This document shows, piece after piece, positions 1-64,000 of a DNA stretch of 64,000 nucleotides (position 1 is the first letter of the stretch; each line of letters starts with the position of its first letter). The stretch covers positions 2,848,001 through 2,912,000 of the forward strand of contig CAVWLP010000002.1 of NCBI GenBank assembly GCA_963755915.1. The letters are read 5' to 3'. The translations under genes and the position numbers were made by a program. The DNA is from an uncultured Phycisphaerales bacterium. GTDB lineage: Bacteria > Planctomycetota > Phycisphaerae > Tepidisphaerales > Tepidisphaeraceae. The notes under the pieces were generated by a model that was given only the letters and a program-made list of their open reading frames with translations, made no database searches and was not told the DNA's origin.

Positions 1-765
1 AAGCATTCGCAGGTCTCCATGATGCGGCTTCAGAAAATGGGGCCGGAGATGGAGCGGCTGAAAAAGAAATACGGCAGCGACAAGGAAGGCCTCGCCAAGG
101 CACAGATGGAAATGCACAAGGAAATGGGCATCGCCCCGTTCCTGGGGTGTCTGCCGATGTTTCTGCAGATGCCGATCTGGATCGCGCTTTATTCGGCGCT
201 GCAAAACGACATTGCCCTTCGCCAGGCGCCGTTTCTTTGGGGCCTGACGTGGATTCACGATCTCGCCCGGCCCGACCGGCTCATTCACTGGGATTCGCAC
301 CCGTTCATCGTGCCGATCCTGGGGATGAAGATCGTGTCGCTCAACCTCCTGCCGCTGGTGGTGGCGGTGGTGATGTTCCTGCAGCAGAAGCTAAATCCGC
401 AGGCGCCGGCCATTACGGACGAGCAGCAGCAGCAGCAAAAGATGATGCGCTATATGTCGCTGCTCTTTTCGCTCTTCTTTTACTGGATGCCGAGCGGGTT
501 GAATCTGTACATCCTGACCAGCTCAACAATCGCCATCTTCGAAAGCAAGATCATTCGCAAGCACGTGAAGGAGAAGGAAGAGGAAGAAAAGAAGAATCGG
601 GTGATCATTGACGCCAAGCCGACGCGGCAAGGGAAGCAGAGCAAGAGCGATCGCGAGAACCTGAGCAAACAAACGAAGCAGGGGTGGCTGGGCGGCCTAT
701 GGACGCGTTTACAGGAGAAGGCGGAAGAGGTTCGGCGGGATGCGGAGAAAAAAGGGAAGCGGTAG
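1..765 (+). CDS. yidC: Membrane protein insertase YidC, C-terminal part (starts upstream of window)
   Basis: GCLPMFLQMPIWIALY, LRQAPFLW..WIHDL and PSGLNLY motifs of YidC/Oxa1; frame open from base 1; mnmE lies downstream. Confidence 0.95.
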   Translation, partial: KHSQVSMMRLQKMGPEMERLKKKYGSDKEGLAKAQMEMHKEMGIAPFLGCLPMFLQMPIWIALYSALQNDIALRQAPFLWGLTWIHDLARPDRLIHWDSHPFIVPILGMKIVSLNLLPLVVAVVMFLQQKLNPQAPAITDEQQQQQKMMRYMSLLFSLFFYWMPSGLNLYILTSSTIAIFESKIIRKHVKEKEEEEKKNRVIIDAKPTRQGKQSKSDRENLSKQTKQGWLGGLWTRLQEKAEEVRRDAEKKGKR

Positions 766-825
766 GGGGTTTGATCTGGCGCCGGTCCAATTTTTTTTGT
801 GGTGGGGGACATCGGTACAAAAGGT

Positions 826-1988
826 TAATCCCGTTCGGCACGGGGTTCGCGCAAGCAGCAAGATATTGAGATTGCGCCTTTGATCTTTTTATGGCATGCT
901 GCCGGACGTGCAGGCAAGACTGAAGGAAAAAGAGATCCTGTGCCTCGGGCAGGCGATCACGCTGGTCGACGGGACGGTGCTGACGGCGCTGAGTCGGCTG
1001 GCCAAATCCGCTTGCGGCATCAATGCGCGCTACAACACCTCCCGGGACGGGAAAGCGGTCTATGGCTGGCGTTTGCACGTTCAATTCGATCTGGAGACGT
1101 TCAAAGTCCATCGCCTCGACCGCACTGGCGCTCGCAACGCGGGGGCCAACCGTGAAAACAACGTCCTGCGGCGCAGCCTGGAAGCAGGACGGTGCTATGT
1201 AGGAGACGGCGGCTACGCCGACCGGAGCCTCTTTGCGGACATCGCCGCGGCGCAAAGCTCCTTTGTGATGCGGGCCGCGGAAAACTCGGTGTTTGAGCTG
1301 TTTGAAGAACGATTGCTTTCACAGGAAGCATTGGACGGCGGCGTGGTGCGAGACGCGCTGGTGAAACTCGACGGCCTGGAGACGGCGGCGGATAGGGTGG
1401 TGCGACGGGTGGAAGTGCAGGTGAAACCCCATCCGCGCCGCACGCGCAGCGGCAACAAGCCGACGGACCTGATCATCCTGTACACGAACCTGCTGGACCT
1501 GCCGGCGGAATTGATCGCCCTGATTTATCTGTACCGCTACACCGTTGAGTTGTTCTTCCGGATCTTCAAGCAACTGCTGGGCATGCGTCACCTGCTGAGC
1601 CAACGCCAGGAGGGGATCGACATCCAAATCCACTGCGCGCTGATCGTCTGCGTGCTGATTCAGCTGATCAGCGGCAGGAAGCCGAACAAGGCGATGCGGA
1701 ACATGATCGGCTGGTATCTGCTGGGGCTGGCCGAGGAACAGGACGTGCTTCGATTCCTGAACAAGCCGGATAACACCGGGATTAAGCTGAGGGCAAGAGC
1801 GGAGGCCTTGAAAAAACTGGGAGTAAACTGAAGGGGAATCCGTCGCCGCGGAGACCTCGCGGTTGATGCTGCGCTCTTGCGGACGCCGGCGTGCAGCAGG
1901 GGAAAGTAAAAGTATCTAAGCTTCAATTGTTTCGCGTCCTCCACAGCTTTGGAATGCTCCGATGAAGCCTGCGTGCCGAACGGGATTA
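826..1988 (+). mobile_element. IS4-family element A, copy 1 (internally deleted)
   Basis: Perfect 17-bp TIRs TAATCCCGTTCGGCACG (826-842 / 1972-1988); 9-bp direct repeat ACAAAAGGT (817-825 / 1989-1997); near-identical to the copy at 51628-54647 but ~326 bp shorter. Confidence 0.93.
896..1831 (+). pseudogene. IS4-family DDE transposase lacking ~109 aa of its N-terminal domain
   Basis: LVDGT, GDGGY and YLYRYTVELFFRIFK (Y-x2-R-x3-E-x6-K) motifs; in-frame fusion EILCLG|QAITLVDG relative to copy 2. Confidence 0.88.
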
Positions 1989-2130
1989 ACAAAAGGTAAC
2001 ACTCCGCAACAAGCTGGGGGGTTTGGGGGAGATGGGTAAGGCATTTTGGAGTATTTGGACATTTTAAGATTTCATTTAAGGTCTATTGTGGTCATGGCTC
2101 AAACGGAATCGAATGAAAGAATCCGTTTTG

Positions 2131-2189
2131 CGCGGAGGCGCGGAGGCGCTGAGCTTGAGACCGGATTTCTCCGCGCCTTTGCGCCTCTG
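2131..2189. repeat. Palindromic intergenic repeat (CGCGGAGGCGCGGAG...CTCCGCGCCTTTGCGCCTCTG) interrupted by the group II intron
   Basis: Same arm structure as the intact copies at 5663-5733 and 12820-12912; right arm ends at the intron GTGCG. Confidence 0.7.
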
Positions 2190-3592
2190 GTGCGTCAGTG
2201 AAACCGGTTTTGTCTTGTGAACTGAAAGGAGTTCACCATGGAATGACCCGTTAGCCGTGTAGCCGCCCGGGCGTGACGACGGAGCAATCGGTCGCGCGAA
2301 GCCCCGGAAGGCGAAGGCGCGAGCCGTAGCGTTAAGCGAACCCAAACCAGCCTCGTTACGCCAATGGGAGTGGCCAACCCGTCAGAGAGGGCCAAGCCGG
2401 CGCGGACGATGAAGCAGCGGGTGCGAGCAATCGTCCGGCTCCTCGGGGTCGATGGGGACGGCGCGTGCCGACAGACAAGATCGGGAACTGAGAGACCCCA
2501 CGCATCGTTGTGCGGCTCGTTGGAAAGACATAACCAAGGGACGGGAAGCGTGGGGAGTCGGATGGGCTCATAGTAGCTGAGAAGCGGGGTAATGCCCGTG
2601 AGCGGAGGCGAAGCCTGCCGCGAGCCAAGGAGCCCTGACGGTATCGAGCGGAAGTAAGAAGAAGAGAGGCCCGCTTGCAGGGACAACCTGACAGTACGGA
2701 TGATCCGACAGACTTGCCGGAGCACCTGAGGGTGAACTCCAGGGGTCTGCCGGGGAAAGTCTTTCTTCTGAGACAGAAGCTATACCTCAAAGCCAAGCGG
2801 GAACCGGGGTTTCGGTTTTACACCTTGTACGACCGGATCTGCCGGCGCGATGTTCTGGAAGCGGCGTGGGACCGGGTGTCCGCCAACGGCGGGGCGCCCG
2901 GCTTGGACGGGGTGAGCATCGAGAAGGTGCAAAACTCCGAGCACGGCGTCAGTGGATTCCTGAGCGAGATCGAAGAATCGCTCAAGACCCGCACCTACCG
3001 CCCGCAGCCGGTGAAGCGCGTGTACATTCCCAAAGCCAACGGCAAGCGGCGTCCATTGGGCATCCCCACGATCCGAGATCGCGTGGTGCAGATGGCGGTG
3101 CTGCTGCTCATCGAGCCGATCTTCGAGGCGGATTTCCTGGACTGTTCGTATGGATTCCGTCCCGGTCGCTCGGCTCACGATGCGCTGGAGGCGATCAAGC
3201 AAAACCTCCAGCAGGGCCGAAGGGAAGTGTATGACGCGGATTTGCAGTCGTACTTCGACACGATTCCCCATGAGAAACTGATGGCGTGTGTCCAGAAGCG
3301 GATCACGGACGGAAGCGTGCTGAAGCTGATCCGGATGTGGCTGAAGGCGGTGATCGTCGAAGAAGGCGAGAAGCCCGGCGATCCACCGAAAGTCACCCGG
3401 AGCAAACAGGGAACGCCGCAGGGCGGAGTGATCTCGCCGCTGCTGGCCAACCTATATCTGCACTGGTTTGATAAATTGTTCCACCGATCCGATGGCCCGC
3501 ATCGCTGGGCGAACGCCCGGCTGATCCGGTACGCCGACGACTTTGTCATCATGGCAAGGTATATAGGCCCTCAGATCAAGCAGTTCGTGGAG
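2190..3592 (+). mobile_element. Group II intron, 3'-truncated
   Basis: 5' GTGCG at 2190; DII/DIII-like segment GTCGGATGGGCTCATAGTAGCTGAGAAGCGGGGTAA before the ORF; RT ORF; RT similarity ends ~3592 and no DV/DVI was found. Right boundary approximate. Confidence 0.85.
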
Positions 3593-3703
3593 CTGAGCGG
3601 CAATCGGGTCGTTCAGTTCTCTACTCTACCGCGAACCTTGTATTTTTCCCGCGTTTCGGGAGAAAAGGATGGGACCACGGATTTCGCGGATGGGCGCGGA
3701 TAA
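2675..3703 (+). pseudogene. ltrA: Group II intron reverse transcriptase/maturase, truncated after YADD
   Basis: [61 protein letters not shown]; no FLG motif or X domain; last ~37 aa read through unrelated DNA. Confidence 0.9.
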
Positions 3704-3705
3704 GA
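3674..3705 (+). repeat. 32-bp direct repeat, copy 1 (ACCACGGATTTCGCGGATGGGCGCGGATAAGA)
   Basis: Identical to 5773-5804. Confidence 0.9.
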
Positions 3706-3833
3706 GGGAATGGCGTTTGTCCGTGGACGGCGAATAATGGAAATGTAACTCTTCGCTAAGGGACGCGAGTCCGCTCAACTACTTTTTCTTTCCGCCGATT
3801 GAAATACGGCTTGGCTGCACGGAGGATAAGGGC

Positions 3834-5512
3834 AATGAATTCCGGCTCCGAGCTTCCGGTGATCGGCCGCGTCGCATATTTCACGAGCAACGACCATTGG
3901 TTGATTCACGAGATCGCTGCGCGATCAAGGAACATGCGCAGAAAACCCCGAAATGGATTCCAACCGCCCGGCAGGGGGCGCTGTACGGCTGGAGCCGATT
4001 TGTGTCCGACGTCACAAACGGGGGCTTTGCGCAGTTCTTCTGGAATACGCGCGGAAACAAACGTGCAAAAGAGCTGTGCGATCTGCTCGATTTCCTCGAA
4101 CTCGTCGAAGCCAAAAAGGTACTTGTCAAAGCGATGGCCATCTTCAGTGCGAATCAGGAAAAGTTTCAGTTGAGCGATCCCCGGGGACACCGGCTTTTTG
4201 CCGGCGTGCAGGAATTCAAGCGGTTGGAGGGCGAATTTTCAAAACTCGACTTCGCCGGTGCGGAAGCGGCCATTGCGGACTGGGTGCGGCGCGATATTGC
4301 AAATCTGGTGATCGGGGACGATGGGCAGGCAATCGACACCTCCTTTACCGGCACGATCGAGGTCCGTCGTCCCGACGGCTCTCTTGCCGAGCAGCTCGAG
4401 GTCAAAAATGGCCGAGCCGACGGGACGTACCGGGAATTTTTTGAGGATGGCGCCGTTCGGGAGTTCAAACTCTATCAGGCCGGCGAATCCATGGGCGAGT
4501 ATTGGCCCAATGGGGAGGTCGCAAAAAAGGAATCGAAGCAAGGCGAGGAGAGAATCATTGAATGGTATTATCCGAGCGGAAAGCTTCATAAACGCATGGT
4601 GCTGGGAGCCTCCGGCATTTCGCCCGAACCAGTGCGCCTCTTTCATGAAAATGGACAACTGGCCGAAGAATTGTCCGTGCGCCGAAGAAACCCTTACGGC
4701 CCCTGGCTGAAGTTTTTTGAAGACGGATCCCCGCAGCTCCAGGCAGAATTCATTGATGACCGTGAGCTGATCGTTCGAAACGCCTGGGATGTGGATCGTC
4801 GCCAGGTTGTGGCGGATGGGAATGGGACCTTTGACGATGACGGTCGCAGCATTTACCTCGCACACACCATTTTTACTCGCTCCATGTGGCGTCGCGTGAG
4901 CGAGGTGCGTGACGGGATTCGCCACGGCCAAACGACGGTTTACCACAAGGGAGTTCTATGGCGCACGGAGAACTATTCGGGCGGGAAACTTCATGGCGCC
5001 GCCATACTTTATTGGGACAATGGCCGCATCCGGAGCACCAGCGAATATGAAAACGGCAAACAGGTTAAAACCGAGTCGTTTCCGAAATTCGATAATCCGG
5101 TGCCGGCCGTCCTGCTGAGCGTCGAGGCCAACGCAGATCTTTATGAAGCGTGGAATCATCTTCGGCTGGATGAGTATCCGTCGGCCCGGAATCTCGACGA
5201 AATCCGCGCCGAGCTGCAACTTCCACAGTTTCTGATGGAGGTGCAGGAGCGCAATCGGCTGGGGACAATTAAATCCAGGTACGAGGACTGGAATACATTT
5301 GACGACAGCATTGCTTATTTTCTGACGGTGAGTCCGTCGGGGGAGGTTGTGGAGACGCGGGCCAACGGCAGCGGGACATACTCCAGCAAAGATTGGAACA
5401 CCTATGTTCCGCTACTCAAAAAGCTGCGTTTCACGCCCGGATGTGTGCGCGGTGCGCCGTGAAGTGCCGCGTGCTGGCACACGTGAACCACACATTTGTG
5501 GAAGGCGGCTGA
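3834..5512 (+). CDS. DMP19/DUF4375-like + MORN-variant (YwqK-like) repeats + TonB-C-like protein; apparent frameshifts near 3925 and 5455
   Basis: DVTNGGFAQFFWN (DUF4375-like); repeated W/Y/F-x-x-NG/DG turns; C-terminal LRFTPG..G..VKCRV resembles TonB_C; main ORF 3897-5462. Confidence 0.6.
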
Positions 5513-5662
5513 TCGCCTGGATGGCCCCGCCGACTAACTCCATCGATCGCCTCGCGGCCGACGTTCAGGGTCGGAACCGGCGAGCCAGGAGAAGGTAAAG
5601 ATGTTGCTGTCCGCTTCAAACCGCTTTTGAGCCGGGTATTCAAACTGACTAAAGAATCTATT

Positions 5663-5733
5663 TTCGCGCCGAGGCGCAGAGCGCGGAGAATAGGAAATTG
5701 AATTTCTCTGCGGGCTCTGCGTCTCAGCGCGAA
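5663..5733. repeat. Palindromic intergenic repeat (GCGCCGAGGCGCAGAGCGCGGAG...CTCTGCGGGCTCTGCGTCTCAGCGC)
   Basis: Inverted arms with 8-9 nt internal periodicity. Confidence 0.75.
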
Positions 5734-5772
5734 CCTTTCGCTTTTCCGGCTTTTTTTCGAAAAGAGGATTGA

Positions 5773-5804
5773 ACCACGGATTTCGCGGATGGGCGCGGAT
5801 AAGA
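5773..5804 (+). repeat. 32-bp direct repeat, copy 2
   Basis: Identical to 3674-3705; followed by a degenerate unit CCACAGATTTAAAGGCAGATGAACGCGGAT. Confidence 0.9.
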
Positions 5805-5925
5805 AATACATTTTTGCCACAGATTTAAAGGCAGATGAACGCGGATAATTGACCGCCCTCCGGAGGCGAGCCCTTTGGTTTCCGGGAAGATTTCGCCACG
5901 CTAGACTTGTTAGGCTCCTGACCTC

Positions 5926-7218
5926 ATGTTTTCGCACGACACCATCGTCGCAATCAGTTCTCCCGTCGCCCCCGCGGCCAGGATCATCGTCCGCATCAGC
6001 GGGCAAAGTGCATTTGCGATCGCCGAAAGATTCGGAATCGAATCGCATAAACCCGCCTCGGCTGCCTGGCTGGATTTGCAGTTCGACGGCCTCCGCTGCC
6101 CGGCGTGGGTCTATCAATTCAAATCGCCGGCCAGTTATACCGGCGAGGATTTGATCGAGCTGCACCTGCCGGGCAATCCGCTGCTGGCTCGGATGGCCGT
6201 CGATTGGGCCCTGCGCCACGGCGCTTGCGCTGCCGAGCCGGGAGAATTCACGGCCCGCGCCTATTTCCACGGCAAGCTCGATCTTTCCCAGGCCGAGGGG
6301 GTGGCGGCGACGATTGCCGCGCACAATCAACAGCAGCTTGCCGCCTCGCGGCAGCTTATGGCCGGCGAGCTCGCCCGCCGGCTTCGGCCGACGATGGACT
6401 CGCTTGCGGAATCACTTGCTCTGCTCGAAGCGGGGATCGATTTTTCGGATGAGGGGATCGAATTCATCAAGGCGCCCGATCTGAATCGGCGGATCGAGTC
6501 GGCGATTGACGATCTCGAATCCCTCGCCCGTCAGAGCGTGCGATTTGAGAAGCTCACGCATGAGCCGACGATAGTGCTTGCCGGGCGGGCGAATGCGGGG
6601 AAGAGCACGCTGACCAATGTGCTTTCGGGGCAGGAGCGCTCGATTGTTTCGCCGATCTCGGGGACGACGCGGGATGCGCTTTCGGTGGAGATCATGCTGC
6701 GGCGCGGGATTGCCCGCCTTCTCGACGTGGCGGGCATAGAGCCGGGCGGTGGGGAGATCGAAACGCAGATGCAATCGATGGCCATGTCGGCCATCGAGCG
6801 GGCGGATGTGCTGGTGCTGGTTCGCGATTGCACGGATGGGCGGGGTCCACTGGAATTGCCGCGTGGGCCGGATATTTGCGTCGCGTCGAAGTGCGATTTG
6901 CGCCTGGCGCCATGGGGGGATTATTTGCCGATCAGTGCTGTGACGGGGGCAGGAATATCTGAGCTTCGAGAGAAGCTGGATCAGGTGGCGTTCGGAGCCG
7001 ATTCGGCGGGGGTGAGTTTGGCGCTGAGTGGGCGGCATGTGCAATTGCTCGAGGAAGGCGCTGCGGCTTTGCGGCGCGCGGGGGTGGAAAAAGTTTCTAT
7101 CGAGGTTGCCGCTGCTGAAATTAGGTCGGCGCTTGATTCGCTCGGGGAAATTCTTGGAGTGGTTACGCCGGATGATATTCTGGGTCGGATATTTTCCAAA
7201 TTCTGTATTGGGAAGTGA
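5926..7218 (+). CDS. mnmE: tRNA modification GTPase MnmE
   Basis: DTIVAISS, SYTGED, GEFTARAY, GRANAGKS P-loop, GTTRD and C-terminal IFSKFCIGK. Confidence 0.97.
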   Translation: MFSHDTIVAISSPVAPAARIIVRISGQSAFAIAERFGIESHKPASAAWLDLQFDGLRCPAWVYQFKSPASYTGEDLIELHLPGNPLLARMAVDWALRHGACAAEPGEFTARAYFHGKLDLSQAEGVAATIAAHNQQQLAASRQLMAGELARRLRPTMDSLAESLALLEAGIDFSDEGIEFIKAPDLNRRIESAIDDLESLARQSVRFEKLTHEPTIVLAGRANAGKSTLTNVLSGQERSIVSPISGTTRDALSVEIMLRRGIARLLDVAGIEPGGGEIETQMQSMAMSAIERADVLVLVRDCTDGRGPLELPRGPDICVASKCDLRLAPWGDYLPISAVTGAGISELREKLDQVAFGADSAGVSLALSGRHVQLLEEGAAALRRAGVEKVSIEVAAAEIRSALDSLGEILGVVTPDDILGRIFSKFCIGK

Positions 7219-7235
7219 ACGCCGGGCTTTTTTTA

Positions 7236-7277
7236 GGCCCTCACCCCTGCCCTCTCCCAGAGTACTGGGCGAGGGGG
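7236..7277 (+). repeat. REP-like palindrome GGCCCTCACCCCTGCCCTCTCCCAGAGTACTGGGCGAGGG
   Basis: Related copies at 13778-13819, 13862-13899 and 41729-41770. Confidence 0.85.
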
Positions 7278-9298
7278 AAAAGAGGGACATGCGGTTGCCC
7301 TGGGGAGGGGATAAAGGCGCGGCGATGGGAGGGGGGGTAAATGCGCCGCCGGCGGCTGAGCGTTGTGAGCCCGATTGCAACCAATATCCCGATCGAGCCT
7401 GGCTCGGGGACATCGGCCAGCAGGCCATTTGCCGCGGCGAAGGCGTCTAGCGCGGCGATGTCGGCTGGGCTGACTGCGACGGCGGCGCCGCTGTCCCCCT
7501 GGCCGAAGTTGGCGGCGAGGGCGCTGAAGTCGGAGCCGTTGACGGAGCTGCCGAAGAGAAAATTCCCCTGGTCCCAGTTGGTTACGCCCAGGCCGAAGTT
7601 GGCGGCAAGGATGGAGAAGTCGGAGCCGTTGACCGCTCCATCGAGATTGGCGTCGCCGAGGAGGGTGTATTTCAGCAGGATTTCCCCGCTGGTGAGGCCG
7701 GCGACGTTTCCGGTTTTGTCGTTGCCGTCGGCCCAGCCGACGCCGTAGCGGAGTCCGCTCGTCGGGGTTTGGGCGGTGCTGGAGATGATGCCGGTGGTTC
7801 CGTTCCAGGCGCCGTTGTTAAAGCCGGTTTGCAAATATCCGTAGATGGCGGCGATGGGGTCGCTGTTTCCGTAGGTGATGATGAGATGGTTGTTCGTGAT
7901 GTCCAGAAGGGAGCTGGTCGTAATGGTCAGGGAGGAGATATTGACATTGCTCGCCGGGCTGGTGGTGGAGAGCGAAGTGTTTTTGGCGATCTGCACTTTT
8001 CCAGCCGAAATGCTCAGGCTTCCGGCCGTCAGTCCGGTTGCGATAGTGAGTGTGCCGGTGCCGAATTTCGCGAATGATCCGGTGTCGGCGATGGTGCCGG
8101 TGCCAGTGATGGAATAGTTTCCGGTGCTGTTGTTGAAGGTGACGGACATGGGGCTGACGGTGGTGCTCAGGGTGACGGAATATCGGCCCGACGCCGAGCC
8201 GTTGCTGTCGCTGAAGGAGACGTTGTCCTGCGGCGTGAAGACGGTGGTGACGCCGCCATTGAGCCAGTTCGCGCTGGAATTGGTGTTCCAGAGGTTGTTC
8301 GCCGTGGAGTCTTTCCAAGCGGCGGACTGTGCTTCCAGGGCGAGCCCGGCGGAGGTGAGGTTCCATCCGACGACGTCGAGGGCGGCGAGCTCGTTGGGCC
8401 CGATGTTGGGCTCGAATGCGGGTGTGATGCCGGGGTCCTGGTAGGCGTCCTGAACCTGGGCGACAGGATTCGGTAGGCCGTCGGCCGGAACGACGCCGTC
8501 GCCCCAGTCGCCGTAATCGGAGCCGTCGTTGTTCTGGTTGAAATGGACGAAATCGGTGTTTCCGCCGTCGATGGAAAAATAGGAGGAGACGTTGGTAAAG
8601 GTTGAGTAGCTTCGTGAGCCGGGGGAGCCGTAGCGGAAGAGGTCCATGGGTCCGACGCTGCCGTCGCTGGTGCCTTTAAGGACGGCGTCGAGCTGCGAGC
8701 CTGCTCCGCCGGCGCCGAGGACTTCGTCCATTTCGTGAGCGACCACTGACTCGAGATCGTAGTGGGTGGCATTGGTTCCCGGCCGGGAATCGTTAACGAT
8801 TGTCGAATTAAAGGAGATCGTGCTGTCGGGATCGCCGGCGGGCGGGGTTGCGGACGCATCCCCGAGCGCCCGCAGAAGGGGCAGGGTGGTTTGGATGTTG
8901 GCGTTGCCGTCAACCGGATTCCCGGTGCTGGATGGGAGGGTCGCCAGAGCCGTCACGTCGTCGCGCGACTCGGTCTGGGCTCCCTGGAGGGCGGCGAGAT
9001 ACTCGGTGTAGGGAACATCGGCGAAATACGTCTGGCTCTGCCCCAGGCCGCTGCTCATTTCGGAGAAGGTGATGTTTACCGTTACCGGGTTGGCGATGTA
9101 GCTCTCGATATTGGAGATGGCGGTGTTGATGGTGGCTTCGATCGTGGCGGCATTGGGGTCGTTCATGATCGTGCTGTCGAAGTTGGGAACAATGGTGAGA
9201 TTGGCCCGGGCCTGACCCGAGAAGGCGAGGAATCCGCCTGAAAACAGACCGAAACCACCGACCGCGCGCTTAAGGGCTGCCGCCTTTGACTTTCGCAT
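7241..9298 (-). CDS. Secreted metalloprotease-like protein with dockerin-like duplex and PEP-CTERM anchor
   Basis: Signal peptide (..QARA); HEMDEVLG and DLFRY motifs (NF038122-like from memory); GDANLDG..NGSDFS duplex; VPEPGS-hydrophobic-RRRR. The ~33 aa after RRRR are probably read-through. Confidence 0.8.
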   Translation of the reverse strand: MRKSKAAALKRAVGGFGLFSGGFLAFSGQARANLTIVPNFDSTIMNDPNAATIEATINTAISNIESYIANPVTVNITFSEMSSGLGQSQTYFADVPYTEYLAALQGAQTESRDDVTALATLPSSTGNPVDGNANIQTTLPLLRALGDASATPPAGDPDSTISFNSTIVNDSRPGTNATHYDLESVVAHEMDEVLGAGGAGSQLDAVLKGTSDGSVGPMDLFRYGSPGSRSYSTFTNVSSYFSIDGGNTDFVHFNQNNDGSDYGDWGDGVVPADGLPNPVAQVQDAYQDPGITPAFEPNIGPNELAALDVVGWNLTSAGLALEAQSAAWKDSTANNLWNTNSSANWLNGGVTTVFTPQDNVSFSDSNGSASGRYSVTLSTTVSPMSVTFNNSTGNYSITGTGTIADTGSFAKFGTGTLTIATGLTAGSLSISAGKVQIAKNTSLSTTSPASNVNISSLTITTSSLLDITNNHLIITYGNSDPIAAIYGYLQTGFNNGAWNGTTGIISSTAQTPTSGLRYGVGWADGNDKTGNVAGLTSGEILLKYTLLGDANLDGAVNGSDFSILAANFGLGVTNWDQGNFLFGSSVNGSDFSALAANFGQGDSGAAVAVSPADIAALDAFAAANGLLADVPEPGSIGILVAIGLTTLSRRRRIYPPSHRRAFIPSPGQPHVPLFPLAQYSGRGQG

Positions 9299-9542
9299 TG
9301 TTCGCCTCCAGGGGAATGGAGAACTACCAGCGGAATGCTCCAACCGCTGGGGGGTATTTATACTCCGCGCGGGTTAAGAGTTGATAGGGAAAATTCGAAA
9401 ATGCGACGGAAGCAAAGCTGGCGCGGGTCGATTTCGGGCGACTTGCCATAACTGCTGCCGGCTGCGATCATTGAGAGCGCGGAGCCTGAATCGAAAATCC
9501 ATTCTGCATTCTCTGCCGGAATACCCGGTTGAGAGCCGGAAA

Positions 9543-10967
9543 ATGAAGCTCGTTAAGATCATCGTCTTTGCTTTGCTCGGGGCGACAGGGTTGGGATTTC
9601 TATTGTTTGGGTCGCGTCCGAATTTTTCCGACGCGCCGCCGGGGTATACCGTTGTCGAATACTGGGAGAAATGGAACGGGCCGGAATTCCTGGGGATGAA
9701 GCAGATCGTCGATGACTTCAACAATTCGGTGGGGAAGGAAAAGAAGATTTATGTGCGCTACATGTCGATGAGCGAGATCGACCGCAAGACGCTGATGTCG
9801 ATCGCGGCAGGTGTGCCGCCGGATATCGCGGGGATCTGGGACCAGCAGGTGGCGCAATACGCGGCGATCGGCGCGGCGCAGCCGCTGGATGAATTGGCGA
9901 AAGAGCATGGGATTACCGAGGATTATTATCTACCGGTTTTCTGGAAGGGGTGTTCGTATAAGGGGCATCTGTATGCGCTGGTGAGCACGCCGGGGACGGT
10001 GGCGCTGATTTATAACAAGCAGATTTATCAGCAGTGCGCCGACAAGCTGCGGGCGGCGGGGCTGGATCCGAATCGCGCGCCGCGGACGATCCCGGAGTTT
10101 GATAAATACGCCCAGTGTCTGGACGAGCGGGATGCGGACGGGAATATCACACGGGCGGGATTTATTCCGCTTCAGAGCTGGTATATCCCGCACCTGGGGT
10201 ATTGGTTTGGGGCGGATATTGTCGACCCACAGACGGGTCGGCCAGAGCTGGATTCACCGCAGATGCTGGCGGCGTTTGCGTGGGTGCAGGGTTATGCGAA
10301 GCGGCTGGGGGAAAGGTCGCTCAACGATTTCAAGAACAGCCTGGGGAATTTCGATTCGCCGCAAAATCCATTTCTGGTGGGGAAGGAAGTGATGGATCAG
10401 CAGGGGCCCTGGATGGCGAATTATATCCGCAACAATAAGCCGCAGCTTTCGGAGGTTTTGGTTCCGCTGGATCGGCAATTTGAATTGAAGGATCGGCGGG
10501 CCAACTGCGCCTGGGCTTTTGCGCCGTTTCCGTCGGCCGTGCCGGGGCAGGAGATGGTAAGCTACAACAGCTTTGATGGGCTGATGATTCCGACCGGCGC
10601 ACGGCATCCGAAGGAGGCGTTTGAATTCATCGCCTATGTGAATCGCGAGGACGTGGCGGAAAAGCTGAACACGCTGCACTGCAAAAACTGCCAGCTTCGG
10701 CATGTGAGCGAATATTTTCTGACGCATCATCCGAATCCGTATATCGCGGTGTTTCAGCAGTTGGCTGCGAGTCCGAATGCACGGCCGGTTCCACCCAGCC
10801 CGATCTGGGCGGAGATTTATCAGGAGCTGATCGACGTCTCGCAGGAGGTTTCGCTGGAGCCGGTTGCGTCAGATGAGGCCATGCATCACGCTCAACAGCG
10901 CATGATGGCGGAGTACAATCGCTTCACCGCGATCGAGAATGAGCGCGTGAAGCTGGGAATTGATTAA
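9543..10967 (+). CDS. Carbohydrate ABC transporter substrate-binding protein
   Basis: N-terminal TM/signal, AAGVPPDI, LIYNK, QGPW, AFEFIAY; followed by two CUT1 permeases. Confidence 0.9.
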   Translation: MKLVKIIVFALLGATGLGFLLFGSRPNFSDAPPGYTVVEYWEKWNGPEFLGMKQIVDDFNNSVGKEKKIYVRYMSMSEIDRKTLMSIAAGVPPDIAGIWDQQVAQYAAIGAAQPLDELAKEHGITEDYYLPVFWKGCSYKGHLYALVSTPGTVALIYNKQIYQQCADKLRAAGLDPNRAPRTIPEFDKYAQCLDERDADGNITRAGFIPLQSWYIPHLGYWFGADIVDPQTGRPELDSPQMLAAFAWVQGYAKRLGERSLNDFKNSLGNFDSPQNPFLVGKEVMDQQGPWMANYIRNNKPQLSEVLVPLDRQFELKDRRANCAWAFAPFPSAVPGQEMVSYNSFDGLMIPTGARHPKEAFEFIAYVNREDVAEKLNTLHCKNCQLRHVSEYFLTHHPNPYIAVFQQLAASPNARPVPPSPIWAEIYQELIDVSQEVSLEPVASDEAMHHAQQRMMAEYNRFTAIENERVKLGID

Positions 10968-11921
10968 ATGTCGATTGCAATCGGCGAAACATCTCGAGGG
11001 CACAGCGAAGTTGTTCGCGTTCCCCGGCAGCACCACGGAGGATCGCCCGAGCAGCGGCGGAACCTGATCAAGGGCTTGCTCTTTCTCTCGCCCTGGATCA
11101 TCGGCTTTGCCGCGTTCACGGCCGTGCCGATCGGGCTGTCGTTTTACTACAGCTTCTGCGATTTTGAGCTGACGGCGCCCGAACACGCGCCGCTTTGGAT
11201 CGGGCTGGACAATTATCGCCAGCTTATGCAGGACGCGATCTTCTGGAAATCGCTGAAGAACACGATGTATTACGCGGCGATGTCGCTTCCCGCGGCGATG
11301 CTGGTTTCGCTGGGGCTGGCGCTGATGCTCAACGCGCCGATCGCCGGGCAGAAATTTTACCGCGCGATTATCTTTCTGCCCTCGCTCGTGCCGGCGTTTG
11401 CGTCGGCGATGATCTGGCTGTGGATGTATAACCCCAGCATGGGGGTCTTCAACATGCTGCTGGCGAAAATGGGCCTTCCGCCGCCCGACTGGCTGGGAGA
11501 AAAATTGGCGATGCCTTCGCTGGCCGTGATGAGTGTCTGGGGCGTGGGGAATACCGTCATCATTTATCTGGCCGGTTTGCAGGATATTCCCAAGGAGCTG
11601 CACGAGGCCGCGGAAATCGACGGGGCGGGAGTTTTCCGCCGGCTCTTTTCCGTCACGCTGCCGATGTTAACGCCGGTGATTTTTTTCAATTTAGTCATGG
11701 CGATCATCGGAACGTTTTCGATCCTGGTCGTGCCGTACATCATGACCGCGGGCGGCCCGAACAAGGCGACCTATTTTTACACCATGTATAACTACGATGA
11801 GGCGTTCAAATATCTCAACATGGGCTACGCCAGCGCCCTGGCGTGGATCCAGTTGTCAATTACTCTGGCGCTGACGGGCATCGCCTTCTGGTCGGCCAAA
11901 AAATGGGTGCATTACGGATGA
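10968..11921 (+). CDS. Carbohydrate ABC transporter permease
   Basis: EAAEIDGA motif; MGYASALAW. Confidence 0.95.
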   Translation: MSIAIGETSRGHSEVVRVPRQHHGGSPEQRRNLIKGLLFLSPWIIGFAAFTAVPIGLSFYYSFCDFELTAPEHAPLWIGLDNYRQLMQDAIFWKSLKNTMYYAAMSLPAAMLVSLGLALMLNAPIAGQKFYRAIIFLPSLVPAFASAMIWLWMYNPSMGVFNMLLAKMGLPPPDWLGEKLAMPSLAVMSVWGVGNTVIIYLAGLQDIPKELHEAAEIDGAGVFRRLFSVTLPMLTPVIFFNLVMAIIGTFSILVVPYIMTAGGPNKATYFYTMYNYDEAFKYLNMGYASALAWIQLSITLALTGIAFWSAKKWVHYG

Positions 11922-12814
11922 AAGTGAGCGATGAAAATCGTCTTCGCAATCGCTGGGCGGCGGCCTCGCTGCATCTGGGGCTCATTCTTGTTTGCGTCGG
12001 CTATTTGCTGCCATTTATCTGGATGATCTCCACGAGCCTCAAGACCGGCGACCAGACGCAGGAAACTCCGCCGCGGTTCGAGCCGCATCCCTGGATGTGG
12101 CGAAATTACCACGACGTCTTTACGCATCCGACTTTCCACGCCTCACTTTACACCCGCAACACCCTGGTGATTGCCGTGCTCACAGTGCTGGGCACGACGC
12201 TTTCCAGCGCCGTCGTGGCCTACGGCTTCGCGCGAATTCCGTTCCGGGGCAGCGGCATTTTATTCGCGATAATGCTGGCGACGATCATGATTCCATTCCC
12301 GGTGGTGATGGTCTCGCTCTTCCGTGTCTTCCGGTGGATGGACGAGCAAACCGCCGCCTGGCTCGGGCCGGACAACCTGTTTCAGATGCTGGGCACATTC
12401 AAGCCGCTGTGGCTGCCGGCATGGTTTGGGTCGGCGTTCAATATTTTTCTGTTGCGGCAATTCTTCATGACGCTGCCGAAGGAACTATCCGAGGCGGCGC
12501 GCATCGACGGCTGCAACGAATTCGAAATCTTCTGGCGGATTGTTCTGCCTCTGGCCAAGCCGGCACTGGCGGTGGTGGCACTGTTCAGCTTTATGGGCGT
12601 GTGGAACGATTTTCTGGGTCCGCTCGTTTATATCCAGAGGCCCGAACAATACACGCTGGCACTGGGGCTTCAAGCGTTTCAGAGCCGGATCGGCGGCACG
12701 CCGTGGCAATTGCTGATGGCGGCTTCGACATTGGTTTGTCTTCCGACATTAATTCTGTTTTTCCTCGCCCAGCGCACGTTTATCCAGGGTATCGCGACGA
12801 CCGGGGGGAAATAA
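11918..12814 (+). CDS. Carbohydrate ABC transporter permease
   Basis: EAARIDG, WNDFLGP and FIQGI motifs; ATGA overlap with the preceding gene. Confidence 0.95.
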   Translation: MKVSDENRLRNRWAAASLHLGLILVCVGYLLPFIWMISTSLKTGDQTQETPPRFEPHPWMWRNYHDVFTHPTFHASLYTRNTLVIAVLTVLGTTLSSAVVAYGFARIPFRGSGILFAIMLATIMIPFPVVMVSLFRVFRWMDEQTAAWLGPDNLFQMLGTFKPLWLPAWFGSAFNIFLLRQFFMTLPKELSEAARIDGCNEFEIFWRIVLPLAKPALAVVALFSFMGVWNDFLGPLVYIQRPEQYTLALGLQAFQSRIGGTPWQLLMAASTLVCLPTLILFFLAQRTFIQGIATTGGK

Positions 12815-12819
12815 GAATA

Positions 12820-12912
12820 TCTCACGCAGAGGCGCAGAGGCGCGGAGGAATTAAGATTGGAAATCGGGCTTGATTTGAATTTGCTCTGCGAGCTCTGCGC
12901 CTCTGCGTGAGA
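12820..12912. repeat. Palindromic intergenic repeat TCTCACGCAGAGGCGCAGAG...CTCTGCGCCTCTGCGTGAGA
   Basis: 20-bp perfect inverted arms around an AT-rich spacer. Confidence 0.85.
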
Positions 12913-12918
12913 CCTTTT

Positions 12919-13768
12919 ATGTTTGGCTCCCATCTTTCCATAGCGGGTGGAATGCACAACGCGCTTCTGGCGGCGGAATCGCACGGCTGCGATACCGTCC
13001 AGGTTTTCACCAAAAATCAACAGCAGTGGAAGTGCAAGCCGCTGGATCCGAAGGCGATCGCGGATTGGAAGGAGCAGCTTCTAAGATTGAAATTCGAGCG
13101 CACGGTGAGCCACGACAGTTATCTGATCAACGTCGCCTCGCCGGACGATCGGCTCTGGAATGCGAGCGCGGAATTGCTGGCCGAGGAGATTTCGCGATGC
13201 GAGGCGCTGGAGATTCCATATCTGGTGATGCATCCGGGCGCATATGGGGTCGGGGGAGGAGGCGGGACTGAAGCGCGTGGCGAAGGGGATTGATGCGGCC
13301 TGCGCCGCGGCGGGGGGGCAAAATACGATCGTATGCCTCGAGGTCACCGCCGGTCAGGGGAGCTCGCTGGGATATCGCCTGGAGCACCTGGCGGAGATCA
13401 TCTCGGCGTCGAATGTCCCGGAGAAGCTGGGTGTCTGCCTGGACACGGCTCATCTGTTTGCCGCAGGGTACGATTTTCGCGGCGAGAAGTATGCGAAGTT
13501 TCGGCGGGAACTGGGACAGATCGTGGGGCTGAAGCGCGTGAAGGTGTGGCATTTGAACGATTCGAAAAAGGAGCTGGGAAGCCGGGTCGACCGGCACGAT
13601 CACATCGGCCGCGGCAAGATCGGCGTCGAGGGATTTATTCCGATTGTGCGCGACGATCTTTTTGCGAGCGTGCCGAAGATTCTGGAGACGCCGAAAGAGA
13701 AGGATCCGGAGTCGGGACGGCCGTGGGATGAGGTGAACCTCGAAGTCTTGCGGGGGATGATGCGGTGA
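12919..13768 (+). CDS. nfo: Endonuclease IV, frameshift near 13240
   Basis: GSHLSIAGG, HDSYLIN, HPG, CLEVTAGQG, CLDTAH, HLNDSK..DRHDHIG and ILETPK across two overlapping ORFs. Confidence 0.93.
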
Positions 13769-13777
13769 ATCGGATTT

Positions 13778-13899
13778 CCCCCTCTCCCGGTACTCCGGGA
13801 GAGGGCAGGGGTGAGGGCCTTAAAGAGCGGCAATTTTATTTTGATCGTTGGCAGCTTCCGTCCTCACCCTAACCCTCTCCCCGAGTACCGGGAGAGGGG
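13778..13899. repeat. Inverted pair of REP-like palindromes (BIME-like)
   Basis: CCCCTCTCCCGGTACTCCGGGAGAGGGCAGGGGTGAGGGCC and CCTCACCCTAACCCTCTCCCCGAGTACCGGGAGAGGGG. Confidence 0.85.
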
Positions 13900-13906
13900 A
13901 TAATAA

Positions 13907-15985
<2,079 letters not shown>

Positions 15986-16028
15986 GACGAAAAAGGAACC
16001 TGGGCTTGGGTGATTGCCGAAAAAAAAT

Positions 16029-16064
16029 ATAAACCGCCCGCGGGGAAAGCCGCAGGCGGTTTAT
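16029..16064. terminator. Probable bidirectional intrinsic terminator
   Basis: ATAAACCGCC...GGCGGTTTAT hairpin with A-run on the left, between convergent genes. Confidence 0.7.
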
Positions 16065-16108
16065 TGTGGTGAGCGGGGTTGTGAATCGCTCTTCGGCCAA
16101 CTTACCGG

Positions 16109-16663
16109 TTAATGGGAAACCGGCTCGTAGTTGAACTTCTGTCCACCGACGGCTGCGTCGGCCATCAGGCCGCCCTTCACATCGGTGAAGATGGCGATTC
16201 CATTTTCCCAGCGGGCGTTAGCGGCGGCGCCGTCTTTGGCGGCGACAGCGGAAGCGTCAGCGTCAAAGGTCAACTGACCTGCCTCAAACCGCTGCAGCGC
16301 ATCGCCGCTCTGGAAGACGATCAGCTCGGCAAAAGTTTGACCGCCGATGGATGCGCCGGCGGTGGCCTGGGTCATGTCGGCATAACCGATCAGGTTACCC
16401 CCTTGATAGACTTCGCCCTGGCCGTATGCACCGCCCACTCCGACGGCGCCTTTGCCGACCGAGGGGAAGATGGCATAGCCGTAGGAGTGACGCAGGACGT
16501 TATCCAGCGACGAGTCCTGGGCCTTGAGGTCATTCAACGCGGCGTCAGAATCGTTCTGAAGCTGCGAACGATCGGAGCCCGTCTGCGGCGCAGTCGAGCA
16601 TCCGGCAAGAAACATTGCAGCAGCACCAGCCGCCGCGAGACAAAACATTGGAATTCGGAACAT
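16109..16663 (-). CDS. SYLF/Ysc84-like lipid-binding lipoprotein
   Basis: LAGC lipobox; YAIFPSVGKG..GG.YG.G and C-terminal GGLM...VGGQKF. Confidence 0.85.
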   Translation of the reverse strand: MFRIPMFCLAAAGAAAMFLAGCSTAPQTGSDRSQLQNDSDAALNDLKAQDSSLDNVLRHSYGYAIFPSVGKGAVGVGGAYGQGEVYQGGNLIGYADMTQATAGASIGGQTFAELIVFQSGDALQRFEAGQLTFDADASAVAAKDGAAANARWENGIAIFTDVKGGLMADAAVGGQKFNYEPVSH

Positions 16664-16721
16664 GGGTAACCTCCCGTTGGTTAAATCGCTAAGCGTAAAG
16701 GCTGGACACGATCCAGCGCAC

Positions 16722-18176
16722 TCAACCGGGAGATAGCAAACTGTATGCGAGAGGCGGTGAAAGCACTATTTTCCGCCAGCGCTCAGGGCCATTCGGATCA
16801 AGCTGGCCCGTGATGCGCAAGAGATTTAGGTAAAAAATGGAGCGGCTTATTAGCTCGTTGCTGTAATTGAGCTGGGCCGTCAACAAAGTGTCCTGGGCCG
16901 TCAAAACGTCCAGGGGGATGGCAAGCTCGTTCTTAAGTAATTGCTGCGACTGGACCAGTGCATCGCTGGCGGCCTTCACCTGCGCCTGGAGGCTCGGTAG
17001 AAGTTGCTCGGAATTGATCAGATCGTCGTAGGCCACCTGTACATCGCGGTCAATCTGTCGGCTCAGCTCGGATTGATATAGAGCCGCTTGGCGGAGTTTT
17101 GACCAGGCATTGCGGACGTCCGCCTCAATGATGCCGGCGGAAAAGATGGGGAGGTTACCAATCAGGATCGCATCCCATTTGCTCGCGTCCGAGAAATATT
17201 CACGGTAGAGGAACCCGGCAACGTTGATCGACACGGATGGGTAATATTCCGCGATGGCCGCGTCGACGGAATACTTTGCCGCGCGAACAGCCGCCTCCGC
17301 GCCGAGAAGGTCCTGGCGATGGGTGGCGGCATAGGCGACGAAGTCCCGCGCCGTGGGGAGTTTGTCCGGAACGATGGCTTCATTGAGCAGCGGACCATCC
17401 ACTTCGGCGACGCCAATGACAAACGACAGCATGTGCCGCCCGTCGCGGACGTCGTTTTGCGCCTGGATCAGCGAAGATTCCGTGGCCGCAACCTGAGCCT
17501 CGGTCTGGGAAACTTCCAGCGCCAGGGCCAGATGGTTCTTAAACTGGCTTTCCACATCCACCAGGCGCGCCTGCTGAACCTTCAACGAATCTTCCAGCAC
17601 CCGCACCTGGGCTTCAGAAAGAAGGATCTGATAATACGTCTGCGCGACGCTGAGGAGGACGGTTTGCTGGGTGTCGAGAAGAAGCTGCCGCTGCTGGATG
17701 ATCGTCTGGCCGGCGCTTTGGATGTTGGGGTAGGAGACAAAGCTAAGGTTCATCGCGCCGGTGACGGGGGCTTCGAAGCGATCCCAGGTCTGGCCGTTGA
17801 TTTGGAACCCACCGGCGCTGGCCGCCACTTGCGGGGACACGTTGGCGCCGGCGGAAGTGAGACCGGACCCCGGCGCCTGCTCGATGGTGAAATCGGGCTG
17901 AAGGGCGACCGTCGGCAGAAACGCCGCGACGGCACGGCTTTTGGCCACCAGCGCCTGAATGTAGTTTTCGCCCTGGAGCCCGATCTGTTCATTATCCTGG
18001 TCGGCCAGCAAAAGAGCCTGCTCGACGGAGAGGGTCTGGCCGTCCTGGTAGGTCTTGGGGTGCGGGACGTTCGCGTCGACGACGTTGCGATAGGTCTGCA
18101 CCTCCGTGCGCTGATTCACACAGCCGCCAAGGGCGCACAAAAGCGACAGGATGACGGACAATCTGGACGCGCTCAC
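16722..18176 (-). CDS. TolC-family outer membrane efflux lipoprotein
   Basis: LGGC lipobox; two OEP repeats; last gene of the RND operon. Confidence 0.88.
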   Translation of the reverse strand: MSASRLSVILSLLCALGGCVNQRTEVQTYRNVVDANVPHPKTYQDGQTLSVEQALLLADQDNEQIGLQGENYIQALVAKSRAVAAFLPTVALQPDFTIEQAPGSGLTSAGANVSPQVAASAGGFQINGQTWDRFEAPVTGAMNLSFVSYPNIQSAGQTIIQQRQLLLDTQQTVLLSVAQTYYQILLSEAQVRVLEDSLKVQQARLVDVESQFKNHLALALEVSQTEAQVAATESSLIQAQNDVRDGRHMLSFVIGVAEVDGPLLNEAIVPDKLPTARDFVAYAATHRQDLLGAEAAVRAAKYSVDAAIAEYYPSVSINVAGFLYREYFSDASKWDAILIGNLPIFSAGIIEADVRNAWSKLRQAALYQSELSRQIDRDVQVAYDDLINSEQLLPSLQAQVKAASDALVQSQQLLKNELAIPLDVLTAQDTLLTAQLNYSNELISRSIFYLNLLRITGQLDPNGPERWRKIVLSPPLAYSLLSPG

Positions 18177-19602
18177 CGTGCGGCGCCTCCGGATGGCGGA
18201 TCAACATCGGCCTGGGCCACGCGCGTTGTGGGCTGGTCACTCGCCGCCACGGCGGTGGGGGGAGGAATGGGCTGCGAAGCGATCTGCACCTGCCCGCCCT
18301 CAACTAGTTTCTCGCCGGGATTGGTGATGACCTGGTCGAGCGGCGCCAGCCCGCCCACGACTTCGATAATCTGCCCGAGATCGCGGCCGATGGCGACTTT
18401 TCGGAAGTGCATGTGGCTGTCTGAACCGACGATCCCCAGCAGCGTGCCATTGGATTCGAAAAGCATGGCGGCGGTCGGAACCGTCAGCGTCGGATGGTCG
18501 CGATGCACGTTGATGTGCACCTCGCCGTACATCCCCGACCAGAGCTGGTGGTGGGAGTTGTCGAAGTTCAATTGCGTGAGCAGCGTTCGGGTGCCGGGGT
18601 CCAGGGCGCCGGCAGTGCGGCGACATAGCCGGTAAATTGACGCGTTCCGTAATTCCGCTGCGAGAGGAAATAGACCGGCTGGTTCACCTGGATGAAGGTG
18701 ACGTAGGCCTGGGGCACGTTGACGAAAATGCGCAGGGTGTCGGTGTCGGCGATGTCGTATAGCTCGCTGCCGGGCGCGGTCGTGGTGGAGGAAATGCGGG
18801 CGCCAAGATCGTAATTGCGGGTGGTGATCGTTCCGGAGAAGGGGGCGACGATTCGCTTGAAGCTTTCCAGCGCGGCGAGGCGATCGACCGTCGCCTGCGA
18901 GCTTTTCACCGCGGCGTCGTCGGCGTCCCGCTCGGCCTGCGCCTGGCTGGCGTTGGTCTGACGCGTGTCGAGGTCCTGTTGCGTAACGCTGCCGGTGGCC
19001 AGCAGGCCATAATAACGCTTGTACGTGGCATTGGCCAAATCGAGATTATTCTGGGCGCTAACGAGATTGGCCCTTGACTGGAGGAGCGTCGCTTTTGCCT
19101 GGGCGTAGGCCGCATCCGTGTCGGGGGCGTCGATGAGCGCCAACAGTTCGCCCGTCTTCACGTGATCGCCGATATCGACGAACCACTTGCCGACGAATCC
19201 ATCCACACGCGCGTAAATCGCCGTCTGGGCATTGGGCCGCACGTCGGCGGGAAGGCTGAGCGTTTCTTCGACGGCCTGCGGCGTGGGATACGCAACATTG
19301 ACGATTGGCGGCGCATCCGCCTCCTGCTGCGCCTGCTCCTGAAGCTGGCGGGTGTGGGCCATGTCAGGAATGATTCGCGCGACAAATGCCACGACGGCGA
19401 TGATGACGACGACGGCAAAAATCGCTATCAGCTTTCCCTTGCTGATGGTGGCAAGCTTCACCGGCGCTTCGCCGTGCCCGGCGGGGGGCGGCTCGTGATC
19501 GCCGTTGCGGCGCTGGTCGGGCGAACGCGGGGATTCCGGCGGCCGATGAATCGGCTGGGTCTCCTGCGTTGTTGTCGTTTGATTTTCCTGCATTGGCATC
19601 AC
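18173..19602 (-). CDS. RND periplasmic adaptor (MFP), frameshift near 18620
   Basis: IYARVDG..VDIGDHVKTG, IVAPFSGTIT, then GMYGEV and VAIGRDLG in the second ORF. Confidence 0.9.
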
Positions 19603-22600
19603 CGTAATTCCTCCTCCACCTTGGTCTGCGGAGGCTTCTGACGAAGCAGACTGTAAACAACCGGTACAAAGAAAAGCGTGGCGAAGGTGGCGACGGATAG
19701 CCCACCAATAACGGCCCGGCCCAGGGGTGCGTTTTGCTCGCCCCCCTCGCCAAGGCCCAGGGACATGGGAAGCATGCCGATAATCATCGCCAGCGCGGTC
19801 ATGATGACCGGCCGCAGGCGGGTTATGCCGGCAGAGAGCGCCGCTTCATAGCAGTTGTGGCCGATCTTCCGTTGATCGTTCGCGAACGTGATGAGAAGAA
19901 TGCTGTTGGAGGTCGCGACGCCGATGCTCATGATCGCACCCATCAGGGATGGCACGTTGATCGTAGTGCCGGAAAGAAAGAGCATCCACAGGATTCCCGA
20001 AAGAGCGCCGGGCAGGGCCATTAGGATGATCATCGGGTCGAGCCAGGATTGGAAATTGATGACCATGAGCAGATAGACCAGCACGATGGCGAAAATCAGG
20101 CCGAAGCCCATGTCCTCGAATGAATCGTGCATGCTCTGGACCTGCCCGCGGATATTGATGCTGCTGCCGCGCGGCAGGGCCTTGCGCGCCGCGTCGACAA
20201 TGGCGTTGATTCCCTTCGCCAGAGAGCCAAGGTCGGTGTGGCGGGGATTGGCAAGCACGTCGTAGGTGTTGCGCACCTGGTAATGCGTAATATTCGCCGG
20301 TGAACGGCCGGGCACGATGTCGGCGATATTCCCAAGCAGTTGCGACCGCTGAACCAATTCGTTGCCTTCCTGGTATCCTTCCGGAACGACCGGCGAATTG
20401 CTCAGATCGGATATCGTGTCCATCTTGTACTGCGGGGTCTGAACCAGCACGTTGTACTGGATTCCGGTCTTGGGGTTGATCCAGAAATTCGGCGACAATC
20501 TGCGCGGTGCCGCTGAGGGAGACCAGCAGATCGTTGGCAACCTGCGATTGCGTCACGCCGACTTCGCTAGCCATCGTCCGGTCAACGTTGACGCGCACGT
20601 CGGGCTGGTCGGTAATTTGCGCCATCCGCACGTCCCCCGCCCCGGGCAGGGCGCGAATCTTGCGGAGCATGTCGCGGGCGATGCCCAGGTTGGTGGTCTG
20701 ATTCTGCGGCGGACCGTCGATCTGAACGTCAACCGGGGCGGAGATGCCGAAGTTCAGCACCTGCGTAACGATATCCGCCGGCAGGAAGTAAAACTGCGAC
20801 GCCGGAAATTTCTTCGGGAGGTCTTCGGTCAGGGCATCGATATATTTTTGCGTCGGCTCATGTCCCGGCGCAGGGAGATGAGGATTTCACCGTCCGCGGA
20901 AGAGTCGAGCGTTTCGTCGCTGAGCGAAAGGTTGATCGAGCTGTTGGGGATTCCCATGTTGTCGATGAGCGTTTCGATTTGGCTGGCGGGAATGTCCTTG
21001 CGGATTTGCCGCTCGACGTCGCCGAAAATCCGCTCCGTCTCTTCGATGCGCGTGCCCGGCGGATTCCGGACGTGCAGGCGCATCTCGCCTGCATCGACCG
21101 TTGGGAAAAAGTCAGTGCCTATGAACAGGATCAGCCCGCAGGAGAGGACCACCATGATGGCGAAGCCCACGATGGTGAGGTAAGCATGCTTCAGCGCCAG
21201 GTCCAGCATCCCGCCGTAGAAGCTGCGCAGTTTCTCGAATTGGACGTTAAACCCTTCGTGGAATCGCCAGATGAGATTGTTGGCGATCAGGTAGTGGCAA
21301 AGGGTCAGGGCCAGCAGCCCGGCGACGACGAAGGTAACGACGGTTTTCCAGTCGAAACTCTTCAGTTGACCCTTGGCGCCGGCAACGGCAGCGCCCCACG
21401 CATCCGGCAGAAACGCGACGACGAGGAGGATGATCGCGAGCAACAGAACCGCCAGCCCGATTCGCGTGAAAACCCACCACACGCTGGCCAGCATTGAAAC
21501 GTGTTTATGCTTGAGATGGGGATCAAGCTCGTGCGCCTTTTTGGGATCGGCATGTGGGTCGTCGGGGTCGAGCGTTCCGCCGTAGATTTCCACCTCGCTG
21601 GCCAGCAGATAGTGGACCATCGTCGGCACCAGCGTTCGGCTGAGGAGGTAGCTGGTCAGCATCGCAAACACGACCGCCATGGCCAGCGGGGTGAAAAGAT
21701 ATTTCGCGGCGCCGCTGATGAACAGGACGGGCACGAACACGATGCAAATGCAAAGTGTGGACACAAACGCCGGCACGGCAATCTGTGAAGCACCATCGAG
21801 GATCGCCTGTACCAGGCGTTTTTTCATGTCCAAGATTGCGGTGAATGTTTTCGATTTCGACCGTGGCGTCGTCGACCAGGATTCCCACCGCCAGCGCCAT
21901 GCCGCCGAGCGTCATCACGTTCAGCGTGTGGCCCAGCAGGCCCAGGATGATGATCGAGACCAGGATCGAGAGGGGAATCGAGACCACGACGATCAGCGTG
22001 CTGCGCCAGGAGCCCAGGAAGACCAGGATCATGAACGCGGTCAATCCCGCGGCGATGGCCGCTTCGCGCTCGACGCCTTCTACCGACGCCTTGACGAAAA
22101 TCGATTGATCGAAAAGGGGCACGACCTTGATCGACTTATCCATCTGCGCTTCGATCGAAGGCAGCACCGCCTTGAGGTGATTGACCACGTCGAGCGTCGA
22201 AGCGCCGCCGGCCTTCAGGACCACCATCAGCACGCCCTTTTTGCCGTCCTGGTGGACAATGCTCTGCTGGACCTGGAATCCGTCGCGAACAAAGGCCACG
22301 TCTTTCAGATAGACGGGAATGCCATTGACGGTCTTGATGGGCAGATTATTAAGCTCGTCGATAACCGTGGGGCTGGCATTCAGGATGATCGGTTCGTCAT
22401 GCGGGCCGAACTTGGCCGTACCGGCGGGGAGAATCAGGTTCTGGGCATTGACAGCCTGAACGACATCAGACGGGGAGATTCCCCAGGAATAAAGACGCTG
22501 GGGGTCGATATCGACCATCACCTGCTTCGCCTTACCGCCATAAGGCCAGGGCACCTGCACGCCGGCAACGGAGGCGAGATTAATGCGGACCGTCGTATTC

Positions 22601-23073
22601 GCCGCGTCGAATATGTCCTGCTCGGAAAGCCGGTCGCTGCTCATGCCGAGCTGAATGATCGGCACGTCCGAAGCGCTATACCGAAGGATCAGCGGCGGCT
22701 GGATCCCCGGTGGGAGCTGGCGCAGCGCGGTCTGCGAGATTGCCGTCACCTGCGCCACCGCTTCCTCGATGTTCACATTCGGATGGAAGAAAATCTTCAC
22801 GACGCAGATGCCCGTCAGCGACTGGCTCTCGGTGTGCTCGATGAAGTTGACGGTCGTGGGGAGAATGCGCTCGAACTGGTAAACGATGCGCTGCTCCATG
22901 TCCGTCGGGGTCATCCCGCTGTAGTTGAACGCCACGGCGATGACCGGAATATTGATGTTGGGAAATATGTCCGTTGGCATCCGAAGGATGGTCAGGATGC
23001 CCAGGAGCGCCACTAGCATGGCGGCCACGACGAATGTGTAAGGTCTGCGAAGGGCTAGACGTACAATCCACAT
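19599..23073 (-). CDS. RND efflux permease (AcrB/CusA-like) with several frameshifts
   Basis: MWIVRLALRRPYTF, GILVDDATVEIENI, RLRPVIMT and APLGRAVIGG across four ORF fragments. Confidence 0.92.
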
Positions 23074-23085
23074 ATAACTTCCGGG

Positions 23086-23617
23086 TCAGGACTTCTCTTC
23101 CTCGGTAGCTGTCGCGTCATCGGCCGCCTCGATGCGGTCGGCCCCGAAGACATTCCCCAGCCAGGTCATCGCTTCAAAGATTGTTTGCCGCTGTTCCTCA
23201 GATAGAACCGCAAGCTGCTTGTCGAGCTTGCGATGGGTCGCCTCGCGATTCCAGGTAGGCGCTGCGTCCCAGCCTTGTGAGCTGGAGGGAAACCTGGCGT
23301 CGATCCCGGGAGCACTCTTTTCGGGCGATCAGGTTCTTGGCCACCATGCCGTCGATCATTCGTGAGGCGGCCGGAAGCGACGAGCCGATGTGGTCGGCAA
23401 CCACCGAAAGAGAAACATCCGGCACCTTCGCCAGCAGGCCAAGGGCCCGGAACTGGGGAACGGAAAGCTCCGGCAGGCGATGCTCTCGCATCATTTTTCG
23501 GATCACCCGAACCACAGGCGGGACGACATTCAAAATCGCTCTGGCGCAATCTGCCGATGTCGGCTCCACGCCGGAACCGTTCCCCCGCTTGTTAATTTCG
23601 TCGGGCAATAATTGCAT
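23086..23617 (-). CDS. MarR-family regulator, frameshift near 23240
   Basis: LSVPQFRAL, wHTH and DRRQVSLQLT; continues in another frame to the stop at 23086. Confidence 0.88.
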
Positions 23618-23848
23618 GAGCTAACCATATACCGCATCGGACAACGGGTCAATTCGCTTAAAAAGAATGCGGTCAGCATCAAAAGAATCCCCCTATCGAG
23701 CGGCCGGTGAACCTATTTAAATGGCGAGTCTTATCTATCTTAACATCGGAACTGTCAATGAGTTGCGGATTCCATTCTGAAATCGTGAAGAATTGAAACA
23801 ATTTCCACAGTGTATCGTATATTAAATTGTAACGATCCTCCTTCCCTG

Positions 23849-23888
23849 GGTAGCGTGGAAAGCCGAGAGGTCCACGCTACCTTTTTTA
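23849..23888 (+). terminator. Intrinsic terminator GGTAGCGTGGA...TCCACGCTACC-T7
   Basis: 11-bp stem followed by seven T on the + strand. Confidence 0.8.
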
Positions 23889-23932
23889 TGCGCGCAGCCG
23901 ACGCCATGCCCCGCGCTAAAAAATGCAAGGAC

Positions 23933-26182
23933 TTAGTCAGGCAGTGAACTGATTTCCTGCTGAATCTCCGCCTGCTGCTGGGCGGTCAGACGCTTGGGCT
24001 CCGCCTTATCCAACTGATCGTTGTAGTCCAGGGCCAGCTTAAATTGCTTCTTCGCTTCGGGGAGCAGATCCATCAGCTTTAAGGCGTGAGCATAATCCAG
24101 CCGCAGCGAGACTTCGTTGGGGTTAAGCTGCATGACCTGGTCGAAATCCTGCACCATCTGCTTCGCATCCCCCATCTGCAGATCGAAAATGGCCCGCAAA
24201 TGATAAGCGGCCAGGAATGCGGGGTCCTTGTCGATAGCGATGTCGTACCAGGTTTGAAGCTGCGGCCGCAGCCGAATCGCGCGATCGAGCTGCCGCGGAT
24301 CGCTCAGCGGCTCTGGCGGGCCGATGCTCAGGTGCAACGCACGCCCGGCGCGGTACGCGTAATCGGCATTGATCGGCAGCGTCATGGCCGCGTAGCCGTA
24401 TTCGTTGGAAGCCTCCTGAACGTCGCCGGCGCGGAGCTTGGCGTCACCCTCCTGGGCCATCGTTTCGGCACGGGCAATCGGCGCGGCAATCCAGATCGCG
24501 ACGCCAACCCAGATCACACTCGCGGCCCCGAGAGAAGCGATCGCGGATATCGAAACGCCCGGCGTGCGCACCGGTGGATTCCCCAATCGAAGCCCCAGCG
24601 CCGATCCGATCAGCACCGCCAGAAGACAAGTAGGCCCCGATTCAAACATCGAAAACTCAATCAGGTTGTGGATCAGAAAAACGCCCACGCCGATCAGGAT
24701 GCCATAAAGAATCCAGGGCGCCGCCCGCTGATCGACCTGCGGTTTCTCCAAGGTGCGCAGCGAGACCACCATCACGCCGATCACCAGGGCGCAGAAATAG
24801 AGAAGCTCTTTGATCAATACAATCGTGATGAAGCTACCGTTCTGATTGAAATCGACCGTTGCCCAGATATTGAGGACGATGCCGGCGACCGCGATCGCCG
24901 CCAGAAAGAGCACCTGACCCAGTTGCGATGTTCGCGAGACAGGGGCAAGTGTTGCCGGTGGGGCGGAAGGGCGGGTCAGTTCCCACCACAGTCTCCCCAA
25001 CCACGCCAGCATCAGGATTCCCCCCACAGCTCCCAGTTCCACGAAGAATCGAACGATGAAATCGTGCGGATCGTGAATTTCCTCCGAGGCCACCGGCAGC
25101 CGGTCGCGGACATATTGCTCCCCAAAATTCTCCCACCCGGTTCCGCGAACGGGGTGGCGCAGGAACATACGCCAGGACGCGACCCAATATCTCCACCGGA
25201 AATTCAGGCTGTCCGTCGGAAGCGAATGGTGATAAAGCCCATGCCCGACGACGGCGAGGATGAAAAACGAAACGATTCCCAGTCCGACCCAGAACCATCG
25301 CTTCGATTGCCGGGCCAGCGGACCACGCCATTTCCACACGACGGCGAGGAGCGCGATGACCAAAACGGGCATCACCATCGCCGCCTTGGATTGGGTCAGG
25401 ATCAGCAGCCAGATCGCCAGCGGCGCACTGAGGCCAAGCGCGACCGTCCAACCCGGGTCGTCCCGATCCTTGATTCGCTGAATGCCGACGCCCAGGCCGA
25501 TCGTGAGAAACAGCACGAGCAGGCCCGCGAAGGAGTTGGCCGAGGAATTAAATCCGACCAGTTCAGTAATTTTCTTCGCGAATTGGATTCCCTGAAAACT
25601 CTGCGGATCAAACCCCTGCTGCTGGAGCATCTTGGACTGCTGCTCGAGCATGGTGGGCATATCGACGAACTTGTAATAAAAGCCCTGGACGAGAAAGACG
25701 AGCAGCAACCCAAACGCCAGACCCGCGACCATCCGCAGTCGCATCCAGCTTCGCACCAGTTGCGTCATCGCCCAGAGAAGCGCCATCGCGCCGGCAAAAT
25801 TGCACGCCGAGACGATGCAGGCAAATTTATCGTCGGCCCATCTGGCGCTAAGCTCCATCCAAAAAACCAGCGGCAGCAGCAATGCCAGCGACCAGCTTCC
25901 CCGCAGCCGATAAGTTTTGTCCGTGCAGCGGCGCACCAGCACCAGAATCGCCGGCAGCCCGCAAAGCAAATTGAGAATCAGCGAGGTGTCCGCCCCCGCG
26001 CCCAGCGGAATATCCGGACTGCCGATGTTGACCTCGAGCGGATCGCGGATCGTTTCCAGCGTCATGCATCGCGCGACGACAAGTGCCAATGCCAGCCCAA
26101 ACGCGATTTGCGTTAGCCCCACGCGCCAATCGATCGCCGGCCGTGATTCGCGAACGGTTTGATAGTAACGCGTTCGCGTCAT
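23933..26182 (-). CDS. O-antigen ligase (Wzy_C)-like membrane protein with C-terminal TPR-like region
   Basis: Many TM segments; LTQSKAA, FRWRYW, HPVRGTG and PHDF motifs. Confidence 0.8.
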   Translation of the reverse strand: MTRTRYYQTVRESRPAIDWRVGLTQIAFGLALALVVARCMTLETIRDPLEVNIGSPDIPLGAGADTSLILNLLCGLPAILVLVRRCTDKTYRLRGSWSLALLLPLVFWMELSARWADDKFACIVSACNFAGAMALLWAMTQLVRSWMRLRMVAGLAFGLLLVFLVQGFYYKFVDMPTMLEQQSKMLQQQGFDPQSFQGIQFAKKITELVGFNSSANSFAGLLVLFLTIGLGVGIQRIKDRDDPGWTVALGLSAPLAIWLLILTQSKAAMVMPVLVIALLAVVWKWRGPLARQSKRWFWVGLGIVSFFILAVVGHGLYHHSLPTDSLNFRWRYWVASWRMFLRHPVRGTGWENFGEQYVRDRLPVASEEIHDPHDFIVRFFVELGAVGGILMLAWLGRLWWELTRPSAPPATLAPVSRTSQLGQVLFLAAIAVAGIVLNIWATVDFNQNGSFITIVLIKELLYFCALVIGVMVVSLRTLEKPQVDQRAAPWILYGILIGVGVFLIHNLIEFSMFESGPTCLLAVLIGSALGLRLGNPPVRTPGVSISAIASLGAASVIWVGVAIWIAAPIARAETMAQEGDAKLRAGDVQEASNEYGYAAMTLPINADYAYRAGRALHLSIGPPEPLSDPRQLDRAIRLRPQLQTWYDIAIDKDPAFLAAYHLRAIFDLQMGDAKQMVQDFDQVMQLNPNEVSLRLDYAHALKLMDLLPEAKKQFKLALDYNDQLDKAEPKRLTAQQQAEIQQEISSLPD

Positions 26183-27300
26183 TTGCTTTGCTCCAGCAGC
26201 GCGACGACGCCGAGGATCAGCACCGTTTGCGCGACGATCAAAAGCGCCAGATCTCCGTCAACATGAGGCAGCACGATTGCCGCGATGCTGGTGGCGGCTG
26301 CCACGAGATAGAGGCAAAGCACCGCCGTTCGCCGCGACATGCCCCGCGCCACCAGCCGATGGCTGAAATGGTTGGTGTCCCCGACGAACGGGCTCTTGCC
26401 GCGCATAAGGCGGATGATGCTCACCACGATTAAATCATACAACGGCAGTGCCAAAACAATCACCGGCGCGAAGACCGCATACCAGTGATTCCGCCAGGTC
26501 ATGTCCGGGGCAAGATAAGTAGTCCGCACCGTCAGAACGCCCAGCATCAGCCCGATAAGCATGCTTCCGCCGTCGCCCATGAAAATCTTGGCCGGCGGAA
26601 AATTGTGCCACAGAAATCCAAGCATCGCCCCAAGCAGCAGTGACAACCCCGCCGCCACAAACCACTGCCCGATCGACAGCGTCGCGATCAGAAACGCGGT
26701 CGTGCAGACCGACGCCACGCCGGCCGAGAGGCCGTCCATGTTGTCCAGAAAATTGAACGCATTGGTGACGGCCGCGATCCAGAGCACGGTCAGAACGAGT
26801 GACACGATGTTTCCGCCCGGCATCTTGTCGTCAAGGAACGTCAGAATCCGGATTCTCGCGGCGAAGACAAGGGCGGTAATGATCAGAAGCTGGGCGAAAA
26901 GCTTGACCATCGGCCCAAGCGCTTTTTTGTCGTCCCACAAACCCAGGAGATGGATCGCCGCGCCGGCGAAGAGAATCCCGCAAGCGAACGGCACCTGGAG
27001 CCGCGCGCCCGACCAGTAGGCGTCGATGTTGCCGGCAATCTCTTTCCCCACGAATCCCGGGGAGCGGAGGAATCCAGGCGGGTCGGTCCACGTTAAAACC
27101 GCCAGTCCCGCCACGATCGGCAGCGCCAGCCCGCAGAAAATCCCCACCCCTCCCCCAAGCGGTTTTGGATTATCGTGGATTTTTCTGCCGCCCGGTTTGT
27201 CCACAAACCCGATGCGCACGGCAAAACGCCGCATCCAAAACGTCACCAGCCAGGAAATGGCAAAGCTGACCGCGATGAGGCAGACGATGACCCAGCTCAT
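26179..27300 (-). CDS. WecA/TagO-like undecaprenyl-phosphate GlcNAc-1-phosphate transferase (MraY family)
   Basis: GLWDD, NAFNFLDNMDGL, IFMGDGG and HFSHRL. Confidence 0.92.
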   Translation of the reverse strand: MSWVIVCLIAVSFAISWLVTFWMRRFAVRIGFVDKPGGRKIHDNPKPLGGGVGIFCGLALPIVAGLAVLTWTDPPGFLRSPGFVGKEIAGNIDAYWSGARLQVPFACGILFAGAAIHLLGLWDDKKALGPMVKLFAQLLIITALVFAARIRILTFLDDKMPGGNIVSLVLTVLWIAAVTNAFNFLDNMDGLSAGVASVCTTAFLIATLSIGQWFVAAGLSLLLGAMLGFLWHNFPPAKIFMGDGGSMLIGLMLGVLTVRTTYLAPDMTWRNHWYAVFAPVIVLALPLYDLIVVSIIRLMRGKSPFVGDTNHFSHRLVARGMSRRTAVLCLYLVAAATSIAAIVLPHVDGDLALLIVAQTVLILGVVALLEQSK

Positions 27301-27337
27301 GTATTAACAAACCGCGGAAGCCGGCGGAAGATGCAAT

Positions 27338-27367
27338 GAAAAAGAAGGACCCCAAATCCGGGGGTCC
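27338..27367 (-). terminator. Probable intrinsic terminator of the small ORF
   Basis: GGACCCC/GGGGTCC stem with a T-rich tail on the - strand. Confidence 0.6.
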
Positions 27368-27399
27368 ACTCTTAATTTTTTTGAAGTCGGCACGCCCGT

Positions 27400-27582
27400 T
27401 TATGGTAACCGCTTGCGCAGGAATCCGATTCGGTCCTTCAATTCCTGCAACTGACGATTGAGCACGCGGCGGTCCTCCGGACCTCGCACGTGTTCGATGG
27501 TTCGCCGAATTTGCCGGGCGTCGAGCTCCAGGCGCTCGATCTCAGCAATAACTTCGGCCTCGGGATTGTAAACTGCGCTCAT
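27400..27582 (-). CDS. Small coiled-coil hypothetical protein (60 aa)
   Basis: GGAGG RBS before ATG, heptad pattern and a downstream terminator. Confidence 0.65.
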   Translation of the reverse strand: MSAVYNPEAEVIAEIERLELDARQIRRTIEHVRGPEDRRVLNRQLQELKDRIGFLRKRLP

Positions 27583-27660
27583 CGCGCCTCCATGTATGCG
27601 ACTAAATATATCTTATGTGCCGATTTTCGGCGTTTCAACCGGTACTACGCCTGATTTCGG

Positions 27661-28320
27661 CTAAATTGTCGCAGGCTCTAAGCTCGGTTTGCCCATCTTG
27701 ATGACCCTGGCCGGAACACCCACGACCGTTGCCCCCATCGGTACGTCTTCGATGACCACAGCCCCCGCTCCCACAATACAATAGGAGTCGAGCTTCAGGC
27801 ACTGAACAATATTCGCCCCCAAGCCAATAAAGGCCTGCTCCCCCACGCTCACCCTCCCCGCAAGGGTCGCGGAAGGGCAAATATGGGCGGCCGCGCCAAT
27901 CTGGCATTCGTGATCCACAACAGCGGACGTATTCACGATGACCGCATCGCTGATATGGGCGTCGGTCGATATCACCGCCCCCGCAGCCACCACCACATTC
28001 CGCCCAAGACGCGCCGTCTCAGAGACAAAGCTTGATGGATGGATTGCATTGACCAGGTCAAAACCCTGGCCGGAGATTTTTCGGAAGTACTGCCAGCGCG
28101 GATGGTTATCGCCAATCGAAATGATCGCCCCCTTCACCTTCTGCGATTTCAGCTTGGGCAGCATATTAAGCTGACCCATGACCGGCAGTCCGCCAACTTC
28201 CTGCCCCGTGAGTTGGGGGTCGGCATCGAGAAACCCCACGGGTTTGTGGATTCCCCCGGCACGAAGAATGTCCAAAACCACCCGCCCATGCCCGCCGGCG
28301 CCAATCAGAACGACATCCAT
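27661..28320 (-). CDS. NeuD/PglD-family sugar acetyltransferase
   Basis: IGAGGHGR, AIHPS, hexapeptide repeats, VVDHEC and GVPAR. Confidence 0.92.
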   Translation of the reverse strand: MDVVLIGAGGHGRVVLDILRAGGIHKPVGFLDADPQLTGQEVGGLPVMGQLNMLPKLKSQKVKGAIISIGDNHPRWQYFRKISGQGFDLVNAIHPSSFVSETARLGRNVVVAAGAVISTDAHISDAVIVNTSAVVDHECQIGAAAHICPSATLAGRVSVGEQAFIGLGANIVQCLKLDSYCIVGAGAVVIEDVPMGATVVGVPARVIKMGKPSLEPATI

Positions 28321-28451
28321 GGCCGAATTATCGGACGTATTTAATCACGGGCAACAACAAAAAATGCCGATCGCCGATTTAAAGAACCCGCGTCGCGCGG
28401 TGTTTTGCTCAGGGGGTGTCCGACATCGCCCCTCATTGCCAAACCCCAACC

Positions 28452-29961
28452 ATGCACATAGATTCGTCCGTTTCGATGGAGGCCACACAATCCCCCCCAA
28501 TGCTTCGCCGCTGGTTGACGGCGTTCGTCATCATCGGGGTTGCCCTGCGGCTATTCCGATATGGTCTGGGACTGCCTCTCTGGGGGGATGAGGGATTTCT
28601 GGGGGTCAATATTCTTGACAGGTCATACCTCGGCCTGCTTAAGCCGCTGGAATATATCCAGGTCGCGCCCCTCGGATTTCTCTGGGCCGAGCGCGCCATG
28701 TATCAGGCGCTGGGGATGTCGGAATATGTGATGCGATTGATTCCCGTCCTCGCGGGCATCGGCGGCCTGATCCTCTTTGCCATGTGGGCAAGGAAAATCG
28801 CTGATCCCCTGGCGGCAACCATCGCCACTGGCGTCTTGGCGGTCTCTGATGAGGCCATCCGCCATTCCGCCGAACTCAAGCCCTACAGCATCGACCTCTT
28901 CGTATCCGTGCTGCTGCTCTATTTGGCGACCAGATTTCTACTCGAGCGCAAGAACCAATGGCTGATCGCCCTGATCGCGGTCATCCCCGTGGCGCTGTTT
29001 ATTTCACTGCCGTCGGTCTTTGTAGGAGCGGGCGTGGCCGCGACGCTGGTGCTGAACTTTCGCTCGCTCAACCCGGGCCAGCGCGCTCTCGCTTGGATTT
29101 GGCATCGTCCTCACCGCCGTCTTCGGCCTGCTCGTCTGGAAGTATCTCGGCCCGCAATTCGCCGGCTCGGGTCCCTGGCAACAGGTCTGCTGGGTCTTTC
29201 CGCCCTTGAATCCCTTCCAGTTCATCAACTGGTTCTTCATCGTTCACACCGGAAATTATTTTGGTTATCCCGCGGACGCCGGCTCGCCAGGCGGCGCCCC
29301 CAGCTTCATCCTTTTTGGCATCGGCGGAATCATATTGCTCATCCGCCGCCCCCGCGTGCTCGGCCTGCTCGTGCTCTCGCCGTTCGTGATGACATTTCTC
29401 GCCGCCGCCCTGCGCCATTACCCCTATGGCGACAGCCCCCGAATCGGCCAGCACGTGGCAGCGCCGATTTGTCTGCTCATCGGCGTTGGAGTCGCCGGGA
29501 TCATGCACCGCTTCGCAAAAACCCCCGAAGCCCTGCGCCTCACCTGCCTCGTCGGCTTCTGGGCCCTGATCGCCTTCGGTTGCGTGGGAATCATCGCCAC
29601 GGCATTTTTCCCCACCAGCGAGGTTCGCCGCGATCTGGCCACCCGCCGGTTTATCCGCGACGCCCTGCATCGCGCCCCGCCGGATACCACCATTGCCGTC
29701 GTCGAGGGGGCCGATCAATCTCCCATCCTTGAGCGCTGGTATCTTCACGAATGGCCGCACGCGATTCATTGGGCCGTGAACCCGGTGGATTTGCCCTCGA
29801 TGACAAACGGACCTCTCTGGATCGTCAACGCCCGCTTTTTCCCCGAGCAGTGGGCCAGGCAGATCAGCGCCCAGATCGGCCCGCCCAGGCAAGACATTTA
29901 TCAATCCTTCGGCGGCGACGAAGGGATCTGCGAAATCCTCATTTATTCCACCCCTTCTTGA
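28452..29961 (+). CDS. GT-C (family 39/ArnT-like) membrane glycosyltransferase, frameshift near 29095
   Basis: LWGDEG, QVAPLGF, ELKPYSID and multiple TM segments. Confidence 0.7.
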
Positions 29962-30000
29962 CACGCCGATGCATTTCGTTGAACTCTCAACAATTACGGT

Positions 30001-31194
30001 ATGAGCAGGAGGGTTTTCATCAGCGTCGGCGAAGTCAGCGGAGACCAGCACGCCGCCCTTCTCATACGCGAGCTGAAGCTCCTCAACAAGGACATCATCG
30101 TCGAAGGCATCGGCGGCCCCGCCATGGCCGCCGCCGGCGCGATGGTCCACTACAACACCGTCAACCGCGCCGCCATGGGCCTCAAAGCGTTTCTCCGCTA
30201 TTTCGAATTGACCCGAGTTTTGAGGTGGACGGGGAATCACTACCGCCAGCGCCGGCCCGACCTCGCCATCTGCGTCGATTCCTGGACCATGAACTGGCAC
30301 TGGGGAATGCTCGCCCGCGAAATGGGAATTCCCGTCCTCTATTACGTCGCCCCCCAGATGTGGGCCAGCCGCCCCGGACGCGTGAAAAAGCTGCGAAAGT
30401 TCGTCGACCGCGTCGCCTGCATCCTTCCCTTCGAGGAAAAATTCTTCCGCGACCACGGCGTTGAGGCGACGTTCGTCGGCCATCCGCTCTTTGACGAAAT
30501 CCCTCCCCATCCGCCGTTCGACCCCGCGACGCGTTTTCCCAATCGCCCCCCGGTGATCGGCGTCGTTCCCGGCTCCCGCTCGGGCGTCTCCCGCATCAGT
30601 TTTCCGCCCATGCTCGATGTCTGCAACATCATCCGCCGCTCCTTCCCGCAGGCGACTTTCCTGGTTCCCACGACGACGGCAACGCATCCCGTCGTGAAGC
30701 GCACCCTCGAGGCCCAGTTCGGCCCCGGCGCTCCCACGCCCGACACGGAAACCTTTGGCCCCTTTACCCTCGGCCTCAACCAGTTCAACACGCTCATCCC
30801 CCGATGCGACCTCTGCCTGATCGTCTCCGGCACGGCAACCCTTCACGCCGCCGGCCACGGCGCGCCGCAAATCGTCGTCTATCGCGGCAACCCCATCGGC
30901 TGGCACCTCCTCGCCCGCTGGCTGATCAAAACCCGCACCTATTCTCTGGTAAACCTCCTCAACGATTCCCACCAGACGATCGTCCCCGAGTTCGTCCCCT
31001 GGTACGGCTCAAATCAGCCCGTCGCCGACAAGGCACTCGAATATCTGAACAATCCCGATTTGCTGATGCAGCAGCGCGACCGCGTCCAAAACCTCCTGCG
31101 AACGATCGCCCACCCGGGCGCAAGCCGGAATGCAGCGCGGCTGGCGAAGGATTTGATGGACGGCAGAGACACCACGTTGATGGGGCCGGGCTAG
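30001..31194 (+). CDS. lpxB: Lipid-A-disaccharide synthase
   Basis: GEVSGD, YYVAPQMWASR, ILPFE, FVGHP, PGSR and SGTATL. Confidence 0.95.
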   Translation: MSRRVFISVGEVSGDQHAALLIRELKLLNKDIIVEGIGGPAMAAAGAMVHYNTVNRAAMGLKAFLRYFELTRVLRWTGNHYRQRRPDLAICVDSWTMNWHWGMLAREMGIPVLYYVAPQMWASRPGRVKKLRKFVDRVACILPFEEKFFRDHGVEATFVGHPLFDEIPPHPPFDPATRFPNRPPVIGVVPGSRSGVSRISFPPMLDVCNIIRRSFPQATFLVPTTTATHPVVKRTLEAQFGPGAPTPDTETFGPFTLGLNQFNTLIPRCDLCLIVSGTATLHAAGHGAPQIVVYRGNPIGWHLLARWLIKTRTYSLVNLLNDSHQTIVPEFVPWYGSNQPVADKALEYLNNPDLLMQQRDRVQNLLRTIAHPGASRNAARLAKDLMDGRDTTLMGPG

Positions 31195-34100
31195 AAATTG
31201 GAATGCCGGATTTCTCTTGGCGTCAGGAATACCAGGTCAATTCCCACCACTTTTTTGCCACAGATTTTCGCGACCGCTCCGGCGTAGAGCTGCATCTGTT
31301 TTTGATAGGAGAGAGCACGCTCTTCCAGCTGGGGACCGGAGACTCGGTCTGTCTTGTAATCCACGATGGTGAGCCCGCCCGGAACCGGCAACATCAGATC
31401 GATCCGCCCCCGAATCATTATCTGATCCAGAGGATCAGCGCTCGGCGGGCAACCATCGGCCGGGCGCATGAGAGCGAAGGGAGTTTCGCGAATCAGTTTG
31501 GAATGGTTGGCGCGGAGAACATTTCCCAGCGGCGTGCCAAGCAGCCATTTTATCGCCTCGCGATCAACCCATTTCGCCTCCCGTGCGGCGAGCAGTTTGC
31601 GATCCACGAGCCCTTGAATCTGCGCTTCGACTTCGCCCGAACTGAAATCGAAATATTGCAGCACGGTGTGCGTCGCGTTCCCCACGTCAGTTGCCTTCGG
31701 CGCAGCCTCGGTCTGAAAAAAAACCGGCAGATCCAACTTTCGCTGCATTGCGACGCCCAGCCCGCCGGATTTGTCCTTTGCCAGTGAGGTAACCGATATC
31801 GCCCCCTGCACACGCGTGAATGGCTCCAGCGCATATCGGCTTTCGAATCGCTCGATAAGCTGCTTCGCGTGTTCGTTCATCGCGGGCGCTTTATCCAGCG
31901 GCTCAAGCCGGAACATTTTCTGTTGTAGCGGCGTGACCGACCTGTGCTCGTGGCGCAGGATTTTTCCACTTCCCAATCTCCTCGGCGCCGTGCGAAATCT
32001 TCTCGAAAACGCCGCGCGCGCCCGCCTCCACCGGCCCAAGCCAGTCGACAACGCGCTTCACACCCTGCACGACATCCGCTGGCAGCGGTCCCGCGCGGTT
32101 TTTCCACTGCGTCTCCCATTTCTGCCGGTCCTCCTCGCTGCACGCGCCGATCAAAACCAGGTGCTCCCGCGCCCGCGTCATGGCCACATAAAGCAGCCGC
32201 AGTTCCTCCGACATCGTCTGCCGCGTGAGACTCTGCCGCACCAGCGTGGAAGCAAGCGATGGATAGCGGATCAGCCGCCGCTCATCGACGACATCCATCC
32301 CCAGCCCCATCTCCCGGTCCACCAGGATCGACCCGCGCACATCGGACACATTGAATTGCTTCCCCAGGTCCGGCAAAAAAACCACCGGAAATTCCAGCCC
32401 CTTCGACCGGTGAATGCTCATGATCCGCACCGCCCCGCGGCTCTGCGGCGCGGCCGAGGGCCGGCGGATGTCCGTCTCTTCCGCCAGGCTTTGCATGAAT
32501 CTCAGAAACCGATGCAGACCCTGCCGCAGAAACGTCCCAAACTGCGCCGCCCGATCGTGCAGCTCCAGAAGGTTCGCCACCCGCTGCGAACCATCCTCCA
32601 ACGCAGCGCAAAAACCAAGATACCCCGTCTCCTGGTAAATCCGCCAAAGCGTCTCGGCAACCGGGCGCTTGTTGGCGGCATCGCGCGATTCCCCAAGCCG
32701 GTTCTGAAAATCACGCAGAAACGCCCCCAGCTCGTCGTCTATTTCGGAATATCTGCTCACCGCCTCATGAAACGGCACCGTTTCACCAGGAAACGCCAGC
32801 CGAATCCGCGCCAGACAATCATCCGCATCCGGCAAACCGCAGATCGGCGAGCGCAGCAGGGCGGCCAGGGGAATGTCCTGCTTCTGGTTATCCAGGATTT
32901 GCAGCAGCGAAAGGATGTCGCGCACTTCCGTCGCCTCGAAAAGTCCGCCCCCCGCTTCATTGTGAACTTCGATCCCATGCGCAGGATGACATCCGCAAAG
33001 CGATCCGCCTTTTTCCGCATCGTGCGCAGGAGAATGACAATGTCCCCCAGCTCGATCGGATGCATGGCCTCCTCGCGGAAAACGTGCATCTGTGGCGAAC
33101 CCTCCAACCCCATCATCTCGCGAATCCGCCGGGCGATGAGCATCGCCTCGTAATCGACCCGCTCAAGCTGCTGCGCCGAAACCTCGTCGCCGTCGGGAGT
33201 GCCCGGATCATCCGGCAAAAAATGCAGCTCAATCGGCGAACCCTTGAACGCGGGAAGCCCCCCGGCGTCCGGGAAGCTCAGCCCCGGCATGAGCCGATGC
33301 GACTGGTCATACTCGATCTCCGCCGCGTCGCGCGTCATCAGCTTTTCAAACACCGAGTTGATCGCCCCCAGAAGCGGCGCCCGGCTCCGGAAATTCTCGC
33401 GCAGATCGATTACCTGCCCCGCGCCCTCCTTTTCCCGAAACCGCCGATGCCGATCCAGAAACCTCAGCGGCTCCGCCAGCCGAAACCGGAAAATGCTCTG
33501 CTTCACGTCCCCCACGCAAAACAGATTCGCCCTGCGCTCGTCGAGACATTCCGTGCTCACCAGCCGAAGGATCGCGTCCTGGATCGGATTGATGTCCTGA
33601 TACTCATCGACCAGCACATGCCGAAACTGCACGTGCAGCGCCTTCGCCAGCGCCGACGGGCGATCGCTCTCCCCCTCGCGCAGAATTTTCAGCGCCAGTT
33701 GCTCCAGGTCGGAGAAATCCAGCGCCCGGTCGGCCGACTTGGCGGCCGAGTATTCTGTCCCAAAATCCACCACCAGAGACAAAAACGCCTGCGCGTGCGG
33801 CGCGATCCGCTCCATCCCATTTCGCCACTGTGCGCTGTCACAAGCCAGCAGCGCCTCCAGCGGCGATCTGTCGACCGCGCGCTTGATCTCCTCAATCAGC
33901 GACTTGGCCAGCTCTTTTCCGTCCACCTCTCCCTTGATCGCCGGCAGCCTGGGCCGATTCGCCCGGAAATCACGCACCTCGCTGACCAGGCTGTCGAGAC
34001 CATCCTCGTGAAGCACTTTCTGAAAATGCTCGAAAAACGGCCGAAGCTCCTCCACATGCTCCCCATAACGACCAAGCCCCGGCCCCAACCCCGCGATCGT

Positions 34101-34811
34101 CCCCGCGACGTCATCGCATTTCCGGATCAGGTTCGCCAGCGCGTCGTCGATTTGTGCCAGCAGATCGCGCCCCAACTCCGATTCCTCCAGCGGCGCCTCC
34201 GCGGCCTGTCGCATCGCGGCGGCGCTCTCCGCGATCCATCGTTTCGGATCGGTAAGGCTTGCGAGAAGTTCATGCGTCGAGATCACCCGCTCGATCAGCC
34301 GCTGGTCCTCCCCGTCGCCATACGCGTCGATCAGCCGATGAAAATCGCCCGAAGCGTCCGATTCATACCGCCGATGAAAAAGATCGGTCGCGATTTCGGC
34401 GCACAGCAGCGCCGCCTCATCCGCATCCAGAATAGCAAACGCCGGATCAACCCCCGCCAGCGTGAAATTCTGTTTCAGCAGCCGGTGGCAAAATCCGTGA
34501 AGCGTGCTGACGTGCGCGTGCTGCGCCAGCTTCACCTGCCGGGCCAGCCGCGGCGAAGGCTGATCCAAAAGCTTCTGACGCAGCGCCTTCTGGATGCGCG
34601 CTTTCATCTCCGCCGCCGCCGACTCCGTAAAAGTAACCACCAGAAGTTGATCGATGTCGCACGGATTCCCCGCATCGCACACCAGATGCGCACATCGCTG
34701 CGCCAAAACAGCCGTCTTCCCCGAACCAGCCGCGGCGCTGACGAGGATGCTCTGCCCCACGCGCTCGATCCCCTCGCGCTGCCGCGGCGTCCATTGAATC
34801 GCCCCGCTCAT
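31191..34811 (-). CDS. addA: Helicase-nuclease AddA, frameshifts near 32960 and 31920
   Basis: VSAAAGSGKT, VDEYQD, VGDVKQSIFRFR, MSIHRSKGLEF, YVAMTRA and nuclease GRIDL..IVDYKT. Confidence 0.93.
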
Positions 34812-37800
34812 CGCTCCCCTCCCTGCTCCTCCATCACCCGCGCCAGCATTTCCGTGCGCGATCGGCTTAAGATCGTCATAACAACCCGGCGCCGGTTCCA
34901 GCCGGCATCAGCGCCCGGAACTCGCAGCGCGGGCACGGGGTCTCCGTTCCGATACGATAGGGCCGAATGTCAATCCGTCCGCCGATGATCTCATCCGCGA
35001 TCTGTCCTATCCGCGCCTCAACATGCCGGAGCAGCGCCGCAAATTCCCCGCTGCTGGCGGCATCCGATTTATCCGGATGCCCAACTCCGCCGTCGCGCTT
35101 CAAATAAAGTTGCACGACCTGCGAGTAACCTTCCGTCAGCTCGCGATCCAACTCCCGCGCAATCCGCAAGTCGAAAATCCCCCGCGGCTTCACCTGCAGA
35201 TGAAATTCCGGCTCCTCTGGAGAAAGCGCCTCCCCAGGATCACCCGCGCGAACCGGTCGCAAAAGCTGAACGCAAAACGCCGCGCTGGGCGAGAGCTTCG
35301 CATCTTTGATCACCCCCGGCCCCAGCTTTTCCAGCACCAGCAGATTCACCAGCAACCGCAGGCAAAGCCCGTGATACACCTCGGCCGCGCTCGGCGCACT
35401 GCCCCGCATCCGGTAGTCAATCGCGCACGCCGATCCGTCTTTCAGCAGATCGACCCGATCGATTTTCCCCGCAAGCTCCACGCGATTTCCCCCCGGCGTG
35501 GCGATCTCGACCGCCGGGTTCGCATCCCCATCTCTTCCAAAACGCAAGTTCACCAGCCGCGGCCGAAACTCGCCGCGCCCGGCCGCCGCTTTCTGCGCCT
35601 CGGCCACCAGTTTCACCGTCCGCTGGACGAAATCCACCAGATACCGATTCCGCGCCTCCGAAAGCATCAGCTCTTCCCCAAGCTGATCGCGAATTTGCCC
35701 CGTCAGTCGCTCCACGGATGCCGCATCGAGGTCATTCCACGATTTCTGCGCATCGATCAGCTCCCGCACCAGCCGCTGCAAAATCTCCCGGAAAACCCGC
35801 GTTAGATCCCCACGGCCAAATTCCCGCGTCTTGCGCTCCGATAGCTTCAATCCATACCGCGCAAAGTGCTGATAAGGGCACATCCGAAACGATTCCAACT
35901 GATACGCATCCGCGCGAAGCGGCGAAGGAAACAATTCCCCCGCCCGCTTCCCATCGATCTTCGCCTCATTCCGATAGCTTAGCGCCTTCCACGCCGACCT
36001 CCGCGCAAAGTCGATCGCATCATCGCACGGCGGATGCTCCGCCAGCCATTGATACACCGGCCCCCACTCCCCATCCGCCGCCCCCGATTTCACCCAGTTG
36101 ATCAGCGACCCCACCAGTTGCCGCGGCGTCGCGATCAGTTGCAGCGGAAGACCATCCTCGCGCGGAACCGGCTTCGCCTTCCCTCCCGCTTCGAGCCAAA
36201 GCGACGATCCCTCCACTTCTCTCCCCGCTTCATCCGTAAGACTGCGCGTCAGCAGCAGCTTCTCCTTCGCGCGTCATCGCGACATACCCCAAAAAATTCT
36301 CATCGAGCAGCCGTCGCGACGAATCCGGATTCAGCTCGATCCGGTGCCTGCCCAGATTCCGCCGATCCGCATCCGTAAAAATCGAATCCTCCCCCGCCGA
36401 CCGCGGAAATTGCCCTTCCGACAACCCCAGCACAACGCACGCCTTCACCCGCGGCGTACGCGTCCGATCCACCGCCCCCACCAGCACCTGATCCACGGTA
36501 GGGGGGGTGAGCGCAAGATCGAACCCCTCCAGCGCCGAATCCAGCATCGCGGAAAAATCCTTGAGAGAAATGACCTCCGACCCAAACAAATCCACCAGCT
36601 CATCAAAAAGCGTCACCGTCTCATCCCAAACCCGCTCATGCTCGCCGGCTTCTTCCAGCCGCCCGGCCGCGGTAGCGTCATCGATCCACCGGACGATTTT
36701 GCCCCGACATTCAAATCCTTCCAGCAACCGGAACACTGCCGCCGCAAGATCGCGCACCGTTGCGTCTTTCTTTCTCACCCCCGCAACAAACGGCCCCAGC
36801 CGCTCCACCAGCCGCCGCCGAATTGCATCCATCTTCGCCGCTTCATCGATCGCGATCGGGTCGTCCTCATCCCGCCGCCGCCCCGTCCAATTTTTTTCGG
36901 TCGACCAGACGTTGTGATCGATCCCGCGCCAAAGCACATAATTCTCCAGCCCATCCGCGTCAGCCGGACTGAGGCCAACCAGCGCAGTCTTGATCACCCC
37001 CATCATCGCATCATGCGACCAGTTGGTGATCGCCACCGCCAGCGCCGCCCGAATCAGCCGCACCAGCGGATAATGAGACGCCGTGCGCCGCTCGTCCATG
37101 AAGAGTGGAATCTGATGCTCGGCAAACGAGGCCTGAAGAATGTGGTGATATTCCTCCGGGCTCCGCATCAGTACGACAATGTCCCGAAACCGCATCCCGT
37201 CGGACACAAGCTTGCGAATCCACCGCGCCGCCCCATCCACTTCCGCCTGCCGGTCGGGCGCCTCCACAAGCAGCGTGTCGACTTTTGCATCCACGCCAGA
37301 CTTGCCCAGCAGAACCGCCTCCGAGATTTTCACCCCGCCCTCGCTCAGCGCAAACCACAACTGCCGATAACCCATTTCACTTCGATAAAACAGGCTCATT
37401 TCATCCGGCAGATGATCCGGCTTCTTCAAAATCTCGCTCTCAGGGTCCATCGTGAACGTAACCGCCAATGACTTACACACCTTCCCCAGCGCCGCCACAA
37501 CCTTCCGCTCCGACCCGGTAAAATCGTAAAACGAATCCAGAAAAATTTCCGACTCCCTCACCGACTCGCAATCCCCGATCGCTTCCAGCGCCTCATCCAA
37601 TCGCCGCTTCGGATCGAGCCGATCCTGCCCCAGAAATTTCCGGTATTCCGAATAGATCAGCGCCAAATCGTGAATCTTCGCCCGCAGCGCCGTAGTCGCA
37701 GCCGACGACTCGATTTGATTTTGAATAGCATCCGCATCCTGCCCCGCCCGCTCCAATTCCCCAAGCGTCGCGTCGAGTTGAGCAGCGACCCCCGGCTTAT

Positions 37801-38143
37801 TCGCCACCGACCCAAAGAATTTCAACTTCCCCCCTAACTCGCGCAGCAGATGCCCCAGAATCATCCGCCTTCCGCGATCGGTTATCTCCGGCCGCGCGAT
37901 CCCTCCGCACTCCGCCAAAATCTCATCCCCCAACTCCTCCAGCGAAATCACCCGCGCACGAAAATATCCGCCCAGCCCCGTCGCCGCCGCCAGCTGCCGC
38001 TGGGCGATGAACGTCGCCTGCCGTGGCAAAATCCAATAGACCGGCGGCCCCAGCGGATCCTTCCGAATCGCCTCGACAATCCGATCCAGGCACCATTTTG
38101 TCTTGCCCGCTCCAGCGCGACCGATGACAAATGTTACCGCCAT
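34808..38143 (-). CDS. addB: Helicase-nuclease AddB, frameshifts near 36265 and 34905
   Basis: GRAGAGKT, CPYQHF, GKIDRVD and CPRCEFR Fe-S cysteines; ATGA overlap with addA. Confidence 0.9.
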
Positions 38144-38191
38144 GAGGGCAAACAATAACCTAACATCGCAGAAAAGTCGATTTCGATTTGA

Positions 38192-38693
38192 TCACGGAAA
38201 CCCCGCAACCAAAATAATCCCCAGCATCACCACCCCAATTGCCATCTTCAGCACAACGCCCACGAGCCTTCCCTTCGCCGCTCCCACTCCCACGCGAAAC
38301 GCCAGGTTCGGATTGGCCGATCCCAAAAGTTCAAAGCTCGCCGCCCCCACAAAACTCCCGATGCAGATCCCAACAATCGTCAGCACGACCGGCAAAACAA
38401 AACTCCCCACAATTCCCCCCACGATCCCCCCAAGAATCGCCCCCACCGCGCTATTCGTCCCTCCCCCCGCGCTTCGCCATCGCCCCGCCCGCCGTGTAGT
38501 CCAAAACTTCCCCGCCCAGGCTCAGCACAAACAGCGCGATCAAACTATCGCGCCCCACAAAATGCGTATGCGTAAGCAGCGCATACACCGCGCAAGCCGC
38601 CGTCATCACCCACAGCCCCGGCAACGTCACAGCCACCAGCCCCAGCGACCCGAAGCAAATCAGGATGAGCAGAATGTAATAAACCCAGGCCAA
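38192..38693 (-). CDS. DUF456-like membrane protein, frameshift near 38460 (start uncertain)
   Basis: LPG.W, GA..GGIVG..G motifs; all hydrophobic. Confidence 0.7.
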
Positions 38694-38834
38694 TCTGGCC
38701 GCACTATCCCCGAAAAATGCCCCCGCTGCCACCCGCGCCGCATGCTCATCCCGATTCCCCCGCCCCCGGTATTCCGGCCTTCGGCTCTGAGGCTCAGGCT
38801 CGAAGAGGGGAGGGTTGGGGGGGGTCATGTTGGT

Positions 38835-40748
38835 TTACCTCGTGAGAACAATTAGCGTATACGGCCCAATCCCCACATTCCCCTGTTGCGCCAGCCCATC
38901 CATCCCCGGCCCGCCCGCCGTCGTGTTGTAGCTGTTCACCGACCCAAAATCGTTCAAATCGCTGTAATCATTCGAGTCGCTGTTCAGCCGCACGTTCCAC
39001 GCCCCCGAATACGGAAACCCGATCGTATAGCTCGGAAAGCTCGTATCGGAAAAATTCGCCACCACCACCACGTCGTCGATCCCCGCCCCCTGGTCCCACC
39101 GCTGCCAGGCCAGCACTTTCGAATCCGTATCGACGTGAAAAACATTCAGCCCCGACCCGCACAATCCCGGCGTCGTCTGCCGCAGTTGAATCATGTCGTG
39201 ATAAAACTGAAAAAGCTTCGGCCACTGCTTCAGCAGATCGAAATTCATCATCGTCCCAGGAACCACCGGCGTCCCCGCGCTCCCCGGGCTCCACAACCGC
39301 GTATCCAAAAGTTCCGCCCCCTGAAAAAACATCGGAATCCCCGGCGTCGCCAGCACCACCGCGAATCCCAGCATCGATTTCTTCCTCGCATACCAGCTCG
39401 TCGGATTCCCCGGATCGATCAGCGCCGGCACCCGCCCCGCGTCCGCCTGGTCGTGCGATTCCAGATAAATCACCCGCTTCCAGACGTCCCCTTCAAATGG
39501 GTTTTGCATTGCACTGGCGATCGCCCCCACATCAACATTGCTATCCTGCGCCTGCGTCAGTCCATTCCGCAGCGCCCACATCAGATCCGTATCCCATTGC
39601 GCATCAAACCCCGCGCCGCCTCCGGAAGTCGCCGACGTGATCGCCGCATCACCATTCAGATCCTCCGCGATCGTCAGCTTCCACGGCGTGGCCGCATTCA
39701 CCTGGTTGTTTACCGCCTGCATCAGTTCCCATCCGAAATTCTCTTGAACCCCAATATCTGTCCCCACACAGGTGTCATTGCAGTTCCCCTGCCGCTTACG
39801 AATGCAGATCGTCGAATCAAACCGCACCCCGTCAAACTGATATTCATTCAGCCACATCATCGCATTATCGACCAGGAACTGCGTCACCGCCGGACGCCCA
39901 TAGTTCGGCCGCGGCCCCCAAGGCGTCCGCATCTCATCCATATCCGAATAAAAGAAAATCCCGCACAGCCCGTCGTTCCACCCATCCCATTGATAAAGCG
40001 AATACGGAAACGGTGTGCCGCCGCCGATCGACACATCCAGATGGTTAAAAACCACGTCCACAAAAACGCTGATCCCCGCATCGTGCAGCGCCTGCACCAA
40101 CCGCTTGAAATCCTCCGGCGACCCATAATCCCGCTCCAGCGCAAACGGAAGCACCGGGTCATACCCCAGCGAAAGCGCCGACGCGAATTCCACGAACGGC
40201 AAAAGCTGCACACAGTTGATCCCCAGCTTTTTCAGATAAGAAATCTGCCGGATCAGATCATCAATTTTGTTCGCCGCCCCGATCGTCGGGTTATAAAACG
40301 TCCCGATGTGAATCTGATAAATCACCAGTTGCCGCCACCCCGGCGCCTGAAACGCTTTGCCCCACGTAAAATCCCGGCTCGTCACCACCGATCGCGCATC
40401 GCTGTCGTCCTGCGACGCGTCCGTCCAATTCGGATAGACAATCGACCGCGCCTGCGGATCGACGCGATCGTAAACCGTTCCCCCCGGACCGGTGACTTCA
40501 TACCGGTAGTTGGTCCCCTCGCTAATCCCCGGGATATAAACCGACCAGACATTACTGCCATACCCCCCGGCCGCGCTGTCCGCAGCCATTGCGGTCAAAG
40601 TCGTCGTGGCGTCCGCATTCCAGGTCTTGACCGAGATGGCGCTTGCGAACAGCGCCCAGGCCCGAAACGTGCATCCCCCCGAATCCGGAAAGCACCCCAT
40701 TACGTTGGCAACCGGGCTGGGCGCGGTAACTGAAGTGATCGCGCTCAT
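38835..40748 (-). CDS. GH13 alpha-amylase / glucan-branching-like enzyme
   Basis: CBM48-like start, IYQIHIGTF, DVVFNH, DGVRFD, IAED, ESHD and PGIPMFFQG. Confidence 0.9.
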   Translation of the reverse strand: MSAITSVTAPSPVANVMGCFPDSGGCTFRAWALFASAISVKTWNADATTTLTAMAADSAAGGYGSNVWSVYIPGISEGTNYRYEVTGPGGTVYDRVDPQARSIVYPNWTDASQDDSDARSVVTSRDFTWGKAFQAPGWRQLVIYQIHIGTFYNPTIGAANKIDDLIRQISYLKKLGINCVQLLPFVEFASALSLGYDPVLPFALERDYGSPEDFKRLVQALHDAGISVFVDVVFNHLDVSIGGGTPFPYSLYQWDGWNDGLCGIFFYSDMDEMRTPWGPRPNYGRPAVTQFLVDNAMMWLNEYQFDGVRFDSTICIRKRQGNCNDTCVGTDIGVQENFGWELMQAVNNQVNAATPWKLTIAEDLNGDAAITSATSGGGAGFDAQWDTDLMWALRNGLTQAQDSNVDVGAIASAMQNPFEGDVWKRVIYLESHDQADAGRVPALIDPGNPTSWYARKKSMLGFAVVLATPGIPMFFQGAELLDTRLWSPGSAGTPVVPGTMMNFDLLKQWPKLFQFYHDMIQLRQTTPGLCGSGLNVFHVDTDSKVLAWQRWDQGAGIDDVVVVANFSDTSFPSYTIGFPYSGAWNVRLNSDSNDYSDLNDFGSVNSYNTTAGGPGMDGLAQQGNVGIGPYTLIVLTR

Positions 40749-40856
40749 AAAATTAGCAAGCGACTACATTAGCGGCCGATTCCGCCCCAAGTGTGACCGC
40801 CCCTGCAATAGATTGCAAAAATATCGTCCTTCAGCGACAGGACCGATCGGACATTT

Positions 40857-43412
40857 TCATTCCAACGTTCCGCGCGTCACCCCAAACTGGTTGAGCACCC
40901 TCAACTGCCGCCACGCCGTCCGCGGAGCCTCGATCCCCGCCAGCACCCGCGCATACCGGTCTAGCACCGGGCTAACCTCTCCCTCATCGTGTCGCAACAA
41001 TTCCACCCGAAAATGGCGCAAACCGCTCTCCAGCATCCGCGGCACAAACTCCGCCGCCGATTGCGCCGACCCGTTGTAAACCGTATTCCTGCACCCCACA
41101 TCCGCCACCAGCGGATGCGGCGTCCCCGCCCGGTCCTTCAATTCCACCTTGTGCGACTCGCAAGGCCTCCCGCAGTCGCGGTAATCCTTCCCATTCGAAA
41201 GCGTGTGCGCAAACACACAATGCTCCATGTGAAACATCGGCATATGCTGATGAATCACCACTTCAAACATCTCCACCGCGAACCGCCCCAGCATCGCCGA
41301 AAGCTGCGCCCAGTTCAGGTCATAGCTCGGCGTCATTCGCCTCACCCCATGCCGCATCAAAATCGCCGCCGTCAATTCATTCGAAACATTCAGCGAATAA
41401 TCCGCGACGAGAGGAATCTCCGGACACAGCTCCCGATAAAGACAAAGCCCCGCCAGATTGCGAATCAGAATCAGATCCGGCCCCGCCGCCGCGACGAGCT
41501 TCAGCAGCCCCTGCTCCGGCGGCTTCACGATCCGAATCGTTGCCAGCCCAATCTTCACCCCCGCATCCCGCGCCATCCGTACCGCCTCCGGATATTTGCG
41601 AATGTCCTCCAATTCGCAGTAAACCGCCGCCAGCTCAACAAGATCGGTAGGGGGCCTCCACTTCACCGCCGTCCGAAGCTGCTCCATCGTCCGCGCCAAT
41701 ACATACAACTGCGGCTTTTCCCCCATTTCCCCCTCTCCCGGTACTCTGGGAGAGGGCAGGGGTGAGGGCCTGCAATCATTTTCGAAACAAGTTGCAGTTG
41801 CCCGTCGCATTTCCTCCAGCCCATCCGCATTGATGATTCGCGCGTTCCCTTCCCTCATCCGCAAAATCTCCCCACTTGCCCGCCTCCGCAAATCGTTCAG
41901 CACACTCTTAGGAATCATCACCGCCGGAAACTCCGCCCCCGCGTCCCCATTCACAAAAACCTCCCCCAACTCCAGCGGCGTATCCCCCAGCCGCCCAAAC
42001 TGCTCCCGAAAAATCTCCCGCGTCATCGGGAATTTGATCGCACACTCAAGCTCGCGCTCCCATCCCACTTCCACCCGATTCCCCGATTCATCTCTTACCG
42101 AAATTCCCAGCGGCTTCCCCTCAATCGCAGTCACGTTCACGCAAATCGCCACCCGCCGTGCCACCCGGTCCCGGCTGAACGAATGCTCCAGCCGCTTGCG
42201 GATTTCCGGATCATCCGTCTTCCACACGATCGACCCCATCGACACCGCAGGCAGGCTTACGTCCCCGCGGTAAAACCCAATCGCAATCCGTCCGCCGCCG
42301 CCCGGCTCCGCGCTGACGATCCGCCCTCCCTGTTCATCCTGTTCCGGATGCCCCTCATCAAAGACAACCCCGTCCCCGATTTTCAGATTCGCCCCGCGCT
42401 CCAGTTGCACGAATATTCCCCGCTCCGATTTACCCACCACGCTCCCCGCCCTCACCCCCCGGCTCTTGGGAAACCGCGCGTGTACCAGCCGCTGATGATT
42501 CACCCCATCCAGAAACCCATGCGTAAACCCGCGCGAAAAGCTCTGCGCCAAATCCATCCGCTGCTGCGCGGATGGATCAAACTGCCGCGCCTCCCTCACC
42601 GCATCCACCGCCGCGCGGTACACCTGCGTCGTCGCCGCCACGTAATGCGCGCTTTTCAGCCTCCCCTCGATTTTCAAACATTTCACCCCGATCTCCGCAA
42701 GTTCCTTCACCAGGTCAAACGCCGCCAGGTCCTGCGGGCTGAGCAGATACGCCTTGTCCCCCATCTCCCGCCGATTCCCATCCACGATCAGATCGTAAGG
42801 CAGCCGGCAAGCCTGCGCACACTGCCCACGATTCGCACTCCTTTGCCCAATCGATTCGCTGGTCAAACACTGCCCGCTATACGAAACGCACAATGCCCCA
42901 TGCACGAACACTTCCACCGGAACCGCGCTTTCGGCCGCGATCTTCGCGATATCCCCGGTCGAAAGCTCCCGCGCCAGAATCACCCGCCCCACGCCCAGCG
43001 ACCGCACAAATTCCACCCCCAGCGGCTCCGTCAGCGTCATCTGCGTCGACCCATGCACCGCCAACTCCGGGCAAATCCGCTGCGCCAGCTCCGCCAACCC
43101 CAAATCCTGCACGATAATCGCATCCGCCCCGGCCGCCGCAATCGCCTCAACAAACCGCGCCGCTTCCTCCAACTCATCCGAAAAGATCAGCGTATTCATC
43201 GCAACATATCCGCGCACGTTGAGATGATGCAGAAACGTCATAATCTCCGGCAATTCCTCAACCGAAAAATTCGCCGCCCGATGCCGCGCATTAAACGCCG
43301 AAAGCCCAAAGTAAACCGCATCCGCCCCATTCGCCACCGCCGCGCGCATCGCCTCCCAGTCCCCGGCGGGGGAGAGCAACTCAGGACCGTTCATCTCTTC
43401 GGTCTTCGACAT
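40857..43412 (-). CDS. U32 peptidase-family protein with DUF3656 (RlhA-like)
   Basis: PELLSPAG, GADAVY, HGALCVSYSGQC, NRGQCAQACR and KIEGR. Confidence 0.92.
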   Translation of the reverse strand: MSKTEEMNGPELLSPAGDWEAMRAAVANGADAVYFGLSAFNARHRAANFSVEELPEIMTFLHHLNVRGYVAMNTLIFSDELEEAARFVEAIAAAGADAIIVQDLGLAELAQRICPELAVHGSTQMTLTEPLGVEFVRSLGVGRVILARELSTGDIAKIAAESAVPVEVFVHGALCVSYSGQCLTSESIGQRSANRGQCAQACRLPYDLIVDGNRREMGDKAYLLSPQDLAAFDLVKELAEIGVKCLKIEGRLKSAHYVAATTQVYRAAVDAVREARQFDPSAQQRMDLAQSFSRGFTHGFLDGVNHQRLVHARFPKSRGVRAGSVVGKSERGIFVQLERGANLKIGDGVVFDEGHPEQDEQGGRIVSAEPGGGGRIAIGFYRGDVSLPAVSMGSIVWKTDDPEIRKRLEHSFSRDRVARRVAICVNVTAIEGKPLGISVRDESGNRVEVGWERELECAIKFPMTREIFREQFGRLGDTPLELGEVFVNGDAGAEFPAVMIPKSVLNDLRRRASGEILRMREGNARIINADGLEEMRRATATCFENDCRPSPLPSPRVPGEGEMGEKPQLYVLARTMEQLRTAVKWRPPTDLVELAAVYCELEDIRKYPEAVRMARDAGVKIGLATIRIVKPPEQGLLKLVAAAGPDLILIRNLAGLCLYRELCPEIPLVADYSLNVSNELTAAILMRHGVRRMTPSYDLNWAQLSAMLGRFAVEMFEVVIHQHMPMFHMEHCVFAHTLSNGKDYRDCGRPCESHKVELKDRAGTPHPLVADVGCRNTVYNGSAQSAAEFVPRMLESGLRHFRVELLRHDEGEVSPVLDRYARVLAGIEAPRTAWRQLRVLNQFGVTRGTLE
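41729..41770 (-). repeat. REP-like palindrome inserted in frame in the U32 gene
   Basis: Nearly identical to 13778-13819; translated as RPSPLPSPRVPGEG. Confidence 0.88.
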
Positions 43413-43635
43413 CTATTTGGCGAATGATACACCGTCACCCGCCGCCGTTCACTTTCGATCCTCACTAAATAGCAATCTGATTTTCTTGGCGTCTTGGCGG
43501 TTAAAAATCTTATAACCGCCAAGAAACTATGAAGCCGAGCCTTTCTCGGGACGTGAACGGGGTCAAAATGCCCCAAGTATGAACGAGCGTACCGCGTAGG
43601 TCGCTCAAACGTCTTTTTTGAGAAAGGACTCGGCA

Positions 43636-44679
43636 ATGCGAATTCTCGCTTTGGACCTGGGAAAGAACAAGAGCGTTTTTGTGGATTATGTCACCGGCGG
43701 TGGAGAAAGAACGTTCGGCAAGATCGGCACCAATGCCCACGAGGTGCAAAAACTACTCGAGCGGGTGCGTCCGGATCGACTGGTCATCGAGGCCGGTCCG
43801 GCGGCAGGATGGGTTTGTGATCTGGCGGAGCGGAACAATGTTCCCGTCCAGGTGGCCAATGGCAACGATGAACGCTGGCGCTGGAAGACGGTGAAGGAGA
43901 AGAGTGATCGTAAAGACGCGCTGAAGATGGCGGCGATGTCGGAGATGGATTCGCTGCCGACGGTGCACGTGCCCAAGGCATCGGTTCGGCAGTGGCGTTC
44001 ATTGATTGAATACAGACACGGCCTGGTGGATCGCCGCACGGCGCTCAAGAACTCGATCCGATCAATCTACGAGCGGCAGGGTTTGTATTTGCCCTCGGCG
44101 ACCAAGGCGTGGACGAAAGCGCGACTGGAGGAAATGAGGAAGGAAGCAGCGGCCGCATCGGTGGAAGATCTGTGGCTGTTTCAGATCGGTTGTGAGGTGG
44201 CGCAACTGGAGCACCTGGAGAAGCAGATCGAAACTGTCGAAAGCAAGCTTCAGGAGTTGGGCCAGGCCAACAAAGCGGTGAAACGATTGCAGGAGGTGCC
44301 CGGCGTTGGTCCGCGGCTGAGCGAGGCGGTGGCGGTGATCATTGATGATCCCAGGCGATTCAAGAATGCACGTCAGGTGGGATGTTACGTGGGTCTGACG
44401 CCGCGGCGCTGGCAGAGCGGCGACAGCGATCGCCAGGGGCGGATCAGCAAGGCAGGCAACGCGCTGCTGCGGGAGTTGCTGGTGGAGGTGGCGTGGCTGG
44501 GGGTTCATCGCAATACGTGGATGAAGGACGTGTACGAGAGGGTTCTACGTGACAGCGAGAAGCGCAAGAAGATCGCGATTGTTGCGGTAGCCAGGAGATT
44601 ACTGGTGAAGCTGTGGGCGATGCTGCGGGACGGAACCCGATGGAGAGAACCCCAGCGATCGCTGACGGCGGCCACTTGA
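43636..44679 (+). CDS. IS110-family recombinase
   Basis: DEDD RuvC-like LALDLGK, IEAG, KSDRKDA; VPGVG, GLTP..WQSG (catalytic Ser), GRISKAG and AVARRL. Confidence 0.95.
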   Translation: MRILALDLGKNKSVFVDYVTGGGERTFGKIGTNAHEVQKLLERVRPDRLVIEAGPAAGWVCDLAERNNVPVQVANGNDERWRWKTVKEKSDRKDALKMAAMSEMDSLPTVHVPKASVRQWRSLIEYRHGLVDRRTALKNSIRSIYERQGLYLPSATKAWTKARLEEMRKEAAAASVEDLWLFQIGCEVAQLEHLEKQIETVESKLQELGQANKAVKRLQEVPGVGPRLSEAVAVIIDDPRRFKNARQVGCYVGLTPRRWQSGDSDRQGRISKAGNALLRELLVEVAWLGVHRNTWMKDVYERVLRDSEKRKKIAIVAVARRLLVKLWAMLRDGTRWREPQRSLTAAT

Positions 44680-44689
44680 AAATCGAAAA

Positions 44690-44984
44690 GGCGATGACTG
44701 TCCCGACAAGTCGGTACAGGCGATGGAGTATCTCCCCTCCGGAAGACACCGTGTCAGAAAGCCGTTGTCTTCTGTGCAGGGGATTGAGTAGAGTTGAAGT
44801 GAAGTGGAATTGACGCGTTCGTGCAGGTTGAATGAGCAAGGCCAGACCCCGGTTGGCGTCTTAAGCTTCAAAGCTTGCCGCTAAGAATAGGGCTGGCCAT
44901 TTGTACAGTTGAATAGGCCCGCCGCCAGGCGAGAGCACTGAATAGAAGGCTCACCCAATCGACCGCATGAGCGATCAACGCCCC
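44690..44984 (+). ncRNA. Candidate bridge/seek RNA of the IS1111-type element (ends uncertain)
   Basis: Stem-loop 44840-44898 with TTGGCGTCTT and CCGCTAAGA matching the two halves of the insertion site. Confidence 0.7.
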
Positions 44985-45083
44985 TTGACAAGGCTCGGCT
45001 CATAGAAGACGCCAAGAGCGCCAAGAAAATGCAACGGGGCGAATTCAAATCGCTCTCGCGAGGAACCACCGAACTGATTTTCC

Positions 45084-46747
45084 TTAAGTTGTCCTGGAAA
45101 TCTTCAAACCACACGCAAATTCATTGGGCGTTCGATCCGGCATCGTGACCACAAGCGCATTCTCATCCCGCGAAAACCCAACCGCCCCAACGCCCAGCAA
45201 TTCCACTCCCCCAACCTGCCACGGATAAACCCGCGACCCCGCCGCCAGCGTCTTGATCCTGATCTTCCCATCCGCCGGCCACCCCAGCGCAAACGCGTAT
45301 AGCGTCTCCCCGTTTGTGGTAAAACGAATGTCCTCGGCGGTATAAGCCCGCATCGACTTCTCGTTGAAATTCCCCGACCCTTTCACATCCGGCGGCCCCT
45401 CCCCAAAAACCGAAAATGGCCGCGACCCGAAAATCCCCTCGCTATTGGCCGGCATCCACGAAGCCAGTTCCGCCAGAACTTTCCGCTCATCCTCGTCAAT
45501 CGTCCCGTCCCCGCGCACCGGAATGTTCAGTAGCAAATTCCCATTCTTGCTCACAATATCGATAAGCATCGCGATGACGGTCTTCGCCGTCTTATATCGA
45601 TGCTGCTCAAACAGCGACCGCTGATAATGCCAGCTTCCAATGCACGTATCCGTCTGCCACGCATTCGGCAGAATGTGATCCGCACGCCCGCGCTCGATAT
45701 CCAGCACCATCGTCCCGATATGATCCGGCACCAGCCGCTTGGAAGTGAGCACCGCCTGGAGCGATCCATGCCGCGCAATATTTGAATTGTAATAGTGTGC
45801 CGCGATATCCAGCCCCGCCTGGAGCAGCGGTAGCTCCGAGTCGTCAAAATAAAGCAGATCCGGCTCATACCCATCCACCAGATCCTGGCACCGCAAAAAC
45901 CATTTGTTCGCGAAATCCGGATACCTCGCCGGCGGTTGCTCGCTCCACAACTGATCGTGGCTCTGATGCCACGCCCTCATCTCCGCGATCGAGGTGATCC
46001 CATCCGGCAGCACAAACGACGGCCCGACATACAGCTCCTGCGGGTCCATCCCCTCCCACCATTTCCCCTTCCCATCTTCCTTTCTTAGCGTATACGCGTC
46101 ATACCGAACCCCCGCCATGTCGCCCACCGGATCGTACCCATACGCCGTCTGGAACCAGTGCCACGCGTGCGCGCTGTGATTGGTCACCCCGAATTTCAAT
46201 CCCCGCTGCCGCGCCGTCGTCGCCCAAATCCCCACGATGTCGCACCGCGGTCCCACGTTCACCGAGTTCCACGCGTGAAATCTCGAGTCATAGCAATCGA
46301 AGTTGTCGTGATGGTTCGCCAGCGCCACGAAATATTTCGCCCCCGCCTTCACGTACAGATCCATCAGCGCATTGGGGTCCCAGTTCCCCGCCGACCACAG
46401 CCGGTCGATTTCCATGAACCCCACTTTCGATGGATGCCCATAGTGCGCCACGTGGTACTTGTTATGCGGATGCCCCTGGATATACATCTGCCGCGCATAC
46501 CAGTCCCCCTGTTCCGGCACGCACTGCGCCGTCCAGTGCGCCCAGATCCCAAACTTCGCATCGCGAAACCACTCCGGCATCTATATTGATGCAGCGAATC
46601 CCAGTTCGCCTCAAACGGCCCCGGCGCGATCAAGCGCGCCGCTTGCGAGGTTGCCGTCTGGCCGCGAAGTGGCTTCACGCTCGATAGATAAATCGCCGGA
46701 ACCACCCCTCCCAGCATCTTGATCATTTTCCTCCGCGAGATCTTCAT
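45084..46747 (-). CDS. Alpha-L-fucosidase (GH29) with Tat signal, frameshift near 46580
   Basis: SRRKMIK leader; PEWFRDAKFGIWAHW, HHDNF, LYFDD and VSKNGNLLLN. Confidence 0.92.
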
Positions 46748-46831
46748 AGGCCCAATAGAATAGTTGCCGCTGCGATTTGCACAATATTTCCTGCGCCCAC
46801 GCTATAATCCCGCCGCAACCCGGGATCGCCG

Positions 46832-47640
46832 ATGACCGAACAGGAAATTCAACAATTCTTACAAGACACCTACAACCGCCAGCGCAAATTCGAGCAGCGC
46901 CTTATCGGAATCCAGCAATCGATCGCCGCACTCGAGGCCGACTCAATCCTCAGGGCCGCCGGCCGGTCGCCTCGAATGCCGATCGAATTCACCGCGCAGT
47001 TCGGCGAAGACATGTTCGCCTGGAAATTGCTCGGCCGAAGCCCCAGCGGTTTTTTCATCGAAGCCGGCGCATTCGACGGCTACCATTTCTCAACAACCTA
47101 TGCCCTCGAGGCGATGGGTTGGAACGGCCTGCTTGTCGAGGCCATTCCCGATCGCTGCCGCGAGTGCGCCGCCCGCCGGCCCCACAGCCGCGTTGTCAAC
47201 GCCGCACTCTCTTCTTCAAGCGCCACCGGCGACGCCGATTTCTGGATCGTCGACGATCAATACGGCGGGATGCTCTCCTATAGCACCCTCACCCCCCAGC
47301 ACGACGCCGATGTCGGCACAAGGACACGCACCAAAGTCAGCGTCCCCCGCGCCACGCTCGACCAGCTCCTCGCCGATCACGAGGGCTCGATCGACCTTGT
47401 GGTTCTCGATCTTGAAGGCGACGAGCTTTCAGCCCTCCACGGCTTCGATATCCAGCGCTGGCGCCGCGCATTTTGATGATCGAGGACAACTCCCGTGGCC
47501 AGAACCAGGCGCTGAAGGATTTCATGCAAAACTGCGGCTACCAGTTAAGCATCCGGCTTGCCGTTAACGAAATCTATATACGCCGCGACCAGGCCGCGCT
47601 ATTCGAGCAGCTAAAGTGGATCATCTTAAAAGAGGGCTAA
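46832..47640 (+). CDS. FkbM-family methyltransferase, frameshift near 47465
   Basis: QFGED, FIEAGAFDG, GWNGLLVE and LDLEG.E. Confidence 0.85.
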
Positions 47641-47802
47641 AGCCGCGCAGTCCTTAAAACTTACCCCGCCCAGCAAATACGCCATTCTGCCGCCCCATTT
47701 TATCGGCACGCTGCCCCATAAAATTGCCGCCCCACATCCCTCGCCCATCTGTTATAATTGCCCTGAATTCCATTCGGCACCGAATTGTGGAGAGGGAAAT
47801 AA

Positions 47803-50800
47803 ATGCAACGACCCGGTCCAAACTATCAACGCGCCAAACGCCTGTCCCACGCCGTCCTCGAAGCCCTCGAGCCACGCCGGCTCCTCTCCACCGACATCGT
47901 CACCAATCTCGCTGACAGCGGCGCAGGCTCCCTCCGCCAGACCCTCGCCAGCGCCGCCCCCGGCGACACCGTTCAATTCGCCTCCGGCCTCACCGGCACC
48001 CTCACCCTCACCAGCGGCGAACTCAACCTCAATCAAAACGTCACCATCACCGGCCCCGGCACGTCCAGCCTCAGCATCAGCGGTGGAAACAACTCCACCG
48101 TCTTCAACGTCTCCGCCGGCGTATCCGCCTCCATCTCCGGCCTCACCATCACCGAAGGCTTCGCCGGCCCCCGCGGCGACGGGGGCGACATCGACAACAC
48201 CGGAACCCTCTCCCTCTCCTCCGTCAACGTAAACCTCGGATCCGCCGAGCTCGGCGGTGGCCTCTACAACGCCGGCTCCGTCATCATCACCAACTCCGTC
48301 TTCTCCTCCAACACCGCCGGCCAACTCGGCGGCGCCATCCTCAATGCCGCCAATGGAATCATCACCGCCACCGGCGCTACCTTCACCTCAAACTCCACCG
48401 TCCAGGAAGCCGGTGGCGCGATCTGCAACGAAAACGCCACCCTCTCCCTTACCAACTCCACCCTCACCGCCAACACCTCCGGAACCTATGGCGGCGCCAT
48501 CTCCAACTTCGCCCTCGGCACTCTCATCATCAACAACAGCACCCTCTCCAACAACACCGCCGACCTCTGGGGTGGCGCTATTTTCAATTTCACCGCCGCC
48601 TCCCTCACCATCACCAACGCCACCATCTCCAATAACAAGGCCGACGACATCTTCGGCGGCGGTATCTACAACTATCAGGGCACCGCCGACATCACCGGCG
48701 CTGTCCTCTCCAACAACACCAGCGACTACGGCGGCGGCGCTATCGCCAGCTTCCTCGGCACACTCGCCGTCTCCGGTTGCACCATCTCCAATAACGGCAA
48801 CTCCACCACCCAAACCATCGGCGGTGGCATCTACACCCTCGACTACGCCGCCTCCATCACCAACTCCACCATCTCCGGAAACAAGTCCCAGTACGGCGCC
48901 GGCGTCTTCGAAGACGGCAGCGGAAGCCTCGTCATCTCCGGAACAACCCTCTCCAGCAATATCGCCAGCCAATCCGGCGGCGCCGGATACATCGACGGCA
49001 CCCTCTACATCGACAACTCCACCATCGCCTCCAACCAGGCCACCTACGGCGCCGGTCTCATGGCCATCGGAACCATCACCGCCGCCAACGTCACCATCGC
49101 CAGCAATCTCGCCGGACTCAGCGCCGGCGGCATCTACATCAACTCCGGCGACACCACCATCTACAACTCCATCGTCGCCAACAACACCCTCAGCAACGGC
49201 AAAACCGCCAGCAACATCGTCAACACCCTCGACGCCAGCCTCGCCAGCGGCGAGACCGCCAGCTCCTACAACCTCGTCGGCTCCGGTGGCACAGGTGGCC
49301 TCACCAACGGCACCCGCGGAAACATCGTCGGCGCTAACCCCTTGCTCGGTGCGCTCCAAAACAACGGCGGCCCCACGAATACCATGGCCATCCCCAGCAA
49401 CAGCCCCGCCATCAACACCGGCAGCGTCACCTTCGCCAAGTCTTACACGGGCGCCGCCCTCACCACCGACCAGCGCGGCTCCGGATTTCCGCGCACCATA
49501 GGCAGCACTGTCGACATCGGCGCTTACGAATACGAAGGCTCCTCCCCCAGCGTCAGCGGCCCAATCGTCGGCCAGAATTCACCCGCCGTCTCCGGCGCAA
49601 AAATCCCCGGCCCTCCCGCTCCCCCCGGCAGCGGTTCCGCCACCCCCTCCTTCGAAATCGATCCAGACGTTTCCCCCGCGACGGGCGCCTACACGCCCAC
49701 CGAAGTCCGCGACGCCTACGGCGTCAACGACATCCTCTTCAACGGCGTCACCGGCAACGGCAGCGGCGAAACCATCGCCATCGTCGACGCCTATAACGAC
49801 CCGGATATCATGTCGGATGCCAACACCTTCAGCTCCGACTTCGGCCTCCCCACCTTCAACTCCGGCGGCCCCACCTTGCAGGTCCTGAACCAAACCGGCG
49901 GCGCCACGCTCCCCACGAATTCCGTCCCCGGCCAGTGGGACGTCGAAGAATCTCTCGACGTCGAATGGGCCCACGCCATCGCCCCCGACGCCAACATCAT
50001 CCTTTTCGAGGCCAACAGCGCCAGCGACACCGATCTTTTTACCGCCATCGCCACGGCCGCCGACTGGACCGGCGTCTCCGTCGTCTCCATGAGCTTCAAC
50101 TCCTACGAACTCTACAACGTCTACGGCGGTGTCGAAGAAACCAGCACCGACTCCACCTTCACCACACCCACCGGCCACCAGGGAGTCACCTTCCTCGGCG
50201 CCGCCGGCGACCAGGGCGCGCCCGCCGTCGGCTATCCATCCCTTTCTCCCAACGTCATCAGCGTCGGTGGAACCTCTCTCCTCGTCGGCACCGACGACAG
50301 CTACCTCGGAGAGTCCGCCTGGTCCGGCGGTGGCGGCGGAATCAGCCTCCAGGAATCCCTTCCTTCCTACCAGATCCCCGACGCACTCAACTGGAGCTTC
50401 GTCGCCCGCACCGGCCCCGATGTCTCTATGGACGCCGACCCCGAAACCGGTGTCCTCGTCGTCGACTCCTTCGACGGTGGCTCCTTCCAGATCGGTGGCA
50501 CGAGCTTGGCCACCCCCATGTGGGCCGCTCTCATCGCCATCGTCAATCAGGGCCGCGCCCTCAAAGGCGAAACCTCCCTCGACGGCGCCAGCCAAACGCT
50601 CCCCATGCTCTACGGCCTCCCCAGCACCGACTTCCACGACATCACCACCGGCAACAACGGCTACCCCGCCGTCACCGGCTACGACCTCGCCACCGGCCTC
50701 GGCTCTCCCATCGCCAATCTCCTCGTCCCCAACCTCGCCGGCTACGACGGCACCGCCGTCTGGACCGGCCTCGTCTCCAACAACTGGTTCGTCGCCGACA

Positions 50801-51594
50801 ACTGGAACACCTTCTCCGTCCCCAACAGCACCACGGATGTGATCATCAATTTCGGCAACCCCACCGCCGCCACCCCCATCGACGTCGCCGCCCTCACCAT
50901 CAACGGCGGCACCCTCCAACTCGCCACCGGCGGTGGCTCCTCCACCGTCGCCTCCGTGACAATAGACGGCAACGGCATTCTCGACCTCACCAACAACAAG
51001 CTCTTCATCGACTACGGCTCCACGTCCGACCCCATCGCCAGCATCTACACCTGGCTGACCACCGGCTATAACAACGGCGCCTGGAACGGCCCCGGCATCG
51101 ACTCCTCCGCCGCCGCCCAAAATCCCTCCTACGCCCTGGGCTTCGCCGACGGCGCCGACAACGTCGTCTCCGGACTCGCCGCCGGCGAGATCGAAATCGC
51201 CTTTACGCTCTACGGCGACGCCAACCTCGACGGCACCGTCAACGGCTCCGATTTCTCCATCCTCGCCGCCAATTTCGGCATGGGTACCACCGACTGGGAC
51301 GAAGGAAATTTCCGCTATAACGGCGTCGTCAACGGCTCCGACTTCTCCGCCCTCGCCGTCAACTTCGGCCTCGCTGCCTCCCAGGCCGCCGTCTCCCTTC
51401 CGGTCTTCGCCGCGGCCGCGTCCACTACGTCGACCGACGATTCGACAACGCTTAAGCTTCTCACGCCATCAAAGAATATCTCCGGCGGCGTGATGGCCCG
51501 GCTCGCCGCCGATCCGCCCGTCAAGACAACGCCTCCGCCGAAATCCCCAAAACAAAATCGCCCGGCCTTTTTCACTCTTGCTGTCCGCCGATGA
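47803..51594 (+). CDS. Large secreted protein: LEPRRLLS motif, beta-helix repeats, S53 (sedolisin) peptidase and dockerin-like duplex
   Basis: EALEPRRLLS, GSLRQ, GGAI repeats, DQRG..DIGAYE, EESLDVEW, AAGD, GGTSLATP, GYDLATGLGSP and GDANLDG. Confidence 0.88.
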   Translation: MQRPGPNYQRAKRLSHAVLEALEPRRLLSTDIVTNLADSGAGSLRQTLASAAPGDTVQFASGLTGTLTLTSGELNLNQNVTITGPGTSSLSISGGNNSTVFNVSAGVSASISGLTITEGFAGPRGDGGDIDNTGTLSLSSVNVNLGSAELGGGLYNAGSVIITNSVFSSNTAGQLGGAILNAANGIITATGATFTSNSTVQEAGGAICNENATLSLTNSTLTANTSGTYGGAISNFALGTLIINNSTLSNNTADLWGGAIFNFTAASLTITNATISNNKADDIFGGGIYNYQGTADITGAVLSNNTSDYGGGAIASFLGTLAVSGCTISNNGNSTTQTIGGGIYTLDYAASITNSTISGNKSQYGAGVFEDGSGSLVISGTTLSSNIASQSGGAGYIDGTLYIDNSTIASNQATYGAGLMAIGTITAANVTIASNLAGLSAGGIYINSGDTTIYNSIVANNTLSNGKTASNIVNTLDASLASGETASSYNLVGSGGTGGLTNGTRGNIVGANPLLGALQNNGGPTNTMAIPSNSPAINTGSVTFAKSYTGAALTTDQRGSGFPRTIGSTVDIGAYEYEGSSPSVSGPIVGQNSPAVSGAKIPGPPAPPGSGSATPSFEIDPDVSPATGAYTPTEVRDAYGVNDILFNGVTGNGSGETIAIVDAYNDPDIMSDANTFSSDFGLPTFNSGGPTLQVLNQTGGATLPTNSVPGQWDVEESLDVEWAHAIAPDANIILFEANSASDTDLFTAIATAADWTGVSVVSMSFNSYELYNVYGGVEETSTDSTFTTPTGHQGVTFLGAAGDQGAPAVGYPSLSPNVISVGGTSLLVGTDDSYLGESAWSGGGGGISLQESLPSYQIPDALNWSFVARTGPDVSMDADPETGVLVVDSFDGGSFQIGGTSLATPMWAALIAIVNQGRALKGETSLDGASQTLPMLYGLPSTDFHDITTGNNGYPAVTGYDLATGLGSPIANLLVPNLAGYDGTAVWTGLVSNNWFVADNWNTFSVPNSTTDVIINFGNPTAATPIDVAALTINGGTLQLATGGGSSTVASVTIDGNGILDLTNNKLFIDYGSTSDPIASIYTWLTTGYNNGAWNGPGIDSSAAAQNPSYALGFADGADNVVSGLAAGEIEIAFTLYGDANLDGTVNGSDFSILAANFGMGTTDWDEGNFRYNGVVNGSDFSALAVNFGLAASQAAVSLPVFAAAASTTSTDDSTTLKLLTPSKNISGGVMARLAADPPVKTTPPPKSPKQNRPAFFTLAVRR

Positions 51595-52755
51595 TTTTTT
51601 GTACGCAGCCCCTTCGGTACAAAAGGTTAATCCCGTTCGGCACGCAGGCTTCATCGGAGCATTCCAAAGCTGTGGAGGACGCGAAACAATTGAAGCTTAG
51701 ATACTTTTACTTTCCCCTGCTGCACGCCGGCGTCCGCAAGAGCGCAGCATCAACCGCGAGGTCTCCGCGGCGACGGATTCCCCTTCAGTTTACTCCCAGT
51801 TTTTTCAAGGCCTCCGCTCTTGCCCTCAGCTTAATCCCGGTGTTATCCGGCTTGTTCAGGAATCGAAGCACGTCCTGTTCCTCGGCCAGCCCCAGCAGAT
51901 ACCAGCCGATCATGTTCCGCATCGCCTTGTTCGGCTTCCTGCCGCTGATCAGCTGAATCAGCACGCAGACGATCAGCGCGCAGTGGATTTGGATGTCGAT
52001 CCCCTCCTGGCGTTGGCTCAGCAGGTGACGCATGCCCAGCAGTTGCTTGAAGATCCGGAAGAACAACTCAACGGTGTAGCGGTACAGATAAATCAGGGCG
52101 ATCAATTCCGCCGGCAGGTCCAGCAGGTTCGTGTACAGGATGATCAGGTCCGTCGGCTTGTTGCCGCTGCGCGTGCGGCGCGGATGGGGTTTCACCTGCA
52201 CTTCCACCCGTCGCACCACCCTATCCGCCGCCGTCTCCAGGCCGTCGAGTTTCACCAGCGCGTCTCGCACCACGCCGCCGTCCAATGCTTCCTGTGAAAG
52301 CAATCGTTCTTCAAACAGCTCAAACACCGAGTTTTCCGCGGCCCGCATCACAAAGGAGCTTTGCGCCGCGGCGATGTCCGCAAAGAGGCTCCGGTCGGCG
52401 TAGCCGCCGTCTCCTACATAGCACCGTCCTGCTTCCAGGCTGCGCCGCAGGACGTTGTTTTCACGGTTGGCCCCCGCGTTGCGAGCGCCAGTGCGGTCGA
52501 GGCGATGGACTTTGAACGTCTCCAGATCGAATTGAACGTGCAAACGCCAGCCATAGACCGCTTTCCCGTCCCGGGAGGTGTTGTAGTGCGCATCGATGCC
52601 GCAAGCGGATTTGGCCAGCCGACTCAGCGCCGTCAGCACCGTCCCGTCGACCAGCGTGATCGCCTGCCCAAAGTCCGCAAGACGCGGATCGGCGCCTGGG
52701 GCAGTTCCCCCGCCAATTCCTCAATCAGCGGCGTCAAACGCCCCGGCTCGAACAC

Positions 52756-54277
52756 CAATATTGTCCGGGACTTCCGCGTCTTAGAGCTGGGATTTTTCGG
52801 GTTTTCACTCGAAAGGCTGTGTTGCCTCGATGGGCAACGGCGTGGAAGGTTCAGCGCTGCTCCTGCAGCGCATGCCGCGGCGTTCACCGGCGGCCGGACA
52901 ACAAAAACCCCCGGTGACTTACTTGACGATTTTTTCAGCCTTCTTCCGTGCCACACGCTGACGCTGCAGCTCGCATTCCCGTTCTCGGCGCTGCAGGATG
53001 GGAATAATCTCTTGCAACGTGGCCCCTCCCGCGGCGACCAGGCTCAGCATCGCGTAGGCATATTTGCTCACCGGACGCTGCGTGTGCAGATAGATCAACA
53101 GCACCCCGATGACCGCGATGTAGAACCCGGTGGTGACGCCGTTTTTGCTGTGGCTGGTGAGATGGCGGAAGTGGGCGTGCACTTTCAGCCAGCGGAAAAA
53201 CAGCTCGATCTTCCATCGCCAGCGGTAGAGCAGACCGATGACATGGGCGGGAATGTTAAGAAGATTGGTCAGCAGCCGCAGGGGCCTGTCGGGTTTGTCC
53301 GGGTCGAAGATCGTCACTTCCCGAAGCCATTTTCCCGCCGGAGGAGCAAAGCGTGGCCCTTCTGAGCCCAGGTATCCGATCCGGTCGCTGAGAATGCCGG
53401 CAGCGCGGTCTTCATCGCTCAGCGGCAGGGACTTGGGGGTCAAGTCATTGTTTTCGATGGGAATGAAATAGTTGTTTGACTTGAGCCGGAGCACAAAATC
53501 GCTGCAGGCATGTACGATCCGCTCCAGCAGCTCGAAACAGACGTAGCCGCGGTCCATGACGTAAATCTGTCCCGGCTCCAGGGACTGCATCAGCGCCTGC
53601 GCCTCGGAGCATCCCGCGCCGCTGATCGTCACTCCCTCGGGAACCCCCACGCCCGCCGCCCATTGAAGATTCAGGCGAATCGTGTCCATGGGCTTTCCGT
53701 TGGGTCGACTTTGATGCAGCGCCCAGGCCACGTCGGCGGCAACGGTGAACAGCGACCCATCCACCACCCGTACCCGCTCGGTCAACTCCGCCAGCTTCGG
53801 ATCGCCGTGACGCAGGTGCGGCAGCCGCGCCCGCAACTCCTCGATGATCGGCTCCAGCAGCGTCGGATCGAACAGGGCGTTGGCATCGGAAAGCGTGGAA
53901 CGCGGCAGGCGATCGACCGAAAGCTGCTCCTGCATCTGCTCGGTCTGGCTGAAATCCTCCATCGTCCGCAGGCTGCGAATCGCCGGCGTGAAAAACGCCA
54001 GCAGATAGGCAAGGGTCACATCGTCATAAAAAAGCGTGCGATTGGGGTGGGGATGCGCCGCCCGCAGGCGGGCCAGATGATCCTGCAAAATACCGACGTA
54101 CTTGCCGCCGAACAAATCCTCCCCCCGCACCGCCGGCCGCGGCTTTCGTCCCGGCTTGGCGGGCAATCCAGAAGCTGGGCAAAGGTCCGCGTGCACGTGG
54201 CGGCAGTGAACCACAAAACGCTGCTTCGCGAGGCGCAAGATCGTGTTATTTGTGAGCCTGCGTTCCGGACACTATTG
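52756..54277 (-). mobile_element. IS4-family element B nested in IS4-A
   Basis: Imperfect TIRs CAATATTGTCCGGGAC / CAATAGTGTCCGGAAC; 9-bp duplication CTCGAACAC (52747-52755 / 54278-54286). Confidence 0.92.
52919..54238 (-). CDS. IS4-family transposase, apparently intact (start uncertain)
   Basis: VVDGS, MDRGY and YRWRWKIELFFRWLK. Confidence 0.92.
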   Translation of the reverse strand: MRLAKQRFVVHCRHVHADLCPASGLPAKPGRKPRPAVRGEDLFGGKYVGILQDHLARLRAAHPHPNRTLFYDDVTLAYLLAFFTPAIRSLRTMEDFSQTEQMQEQLSVDRLPRSTLSDANALFDPTLLEPIIEELRARLPHLRHGDPKLAELTERVRVVDGSLFTVAADVAWALHQSRPNGKPMDTIRLNLQWAAGVGVPEGVTISGAGCSEAQALMQSLEPGQIYVMDRGYVCFELLERIVHACSDFVLRLKSNNYFIPIENNDLTPKSLPLSDEDRAAGILSDRIGYLGSEGPRFAPPAGKWLREVTIFDPDKPDRPLRLLTNLLNIPAHVIGLLYRWRWKIELFFRWLKVHAHFRHLTSHSKNGVTTGFYIAVIGVLLIYLHTQRPVSKYAYAMLSLVAAGGATLQEIIPILQRRERECELQRQRVARKKAEKIVK

Positions 54278-55131
54278 CTCGAACACCCGAACCGATTCAG
54301 AGAAACTGCCCACGGAAAAACGCTTAATTCCCAGCGCCTTGGCCACCTTGGGCAGTTCAGCAACCTCCTGAAGATCCCGCAGGGATTGGATCAGCGGATT
54401 CCAGGTGTAAAGCAAAACCAGCTTGCAATAATCGTCGAAGTGAAGCTGGCGGTTCCCGGCTCGATCCCGCTCACAGCCCACATCCCGCAGCGTGGGCAGC
54501 AGCGCGAAGACGCGCCGCAGATGTCCGAGGCACAGGATCTCTTTTTCCTTCAGTCTTGCCTGCACGTCCGGCAGCATGCCATAAAAAGATCAAAGGCGCA
54601 ATCTCAATATCTTGCTGCTTGCGCGAACCCCGTGCCGAACGGGATTAACAAAAGGTAACAGTCCGCAACAAACTGGGTAAGATGGGTAAAAGGGGGTACG
54701 CATTTCAGGGGCGTTGACATTAAATATACTCTTTTGTGCGTTTTTAATGACATAGCAAAATTGCTTGGCCGCAGCGGCGATCGCCGCGCTTGATGCTTTT
54801 GCGGTTGCCAACGATTTATCCCTCCCCACGACCGCCGCTCCGCCGGAGTCGGCCCGCCTGTGCGTCGCATTTGCTGTGGGAAGTGCGACAATTCTGCGGC
54901 GGCAAAGAAGAGCCGCTTCTTACGATACAAATAAAATGTAAATCGCCCCGGAATCTTTTTGCATATCCATGCGGCGAAGGTAAGATGCTCGCCAAATCTC
55001 GGCGTCGAATGGACAGACATAGTTCATCCCATGCACTTGAATGCCTGATATCTGGTTTGGGTTAGAAGTAGCACCGGCATCAGGCAATCGCGTTGCCATT
55101 TCCGTATCCTTTGGGGGCGAGAGGAGCAAAA

Positions 55132-58100
55132 ATGCATTGCACCTATTTCCAGTTGAAATCCCAATCCCCGCGCCGGCGGAAGCTGTTGGGCATGGCCGTC
55201 CTTGCGGCCACTACGGGAATTTCCTTTTCGAGCGCCTTCGCGGCGACGACCAGCGTAACCTGGACGGGGGGAACCGGGTCCTGGAGCAACCCCGCCGATT
55301 GGACTCCCAATACGGTCCCGCAAGACAGTGGCCCCAATCTCTACGCCGCTACGATAAGCAGCGGGCAAGTGACGCTTGATATCAGTCCAACCATCCAGCA
55401 ATTCAACCTTACCAATGGATCACTGACTGGAACCACGACCACTCTGACCACCGCCGGGCTGTTCACCTGGAGCGGTGGCCAGTTGGGAAGCAACGGCAGC
55501 AGCGAGACGCTCAACGCCAACGGGGGCATCAGCATCTCTAACGGCGTCACCTTCGCCGGCGGCACCATCAACGACAATGGCTCGGCCACCTGGATCAGCG
55601 GAAGTATCGGCGGCTACGGCAACGAGACGGCCGGCGGAAAGACCACCTTCATTAACGCGCTGGGCGAGACCTTCACGGTCGAGTGCGATCAGACCTACTC
55701 AGGCTACGGCGTGGAATATACCTCCACCAACAATGATGTGTTCAGCAACCTGGGAACGTTCACCAAGTCCACGACCACCGGGACCACGGACTTCGGCCTG
55801 GTGTTTAACAGCAGCGGCACGGTGAACGTGCAAACCGGCACGCTGTCGCTGGACGGGGGCGGGACCGAGACTGGCAGCTTCGCCGTCAGCAGCGGGGCCA
55901 TCCTGAAGCTTACCAATTCGACGTCCTTCTCCAGCGCCAGCACTATCGCGGGGGCAGGCAGCGTGACCTTCGCAGGCGGCGCCTCCACCGTCAGCGGAAC
56001 CTACAACCCCTCGGGAGCCACCAACGTCAGCAACGGTTCCATCACCTTCAACTCCTCCAACGTCACGATCTCCAATCTGCTGAACGTCACCGGCGGAACC
56101 GCCACCTTCACCACCGGGGACGCCAACATCAAACCTACGTCCATCACCCTCAGTGGCGGTGACCTCACCGGCTCGGATACCATCACCACCGCCGGGCTGT
56201 TCACCTGGAGCGGTGGCCAGTTGGGAAGCAACGGCAGCAGCGAGACGCTCAACGCCAACGGGGGCATCAGCATCTCTAACGGCGTCACCTTCGCCGGCGG
56301 CACCATCAACGACAATGGCTCGGCCACCTGGATCAGCGGAAGTATCGGCGGCTACGGCAACGAGACGGCCGGCGGAAAGACCACCTTCATTAACGCGCTG
56401 GGCGAGACCTTCACGGTCGAGTGCGATCAGACCTACTCAGGCTACGGCGTGGAATATACCTCCACCAACAATGATGTGTTCAGCAACCTGGGAACGTTCA
56501 CCAAGTCCACGACCACCGGGACCACGGACTTCGGCCTGGTGTTTAACAGCAGCGGCACGGTGAACGTGCAAACCGGCACGCTGTCGCTGGACGGGGGCGG
56601 GACCGAGACTGGCAGCTTCGCCGTCAGCAGCGGGGCCATCCTGAAGCTTACCAATTCGACGTCCTTCTCCAGCGCCAGCACTATCGCGGGGGCAGGCAGC
56701 GTGACCTTCGCAGGCGGCGCCTCCACCGTCAGCGGAACCTACAACCCCTCGGGAGCCACCAACGTCAGCAACGGTTCCATCACCTTCAACTCCTCCAACG
56801 TCACGATCTCCAATCTGCTGAACGTCACCGGCGGAACCGCCACCTTCACCACCGGGGACGCCAACATCAAACCTACGTCCATCACCCTCAGTGGCGGTGA
56901 CCTCACCGGCTCGGATACCATCACCACCGCCGGGCTGTTCACCTGGAGCGGTGGCCAGTTGGGAAGCAACGGCAGCAGCGAGACGCTCAACGCCAACGGG
57001 GGCATCAGCATCTCTAACGGCGTCACCTTCGCCGGCGGCACCATCAACGACAATGGCTCGGCCACCTGGATCAGCGGAAGTATCGGCGGCTACGGCAACG
57101 AGACGGCCGGCGGAAAGACCACCTTCATTAACGCGCTGGGCGAGACCTTCACGGTCGAGTGCGATCAGACCTACTCAGGCTACGGCGTGGAATATACCTC
57201 CACCAACAATGATGTGTTCAGCAACCTGGGAACGTTCACCAAGTCCACGACCACCGGGACCACGGACTTCGGCCTGGTGTTTAACAGCAGCGGCACGGTG
57301 AACGTGCAAACCGGCACGCTGTCGCTGGACGGGGGCGGGACCGAGACTGGCAGCTTCGCCGTCAGCAGCGGGGCCATCCTGAAGCTTACCAATTCGACGT
57401 CCTTCTCCAGCGCCAGCACTATCGCGGGGGCAGGCAGCGTGACCTTCGCAGGCGGCGCCTCCACCGTCAGCGGAACCTACAACCCCTCGGGAGCCACCAA
57501 CGTCAGCAACGGTTCCATCACCTTCAACTCCTCCAACGTCACGATCTCCAATCTGCTGAACGTCACCGGCGGAACCGCCACCTTCACCACCGGGGACGCC
57601 AACATCAAACCTACGTCCATCACCCTCAGTGGCGGTGACCTCACCGGCTCGGATACCATCACCACCGCCGGGCTGTTCACCTGGAGCGGTGGCCAGTTGG
57701 GAAGCAACGGCAGCAGCGAGACGCTCAACGCCAACGGGGGCATCAGCATCTCTAACGGCGTCACCTTCGCCGGCGGCACCATCAACGACAATGGCTCGGC
57801 CACCTGGATCAGCGGAAGTATCGGCGGCTACGGCAACGAGACGGCCGGCGGAAAGACCACCTTCATTAACGCGCTGGGCGAGACCTTCACGGTCGAGTGC
57901 GATCAGACCTACTCAGGCTACGGCGTGGAATATACCTCCACCAACAATGATGTGTTCAGCAACCTGGGAACGTTCACCAAGTCCACGACCACCGGGACCA
58001 CGGACTTCGGCCTGGTGTTTAACAGCAGCGGCACGGTGAACGTGCAAACCGGCACGCTGTCGCTGGACGGGGGCGGGACCGAGACTGGCAGCTTCGCCGT

Positions 58101-58950
58101 CAGCAGCGGGGCCATCCTGAAGCTTACCAATTCGACGTCCTTCTCCAGCGCCAGCACTATCGCGGGGGCAGGCAGCGTGACCTTCGCAGGCGGCGCCTCC
58201 ACCGTCAGCGGAACCTACAACCCCTCGGGAGCCACCAACGTCAGCAACGGTTCCATCACCTTTAACTCATCCCATGTCTCGATCTCGACCCTGGCAATCT
58301 CGGGTGGGGAAGCGATCCTGGCTCAGAACACCGGACCGCAAACTTTGCAATCGCTTACCATCACCGGTGGATCGCTCGACATCACCAACAATCACATTTT
58401 CATCAACTACGGCAGCGGCTCCGACCCGATTGCCACAATCGCCCAATACCTCGCTTCCGGTTATGCCGGCGGCGGATGGGACGGCCAAGGAATCATCTCC
58501 TCCACGGCGCGAAACACGACCAATGGCCTCGCCTACGGCATCGGCTGGGCCGATGGGAAAGATCATATCGTCTCGGGTCTATCCTCGGGCGAAATCGAGC
58601 TTAAATACACCCTACTTGGCGATGCCAATCTCGACGGCACGGTCAACGGCAGCGATTTCAGCATCCTCGCCGCCAATTTTGGACTTGGGCATACCAACTG
58701 GGATCAGGGAAATTTTCTCTACACTAGTAGCGTAAACGGCTCCGACTTCAGCGCGTTAGCCGCCAACTTCGGCCAGGGCGATAGTGGCGCGGATACTGCC
58801 GTCTCCCAAGCCGACATCCAGGCCCTAGACTCATTCGCCATCGCCAATGGCTTACCCCTCCCCACATTCGCCTCCGTCCCCGAACCCGCCACCGGCGGCT
58901 TGCTTCTCGCGGCTACAACCGGAGCATTATTGCGTCGTCGCAGAAATTAA
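55132..58950 (+). CDS. Repetitive beta-strand-rich surface protein with dockerin-like duplex and PEP-CTERM
   Basis: GAGGAG RBS, signal peptide, ~3.8 repeats of 246 aa, GDANLDG duplex and VPEPAT..LLRRRRN. Confidence 0.88.
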   Translation: MHCTYFQLKSQSPRRRKLLGMAVLAATTGISFSSAFAATTSVTWTGGTGSWSNPADWTPNTVPQDSGPNLYAATISSGQVTLDISPTIQQFNLTNGSLTGTTTTLTTAGLFTWSGGQLGSNGSSETLNANGGISISNGVTFAGGTINDNGSATWISGSIGGYGNETAGGKTTFINALGETFTVECDQTYSGYGVEYTSTNNDVFSNLGTFTKSTTTGTTDFGLVFNSSGTVNVQTGTLSLDGGGTETGSFAVSSGAILKLTNSTSFSSASTIAGAGSVTFAGGASTVSGTYNPSGATNVSNGSITFNSSNVTISNLLNVTGGTATFTTGDANIKPTSITLSGGDLTGSDTITTAGLFTWSGGQLGSNGSSETLNANGGISISNGVTFAGGTINDNGSATWISGSIGGYGNETAGGKTTFINALGETFTVECDQTYSGYGVEYTSTNNDVFSNLGTFTKSTTTGTTDFGLVFNSSGTVNVQTGTLSLDGGGTETGSFAVSSGAILKLTNSTSFSSASTIAGAGSVTFAGGASTVSGTYNPSGATNVSNGSITFNSSNVTISNLLNVTGGTATFTTGDANIKPTSITLSGGDLTGSDTITTAGLFTWSGGQLGSNGSSETLNANGGISISNGVTFAGGTINDNGSATWISGSIGGYGNETAGGKTTFINALGETFTVECDQTYSGYGVEYTSTNNDVFSNLGTFTKSTTTGTTDFGLVFNSSGTVNVQTGTLSLDGGGTETGSFAVSSGAILKLTNSTSFSSASTIAGAGSVTFAGGASTVSGTYNPSGATNVSNGSITFNSSNVTISNLLNVTGGTATFTTGDANIKPTSITLSGGDLTGSDTITTAGLFTWSGGQLGSNGSSETLNANGGISISNGVTFAGGTINDNGSATWISGSIGGYGNETAGGKTTFINALGETFTVECDQTYSGYGVEYTSTNNDVFSNLGTFTKSTTTGTTDFGLVFNSSGTVNVQTGTLSLDGGGTETGSFAVSSGAILKLTNSTSFSSASTIAGAGSVTFAGGASTVSGTYNPSGATNVSNGSITFNSSHVSISTLAISGGEAILAQNTGPQTLQSLTITGGSLDITNNHIFINYGSGSDPIATIAQYLASGYAGGGWDGQGIISSTARNTTNGLAYGIGWADGKDHIVSGLSSGEIELKYTLLGDANLDGTVNGSDFSILAANFGLGHTNWDQGNFLYTSSVNGSDFSALAANFGQGDSGADTAVSQADIQALDSFAIANGLPLPTFASVPEPATGGLLLAATTGALLRRRRN
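55447..58262 (+). repeat. Tandem repeat, 738-bp unit, ~3.8 copies, apparently identical
   Basis: Identical shadow ORFs recur every 738 bp (55704, 56442, 57180, 57918). Confidence 0.95.
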
Positions 58951-59269
58951 TTCGAAACTCGCAGCTAAATTAGGGCGTCCCGCCCAACGGCTTCCAGCCA
59001 TTCTCAATCGCCGATGGGCTTCCACAAGGCGTCGCCTCCGGCTGCGGTTCGGCATTTGGCAATCGGCATTCGGCATTCTCTTCCCACTCGCAGCCCTGTT
59101 GGGCGGGCGTACCAGCCCACCGTTTTGCTTACTCACCCGCCGCTTGTGTCACGGGGCTGCGCCAAAACCAGCCAGGGCGGGGCGCTTCAAAACCGGCCAA
59201 TGTGCTGACGTATTCTATACCGCATCCGTTCTATCCGACGCAACTGTTCCTTGAGTTATTGGTCCCCGT

Positions 59270-60160
59270 TCACGCCGTCTGGCCGGCGGATACCCCCACA
59301 TCAGAAGACAACGGCGGCTCTGTCACGGTGTCTTCCGGGGGGGAGCACCCTTCATCGCCGGCGGTACTCCGCCGTCCTTTTGGATTTGTCTTTTCCGGTG
59401 TCCCGGATTGGCCTGCCGTGAGCGAAGTCGAATGGCCCCCATGCCGAAGGCGGTAGCTCTTGCCGGTGATGTTGATGATCGTGGCGTGCTGCAGGAACCG
59501 ATCCAGAATGGCCGTGGCCGCCGGCACGTCGCCGATCAGCTTGGCCCAGTCCTCCAGTGGACGGTTGCTGGTCATCATCGTCGAGCGGTTCTCGTGCCGG
59601 CGCATGACGATCTCCAGCAGGCATTCGCCGCTGCGCCGCGGAAGCTGCTTCATTCCCATGTCGTCGATGATAAGCAGATCAGGCTTGAGATACCGGGCCA
59701 GCGTCTTGTCCTGGGCTCCCAGATCCTCGTCGCCTAAAAAGTCGCGGGCCAGGTCGAAGATGGATCGGTACAGGACCACCAAGCCGCTCTTGATCGCCTG
59801 GTGTCCGATGGCCTGGGCCAAAAACGATTTGCCCACGCCGGGCGGACCCAGCAAGAGCACGTCACGTTTGTCACGAATGAACTGGCCGGCGGCCAGATCG
59901 TGAATCTGTTTGCGTTTGATGGAGGTGTTGAAGGAGAAGTCGAACTCGTCGAGGTTTTTGGTGTCGCGGAACATCGCCGCCTTGACGCGCCGGCCGATCT
60001 GCCGGCTGGATCGGACGTTCAGTTCATCCTGAAGGATCAGTTCCAAAAACTCACTGTGGTCGAGCCGATTGCCGGCCGCCTCGCTCAGGCGAACTTCAAG
60101 GCTGCTCGCCAGACCTGAAAGCCGAAGTTGCTTGAGCGTCTGCATCAACGAAGGTCTCAT
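59270..60160 (-). CDS. istB: IS21 ATPase IstB
   Basis: FDFSFN, GPPGVGKS, LLIIDD, TSN and AILDRF. Confidence 0.95.
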   Translation of the reverse strand: MRPSLMQTLKQLRLSGLASSLEVRLSEAAGNRLDHSEFLELILQDELNVRSSRQIGRRVKAAMFRDTKNLDEFDFSFNTSIKRKQIHDLAAGQFIRDKRDVLLLGPPGVGKSFLAQAIGHQAIKSGLVVLYRSIFDLARDFLGDEDLGAQDKTLARYLKPDLLIIDDMGMKQLPRRSGECLLEIVMRRHENRSTMMTSNRPLEDWAKLIGDVPAATAILDRFLQHATIINITGKSYRLRHGGHSTSLTAGQSGTPEKTNPKGRRSTAGDEGCSPPEDTVTEPPLSSDVGVSAGQTA

Positions 60161-61862
60161 GGGGTGGACTCCCTTCGGCTCTGCTCAGGGCAGGCCTGTA
60201 AAGGTTGTGCGGCAGGCAAAGCCTCCGCTTGGGTGATTGCGTCGCGTACGAACTGTCCGTAATCGGCCAGTCCGCGGATGATTGGATGTTCCTGAACAAA
60301 CTCGAAGTGTTGTTGAACCGGTGCGCCGTTTTGGTGTTCGATGAGCTGCCGCAGGGAGCGCAGGTGATACGCGCCATGCCCCAGAGCAATCTCGCAGGCT
60401 CGTTCCACGGCCGGTCGCGGCTGCTGATTGGCCAGCGACAGCAGCCCCATCAACACGCGCACGCCTTCGATGCCGCGATGCTGAAGCATTGACTGCGCCC
60501 ACTGCGTGGCGTGCGGCCCGATGCATTCGATCCGCTGGAGAAGCCAGGTCGTTCCACGCTCGATGCCGCTGATCTTCTCCGGCAGGATATGGGCGTCTTG
60601 CGTCGAGAACCTGCCCGGCGGACGCTGCGCGTGCAGAGCGATCGCACGCATCTTCTGATCGAACAGCCGGACCGTGCGCCCGTCCCACCGCGCCCAGACC
60701 CGCTGGCCCAAAAACTCCGGCGGGACCGAATAGTACGCCCCCTTGATCTCCACGTGCCCGTCGCGGTGAACACTGCGCAACGCCTCGGTGAAAAGATCGA
60801 ATCGCACCGGCGGCAGAGCCAACAGTGCCGGCTTCTCTACCTGCTCGAAGACTTCCTTCACCTGCCGCCGCGTCGTGCCGTGGATGCGCGTGTCGGCCAC
60901 GCTCTTCTCCCACGTCAGCAGATGCGCGTTCTGATCCGAGAGCGAGGCGAATTGCCGGCCTTTGAGAGCATTGCTCTTCACATAGCCGATGCCCCGCTCG
61001 ATCTTCCCCTTGTGCCGCGGCGTGTACGGCTTGGTGGGCAGAATGGCGATTCCATAATGTTCGGCGAACGACCGGACCTTGGGACACAACTCCGCCTCGA
61101 ACCAGTCCGCCCGCGTCACCGCCGCGCGAAGATTGTCGATCACCAGCGCTGACGGCATCCCGCCGAAGTGCGTAAAGGCATTTTCCAGACAACGCAGAAA
61201 ATCATCGGTCGTCTGCCGCTCCACCGCCTCGGCGTACCCCTTGCGGCTGTGGCTCAGCACAATGCGGAAGACCCAGGTTGCTTTGCGTTTGCCGTCAGGA
61301 CCGACCAGGGCGCACCCCGGCCGAAGTCCACCTGCGCCTCGGCTCCCGGCTCGCATTCCATCCGGCGAAAGGGCGCCGGCGCGGCAGCCGAGAGCTTCTT
61401 GATGAACCGGCGCACGCTGTAATAGCTGCCGGCATAGCCGTGATCGCTGGAGATGTCTTGATAAATCCGCTGGGCCGTCAGCCCGGCTTCCAACTTCTGA
61501 ACAATGACCTCACGCCAGGGCGATGCCGTACTGACCGACCCGATGGGCGCGCCGGATAACCCGGTGGCGCGCTCTCCGAGCCGCCTGCGGCGAGCACCGT
61601 CGAGCCGCCTGCGGCGAGCACCGTCGAGCCGCCTGCGGCGAGCACCGTCGAGCCGCCTGCGGCGAGCACCGTCGAGCCGAGGGGCGCGCTGGCCGGTTTT
61701 GAATCCGATCCGGGCGCCGCAGGATCGCCGCCCGACAACCGGATGTGGCGTCCAACGGTCTCCCGGTGAACGCCGAGTTGGCGGGCGATGTTCCGATTGG
61801 ACCAGCCGCTGCGCAAGTGCCAAAATTGCTTGTACTTCCGCCATCTTGAGTTGATTGGCCAT
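60157..61862 (-). CDS. istA: IS21 transposase IstA, frameshifts near 61805 and 61315
   Basis: HTH SNRNIARQLGVHRETV, PG.EAQVDF, IDN, KGKIER, HGTT and YSVP. Confidence 0.92.
61577..61679 (-). repeat. 24-bp tandem repeat, 4.3 copies, inside istA (GSTVLAAG)
   Basis: CGAGCCGCCTGCGGCGAGCACCGT repeated exactly. Confidence 0.95.
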
Positions 61863-62300
61863 CCCACCATTGGCTTGCGGCAACCGCCGAAAGCCAAGGT
61901 CGATAACCCAATCTCCTGTGCCTCAAAATGGCCGGTTTTGGCGCGCCCTCAATTGGCCGGTTTTGTGCGCCCCATGACACCGATTTCCCCGAACCGCATT
62001 TCGGCCACAACTCGGCCTTCGCCTTTGCTGCCTTACCAGGAGACGTATACAGTAAGCTCATCCGGATGCGCTTCCGTCAAAGTTAAACTTTCGCCAACCA
62101 AATTCCTCGAAATCGGCCCCGCCCCCACGCTAAAATTGCGACGCCCAGCTTAATTTTCCTTCATCCACGGATTTGCATTGACATTCGCATTTTTAGTGGC
62201 ATTTTTGCTTCCTTCCCGGGGAATAAGCGGGCGGCTTTTTGGGACGGCTTAAATAGCCCGGAGGACGGTGATGTTGCCAGAATCGAAAAGGAGCCGGTTA

Positions 62301-62484
62301 GAGCGATTTGCATCTGACTGCAGCGTCTGCGCCGCCTCCGGCGGCCCTTCGGGTTGCGTTCCAAAGGGTCGTCTGCCGCGTCATCACTCCTCAACGGGTC
62401 CATTTAGAACCCGCTTCGTCGCTCTTCCTTGCATCCGACCCTTTGGAACGCAACGCAGGCGCTGCACTCAGATGCAAAACGCTC
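62301..62484. mobile_element. MITE-like element flanked by TA
   Basis: 31-bp TIRs (28/31 match) starting GAGCG, TA on both sides, inner perfect 19-bp inverted repeat (62353-62371 / 62436-62454), no ORF. Confidence 0.8.
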
Positions 62485-62486
62485 TA

Positions 62487-64000
62487 GTGTCGTTTCTTCG
62501 CCGCAAGCGATCTCGACAAGCACGTCTCATCTTCCTCGCTTGCGCTCCCTCCTTCGTCGCAGCGGCAACGAGCGCGGCCGCCTGGGGACAAATCACAGAA
62601 AGTTCCTCCAACTGGTCCGGCTACTCCACCGTGACCTCCGGGGGAAACGCCTTCACGGACGTCTCGGCAACGTTCGTCGTCCCCACCGTCAAAGCCCCTT
62701 CGTCCGGCACCGCTTATTCTTCGTATTGGGTCGGACTCGACGGCGCGACGGGCGAATCCGATCCCACGGTCGAGCAATGCGGAATCGCCGCCAACATCAG
62801 CGCCGGCCAATCTTCCGGGACCTATTTTGGCTGGATCGAATTCGCCCCCGCCGGCGAGGAGGAGATCGAAGGGCTTACCATCAGCCCCGGCAACACGATC
62901 CACACCGATGTTACCTACGAGCCTGCCGACAGCTCCTCCGGACATTACGGCTATTTGTTCGACGTCGACGACGAAACCACCGGCGTCGCCTTCGACGAGG
63001 TCGAGTACACCGCCACCAGCGATCAGCGCTCAACCGCCGAATGGATCGCCGAGGCCACATCCCTCGAGGTGCGTGGCGTCATCGAGGTGCAGCCCATGGC
63101 CAACTTCGGCAGCGTCACGCTGACCAACTGCGTCGCAGCCCTCAACGGCGGCAGCGACCAATCCGCCGAGTCCCTCGACCCAACCGGCATCGAAATGAAC
63201 CAGGGAAGCGGTGTGGTCGCCATCCCCAGCAACGTCGATTCCGACGGCGAGACATTCACGGATTACTACGCTTCCAGTTTGCCCGATCTCGTCTGGAAGG
63301 ACTCAACCGGAAATAAGCTCTGGGATTTCACCAGCACCAACTGGAACGACGGCGCTGCCGCGACCGCCTACGGAGACGCCTGCCCGGTAACCTTCAACGA
63401 CAGCAACGGGGGCAATTACTCGGTCACGCTCAACACCACGGTGAATCCCGCCTCCGTCACCGTCAGCAACAGTTCAGGAAACTACGTCATCAGCGGCGCC
63501 GGCAGCATTTCCGGCGGTGGATCCCTTAGCAAAAGCGGCAGCGATACCCTCACCCTCGATACTGCCAACAACTATAGCGGCGGCACGACCGTCTCCGCCG
63601 GAAAGTTGCTCGTCGGCGCTGCCGGAGCGCTGCCAGACGGCTCCGTCAACATCACCGGCGGAACGGTGCAGCTTGGGGCAGGCACCGGGCTGGCGACGAT
63701 CAGATCCCTTTCCGTCTCCGGCAGCGGCACCTTCGACCTGAACAACAATCACGTCATCATCAACTTCAGCGGCCAGTCCGATCCGATCGCCTCGATCACC
63801 GCCTATCTCAAATCCGGCTATAACGGCGGCGCCTGGAATGGCCCGGGCATCATCTCCTCCGCGGCACAAAATCCCACCAACGGCTTCCGCTACGGAATCG
63901 GCTGGGCCGACGGCAGCGACGGCGTAGTTGCCAACCTCTCGCCGGGACAGATTGAACTAAAATACACGCTGCTGGGTGATGCCAATCTTGACGGGTTCGT
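62487..64000 (+). CDS. Secreted G1-family glutamic peptidase with autotransporter-type repeat and dockerin-like module (runs off the window; absent from the ORF track)
   Basis: Manual translation: signal peptide, SSNWSGY, YWVGLDG, VEQCG, STAEWIAE, LSKSGSDTLTL..ANNYSGGTTV and KYTLLGDANLDG; motifs at both ends are in one frame. Confidence 0.85.
   Translation, partial: MSFLRRKRSRQARLIFLACAPSFVAAATSAAAWGQITESSSNWSGYSTVTSGGNAFTDVSATFVVPTVKAPSSGTAYSSYWVGLDGATGESDPTVEQCGIAANISAGQSSGTYFGWIEFAPAGEEEIEGLTISPGNTIHTDVTYEPADSSSGHYGYLFDVDDETTGVAFDEVEYTATSDQRSTAEWIAEATSLEVRGVIEVQPMANFGSVTLTNCVAALNGGSDQSAESLDPTGIEMNQGSGVVAIPSNVDSDGETFTDYYASSLPDLVWKDSTGNKLWDFTSTNWNDGAAATAYGDACPVTFNDSNGGNYSVTLNTTVNPASVTVSNSSGNYVISGAGSISGGGSLSKSGSDTLTLDTANNYSGGTTVSAGKLLVGAAGALPDGSVNITGGTVQLGAGTGLATIRSLSVSGSGTFDLNNNHVIINFSGQSDPIASITAYLKSGYNGGAWNGPGIISSAAQNPTNGFRYGIGWADGSDGVVANLSPGQIELKYTLLGDANLDGF

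Follow-up and report, generated by a model that had tools for sequence, protein, structure and literature searches.

The window, i.e. the whole stretch of 64,000 nucleotides analysed here, is part of the genome of a soil Phycisphaerales bacterium (G000; 6.63 Mb in three contigs, 59% G+C), which is a metagenome assembly with an estimated completeness of 81% and an estimated contamination of 8%; the gene calls for this genome are our own and are crude. Two copies of an insertion sequence, referred to as IS-A, are present in the window, in opposite orientations, at 826-1988 (+) and 51628-54647 (-), and both have the ends TAATCCCGTTCGGCACG / CGTGCCGAACGGGATTA. For comparison we used the genome of a sister species of the same genus (G001), 29 other relatives (11 from the same genus, which are 59-93% complete, and 18 from the same family or class) and the public sequencing runs X1, X2, X5 and X8, which were compared as contigs; X8 is a metatranscriptome, and the gaps in contig cover of the window in X5 and X8 are uninformative.

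The two window sites

Both IS-A copies are surrounded by the same 9-bp duplication, ACAAAAGGT, at 817-825 and 1989-1997 (site 1) and at 51619-51627 and 54648-54656 (site 2), which confirms what an earlier note on this DNA had described for the two oppositely oriented IS4 copies. The further details given there were reproduced as well: the rebuilt 35-nt empty sites differ at two of the 35 positions, TTTTTTGT is located at 793-800 and 51595-51602, 11 nt 5' of TCGGT in both sites, and on the 3' side both continue with GATGGGTAA followed by GCATTT and GACATT. The flanks of the two sites are oriented alike and IS-A is inverted between them. That the IS copies are almost identical and their surroundings diverged also holds, with 99.8% identity over 1042 nt and 100% over 123 nt for the IS-A copies and divergence of the site 1 and site 2 flanks past a repeat, fam1, that is present at both sites.

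At site 1 the 5' part of fam1 (773-825, +) comprises a T-run (791-798), followed by a GC-rich spacer and by the left duplication, and its 3' part (1989-2065, +) comprises the right duplication, AACACTCCGCAACAA, three TGGG words approximately 9 nt apart, GCATTT and GACATT. The corresponding parts at site 2 are located at 51590-51627 (+; T-run 51595-51600, then the left duplication) and 54648-54725 (+; beginning with the right duplication). IS-A copy 1 (1163 bp) has lost 327 bp in frame, IS nucleotides 124-448 being absent, and its ORF (896-1831, +) encodes 311 aa in which the DDE core is kept and residues 19-127, which are likely the DNA-binding part of the transposase, are gone. In Tn5 a truncated protein inhibits transposition, and by likeness to that protein the 311-aa product could be a transposition inhibitor. 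Copy 2 (3020 bp) is a complete IS-A into which another IS4-family element, IS-B (1523 bp; 52756-54278, -), is inserted. IS-B has its transposase gene at 52919-54238 (-) and an 8-bp duplication, TCGAACAC; the pieces of the IS-A transposase gene are found at 51785-52639 and 54272-54577 (-). Both window copies are thus defective, each by its own private defect.

Intact IS-A measures 1487-1491 bp, has perfect inverted ends of 17 bp and contains a single ORF of 420 aa. The predicted transposase scores 70.2 bits against Pfam DDE_Tnp_1 (cut-off 23) and 154.9 bits against NCBIfam NF033592, the IS4 family transposase (cut-off 115). A catalytic triad of D134, D213 and E327, with residues assigned by motif inspection, gives spacings of 78 and 113, and YLYRYTVELFFRIFK at residues 320-334 corresponds to the Y(2)R(3)E(6)K signature; this signature and a D(60-110)D(100-150)E spacing are hallmarks of the IS4 family according to passages in PMC2266710. 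Together with the single ORF, the inverted ends and a duplication that corresponds to about one turn of the helix, these features place IS-A in the IS4 family. For the subgroups, the listings in PMC2266710 give ends CA------T and duplications of 8-10 bp for IS4Sa, and ends -AATR--------WTW and duplications of 10-13 bp for IS4; IS-A begins TAATC, where AAT agrees with the latter and position 5 does not agree with R, and its 9-bp duplication fits IS4Sa.

A short-read contig from X1 spans 511-841 with zero differences and hence supports the left junction of site 1; in the same run the depth of the IS contig is approximately 17x that of the flanks, as expected since IS-A is multi-copy. In a contig from X2, position 772 is joined to 2130 with five other letters between, and this arrangement is that of the sister species, where the whole unit of approximately 185 nt is absent from the orthologue of site 1 and the yidC stop codon is directly followed by a hairpin repeat; the fam1 segment 773-825 is absent at both places. 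An IS-A-like contig with 34 differences is present in the metatranscriptome run X8, although transcription cannot be concluded from contigs and the sequence may stem from carried-over DNA.

Downstream of site 1, and directly 3' of a G+C-rich hairpin repeat, is a group II intron (2181-3631, +; Rfam RF02005 match at 2228-2458), which is 531 bp shorter than the copies of approximately 1984 bp elsewhere; the genome contains about 13 copies, and the orthologous site in the sister species is uninterrupted. Site 2 is flanked by two very large secreted-looking proteins (47803-51594, 1263 aa, and 55093-58950, 1285 aa) with repetitive beta-helix-like segments and a common C-terminal module, of which the sister species has dozens of occurrences at 70-80% DNA identity; the 1285-aa protein has, by eye, a PEP-CTERM-like tail at its end.

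Insertions and target pattern in two genomes

The window genome has 25 IS-A copies, i.e. 23 full-length copies plus the deleted and the interrupted copy of the window. The 9-bp duplication is perfect at 17 of these, carries one mismatch at three and is lacking at five. Two copies form an inverted pair, 240 bp apart (C2:4392726-4395944), in which the flanking 9-mers are exchanged (ACAAAACGT / ACGTTTTGT), a sign of recombination between IS-A copies that fits an inversion; besides this pair, three more copies are without a duplication. The duplication ACAAAAGGT or its complement was found at six of the 25 copies, and with a chance of about 4^-9 that two random insertions have a common 9-mer this agreement is far beyond chance. 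Moreover, ACAAAACGT or its complement occurs several times, and duplications found singly include ACATAATTT, AAATTATGT, ACACATTGC, GCAGATCGT, ACTGTTCGT, ACATTCCGT and CTAATCTGG, the last being a poor fit to the pattern described below. The sister species has nine IS-A copies, 95-96% identical to those of the window genome and all with perfect 9-bp duplications: ACAAAAGGT at three, ACAAAACGT at two, and ACATTTCGT, ACAGAATGT, ACAGAACGG and CCGTTCTGT at one each.

Among the 20 sites with a duplication in the window genome, G at -3, A at 0 and C at +1 were each found 18 times, and in the right half G at +7 was found 19 times, T at +8 17 times and C at +11 16 times. Position -2 (T9/G9/C2) mirrors position +10 (A10/C7/G2/T1), and the pairs -3/+11, -2/+10, 0/+8 and +1/+7 are related by mirror symmetry about the centre of the duplication, which is A/T-rich in the used sites. 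Pooling of the two genomes gave 29 duplication-bearing sites with 16 distinct 15-mers, and in the 32 half-sites folded from these the counts were G 28, T 20, W 26, A 26 and C 30. The target of IS-A is therefore GTWAC-N5-GTWAC, symmetric, with an A/T-rich centre and with cuts behind the third base of either pentamer, and the staggered cuts yield the duplication AC-N5-GT. Because GTWAC is self-complementary, direct repeats of such words are also palindromic. The motif is symmetric beyond the duplication and both orientations are used at one site, as expected for a palindromic target.

The near site-specific targeting that the earlier note had suggested is hence borne out, in that 29 insertions define one symmetric 15-bp pattern. 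Copies with unrelated duplications had been named there as evidence that would speak against it; instead, 20 of the 25 copies in the window genome and nine of nine in the sister species have a duplication, and these sites jointly define the pattern, with CTAATCTGG as a poor fit.

With respect to independence, the orthologue of site 2 in the sister species is the same repeat, uninterrupted and with a single ACAAAAGGT, and both flanks are syntenic with 88-93% identity. Two insertions in the sister species (L041 and L043) have orthologous fam1 copies in the window genome that are empty (C2:3813057-3813139 and C3:380361-380446). One orthologous site is occupied in both species (C2:1988281-1989770 and L039) with IS-A in opposite orientations and with diverged duplications (ACAAAACGT/ACAAAACGG against ACAGAACGG), as would result from two separate hits on the site or from an old insertion and a later inversion. 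The fam1 insertions are divided 3:3 between the two orientations in the window genome, and the three in the sister species are all oriented one way. Given 29 duplication-bearing sites, two species, both orientations and three empty orthologous sites, the independent insertions favoured in the earlier note are supported. IS-A is probably an active or recently active element.

We also considered that the window loci are not independent, such that repeat and IS spread together as a unit by duplication, gene conversion or recombination, or that one is an artefact of assembly. The five copies without a duplication and the swapped flanks of the inverted pair tell that recombination does happen, and the genome is a metagenome assembly with the contamination given above. 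However, IS-A is inverted relative to flanks that are oriented alike, and these flanks diverge past the repeat. In the sister species site 2 is unoccupied, with syntenic sequence to its left and right, and each of the two window copies has a private defect unlike that of the other. The left junction of site 1 is crossed by a contig from a public run. We regard a common origin or an artefact as extremely improbable.

Repeats and related elements around the target

The sequence surrounding the two window insertions had been described as a conserved unexplained motif. It is indeed conserved, but it is not special to the two loci, since it represents a dispersed repeat with at least 67 further copies. 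These are full copies retrieved at E<1e-4 with a fam1 profile built from six filled sites, and partial copies were found in addition. In the consensus of approximately 110 nt a T-run is followed by a G+C-rich spacer whose length is constant, by the block GGTACAAAAGGTAACAGTCCGCAACAA, by three TGGG words with a spacing of about 9 nt and by a tail that is weaker and ends near TGACAT; the conservation is blockwise, not even. A 27-mer core, with up to two mismatches allowed, gave 31 hits in the window genome, 32 in the sister species and none in the 29 other relatives, and a reversed control pattern gave 0 hits; among the 31 genomes searched, fam1 was found in these two only. With our crude gene calls, 60 of the 67 copies are intergenic, and fam1 is on the same strand as the upstream gene in 40 of 67 and as the downstream gene in 37 of 67.

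A scan of the window against Rfam at the gathering score gave no match at fam1, the sole match being the group II intron at 2228-2458. For the 67 aligned copies RNAalifold gave 0.0 kcal/mol and predicted no consensus pairs for either strand; since the value for column-shuffled controls was likewise 0.0, the result is to be read as absence of signal only. The TTTTGT-N16-ACAAAA dyad mentioned in the earlier note accordingly lacks RNAalifold support as a conserved structure among these copies. We rejected fam1 as a REP or BIME since the 67 copies have no conserved stem-loop in RNAalifold, as a structured RNA (no Rfam match, no consensus pairs), and as a promoter or terminator in view of the mixed gene orientation and no sigma-70-like spacing by eye. 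As regards a MITE, the site 1 unit of about 185 nt is present in the window genome and absent in the sister species and in the X2 contig, and neither inverted ends nor a clear duplication was found around the unit. With respect to REPs, two Y1-transposase (PF01797) genes are present in the window genome. Based on the copy search, RNAalifold and Rfam, we consider fam1 to be a lineage-restricted, dispersed intergenic repeat and not a structured RNA or REP, and a literature search by title and abstract found no description of such repeat families in Phycisphaerae.

A second family, fam2, has about 28 empty and four filled copies; these have an A-rich leader, GGTACAAAACGTACACCTTTTGGACCTGTATATAGA and tails that differ by subfamily (e.g. 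C2:1087817, C2:4027218 and C3:588328). In 20 of 28 copies its orientation is that of the predicted gene downstream; this is no more than suggestive, and on that ground fam2 may be a candidate promoter. Other repeats are phased-word arrays composed of three words of 5-6 nt with a 10-bp period, CTTTT, approximately 10 nt, TTAGTnnnnGCTAR and a G-rich tail (e.g. C1:72371, C2:448387, C2:3912056 and C3:1016066); the words, e.g. TGAACA, CTGACA, GTTACG, GGGACG and GCTAC, vary between copies. By eye these arrays have a -35/-10-like spacing of 16-17 nt, but as promoters they were rejected since the orientation of the downstream genes is 10:10. Described in the same terms, fam1 has three GNNAC words that recur every 10 bp and, after these, three TGGG words about 9 bp apart.

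Two further IS4-family elements are found at these places. IS-B, the element nested in copy 2, has a protein 29% identical to that of IS-A and 18 copies in the window genome, most of them with 8-bp duplications (e.g. CAAAAGTG, CAAAAACG and ACTTTTTG); in the phased-word arrays it sits beside the IS-A target, with the third word on one side and the TTAGT..GCTAA block on the other. IS-C has four copies, including C2:2541309-2542800, with the ends CATTGCCGTTCGGTAC and a transposase 44% identical to that of IS-A; it begins CATTGCCGT, which fits CA------T, and its sites are ACAWWWWGT, as for IS-A. One IS-C copy is interrupted by IS-B and one adjoins an IS-A copy.

In the window genome there are four close convergent fam1 pairs, 3.9-5.4 kb apart (C2:227676-231558, 403041-408482, 3515142-3519276 and 3844637-3849408), enclosing accessory-looking genes such as regulators, surface proteins and a large methylase-like ORF. 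The enclosed segments are absent, replaced or reshuffled in the sister species, where the outer flanks are kept. Five fam1 loci of the sister species are syntenic on the T-run side and not on the opposite side. A 3' side that is always non-syntenic was rejected as a rule, since both sides are syntenic at window site 2 and at L041, and the pairs were rejected as ends of one transposon as the four interiors have only repeats in common; their flanks are too diverged for a duplication to be read. The pairs and the one-sided synteny offer a lead, not a result, that fam1 might lie at the borders of segments private to one species.

Target choice by IS-A and its probable basis

The fam1 copies provide an internal comparison of the repeat and the word pair. 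The 67 empty copies comprise 31 with the canonical GGTACAAAAGGTAAC and 36 variants, which are mostly without G at -3 or GT at +7/+8 (a natural example is AATACAAAACTTTAC), and occupancy is 6 of 37 for canonical versus 0 of 36 for variant copies (Fisher p=0.025). Use of fam1 is thus restricted to copies with the word pair, and the remaining insertions are in unrelated repeats that have only the word pair in common with it. As read by eye from the flanks, 25 of the 29 insertions lie within repeat arrays and four outside, and sequence and context are therefore confounded; the sites were also put into families by eye, and since repeat copies share flanks and are non-independent observations, the IS-A sites are partly non-independent. 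Empty sites with the strict pattern number 60 in the window genome versus 88 expected from base composition: 32 are in fam1 and 28 outside, and the class of 28 takes none of the 20 insertions. Many of these 28 are G+C-rich at the centre and 13 of the 60 are in predicted genes, such that selection or the composition of the centre may be behind their zero use, though a dependence on the context is also conceivable; unfilled AT-centred sites exist, e.g. GTAACAAAACGTAAC.

In our opinion the best reading of these data is, with high probability, direct and symmetric recognition of the target by the IS-A transposase, for which a guiding host protein is superfluous. The earlier note had proposed a host protein bound to the motif; 16 core sequences and several unrelated repeat families share the pattern, so that such a guide is not needed, and it keeps a small share of the probability. 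In its general form, a protein encoded by the host or by the element is bound to the phased-word arrays and tethers the transposase, the arrays and not the bare sequence being the target. This would account for the 25 of 29 insertions in arrays (flanks read by eye), for IS-B also inserting at a fixed, neighbouring position of the arrays and for the 28 strict-pattern sites outside fam1 of which none is filled. Still, the arrays that are used differ in words and flanks and have the symmetric pattern alone in common. Furthermore, T at +8 (17 of 20) is expected of a palindrome but not of directly repeated words, the symmetry of -2 and +10 argues in the same direction, the CTGACA and TGAACA arrays are used only at junction words that fit GNWAC, variant fam1 copies are never used, and no candidate protein is known. 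Tethering to the arrays is, in our judgement, clearly unlikely.

Alternatively, the shape of the DNA, bent or deformable with phased A/T tracts, might be what mainly drives the choice, with the conserved bases being a by-product of the repeat families. The used sites do have A/T-rich centres, T-runs and A-runs are phased in the repeats, and a title cited in PMC2266710 concerns, for IS231A, a target consensus together with bending of the DNA. But G at -3, C at +1, G at +7 and C at +11 are kept outside the main repeat families (GCAGATCGT, ACTGTTCGT and ACATTCCGT), and fam1 variants with the same A-tract and altered outer bases are unused, which makes a choice mainly by shape very unlikely.

Under direct recognition, the transposase, presumably as a symmetric multimer, would select a palindromic target with staggered cuts; that it reads the bases itself and acts as such a multimer we infer from the analogy with Tn10 and Tn5 and from the model in which target sites are palindromic. 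The target would be 5'-G-T/G-W ^ A-C-(A/T-rich N5)-G-T ^ W-A/C-C-3' (cuts at ^), i.e. two self-complementary GTWAC pentamers one helical turn apart, with cuts 9 bp apart that would lead to duplication of AC-N5-GT, and the A/T-rich centre probably eases bending. In this genome of 59% G+C such a pattern is rare except in a few intergenic repeat families built from phased GNNAC words. Because fam1 carries GGTACAAAAGGTAAC, separate insertions occur on the same base and in either orientation, and IS-A has probably spread because its rare target sits in harmless intergenic repeats. That IS-A has reached 25 copies without gene hits would likewise follow from the location of the target pair in intergenic repeats.

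A more far-reaching idea, which we rate as unlikely, is that the phased-word arrays (fam1, fam2 and those with three words, CTTTT and TTAGT..GCTAA) are binding arrays for a DNA-binding protein or recombinase and mark the edges of exchangeable gene islets, and that three related IS4-family elements have evolved homing to fixed array positions. If so, the repeat would belong to a new, cassette-like system of plasticity, and the IS elements would be specialised parasites of that system. The repeat families may in any case matter for genome plasticity in the little-studied Phycisphaerae.

Comparable target choice is known from other IS4-family elements. Table 1 of PMC2577343 lists symmetric motifs around a 9-bp duplication for Tn10 (GNNGCTNAGCNNC) and Tn5 (AGNTYWRANCT), and the staggered-cut palindromic model as presented there predicts that both orientations are used. 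As far as these sources describe them, Tn10/IS10 and Tn5/IS50 resemble IS-A in being IS4-family DDE elements with a 9-bp duplication, a centred symmetric motif and insertion in either orientation. In contrast, the IS-A motif is GTWAC-N5-GTWAC with key bases that straddle the cuts, it seems stricter among natural copies, and the ends of IS-A are TAATCC where Table 1 of PMC2266710 gives CT/CW for the IS10 and IS50 subgroups. IS231A is also an IS4-family element with symmetric outer words N5 apart (GGG-N5-CCC) and a repeated mobile-DNA target, the ends of Tn4430 (PMC2577343 Table 1; PMC2266710); it differs from IS-A by 10-12-bp duplications, CAT ends and another motif, as compared by listings and passages.

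Passages in PMC1525189 describe IS elements of several families that home to REP sequences, such as ISRm22 (IS4Sa, from Sinorhizobium meliloti), IS1397, ISKpn1, IS621 and ISPsy8, and report for ISRm22 that ten of ten copies are at one position of an extragenic repeat, a 'type 1 association'. Most or all copies of ISRm22 and the other REP-homing elements are at the same position of the repeat, and the repeat is rebuilt once the IS is removed, as for IS-A in fam1. Unlike these elements, IS-A uses repeats that are not palindromic REPs and have no consensus hairpin in RNAalifold, and it uses several unrelated repeat families, with four of 29 sites outside recognised repeats. The statement in the earlier note that IS4-family elements usually target loosely is too broad, given the strong specificity of IS231, IS10, ISRm22 and some elements of the IS4 subgroup; for the last two a passage in PMC2266710 speaks of 'spectacular apparent insertion specificity'. 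This kind of target choice is hence already known, and what is new here is the motif and the use of non-palindromic host repeats. With 29 insertions in two species, empty orthologues and the variant fam1 copies as an internal control, IS-A represents an unusually clean natural data set, and a transposase that needs two GTWAC words one helical turn apart could become a model for how DDE enzymes read their targets. Finally, a point that counts against direct recognition of this target is that relatives from other genera with transposases 42-44% identical to that of IS-A have 9-bp duplications of unrelated sequence (single copies, read by eye).

Follow-up and report, generated by a model that had tools for sequence, protein, structure and literature searches.

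The insertion sequence described here very probably is an IS110-family element of the IS1111 group with recent activity, whose recombinase is guided by the element's own 3'-encoded RNA to an arm of a palindromic repeat of the host; this assessment applies to the explanation as a whole. It was found in a stretch of 64,000 nt from an uncultured Phycisphaerales bacterium, which we call the window. Anatomy, site specificity and the covariation of guides with targets as well as within the RNA helices were observed directly. A preliminary description of the window had proposed a programmable recombinase directed to a multicopy repeat. The intact gene, nine copies in the genome and guide covariation in 30 relatives point towards a system of this type. 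The features referred to below are, by window position and strand:

43485–43503, no strand: left arm, CTTGGCGTCTTGGCGGTTA, of the palindromic repeat in the host DNA; on the minus strand this arm is an empty target site in its own right
43513–43523, +: left target half TAACCGCCAAG with the AG core at its end; same flank in all nine copies
43524–45008, +: insertion sequence; nine copies with 0–2 differences
43527–43543, +: left subterminal inverted repeat CTATGAAGCCGAGCCTT, read directly and kept in relatives
43636–44679, +: transposase gene, 347 aa, assigned from Pfam, NCBIfam and relatives
44697–44783, +: side module consisting of a variable hairpin and then the block TCTCCCCTCCGGAAGACACCG (44731–44751), delimited from relatives and IS21-type elements
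44813–44838, +: predicted closing helix P1, 5' strand (fold, duplex test)
44840–44898, +: predicted target-binding stem-loop, whose stem GGCCAG-A-CCCC / GGGG-CUGGCC encloses a central hairpin and, in internal loops, two guides (fold, covariation)
44853–44862, +: putative top-strand guide UUGGCGUCUU, complement of AAGACGCCAA (core plus right target half)
44863–44876, +: central hairpin AAGCUU-CA-AAGCUU (6 bp), with compensatory changes at three of four pairs
44878–44886, +: putative bottom-strand guide CCGCUAAGA, equal to CCGCCAAGA (left target half plus core) except for one U, a potential G-U pair
44899–44913, +: junction strand AUUUGUACAGUUGAA between the two stem-loops, holding ACAGUU, which may pair with the left end (weak candidate)
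44914–44940, +: predicted second stem-loop UAGGC-C-CGC ... GCG-AGA-GC-A-CUG, almost invariant in sequence
44941–44948, +: candidate donor guide AAUAGAAG, in the same sense as the right end ATAGAAG
44949–44978, +: predicted closing helix P1, 3' strand (fold, duplex test)
44985–44990, +: TTGACA, candidate −35 box of a promoter that only circularisation would complete; the same in 28 of 28 aligned relatives
44990–45005, +: right subterminal inverted repeat AAGGCTCGGCTCATAG, read directly
45009–45019, +: right target half ACGCCAAGAGC; all nine copies start with ACGCCAAGA and diverge past that base

Element and Transposase

The insertion sequence spans 1485 bp, and its ends can slide within a common AAGA. 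In the genome (3 contigs, 6.6 Mb) nine full copies were found that differ from each other at 0–2 positions over the full length, each with an open frame of 359 aa, and their flanks are unrelated outside the repeat. The genome also carries two further IS110-family types (6 and 4 copies), whose flanks are conserved within each type. The two subterminal inverted repeats of the element (left, CTATGA(A)GCCGAGCCTT; right, AAGGCTCGGCTCATAG) share a perfect core of 11 bp and elsewhere differ by one 1-nt indel. Outside of them, terminal extensions of 3 and 3 nt remain as drawn; sliding within AAGA only redistributes these (6/0 to 2/4), so their sum is 6 in every case. The non-coding part 3' of the gene comprises 329 nt (44680–45008) compared to 112 nt on the 5' side (43524–43635). 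The motif ATAGAAG occurs at 44942–44948 and again at 45002–45008, the right end.

The assignment of the encoded protein as an IS110-family transposase was borne out by the domains PF01548 (E 2.9e-10) and PF02371 (E 2e-24) and by the NCBIfam model NF033542, 'IS110 family RNA-guided transposase', which scored 217.9 bits with a cut-off of 140. The solved transposases of ISCro4 (E 2.9e-18) and IS621 (E 1.2e-16) match the C-terminal half only. D7, E52, D91, D94, S261 and G262 are invariant in 16 relatives. We regard them as candidate catalytic residues, by position and not from a structure, with the first four as the putative DEDD set, and S261-G262 lies within GLTPRRWQSG, which corresponds to the IS1111-type motif GLxPxxxxSG. 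Among 8000 candidates scored, 3511 relatives with E ≤0.001 were obtained, many of them 60–90% identical. The nearest plasmid-borne protein is 40% identical and labelled only 'IS110 family', and no close protein relative was found among named elements, although target logos and guide maps published for named elements might include a closer one.

Published IS1111 transposases have 330–350 aa with the motif GL-P----S(t)G (PMC11187229), and the inverted repeats of the group are given as 11–13 bp (Siddiquee et al., PMC11187229) or 7–17 bp (Durrant et al., PMC11208160). The present element shares with this group the subterminal repeats, the 3' non-coding region, protein length and motif, the order of the guides, and site specificity free of duplication. 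The IS1111-type assignment of the preliminary description was supported by the long 3' non-coding region, the subterminal repeats and the GLxPxxxxSG motif. The one departure is found in the terminal extensions, which sum to 6 and not to the usual 9–10; extensions of mostly 7 and 3 bp, occasionally 6 and 3, are described as usual and not as defining (PMC11187229).

Insertion Sites

The left flank TAACCGCCAAG ends at 43523 and the right flank ACGCCAAG starts at 45009. Removal of 43524–45008 therefore yields TAACCGCCAAGACGCCAAG, which is exactly the left arm (43485–43503) in reverse complement, as can be read directly and as had been noticed before. All nine copies sit in TAACCGCCAAG|ACGCCAAG in a single orientation, none at an unrelated site, which is in accordance with the prediction made from this one copy. 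Insertion is site- and orientation-specific without target duplication in all nine cases, and empty sites hold a single AAGA. The restored 19-mer is present at 17 empty sites of the genome. For the 15-mer CCGCCAAGACGCCAA there are 22, compared to about 0.01 expected by our own estimate, which is based on genome size; with nine copies and 22 empty sites, 9 of 31 sites are filled. The sites lie in intergenic palindromes, a small family built as TTCTTGGCGCTCTTGGCGTCTTGGCGGTTA-loop-TAACCGCCAAGACGCCAAGAGCGCCAAGAA; each arm is one site, which gives one per strand in every palindrome. With up to one substitution per inner arm allowed, 13 intact palindromes were counted, five of which carry the element. 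The proposal that the target is an arm of a multicopy intergenic repeat is supported by these numbers. The shared core is narrowed to AG, the end of all left flanks, by those relatives in which the left flank reads ...CCAG or ...ACAG and the right end still ...ATAGAAG. The core of IS621, in comparison, is CT.

Predicted Structure of the Guide RNA

The non-coding 3' region had been expected to hold a structured RNA, and the fold of 44680–45008 agrees with this (z = −5.19 against 100 shuffles); the shorter segment 44800–44960 alone gave z = −1.84. The stem, both guides, the hairpin and ATAGAAG all lie where the preliminary description had placed them. Its enclosing stem, GGCCAG (44840–44845) with CTGGCC (44893–44898), is present but longer than stated, since GGCCAG-A-CCCC pairs with GGGG-CUGGCC. 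The internal-loop layout it had put forward holds for the target guides; the candidate donor bases are placed by the fold in the multi-loop of a three-way junction rather than in a second internal loop.

Across the 28 relatives used, pairing reaches 96–98% in the outer stem and the central hairpin. Of the cells, 98% are paired, compared to 87.5% in shuffles and 29–43% with slid partners, and 11 of 23 pairs in the complete structure show changes on both sides. The covariation score of 0.300 (0.120 shuffled) was reached by none of 500 shuffles. The second stem-loop is neither backed nor contradicted by covariation, because it is always paired and almost invariant. The sequence of P1 varies by sub-group (for example GGUUG/CAAUC, GUCGAUG/CAUCGAC, GAGUUG/CAACUC). 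Shifted columns in the wider alignment kept RNAalifold from recovering this helix, and duplex lengths of own and other strand pairs were compared instead. Own pairs were modestly better (mean 7.2 versus 6.4), with 3 of 5000 permutations as high. Together with P1, the two stem-loops are predicted to form a three-way junction of about 166 nt, a length inside the span of 145–170 nt given for long seekRNAs (PMC11187229). A search of Rfam returned no guide RNA family; the sole matches, both far below the gathering threshold, were sR28 (18.7 bits, in the coding region) and mir-4900 (17.9 bits).

In DNA letters the two guides read TTGGCGTCTT and CCGCTAAGA. The first, UUGGCGUCUU, is the Watson–Crick complement of the top-strand AAGACGCCAA, and the second, CCGCUAAGA, can pair with the bottom strand of the target. 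They overlap on AAGA, and the core is covered by both. An exact complement of the right target, a left target with one wobble-compatible change and a core common to both guides had all been claimed earlier, and each can be read directly from the letters. The order is that published for IS1111 seekRNAs, where the match to the bottom strand follows 3' of the top-strand complement and both share part of the target (PMC11187229). Chance matches were assessed in the 329-nt non-coding region with 3000 shuffles, using two kinds of shuffling. A core-anchored top-strand guide of at least 9 nt arose in 2 and 4 of 3000 shuffles. When G-U pairs were admitted, the second guide was not significant by itself (548 and 634 of 3000), and the pair in the observed order and spacing occurred in 0 of 3000.

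Covariation of Guides and Targets

Scans of genomes and metagenome contigs gave 160 loci, the closest named ones in assemblies of Phycisphaerales and other Phycisphaerae. Both ends and the conserved anchor were present in 52 of them, corresponding to 31 distinct guide regions, of which 30 were scored. The D group (L049, L069, L071), with a first guide of only 5 nt and one guide region common to L049 and L069, was left out of this count because its non-coding region is rearranged. As a score we used the contiguous core-anchored pairing between guide and flanks, with equal positional freedom for own flanks and those of other elements.

Across the relatives the guides change with the insertion flanks. 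The first guide matches its own flanks over 7.8 nt on average and those of other elements over 3.6 nt, and the same two means were obtained for the second guide. The summed match is 468; permuting the pairings gave 226 ± 16.5 with a maximum of 308, and none of 5000 permutations came as high. With Watson–Crick pairs only, the sum is 404 compared to 174 ± 13.9, again with 0 of 5000 permutations as high. By our own count the targets of the 30 relatives fall into about two dozen sequence classes. The covariation of guides and flanks, named before as a check and decisive here, is seen across a broad set of targets. Five of the 30 fit poorly on one guide: in L116 the second guide reaches 3 nt, one mismatch interrupting an otherwise 8-nt run, and in L130 it reaches 2 nt; the first guide of L140 matches 1 nt, the right end being changed to AGG as well, and those of L035 and L133 match 4 nt each. 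The clearest single case is a relative with 91% protein identity (L031–L034), whose four copies are inserted into GACGCCAAG|AGCGCCAAG, one repeat unit further along the same kind of palindrome. Their first guide is UUGGCGCUCU in place of UUGGCGUCUU, and the second guide is identical.

Donor Side

The candidate donor guide AAUAGAAG sits in the multi-loop closed by P1, and donor-binding bases in a multi-loop were reported for many IS1111 orthologues (Durrant et al., PMC11208160). Within the close family both AAUAGAAG and the right end are invariant. We therefore turned to 72 distinct elements and compared the triplet after the right-end CATAG with that after AUAG of the guide. AAG at the end goes with AAG in the guide in 55 elements, and 3 more have an AAG motif, though not as the last motif, the one chosen by the rule. 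In 6 elements both triplets are TCG. The right ends TCA, TAG, TTG and TTG are combined with a TCG guide (4 elements), and AAT, AAT, AGG and AGT with an AAG guide (4 elements). No crossing between the A and T classes occurred among the 72. A Sedimentisphaerales group (8 copies) with the right end AAA has AUAGAAA as guide. Since the elements are related, this signal may correspond to perhaps two or three independent switches. The role of ATAGAAG as a possible donor guide, suggested in the preliminary description, is thus backed at the level of sequence classes; the data are supportive of AAUAGAAG as a guide for the right (donor) end but not conclusive.

For the left end, no consistent donor guide was found across the relatives. 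A weak candidate, ACAGUU (44905–44910), would be complementary to AACTAT at the left end apart from one C-A mismatch, and relatives with the left end AATTAT have ACAAUU or ACGAUU. This pattern fails in the Sedimentisphaerales group and in the clade with TCG ends, and the mismatched position varies freely.

Conserved Block between Gene and Guide RNA

Between gene and guide RNA, TCTCCCCTCCGGAAGACACCG forms a hairpin with CCGTTGTCTTCTG (44762–44774); this 21-nt block pairs with a conserved downstream UGUCUUC. It is nearly invariant in 30 aligned variants of 31 found. These variants span IS1111-type relatives down to about 45% protein identity as well as two unrelated IS21-type elements of this genome, which are present in 31 and 9 copies and carry the block 3' of istB. 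In the 31-copy element it lies about 135 nt from the right end where mapped. The block is always in sense orientation and 3' of the last gene. The module is absent from Rfam, and among 151 genomes of the phylum two, this one included, contain a 16-mer of it, a count to be read with the fact that repeats are often missing from such assemblies. Capture of the module as a fragment from IS21 was rejected because it is widespread in relatives of the IS1111-type element. It is conceivable, though we put this forward only tentatively, that transposons of several families carry the module as an undescribed signal. One option may be an RNA processing, termination or stabilising element that parts the transposase message from the guide RNA.

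Promoter and Expression

The candidate −35 box TTGACA is 18 nt away from the right end, so that circularisation would place GAAACT, spanning the junction, 17 nt behind it. This would-be −10 box agrees with the consensus at 3 of 6 positions, A2 and T6 included. A −35 box in the right end combined with a −10 box in the left end is the pattern published for the family (PMC11187229, PMC12288879). A simple scan of the integrated copy gave no sigma-70-like promoter and no intrinsic terminator. In one metatranscriptome library an exact assembled contig of 205 nt covers 44639–44843, and in a second several assembled contigs of the 91%-type relative were found, including one over 44811–45009. Both lend weak support to expression, since carry-over of DNA into such libraries is not excluded. 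The joints of a circle or of an empty site were absent from the contigs of the two libraries, where the uncovered part proves nothing.

Relation to Known Systems

The closest described systems are the IS1111 seekRNA elements ISPa11, ISEc11, ISKpn4 and ISPst6 (PMC11187229). They have, similar to the present element, a single DEDD transposase of about 340 aa with GLxPxxxxS/TG, a long 3' non-coding region and inverted repeats in subterminal position. Also shared are the guide order, with the top-strand guide placed 5' and an overlap where insertion occurs, and a long RNA of 145–170 nt. Palindromic repeats are targeted by ISPa11 as well, and natural retargeting between close relatives is also described for the IS1111 seekRNA elements in the same source. 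The present element differs from these four in its phylum, in terminal extensions that sum to 6 nt instead of 9–10, and in the extra conserved module between gene and guide RNA.

The bridge RNA of IS621 and ISCro4 (IS110 group; PMC11208160; PDB 8wt6, 9t56) serves recombinases of the same family. Two guides read both strands, each covering a 2-nt core, and a separate part of the same RNA recognises the donor, as would be the case here. In contrast, the RNA of IS621 and ISCro4 lies 5' of the gene with reversed guide order and holds the donor in a second internal loop, whereas here it is encoded 3' of the gene and the candidate donor bases are found in the multi-loop of the three-way junction. 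ISPpu9 of Pseudomonas putida (PMC12288879) likewise inserts into repetitive extragenic palindromes and recombines at an invariant AG; unlike the present element it is described there as an IS110-group member without inverted repeats whose circles create no new promoter.

A full-text literature search gave no paper joining bridge RNA or IS1111 with Planctomycetota or Phycisphaerae. The mechanism itself (seekRNA / bridge RNA) was described in 2024, and targeting of palindromic repeats by the family is already in print for ISPa11 and ISPpu9. The element is a clear example and not a new mechanism.

Proposed Mechanism and Alternative Explanations

We propose that the element codes for a single recombinase, of the DEDD/RuvC type and with a serine domain at its C-terminus, and, 3' of its gene, for a guide RNA (seekRNA / bridge RNA) of about 166 nt that would adopt the three-way junction. 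One arm of this RNA would present two short guides flanking a hairpin. The 5' guide is expected to pair with the top strand, that is, the AG core and the right target half, and the 3' guide with the bottom strand, that is, the left target half and the core. Jointly they would specify CCGCCA-AG-ACGCCAA, the arm of the palindromic intergenic repeats, and insertion would be orientation-specific and without target duplication. On the donor side the junction strand AAUAGAAG may pair with the right end. The perfect −35 box of the right end would give a promoter only once the ends are joined as a circle. By analogy with the published family, RNA processing, an RNA–protein complex, a circular intermediate and strand exchange at AG probably belong to the same cycle.

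In principle, the target could be read by the recombinase protein alone, with the guide-like stretches being chance matches or passengers. That the second guide by itself is not above chance in this element and that 5 of 30 relatives show a mismatch on one guide would fit such a reading. We nevertheless regard it as highly improbable, as the guides track about two dozen targets at a level not reached in 5000 permutations, as proteins that are 91% identical differ in the target and in the matching guide, and as both guides in the right order were absent from 3000 shuffles. It is likewise unlikely, if less so, that we deal with the relic of a known kind of element which no longer moves and whose nine copies were spread by duplication of larger segments. 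No transposition event, circular form or contig joint was seen in the contigs of the two metatranscriptome libraries. Against a relic speak the near identity of the nine copies, all with their frame open, the unrelated flanks outside the repeat, and the conservation of all catalytic candidates.

A further alternative leaves target choice by the RNA as described, but assigns recognition of the ends to the protein, which would bind the subterminal repeats; AAUAGAAG would then be kept for folding or protein binding, for example. We consider this a doubtful explanation, yet one with several observations on its side: a left-end guide was not found, donor-side bases and ends are nearly invariant in the close family, so that covariation has little power there, and Siddiquee et al. 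leave end recognition in IS1111 open (PMC11187229). In contrast, the guide triplet follows the class of the right end (AAG, TCG, AAA) without a single cross-class case in 72 elements and one additional group, and the multi-loop donor-binding bases of many IS1111 orthologues (PMC11208160) also argue for recognition of the right end by the RNA.

Implications

Guidance of an IS1111-group recombinase by its own 3' RNA, as preferred here, extends the system to Planctomycetota and opens no new mechanistic question. Its value lies in a natural series of about 30 related elements with one scaffold and one pair of ends but about two dozen guide pairs, in which a change in one guide only has moved one relative by a single repeat unit on the same palindrome. 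The series separates free from fixed positions of the RNA, the latter being the AG core, the junction strands and the single nucleotides that follow the guides (U after the first, A after the second), and is useful for choosing and engineering compact RNA-guided recombinases.

Insertion site and retargeting

The palindrome, the host intergenic repeat targeted by the IS1111-type element, is located between the stop of one minus-strand gene and the start of the next:

43413-43523 and 45009-45083: intergenic stretch holding the palindrome
45084-46580, minus strand: flanking gene, stop codon facing the palindrome
40857-43412, minus strand: flanking gene, start facing the palindrome

The insertion therefore splits a co-oriented pair and may disturb termination or read-through between these genes.

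A relative from a Phycisphaerales assembly (loci L031-L034) shares 91% protein identity with the element of the window. It is inserted one repeat unit further along a palindrome of the same type, and its guide differs from that of the window element in the first guide only. This is a natural one-step retargeting.

In the clade with TCG right ends, the relatives L180 and L067 carry the motif CCAGCTCGAA..TTGGCGGCTC in tandem, two or three times, in the non-coding stretch downstream of the transposase gene and ahead of the guide stem, as if guide-like units had been duplicated.

Conserved module and further elements

Besides its two occurrences in the window, a conserved module recurs at about 40 further genomic sites:

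44697-44783, plus strand: module of the IS1111-type element, a variable hairpin followed by the block TCTCCCCTCCGGAAGACACCG
59288-59345, minus strand: further occurrence of the module
59270-61356 (right end near 59150), minus strand: IS21-type element, IstA and IstB

Comparison of 30 aligned variants among IS1111-type relatives was carried out. The 5' hairpin varies; the block is nearly invariant and pairs with a downstream UGUCUUC that is itself conserved. In the IS1111-type element, in many of its relatives and in two IS21-type elements of the same genome, the module always lies downstream of the last gene and reads in the same sense; Rfam has no family for it. In the IS21-type element of the window (31 copies), IstA combines rve and Mu-transposase C-terminal domains and IstB is an ATPase; the second type has 9 copies. 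Given these two types, the genome is rich in insertion sequences.

Two more IS110-family types occur in 6 and 4 copies (for example, outside the window, C2:148766-149758 and C2:348765-349802), each with its own conserved flanking sequence. One genome probably hosts three RNA-guided elements, each with a different target.
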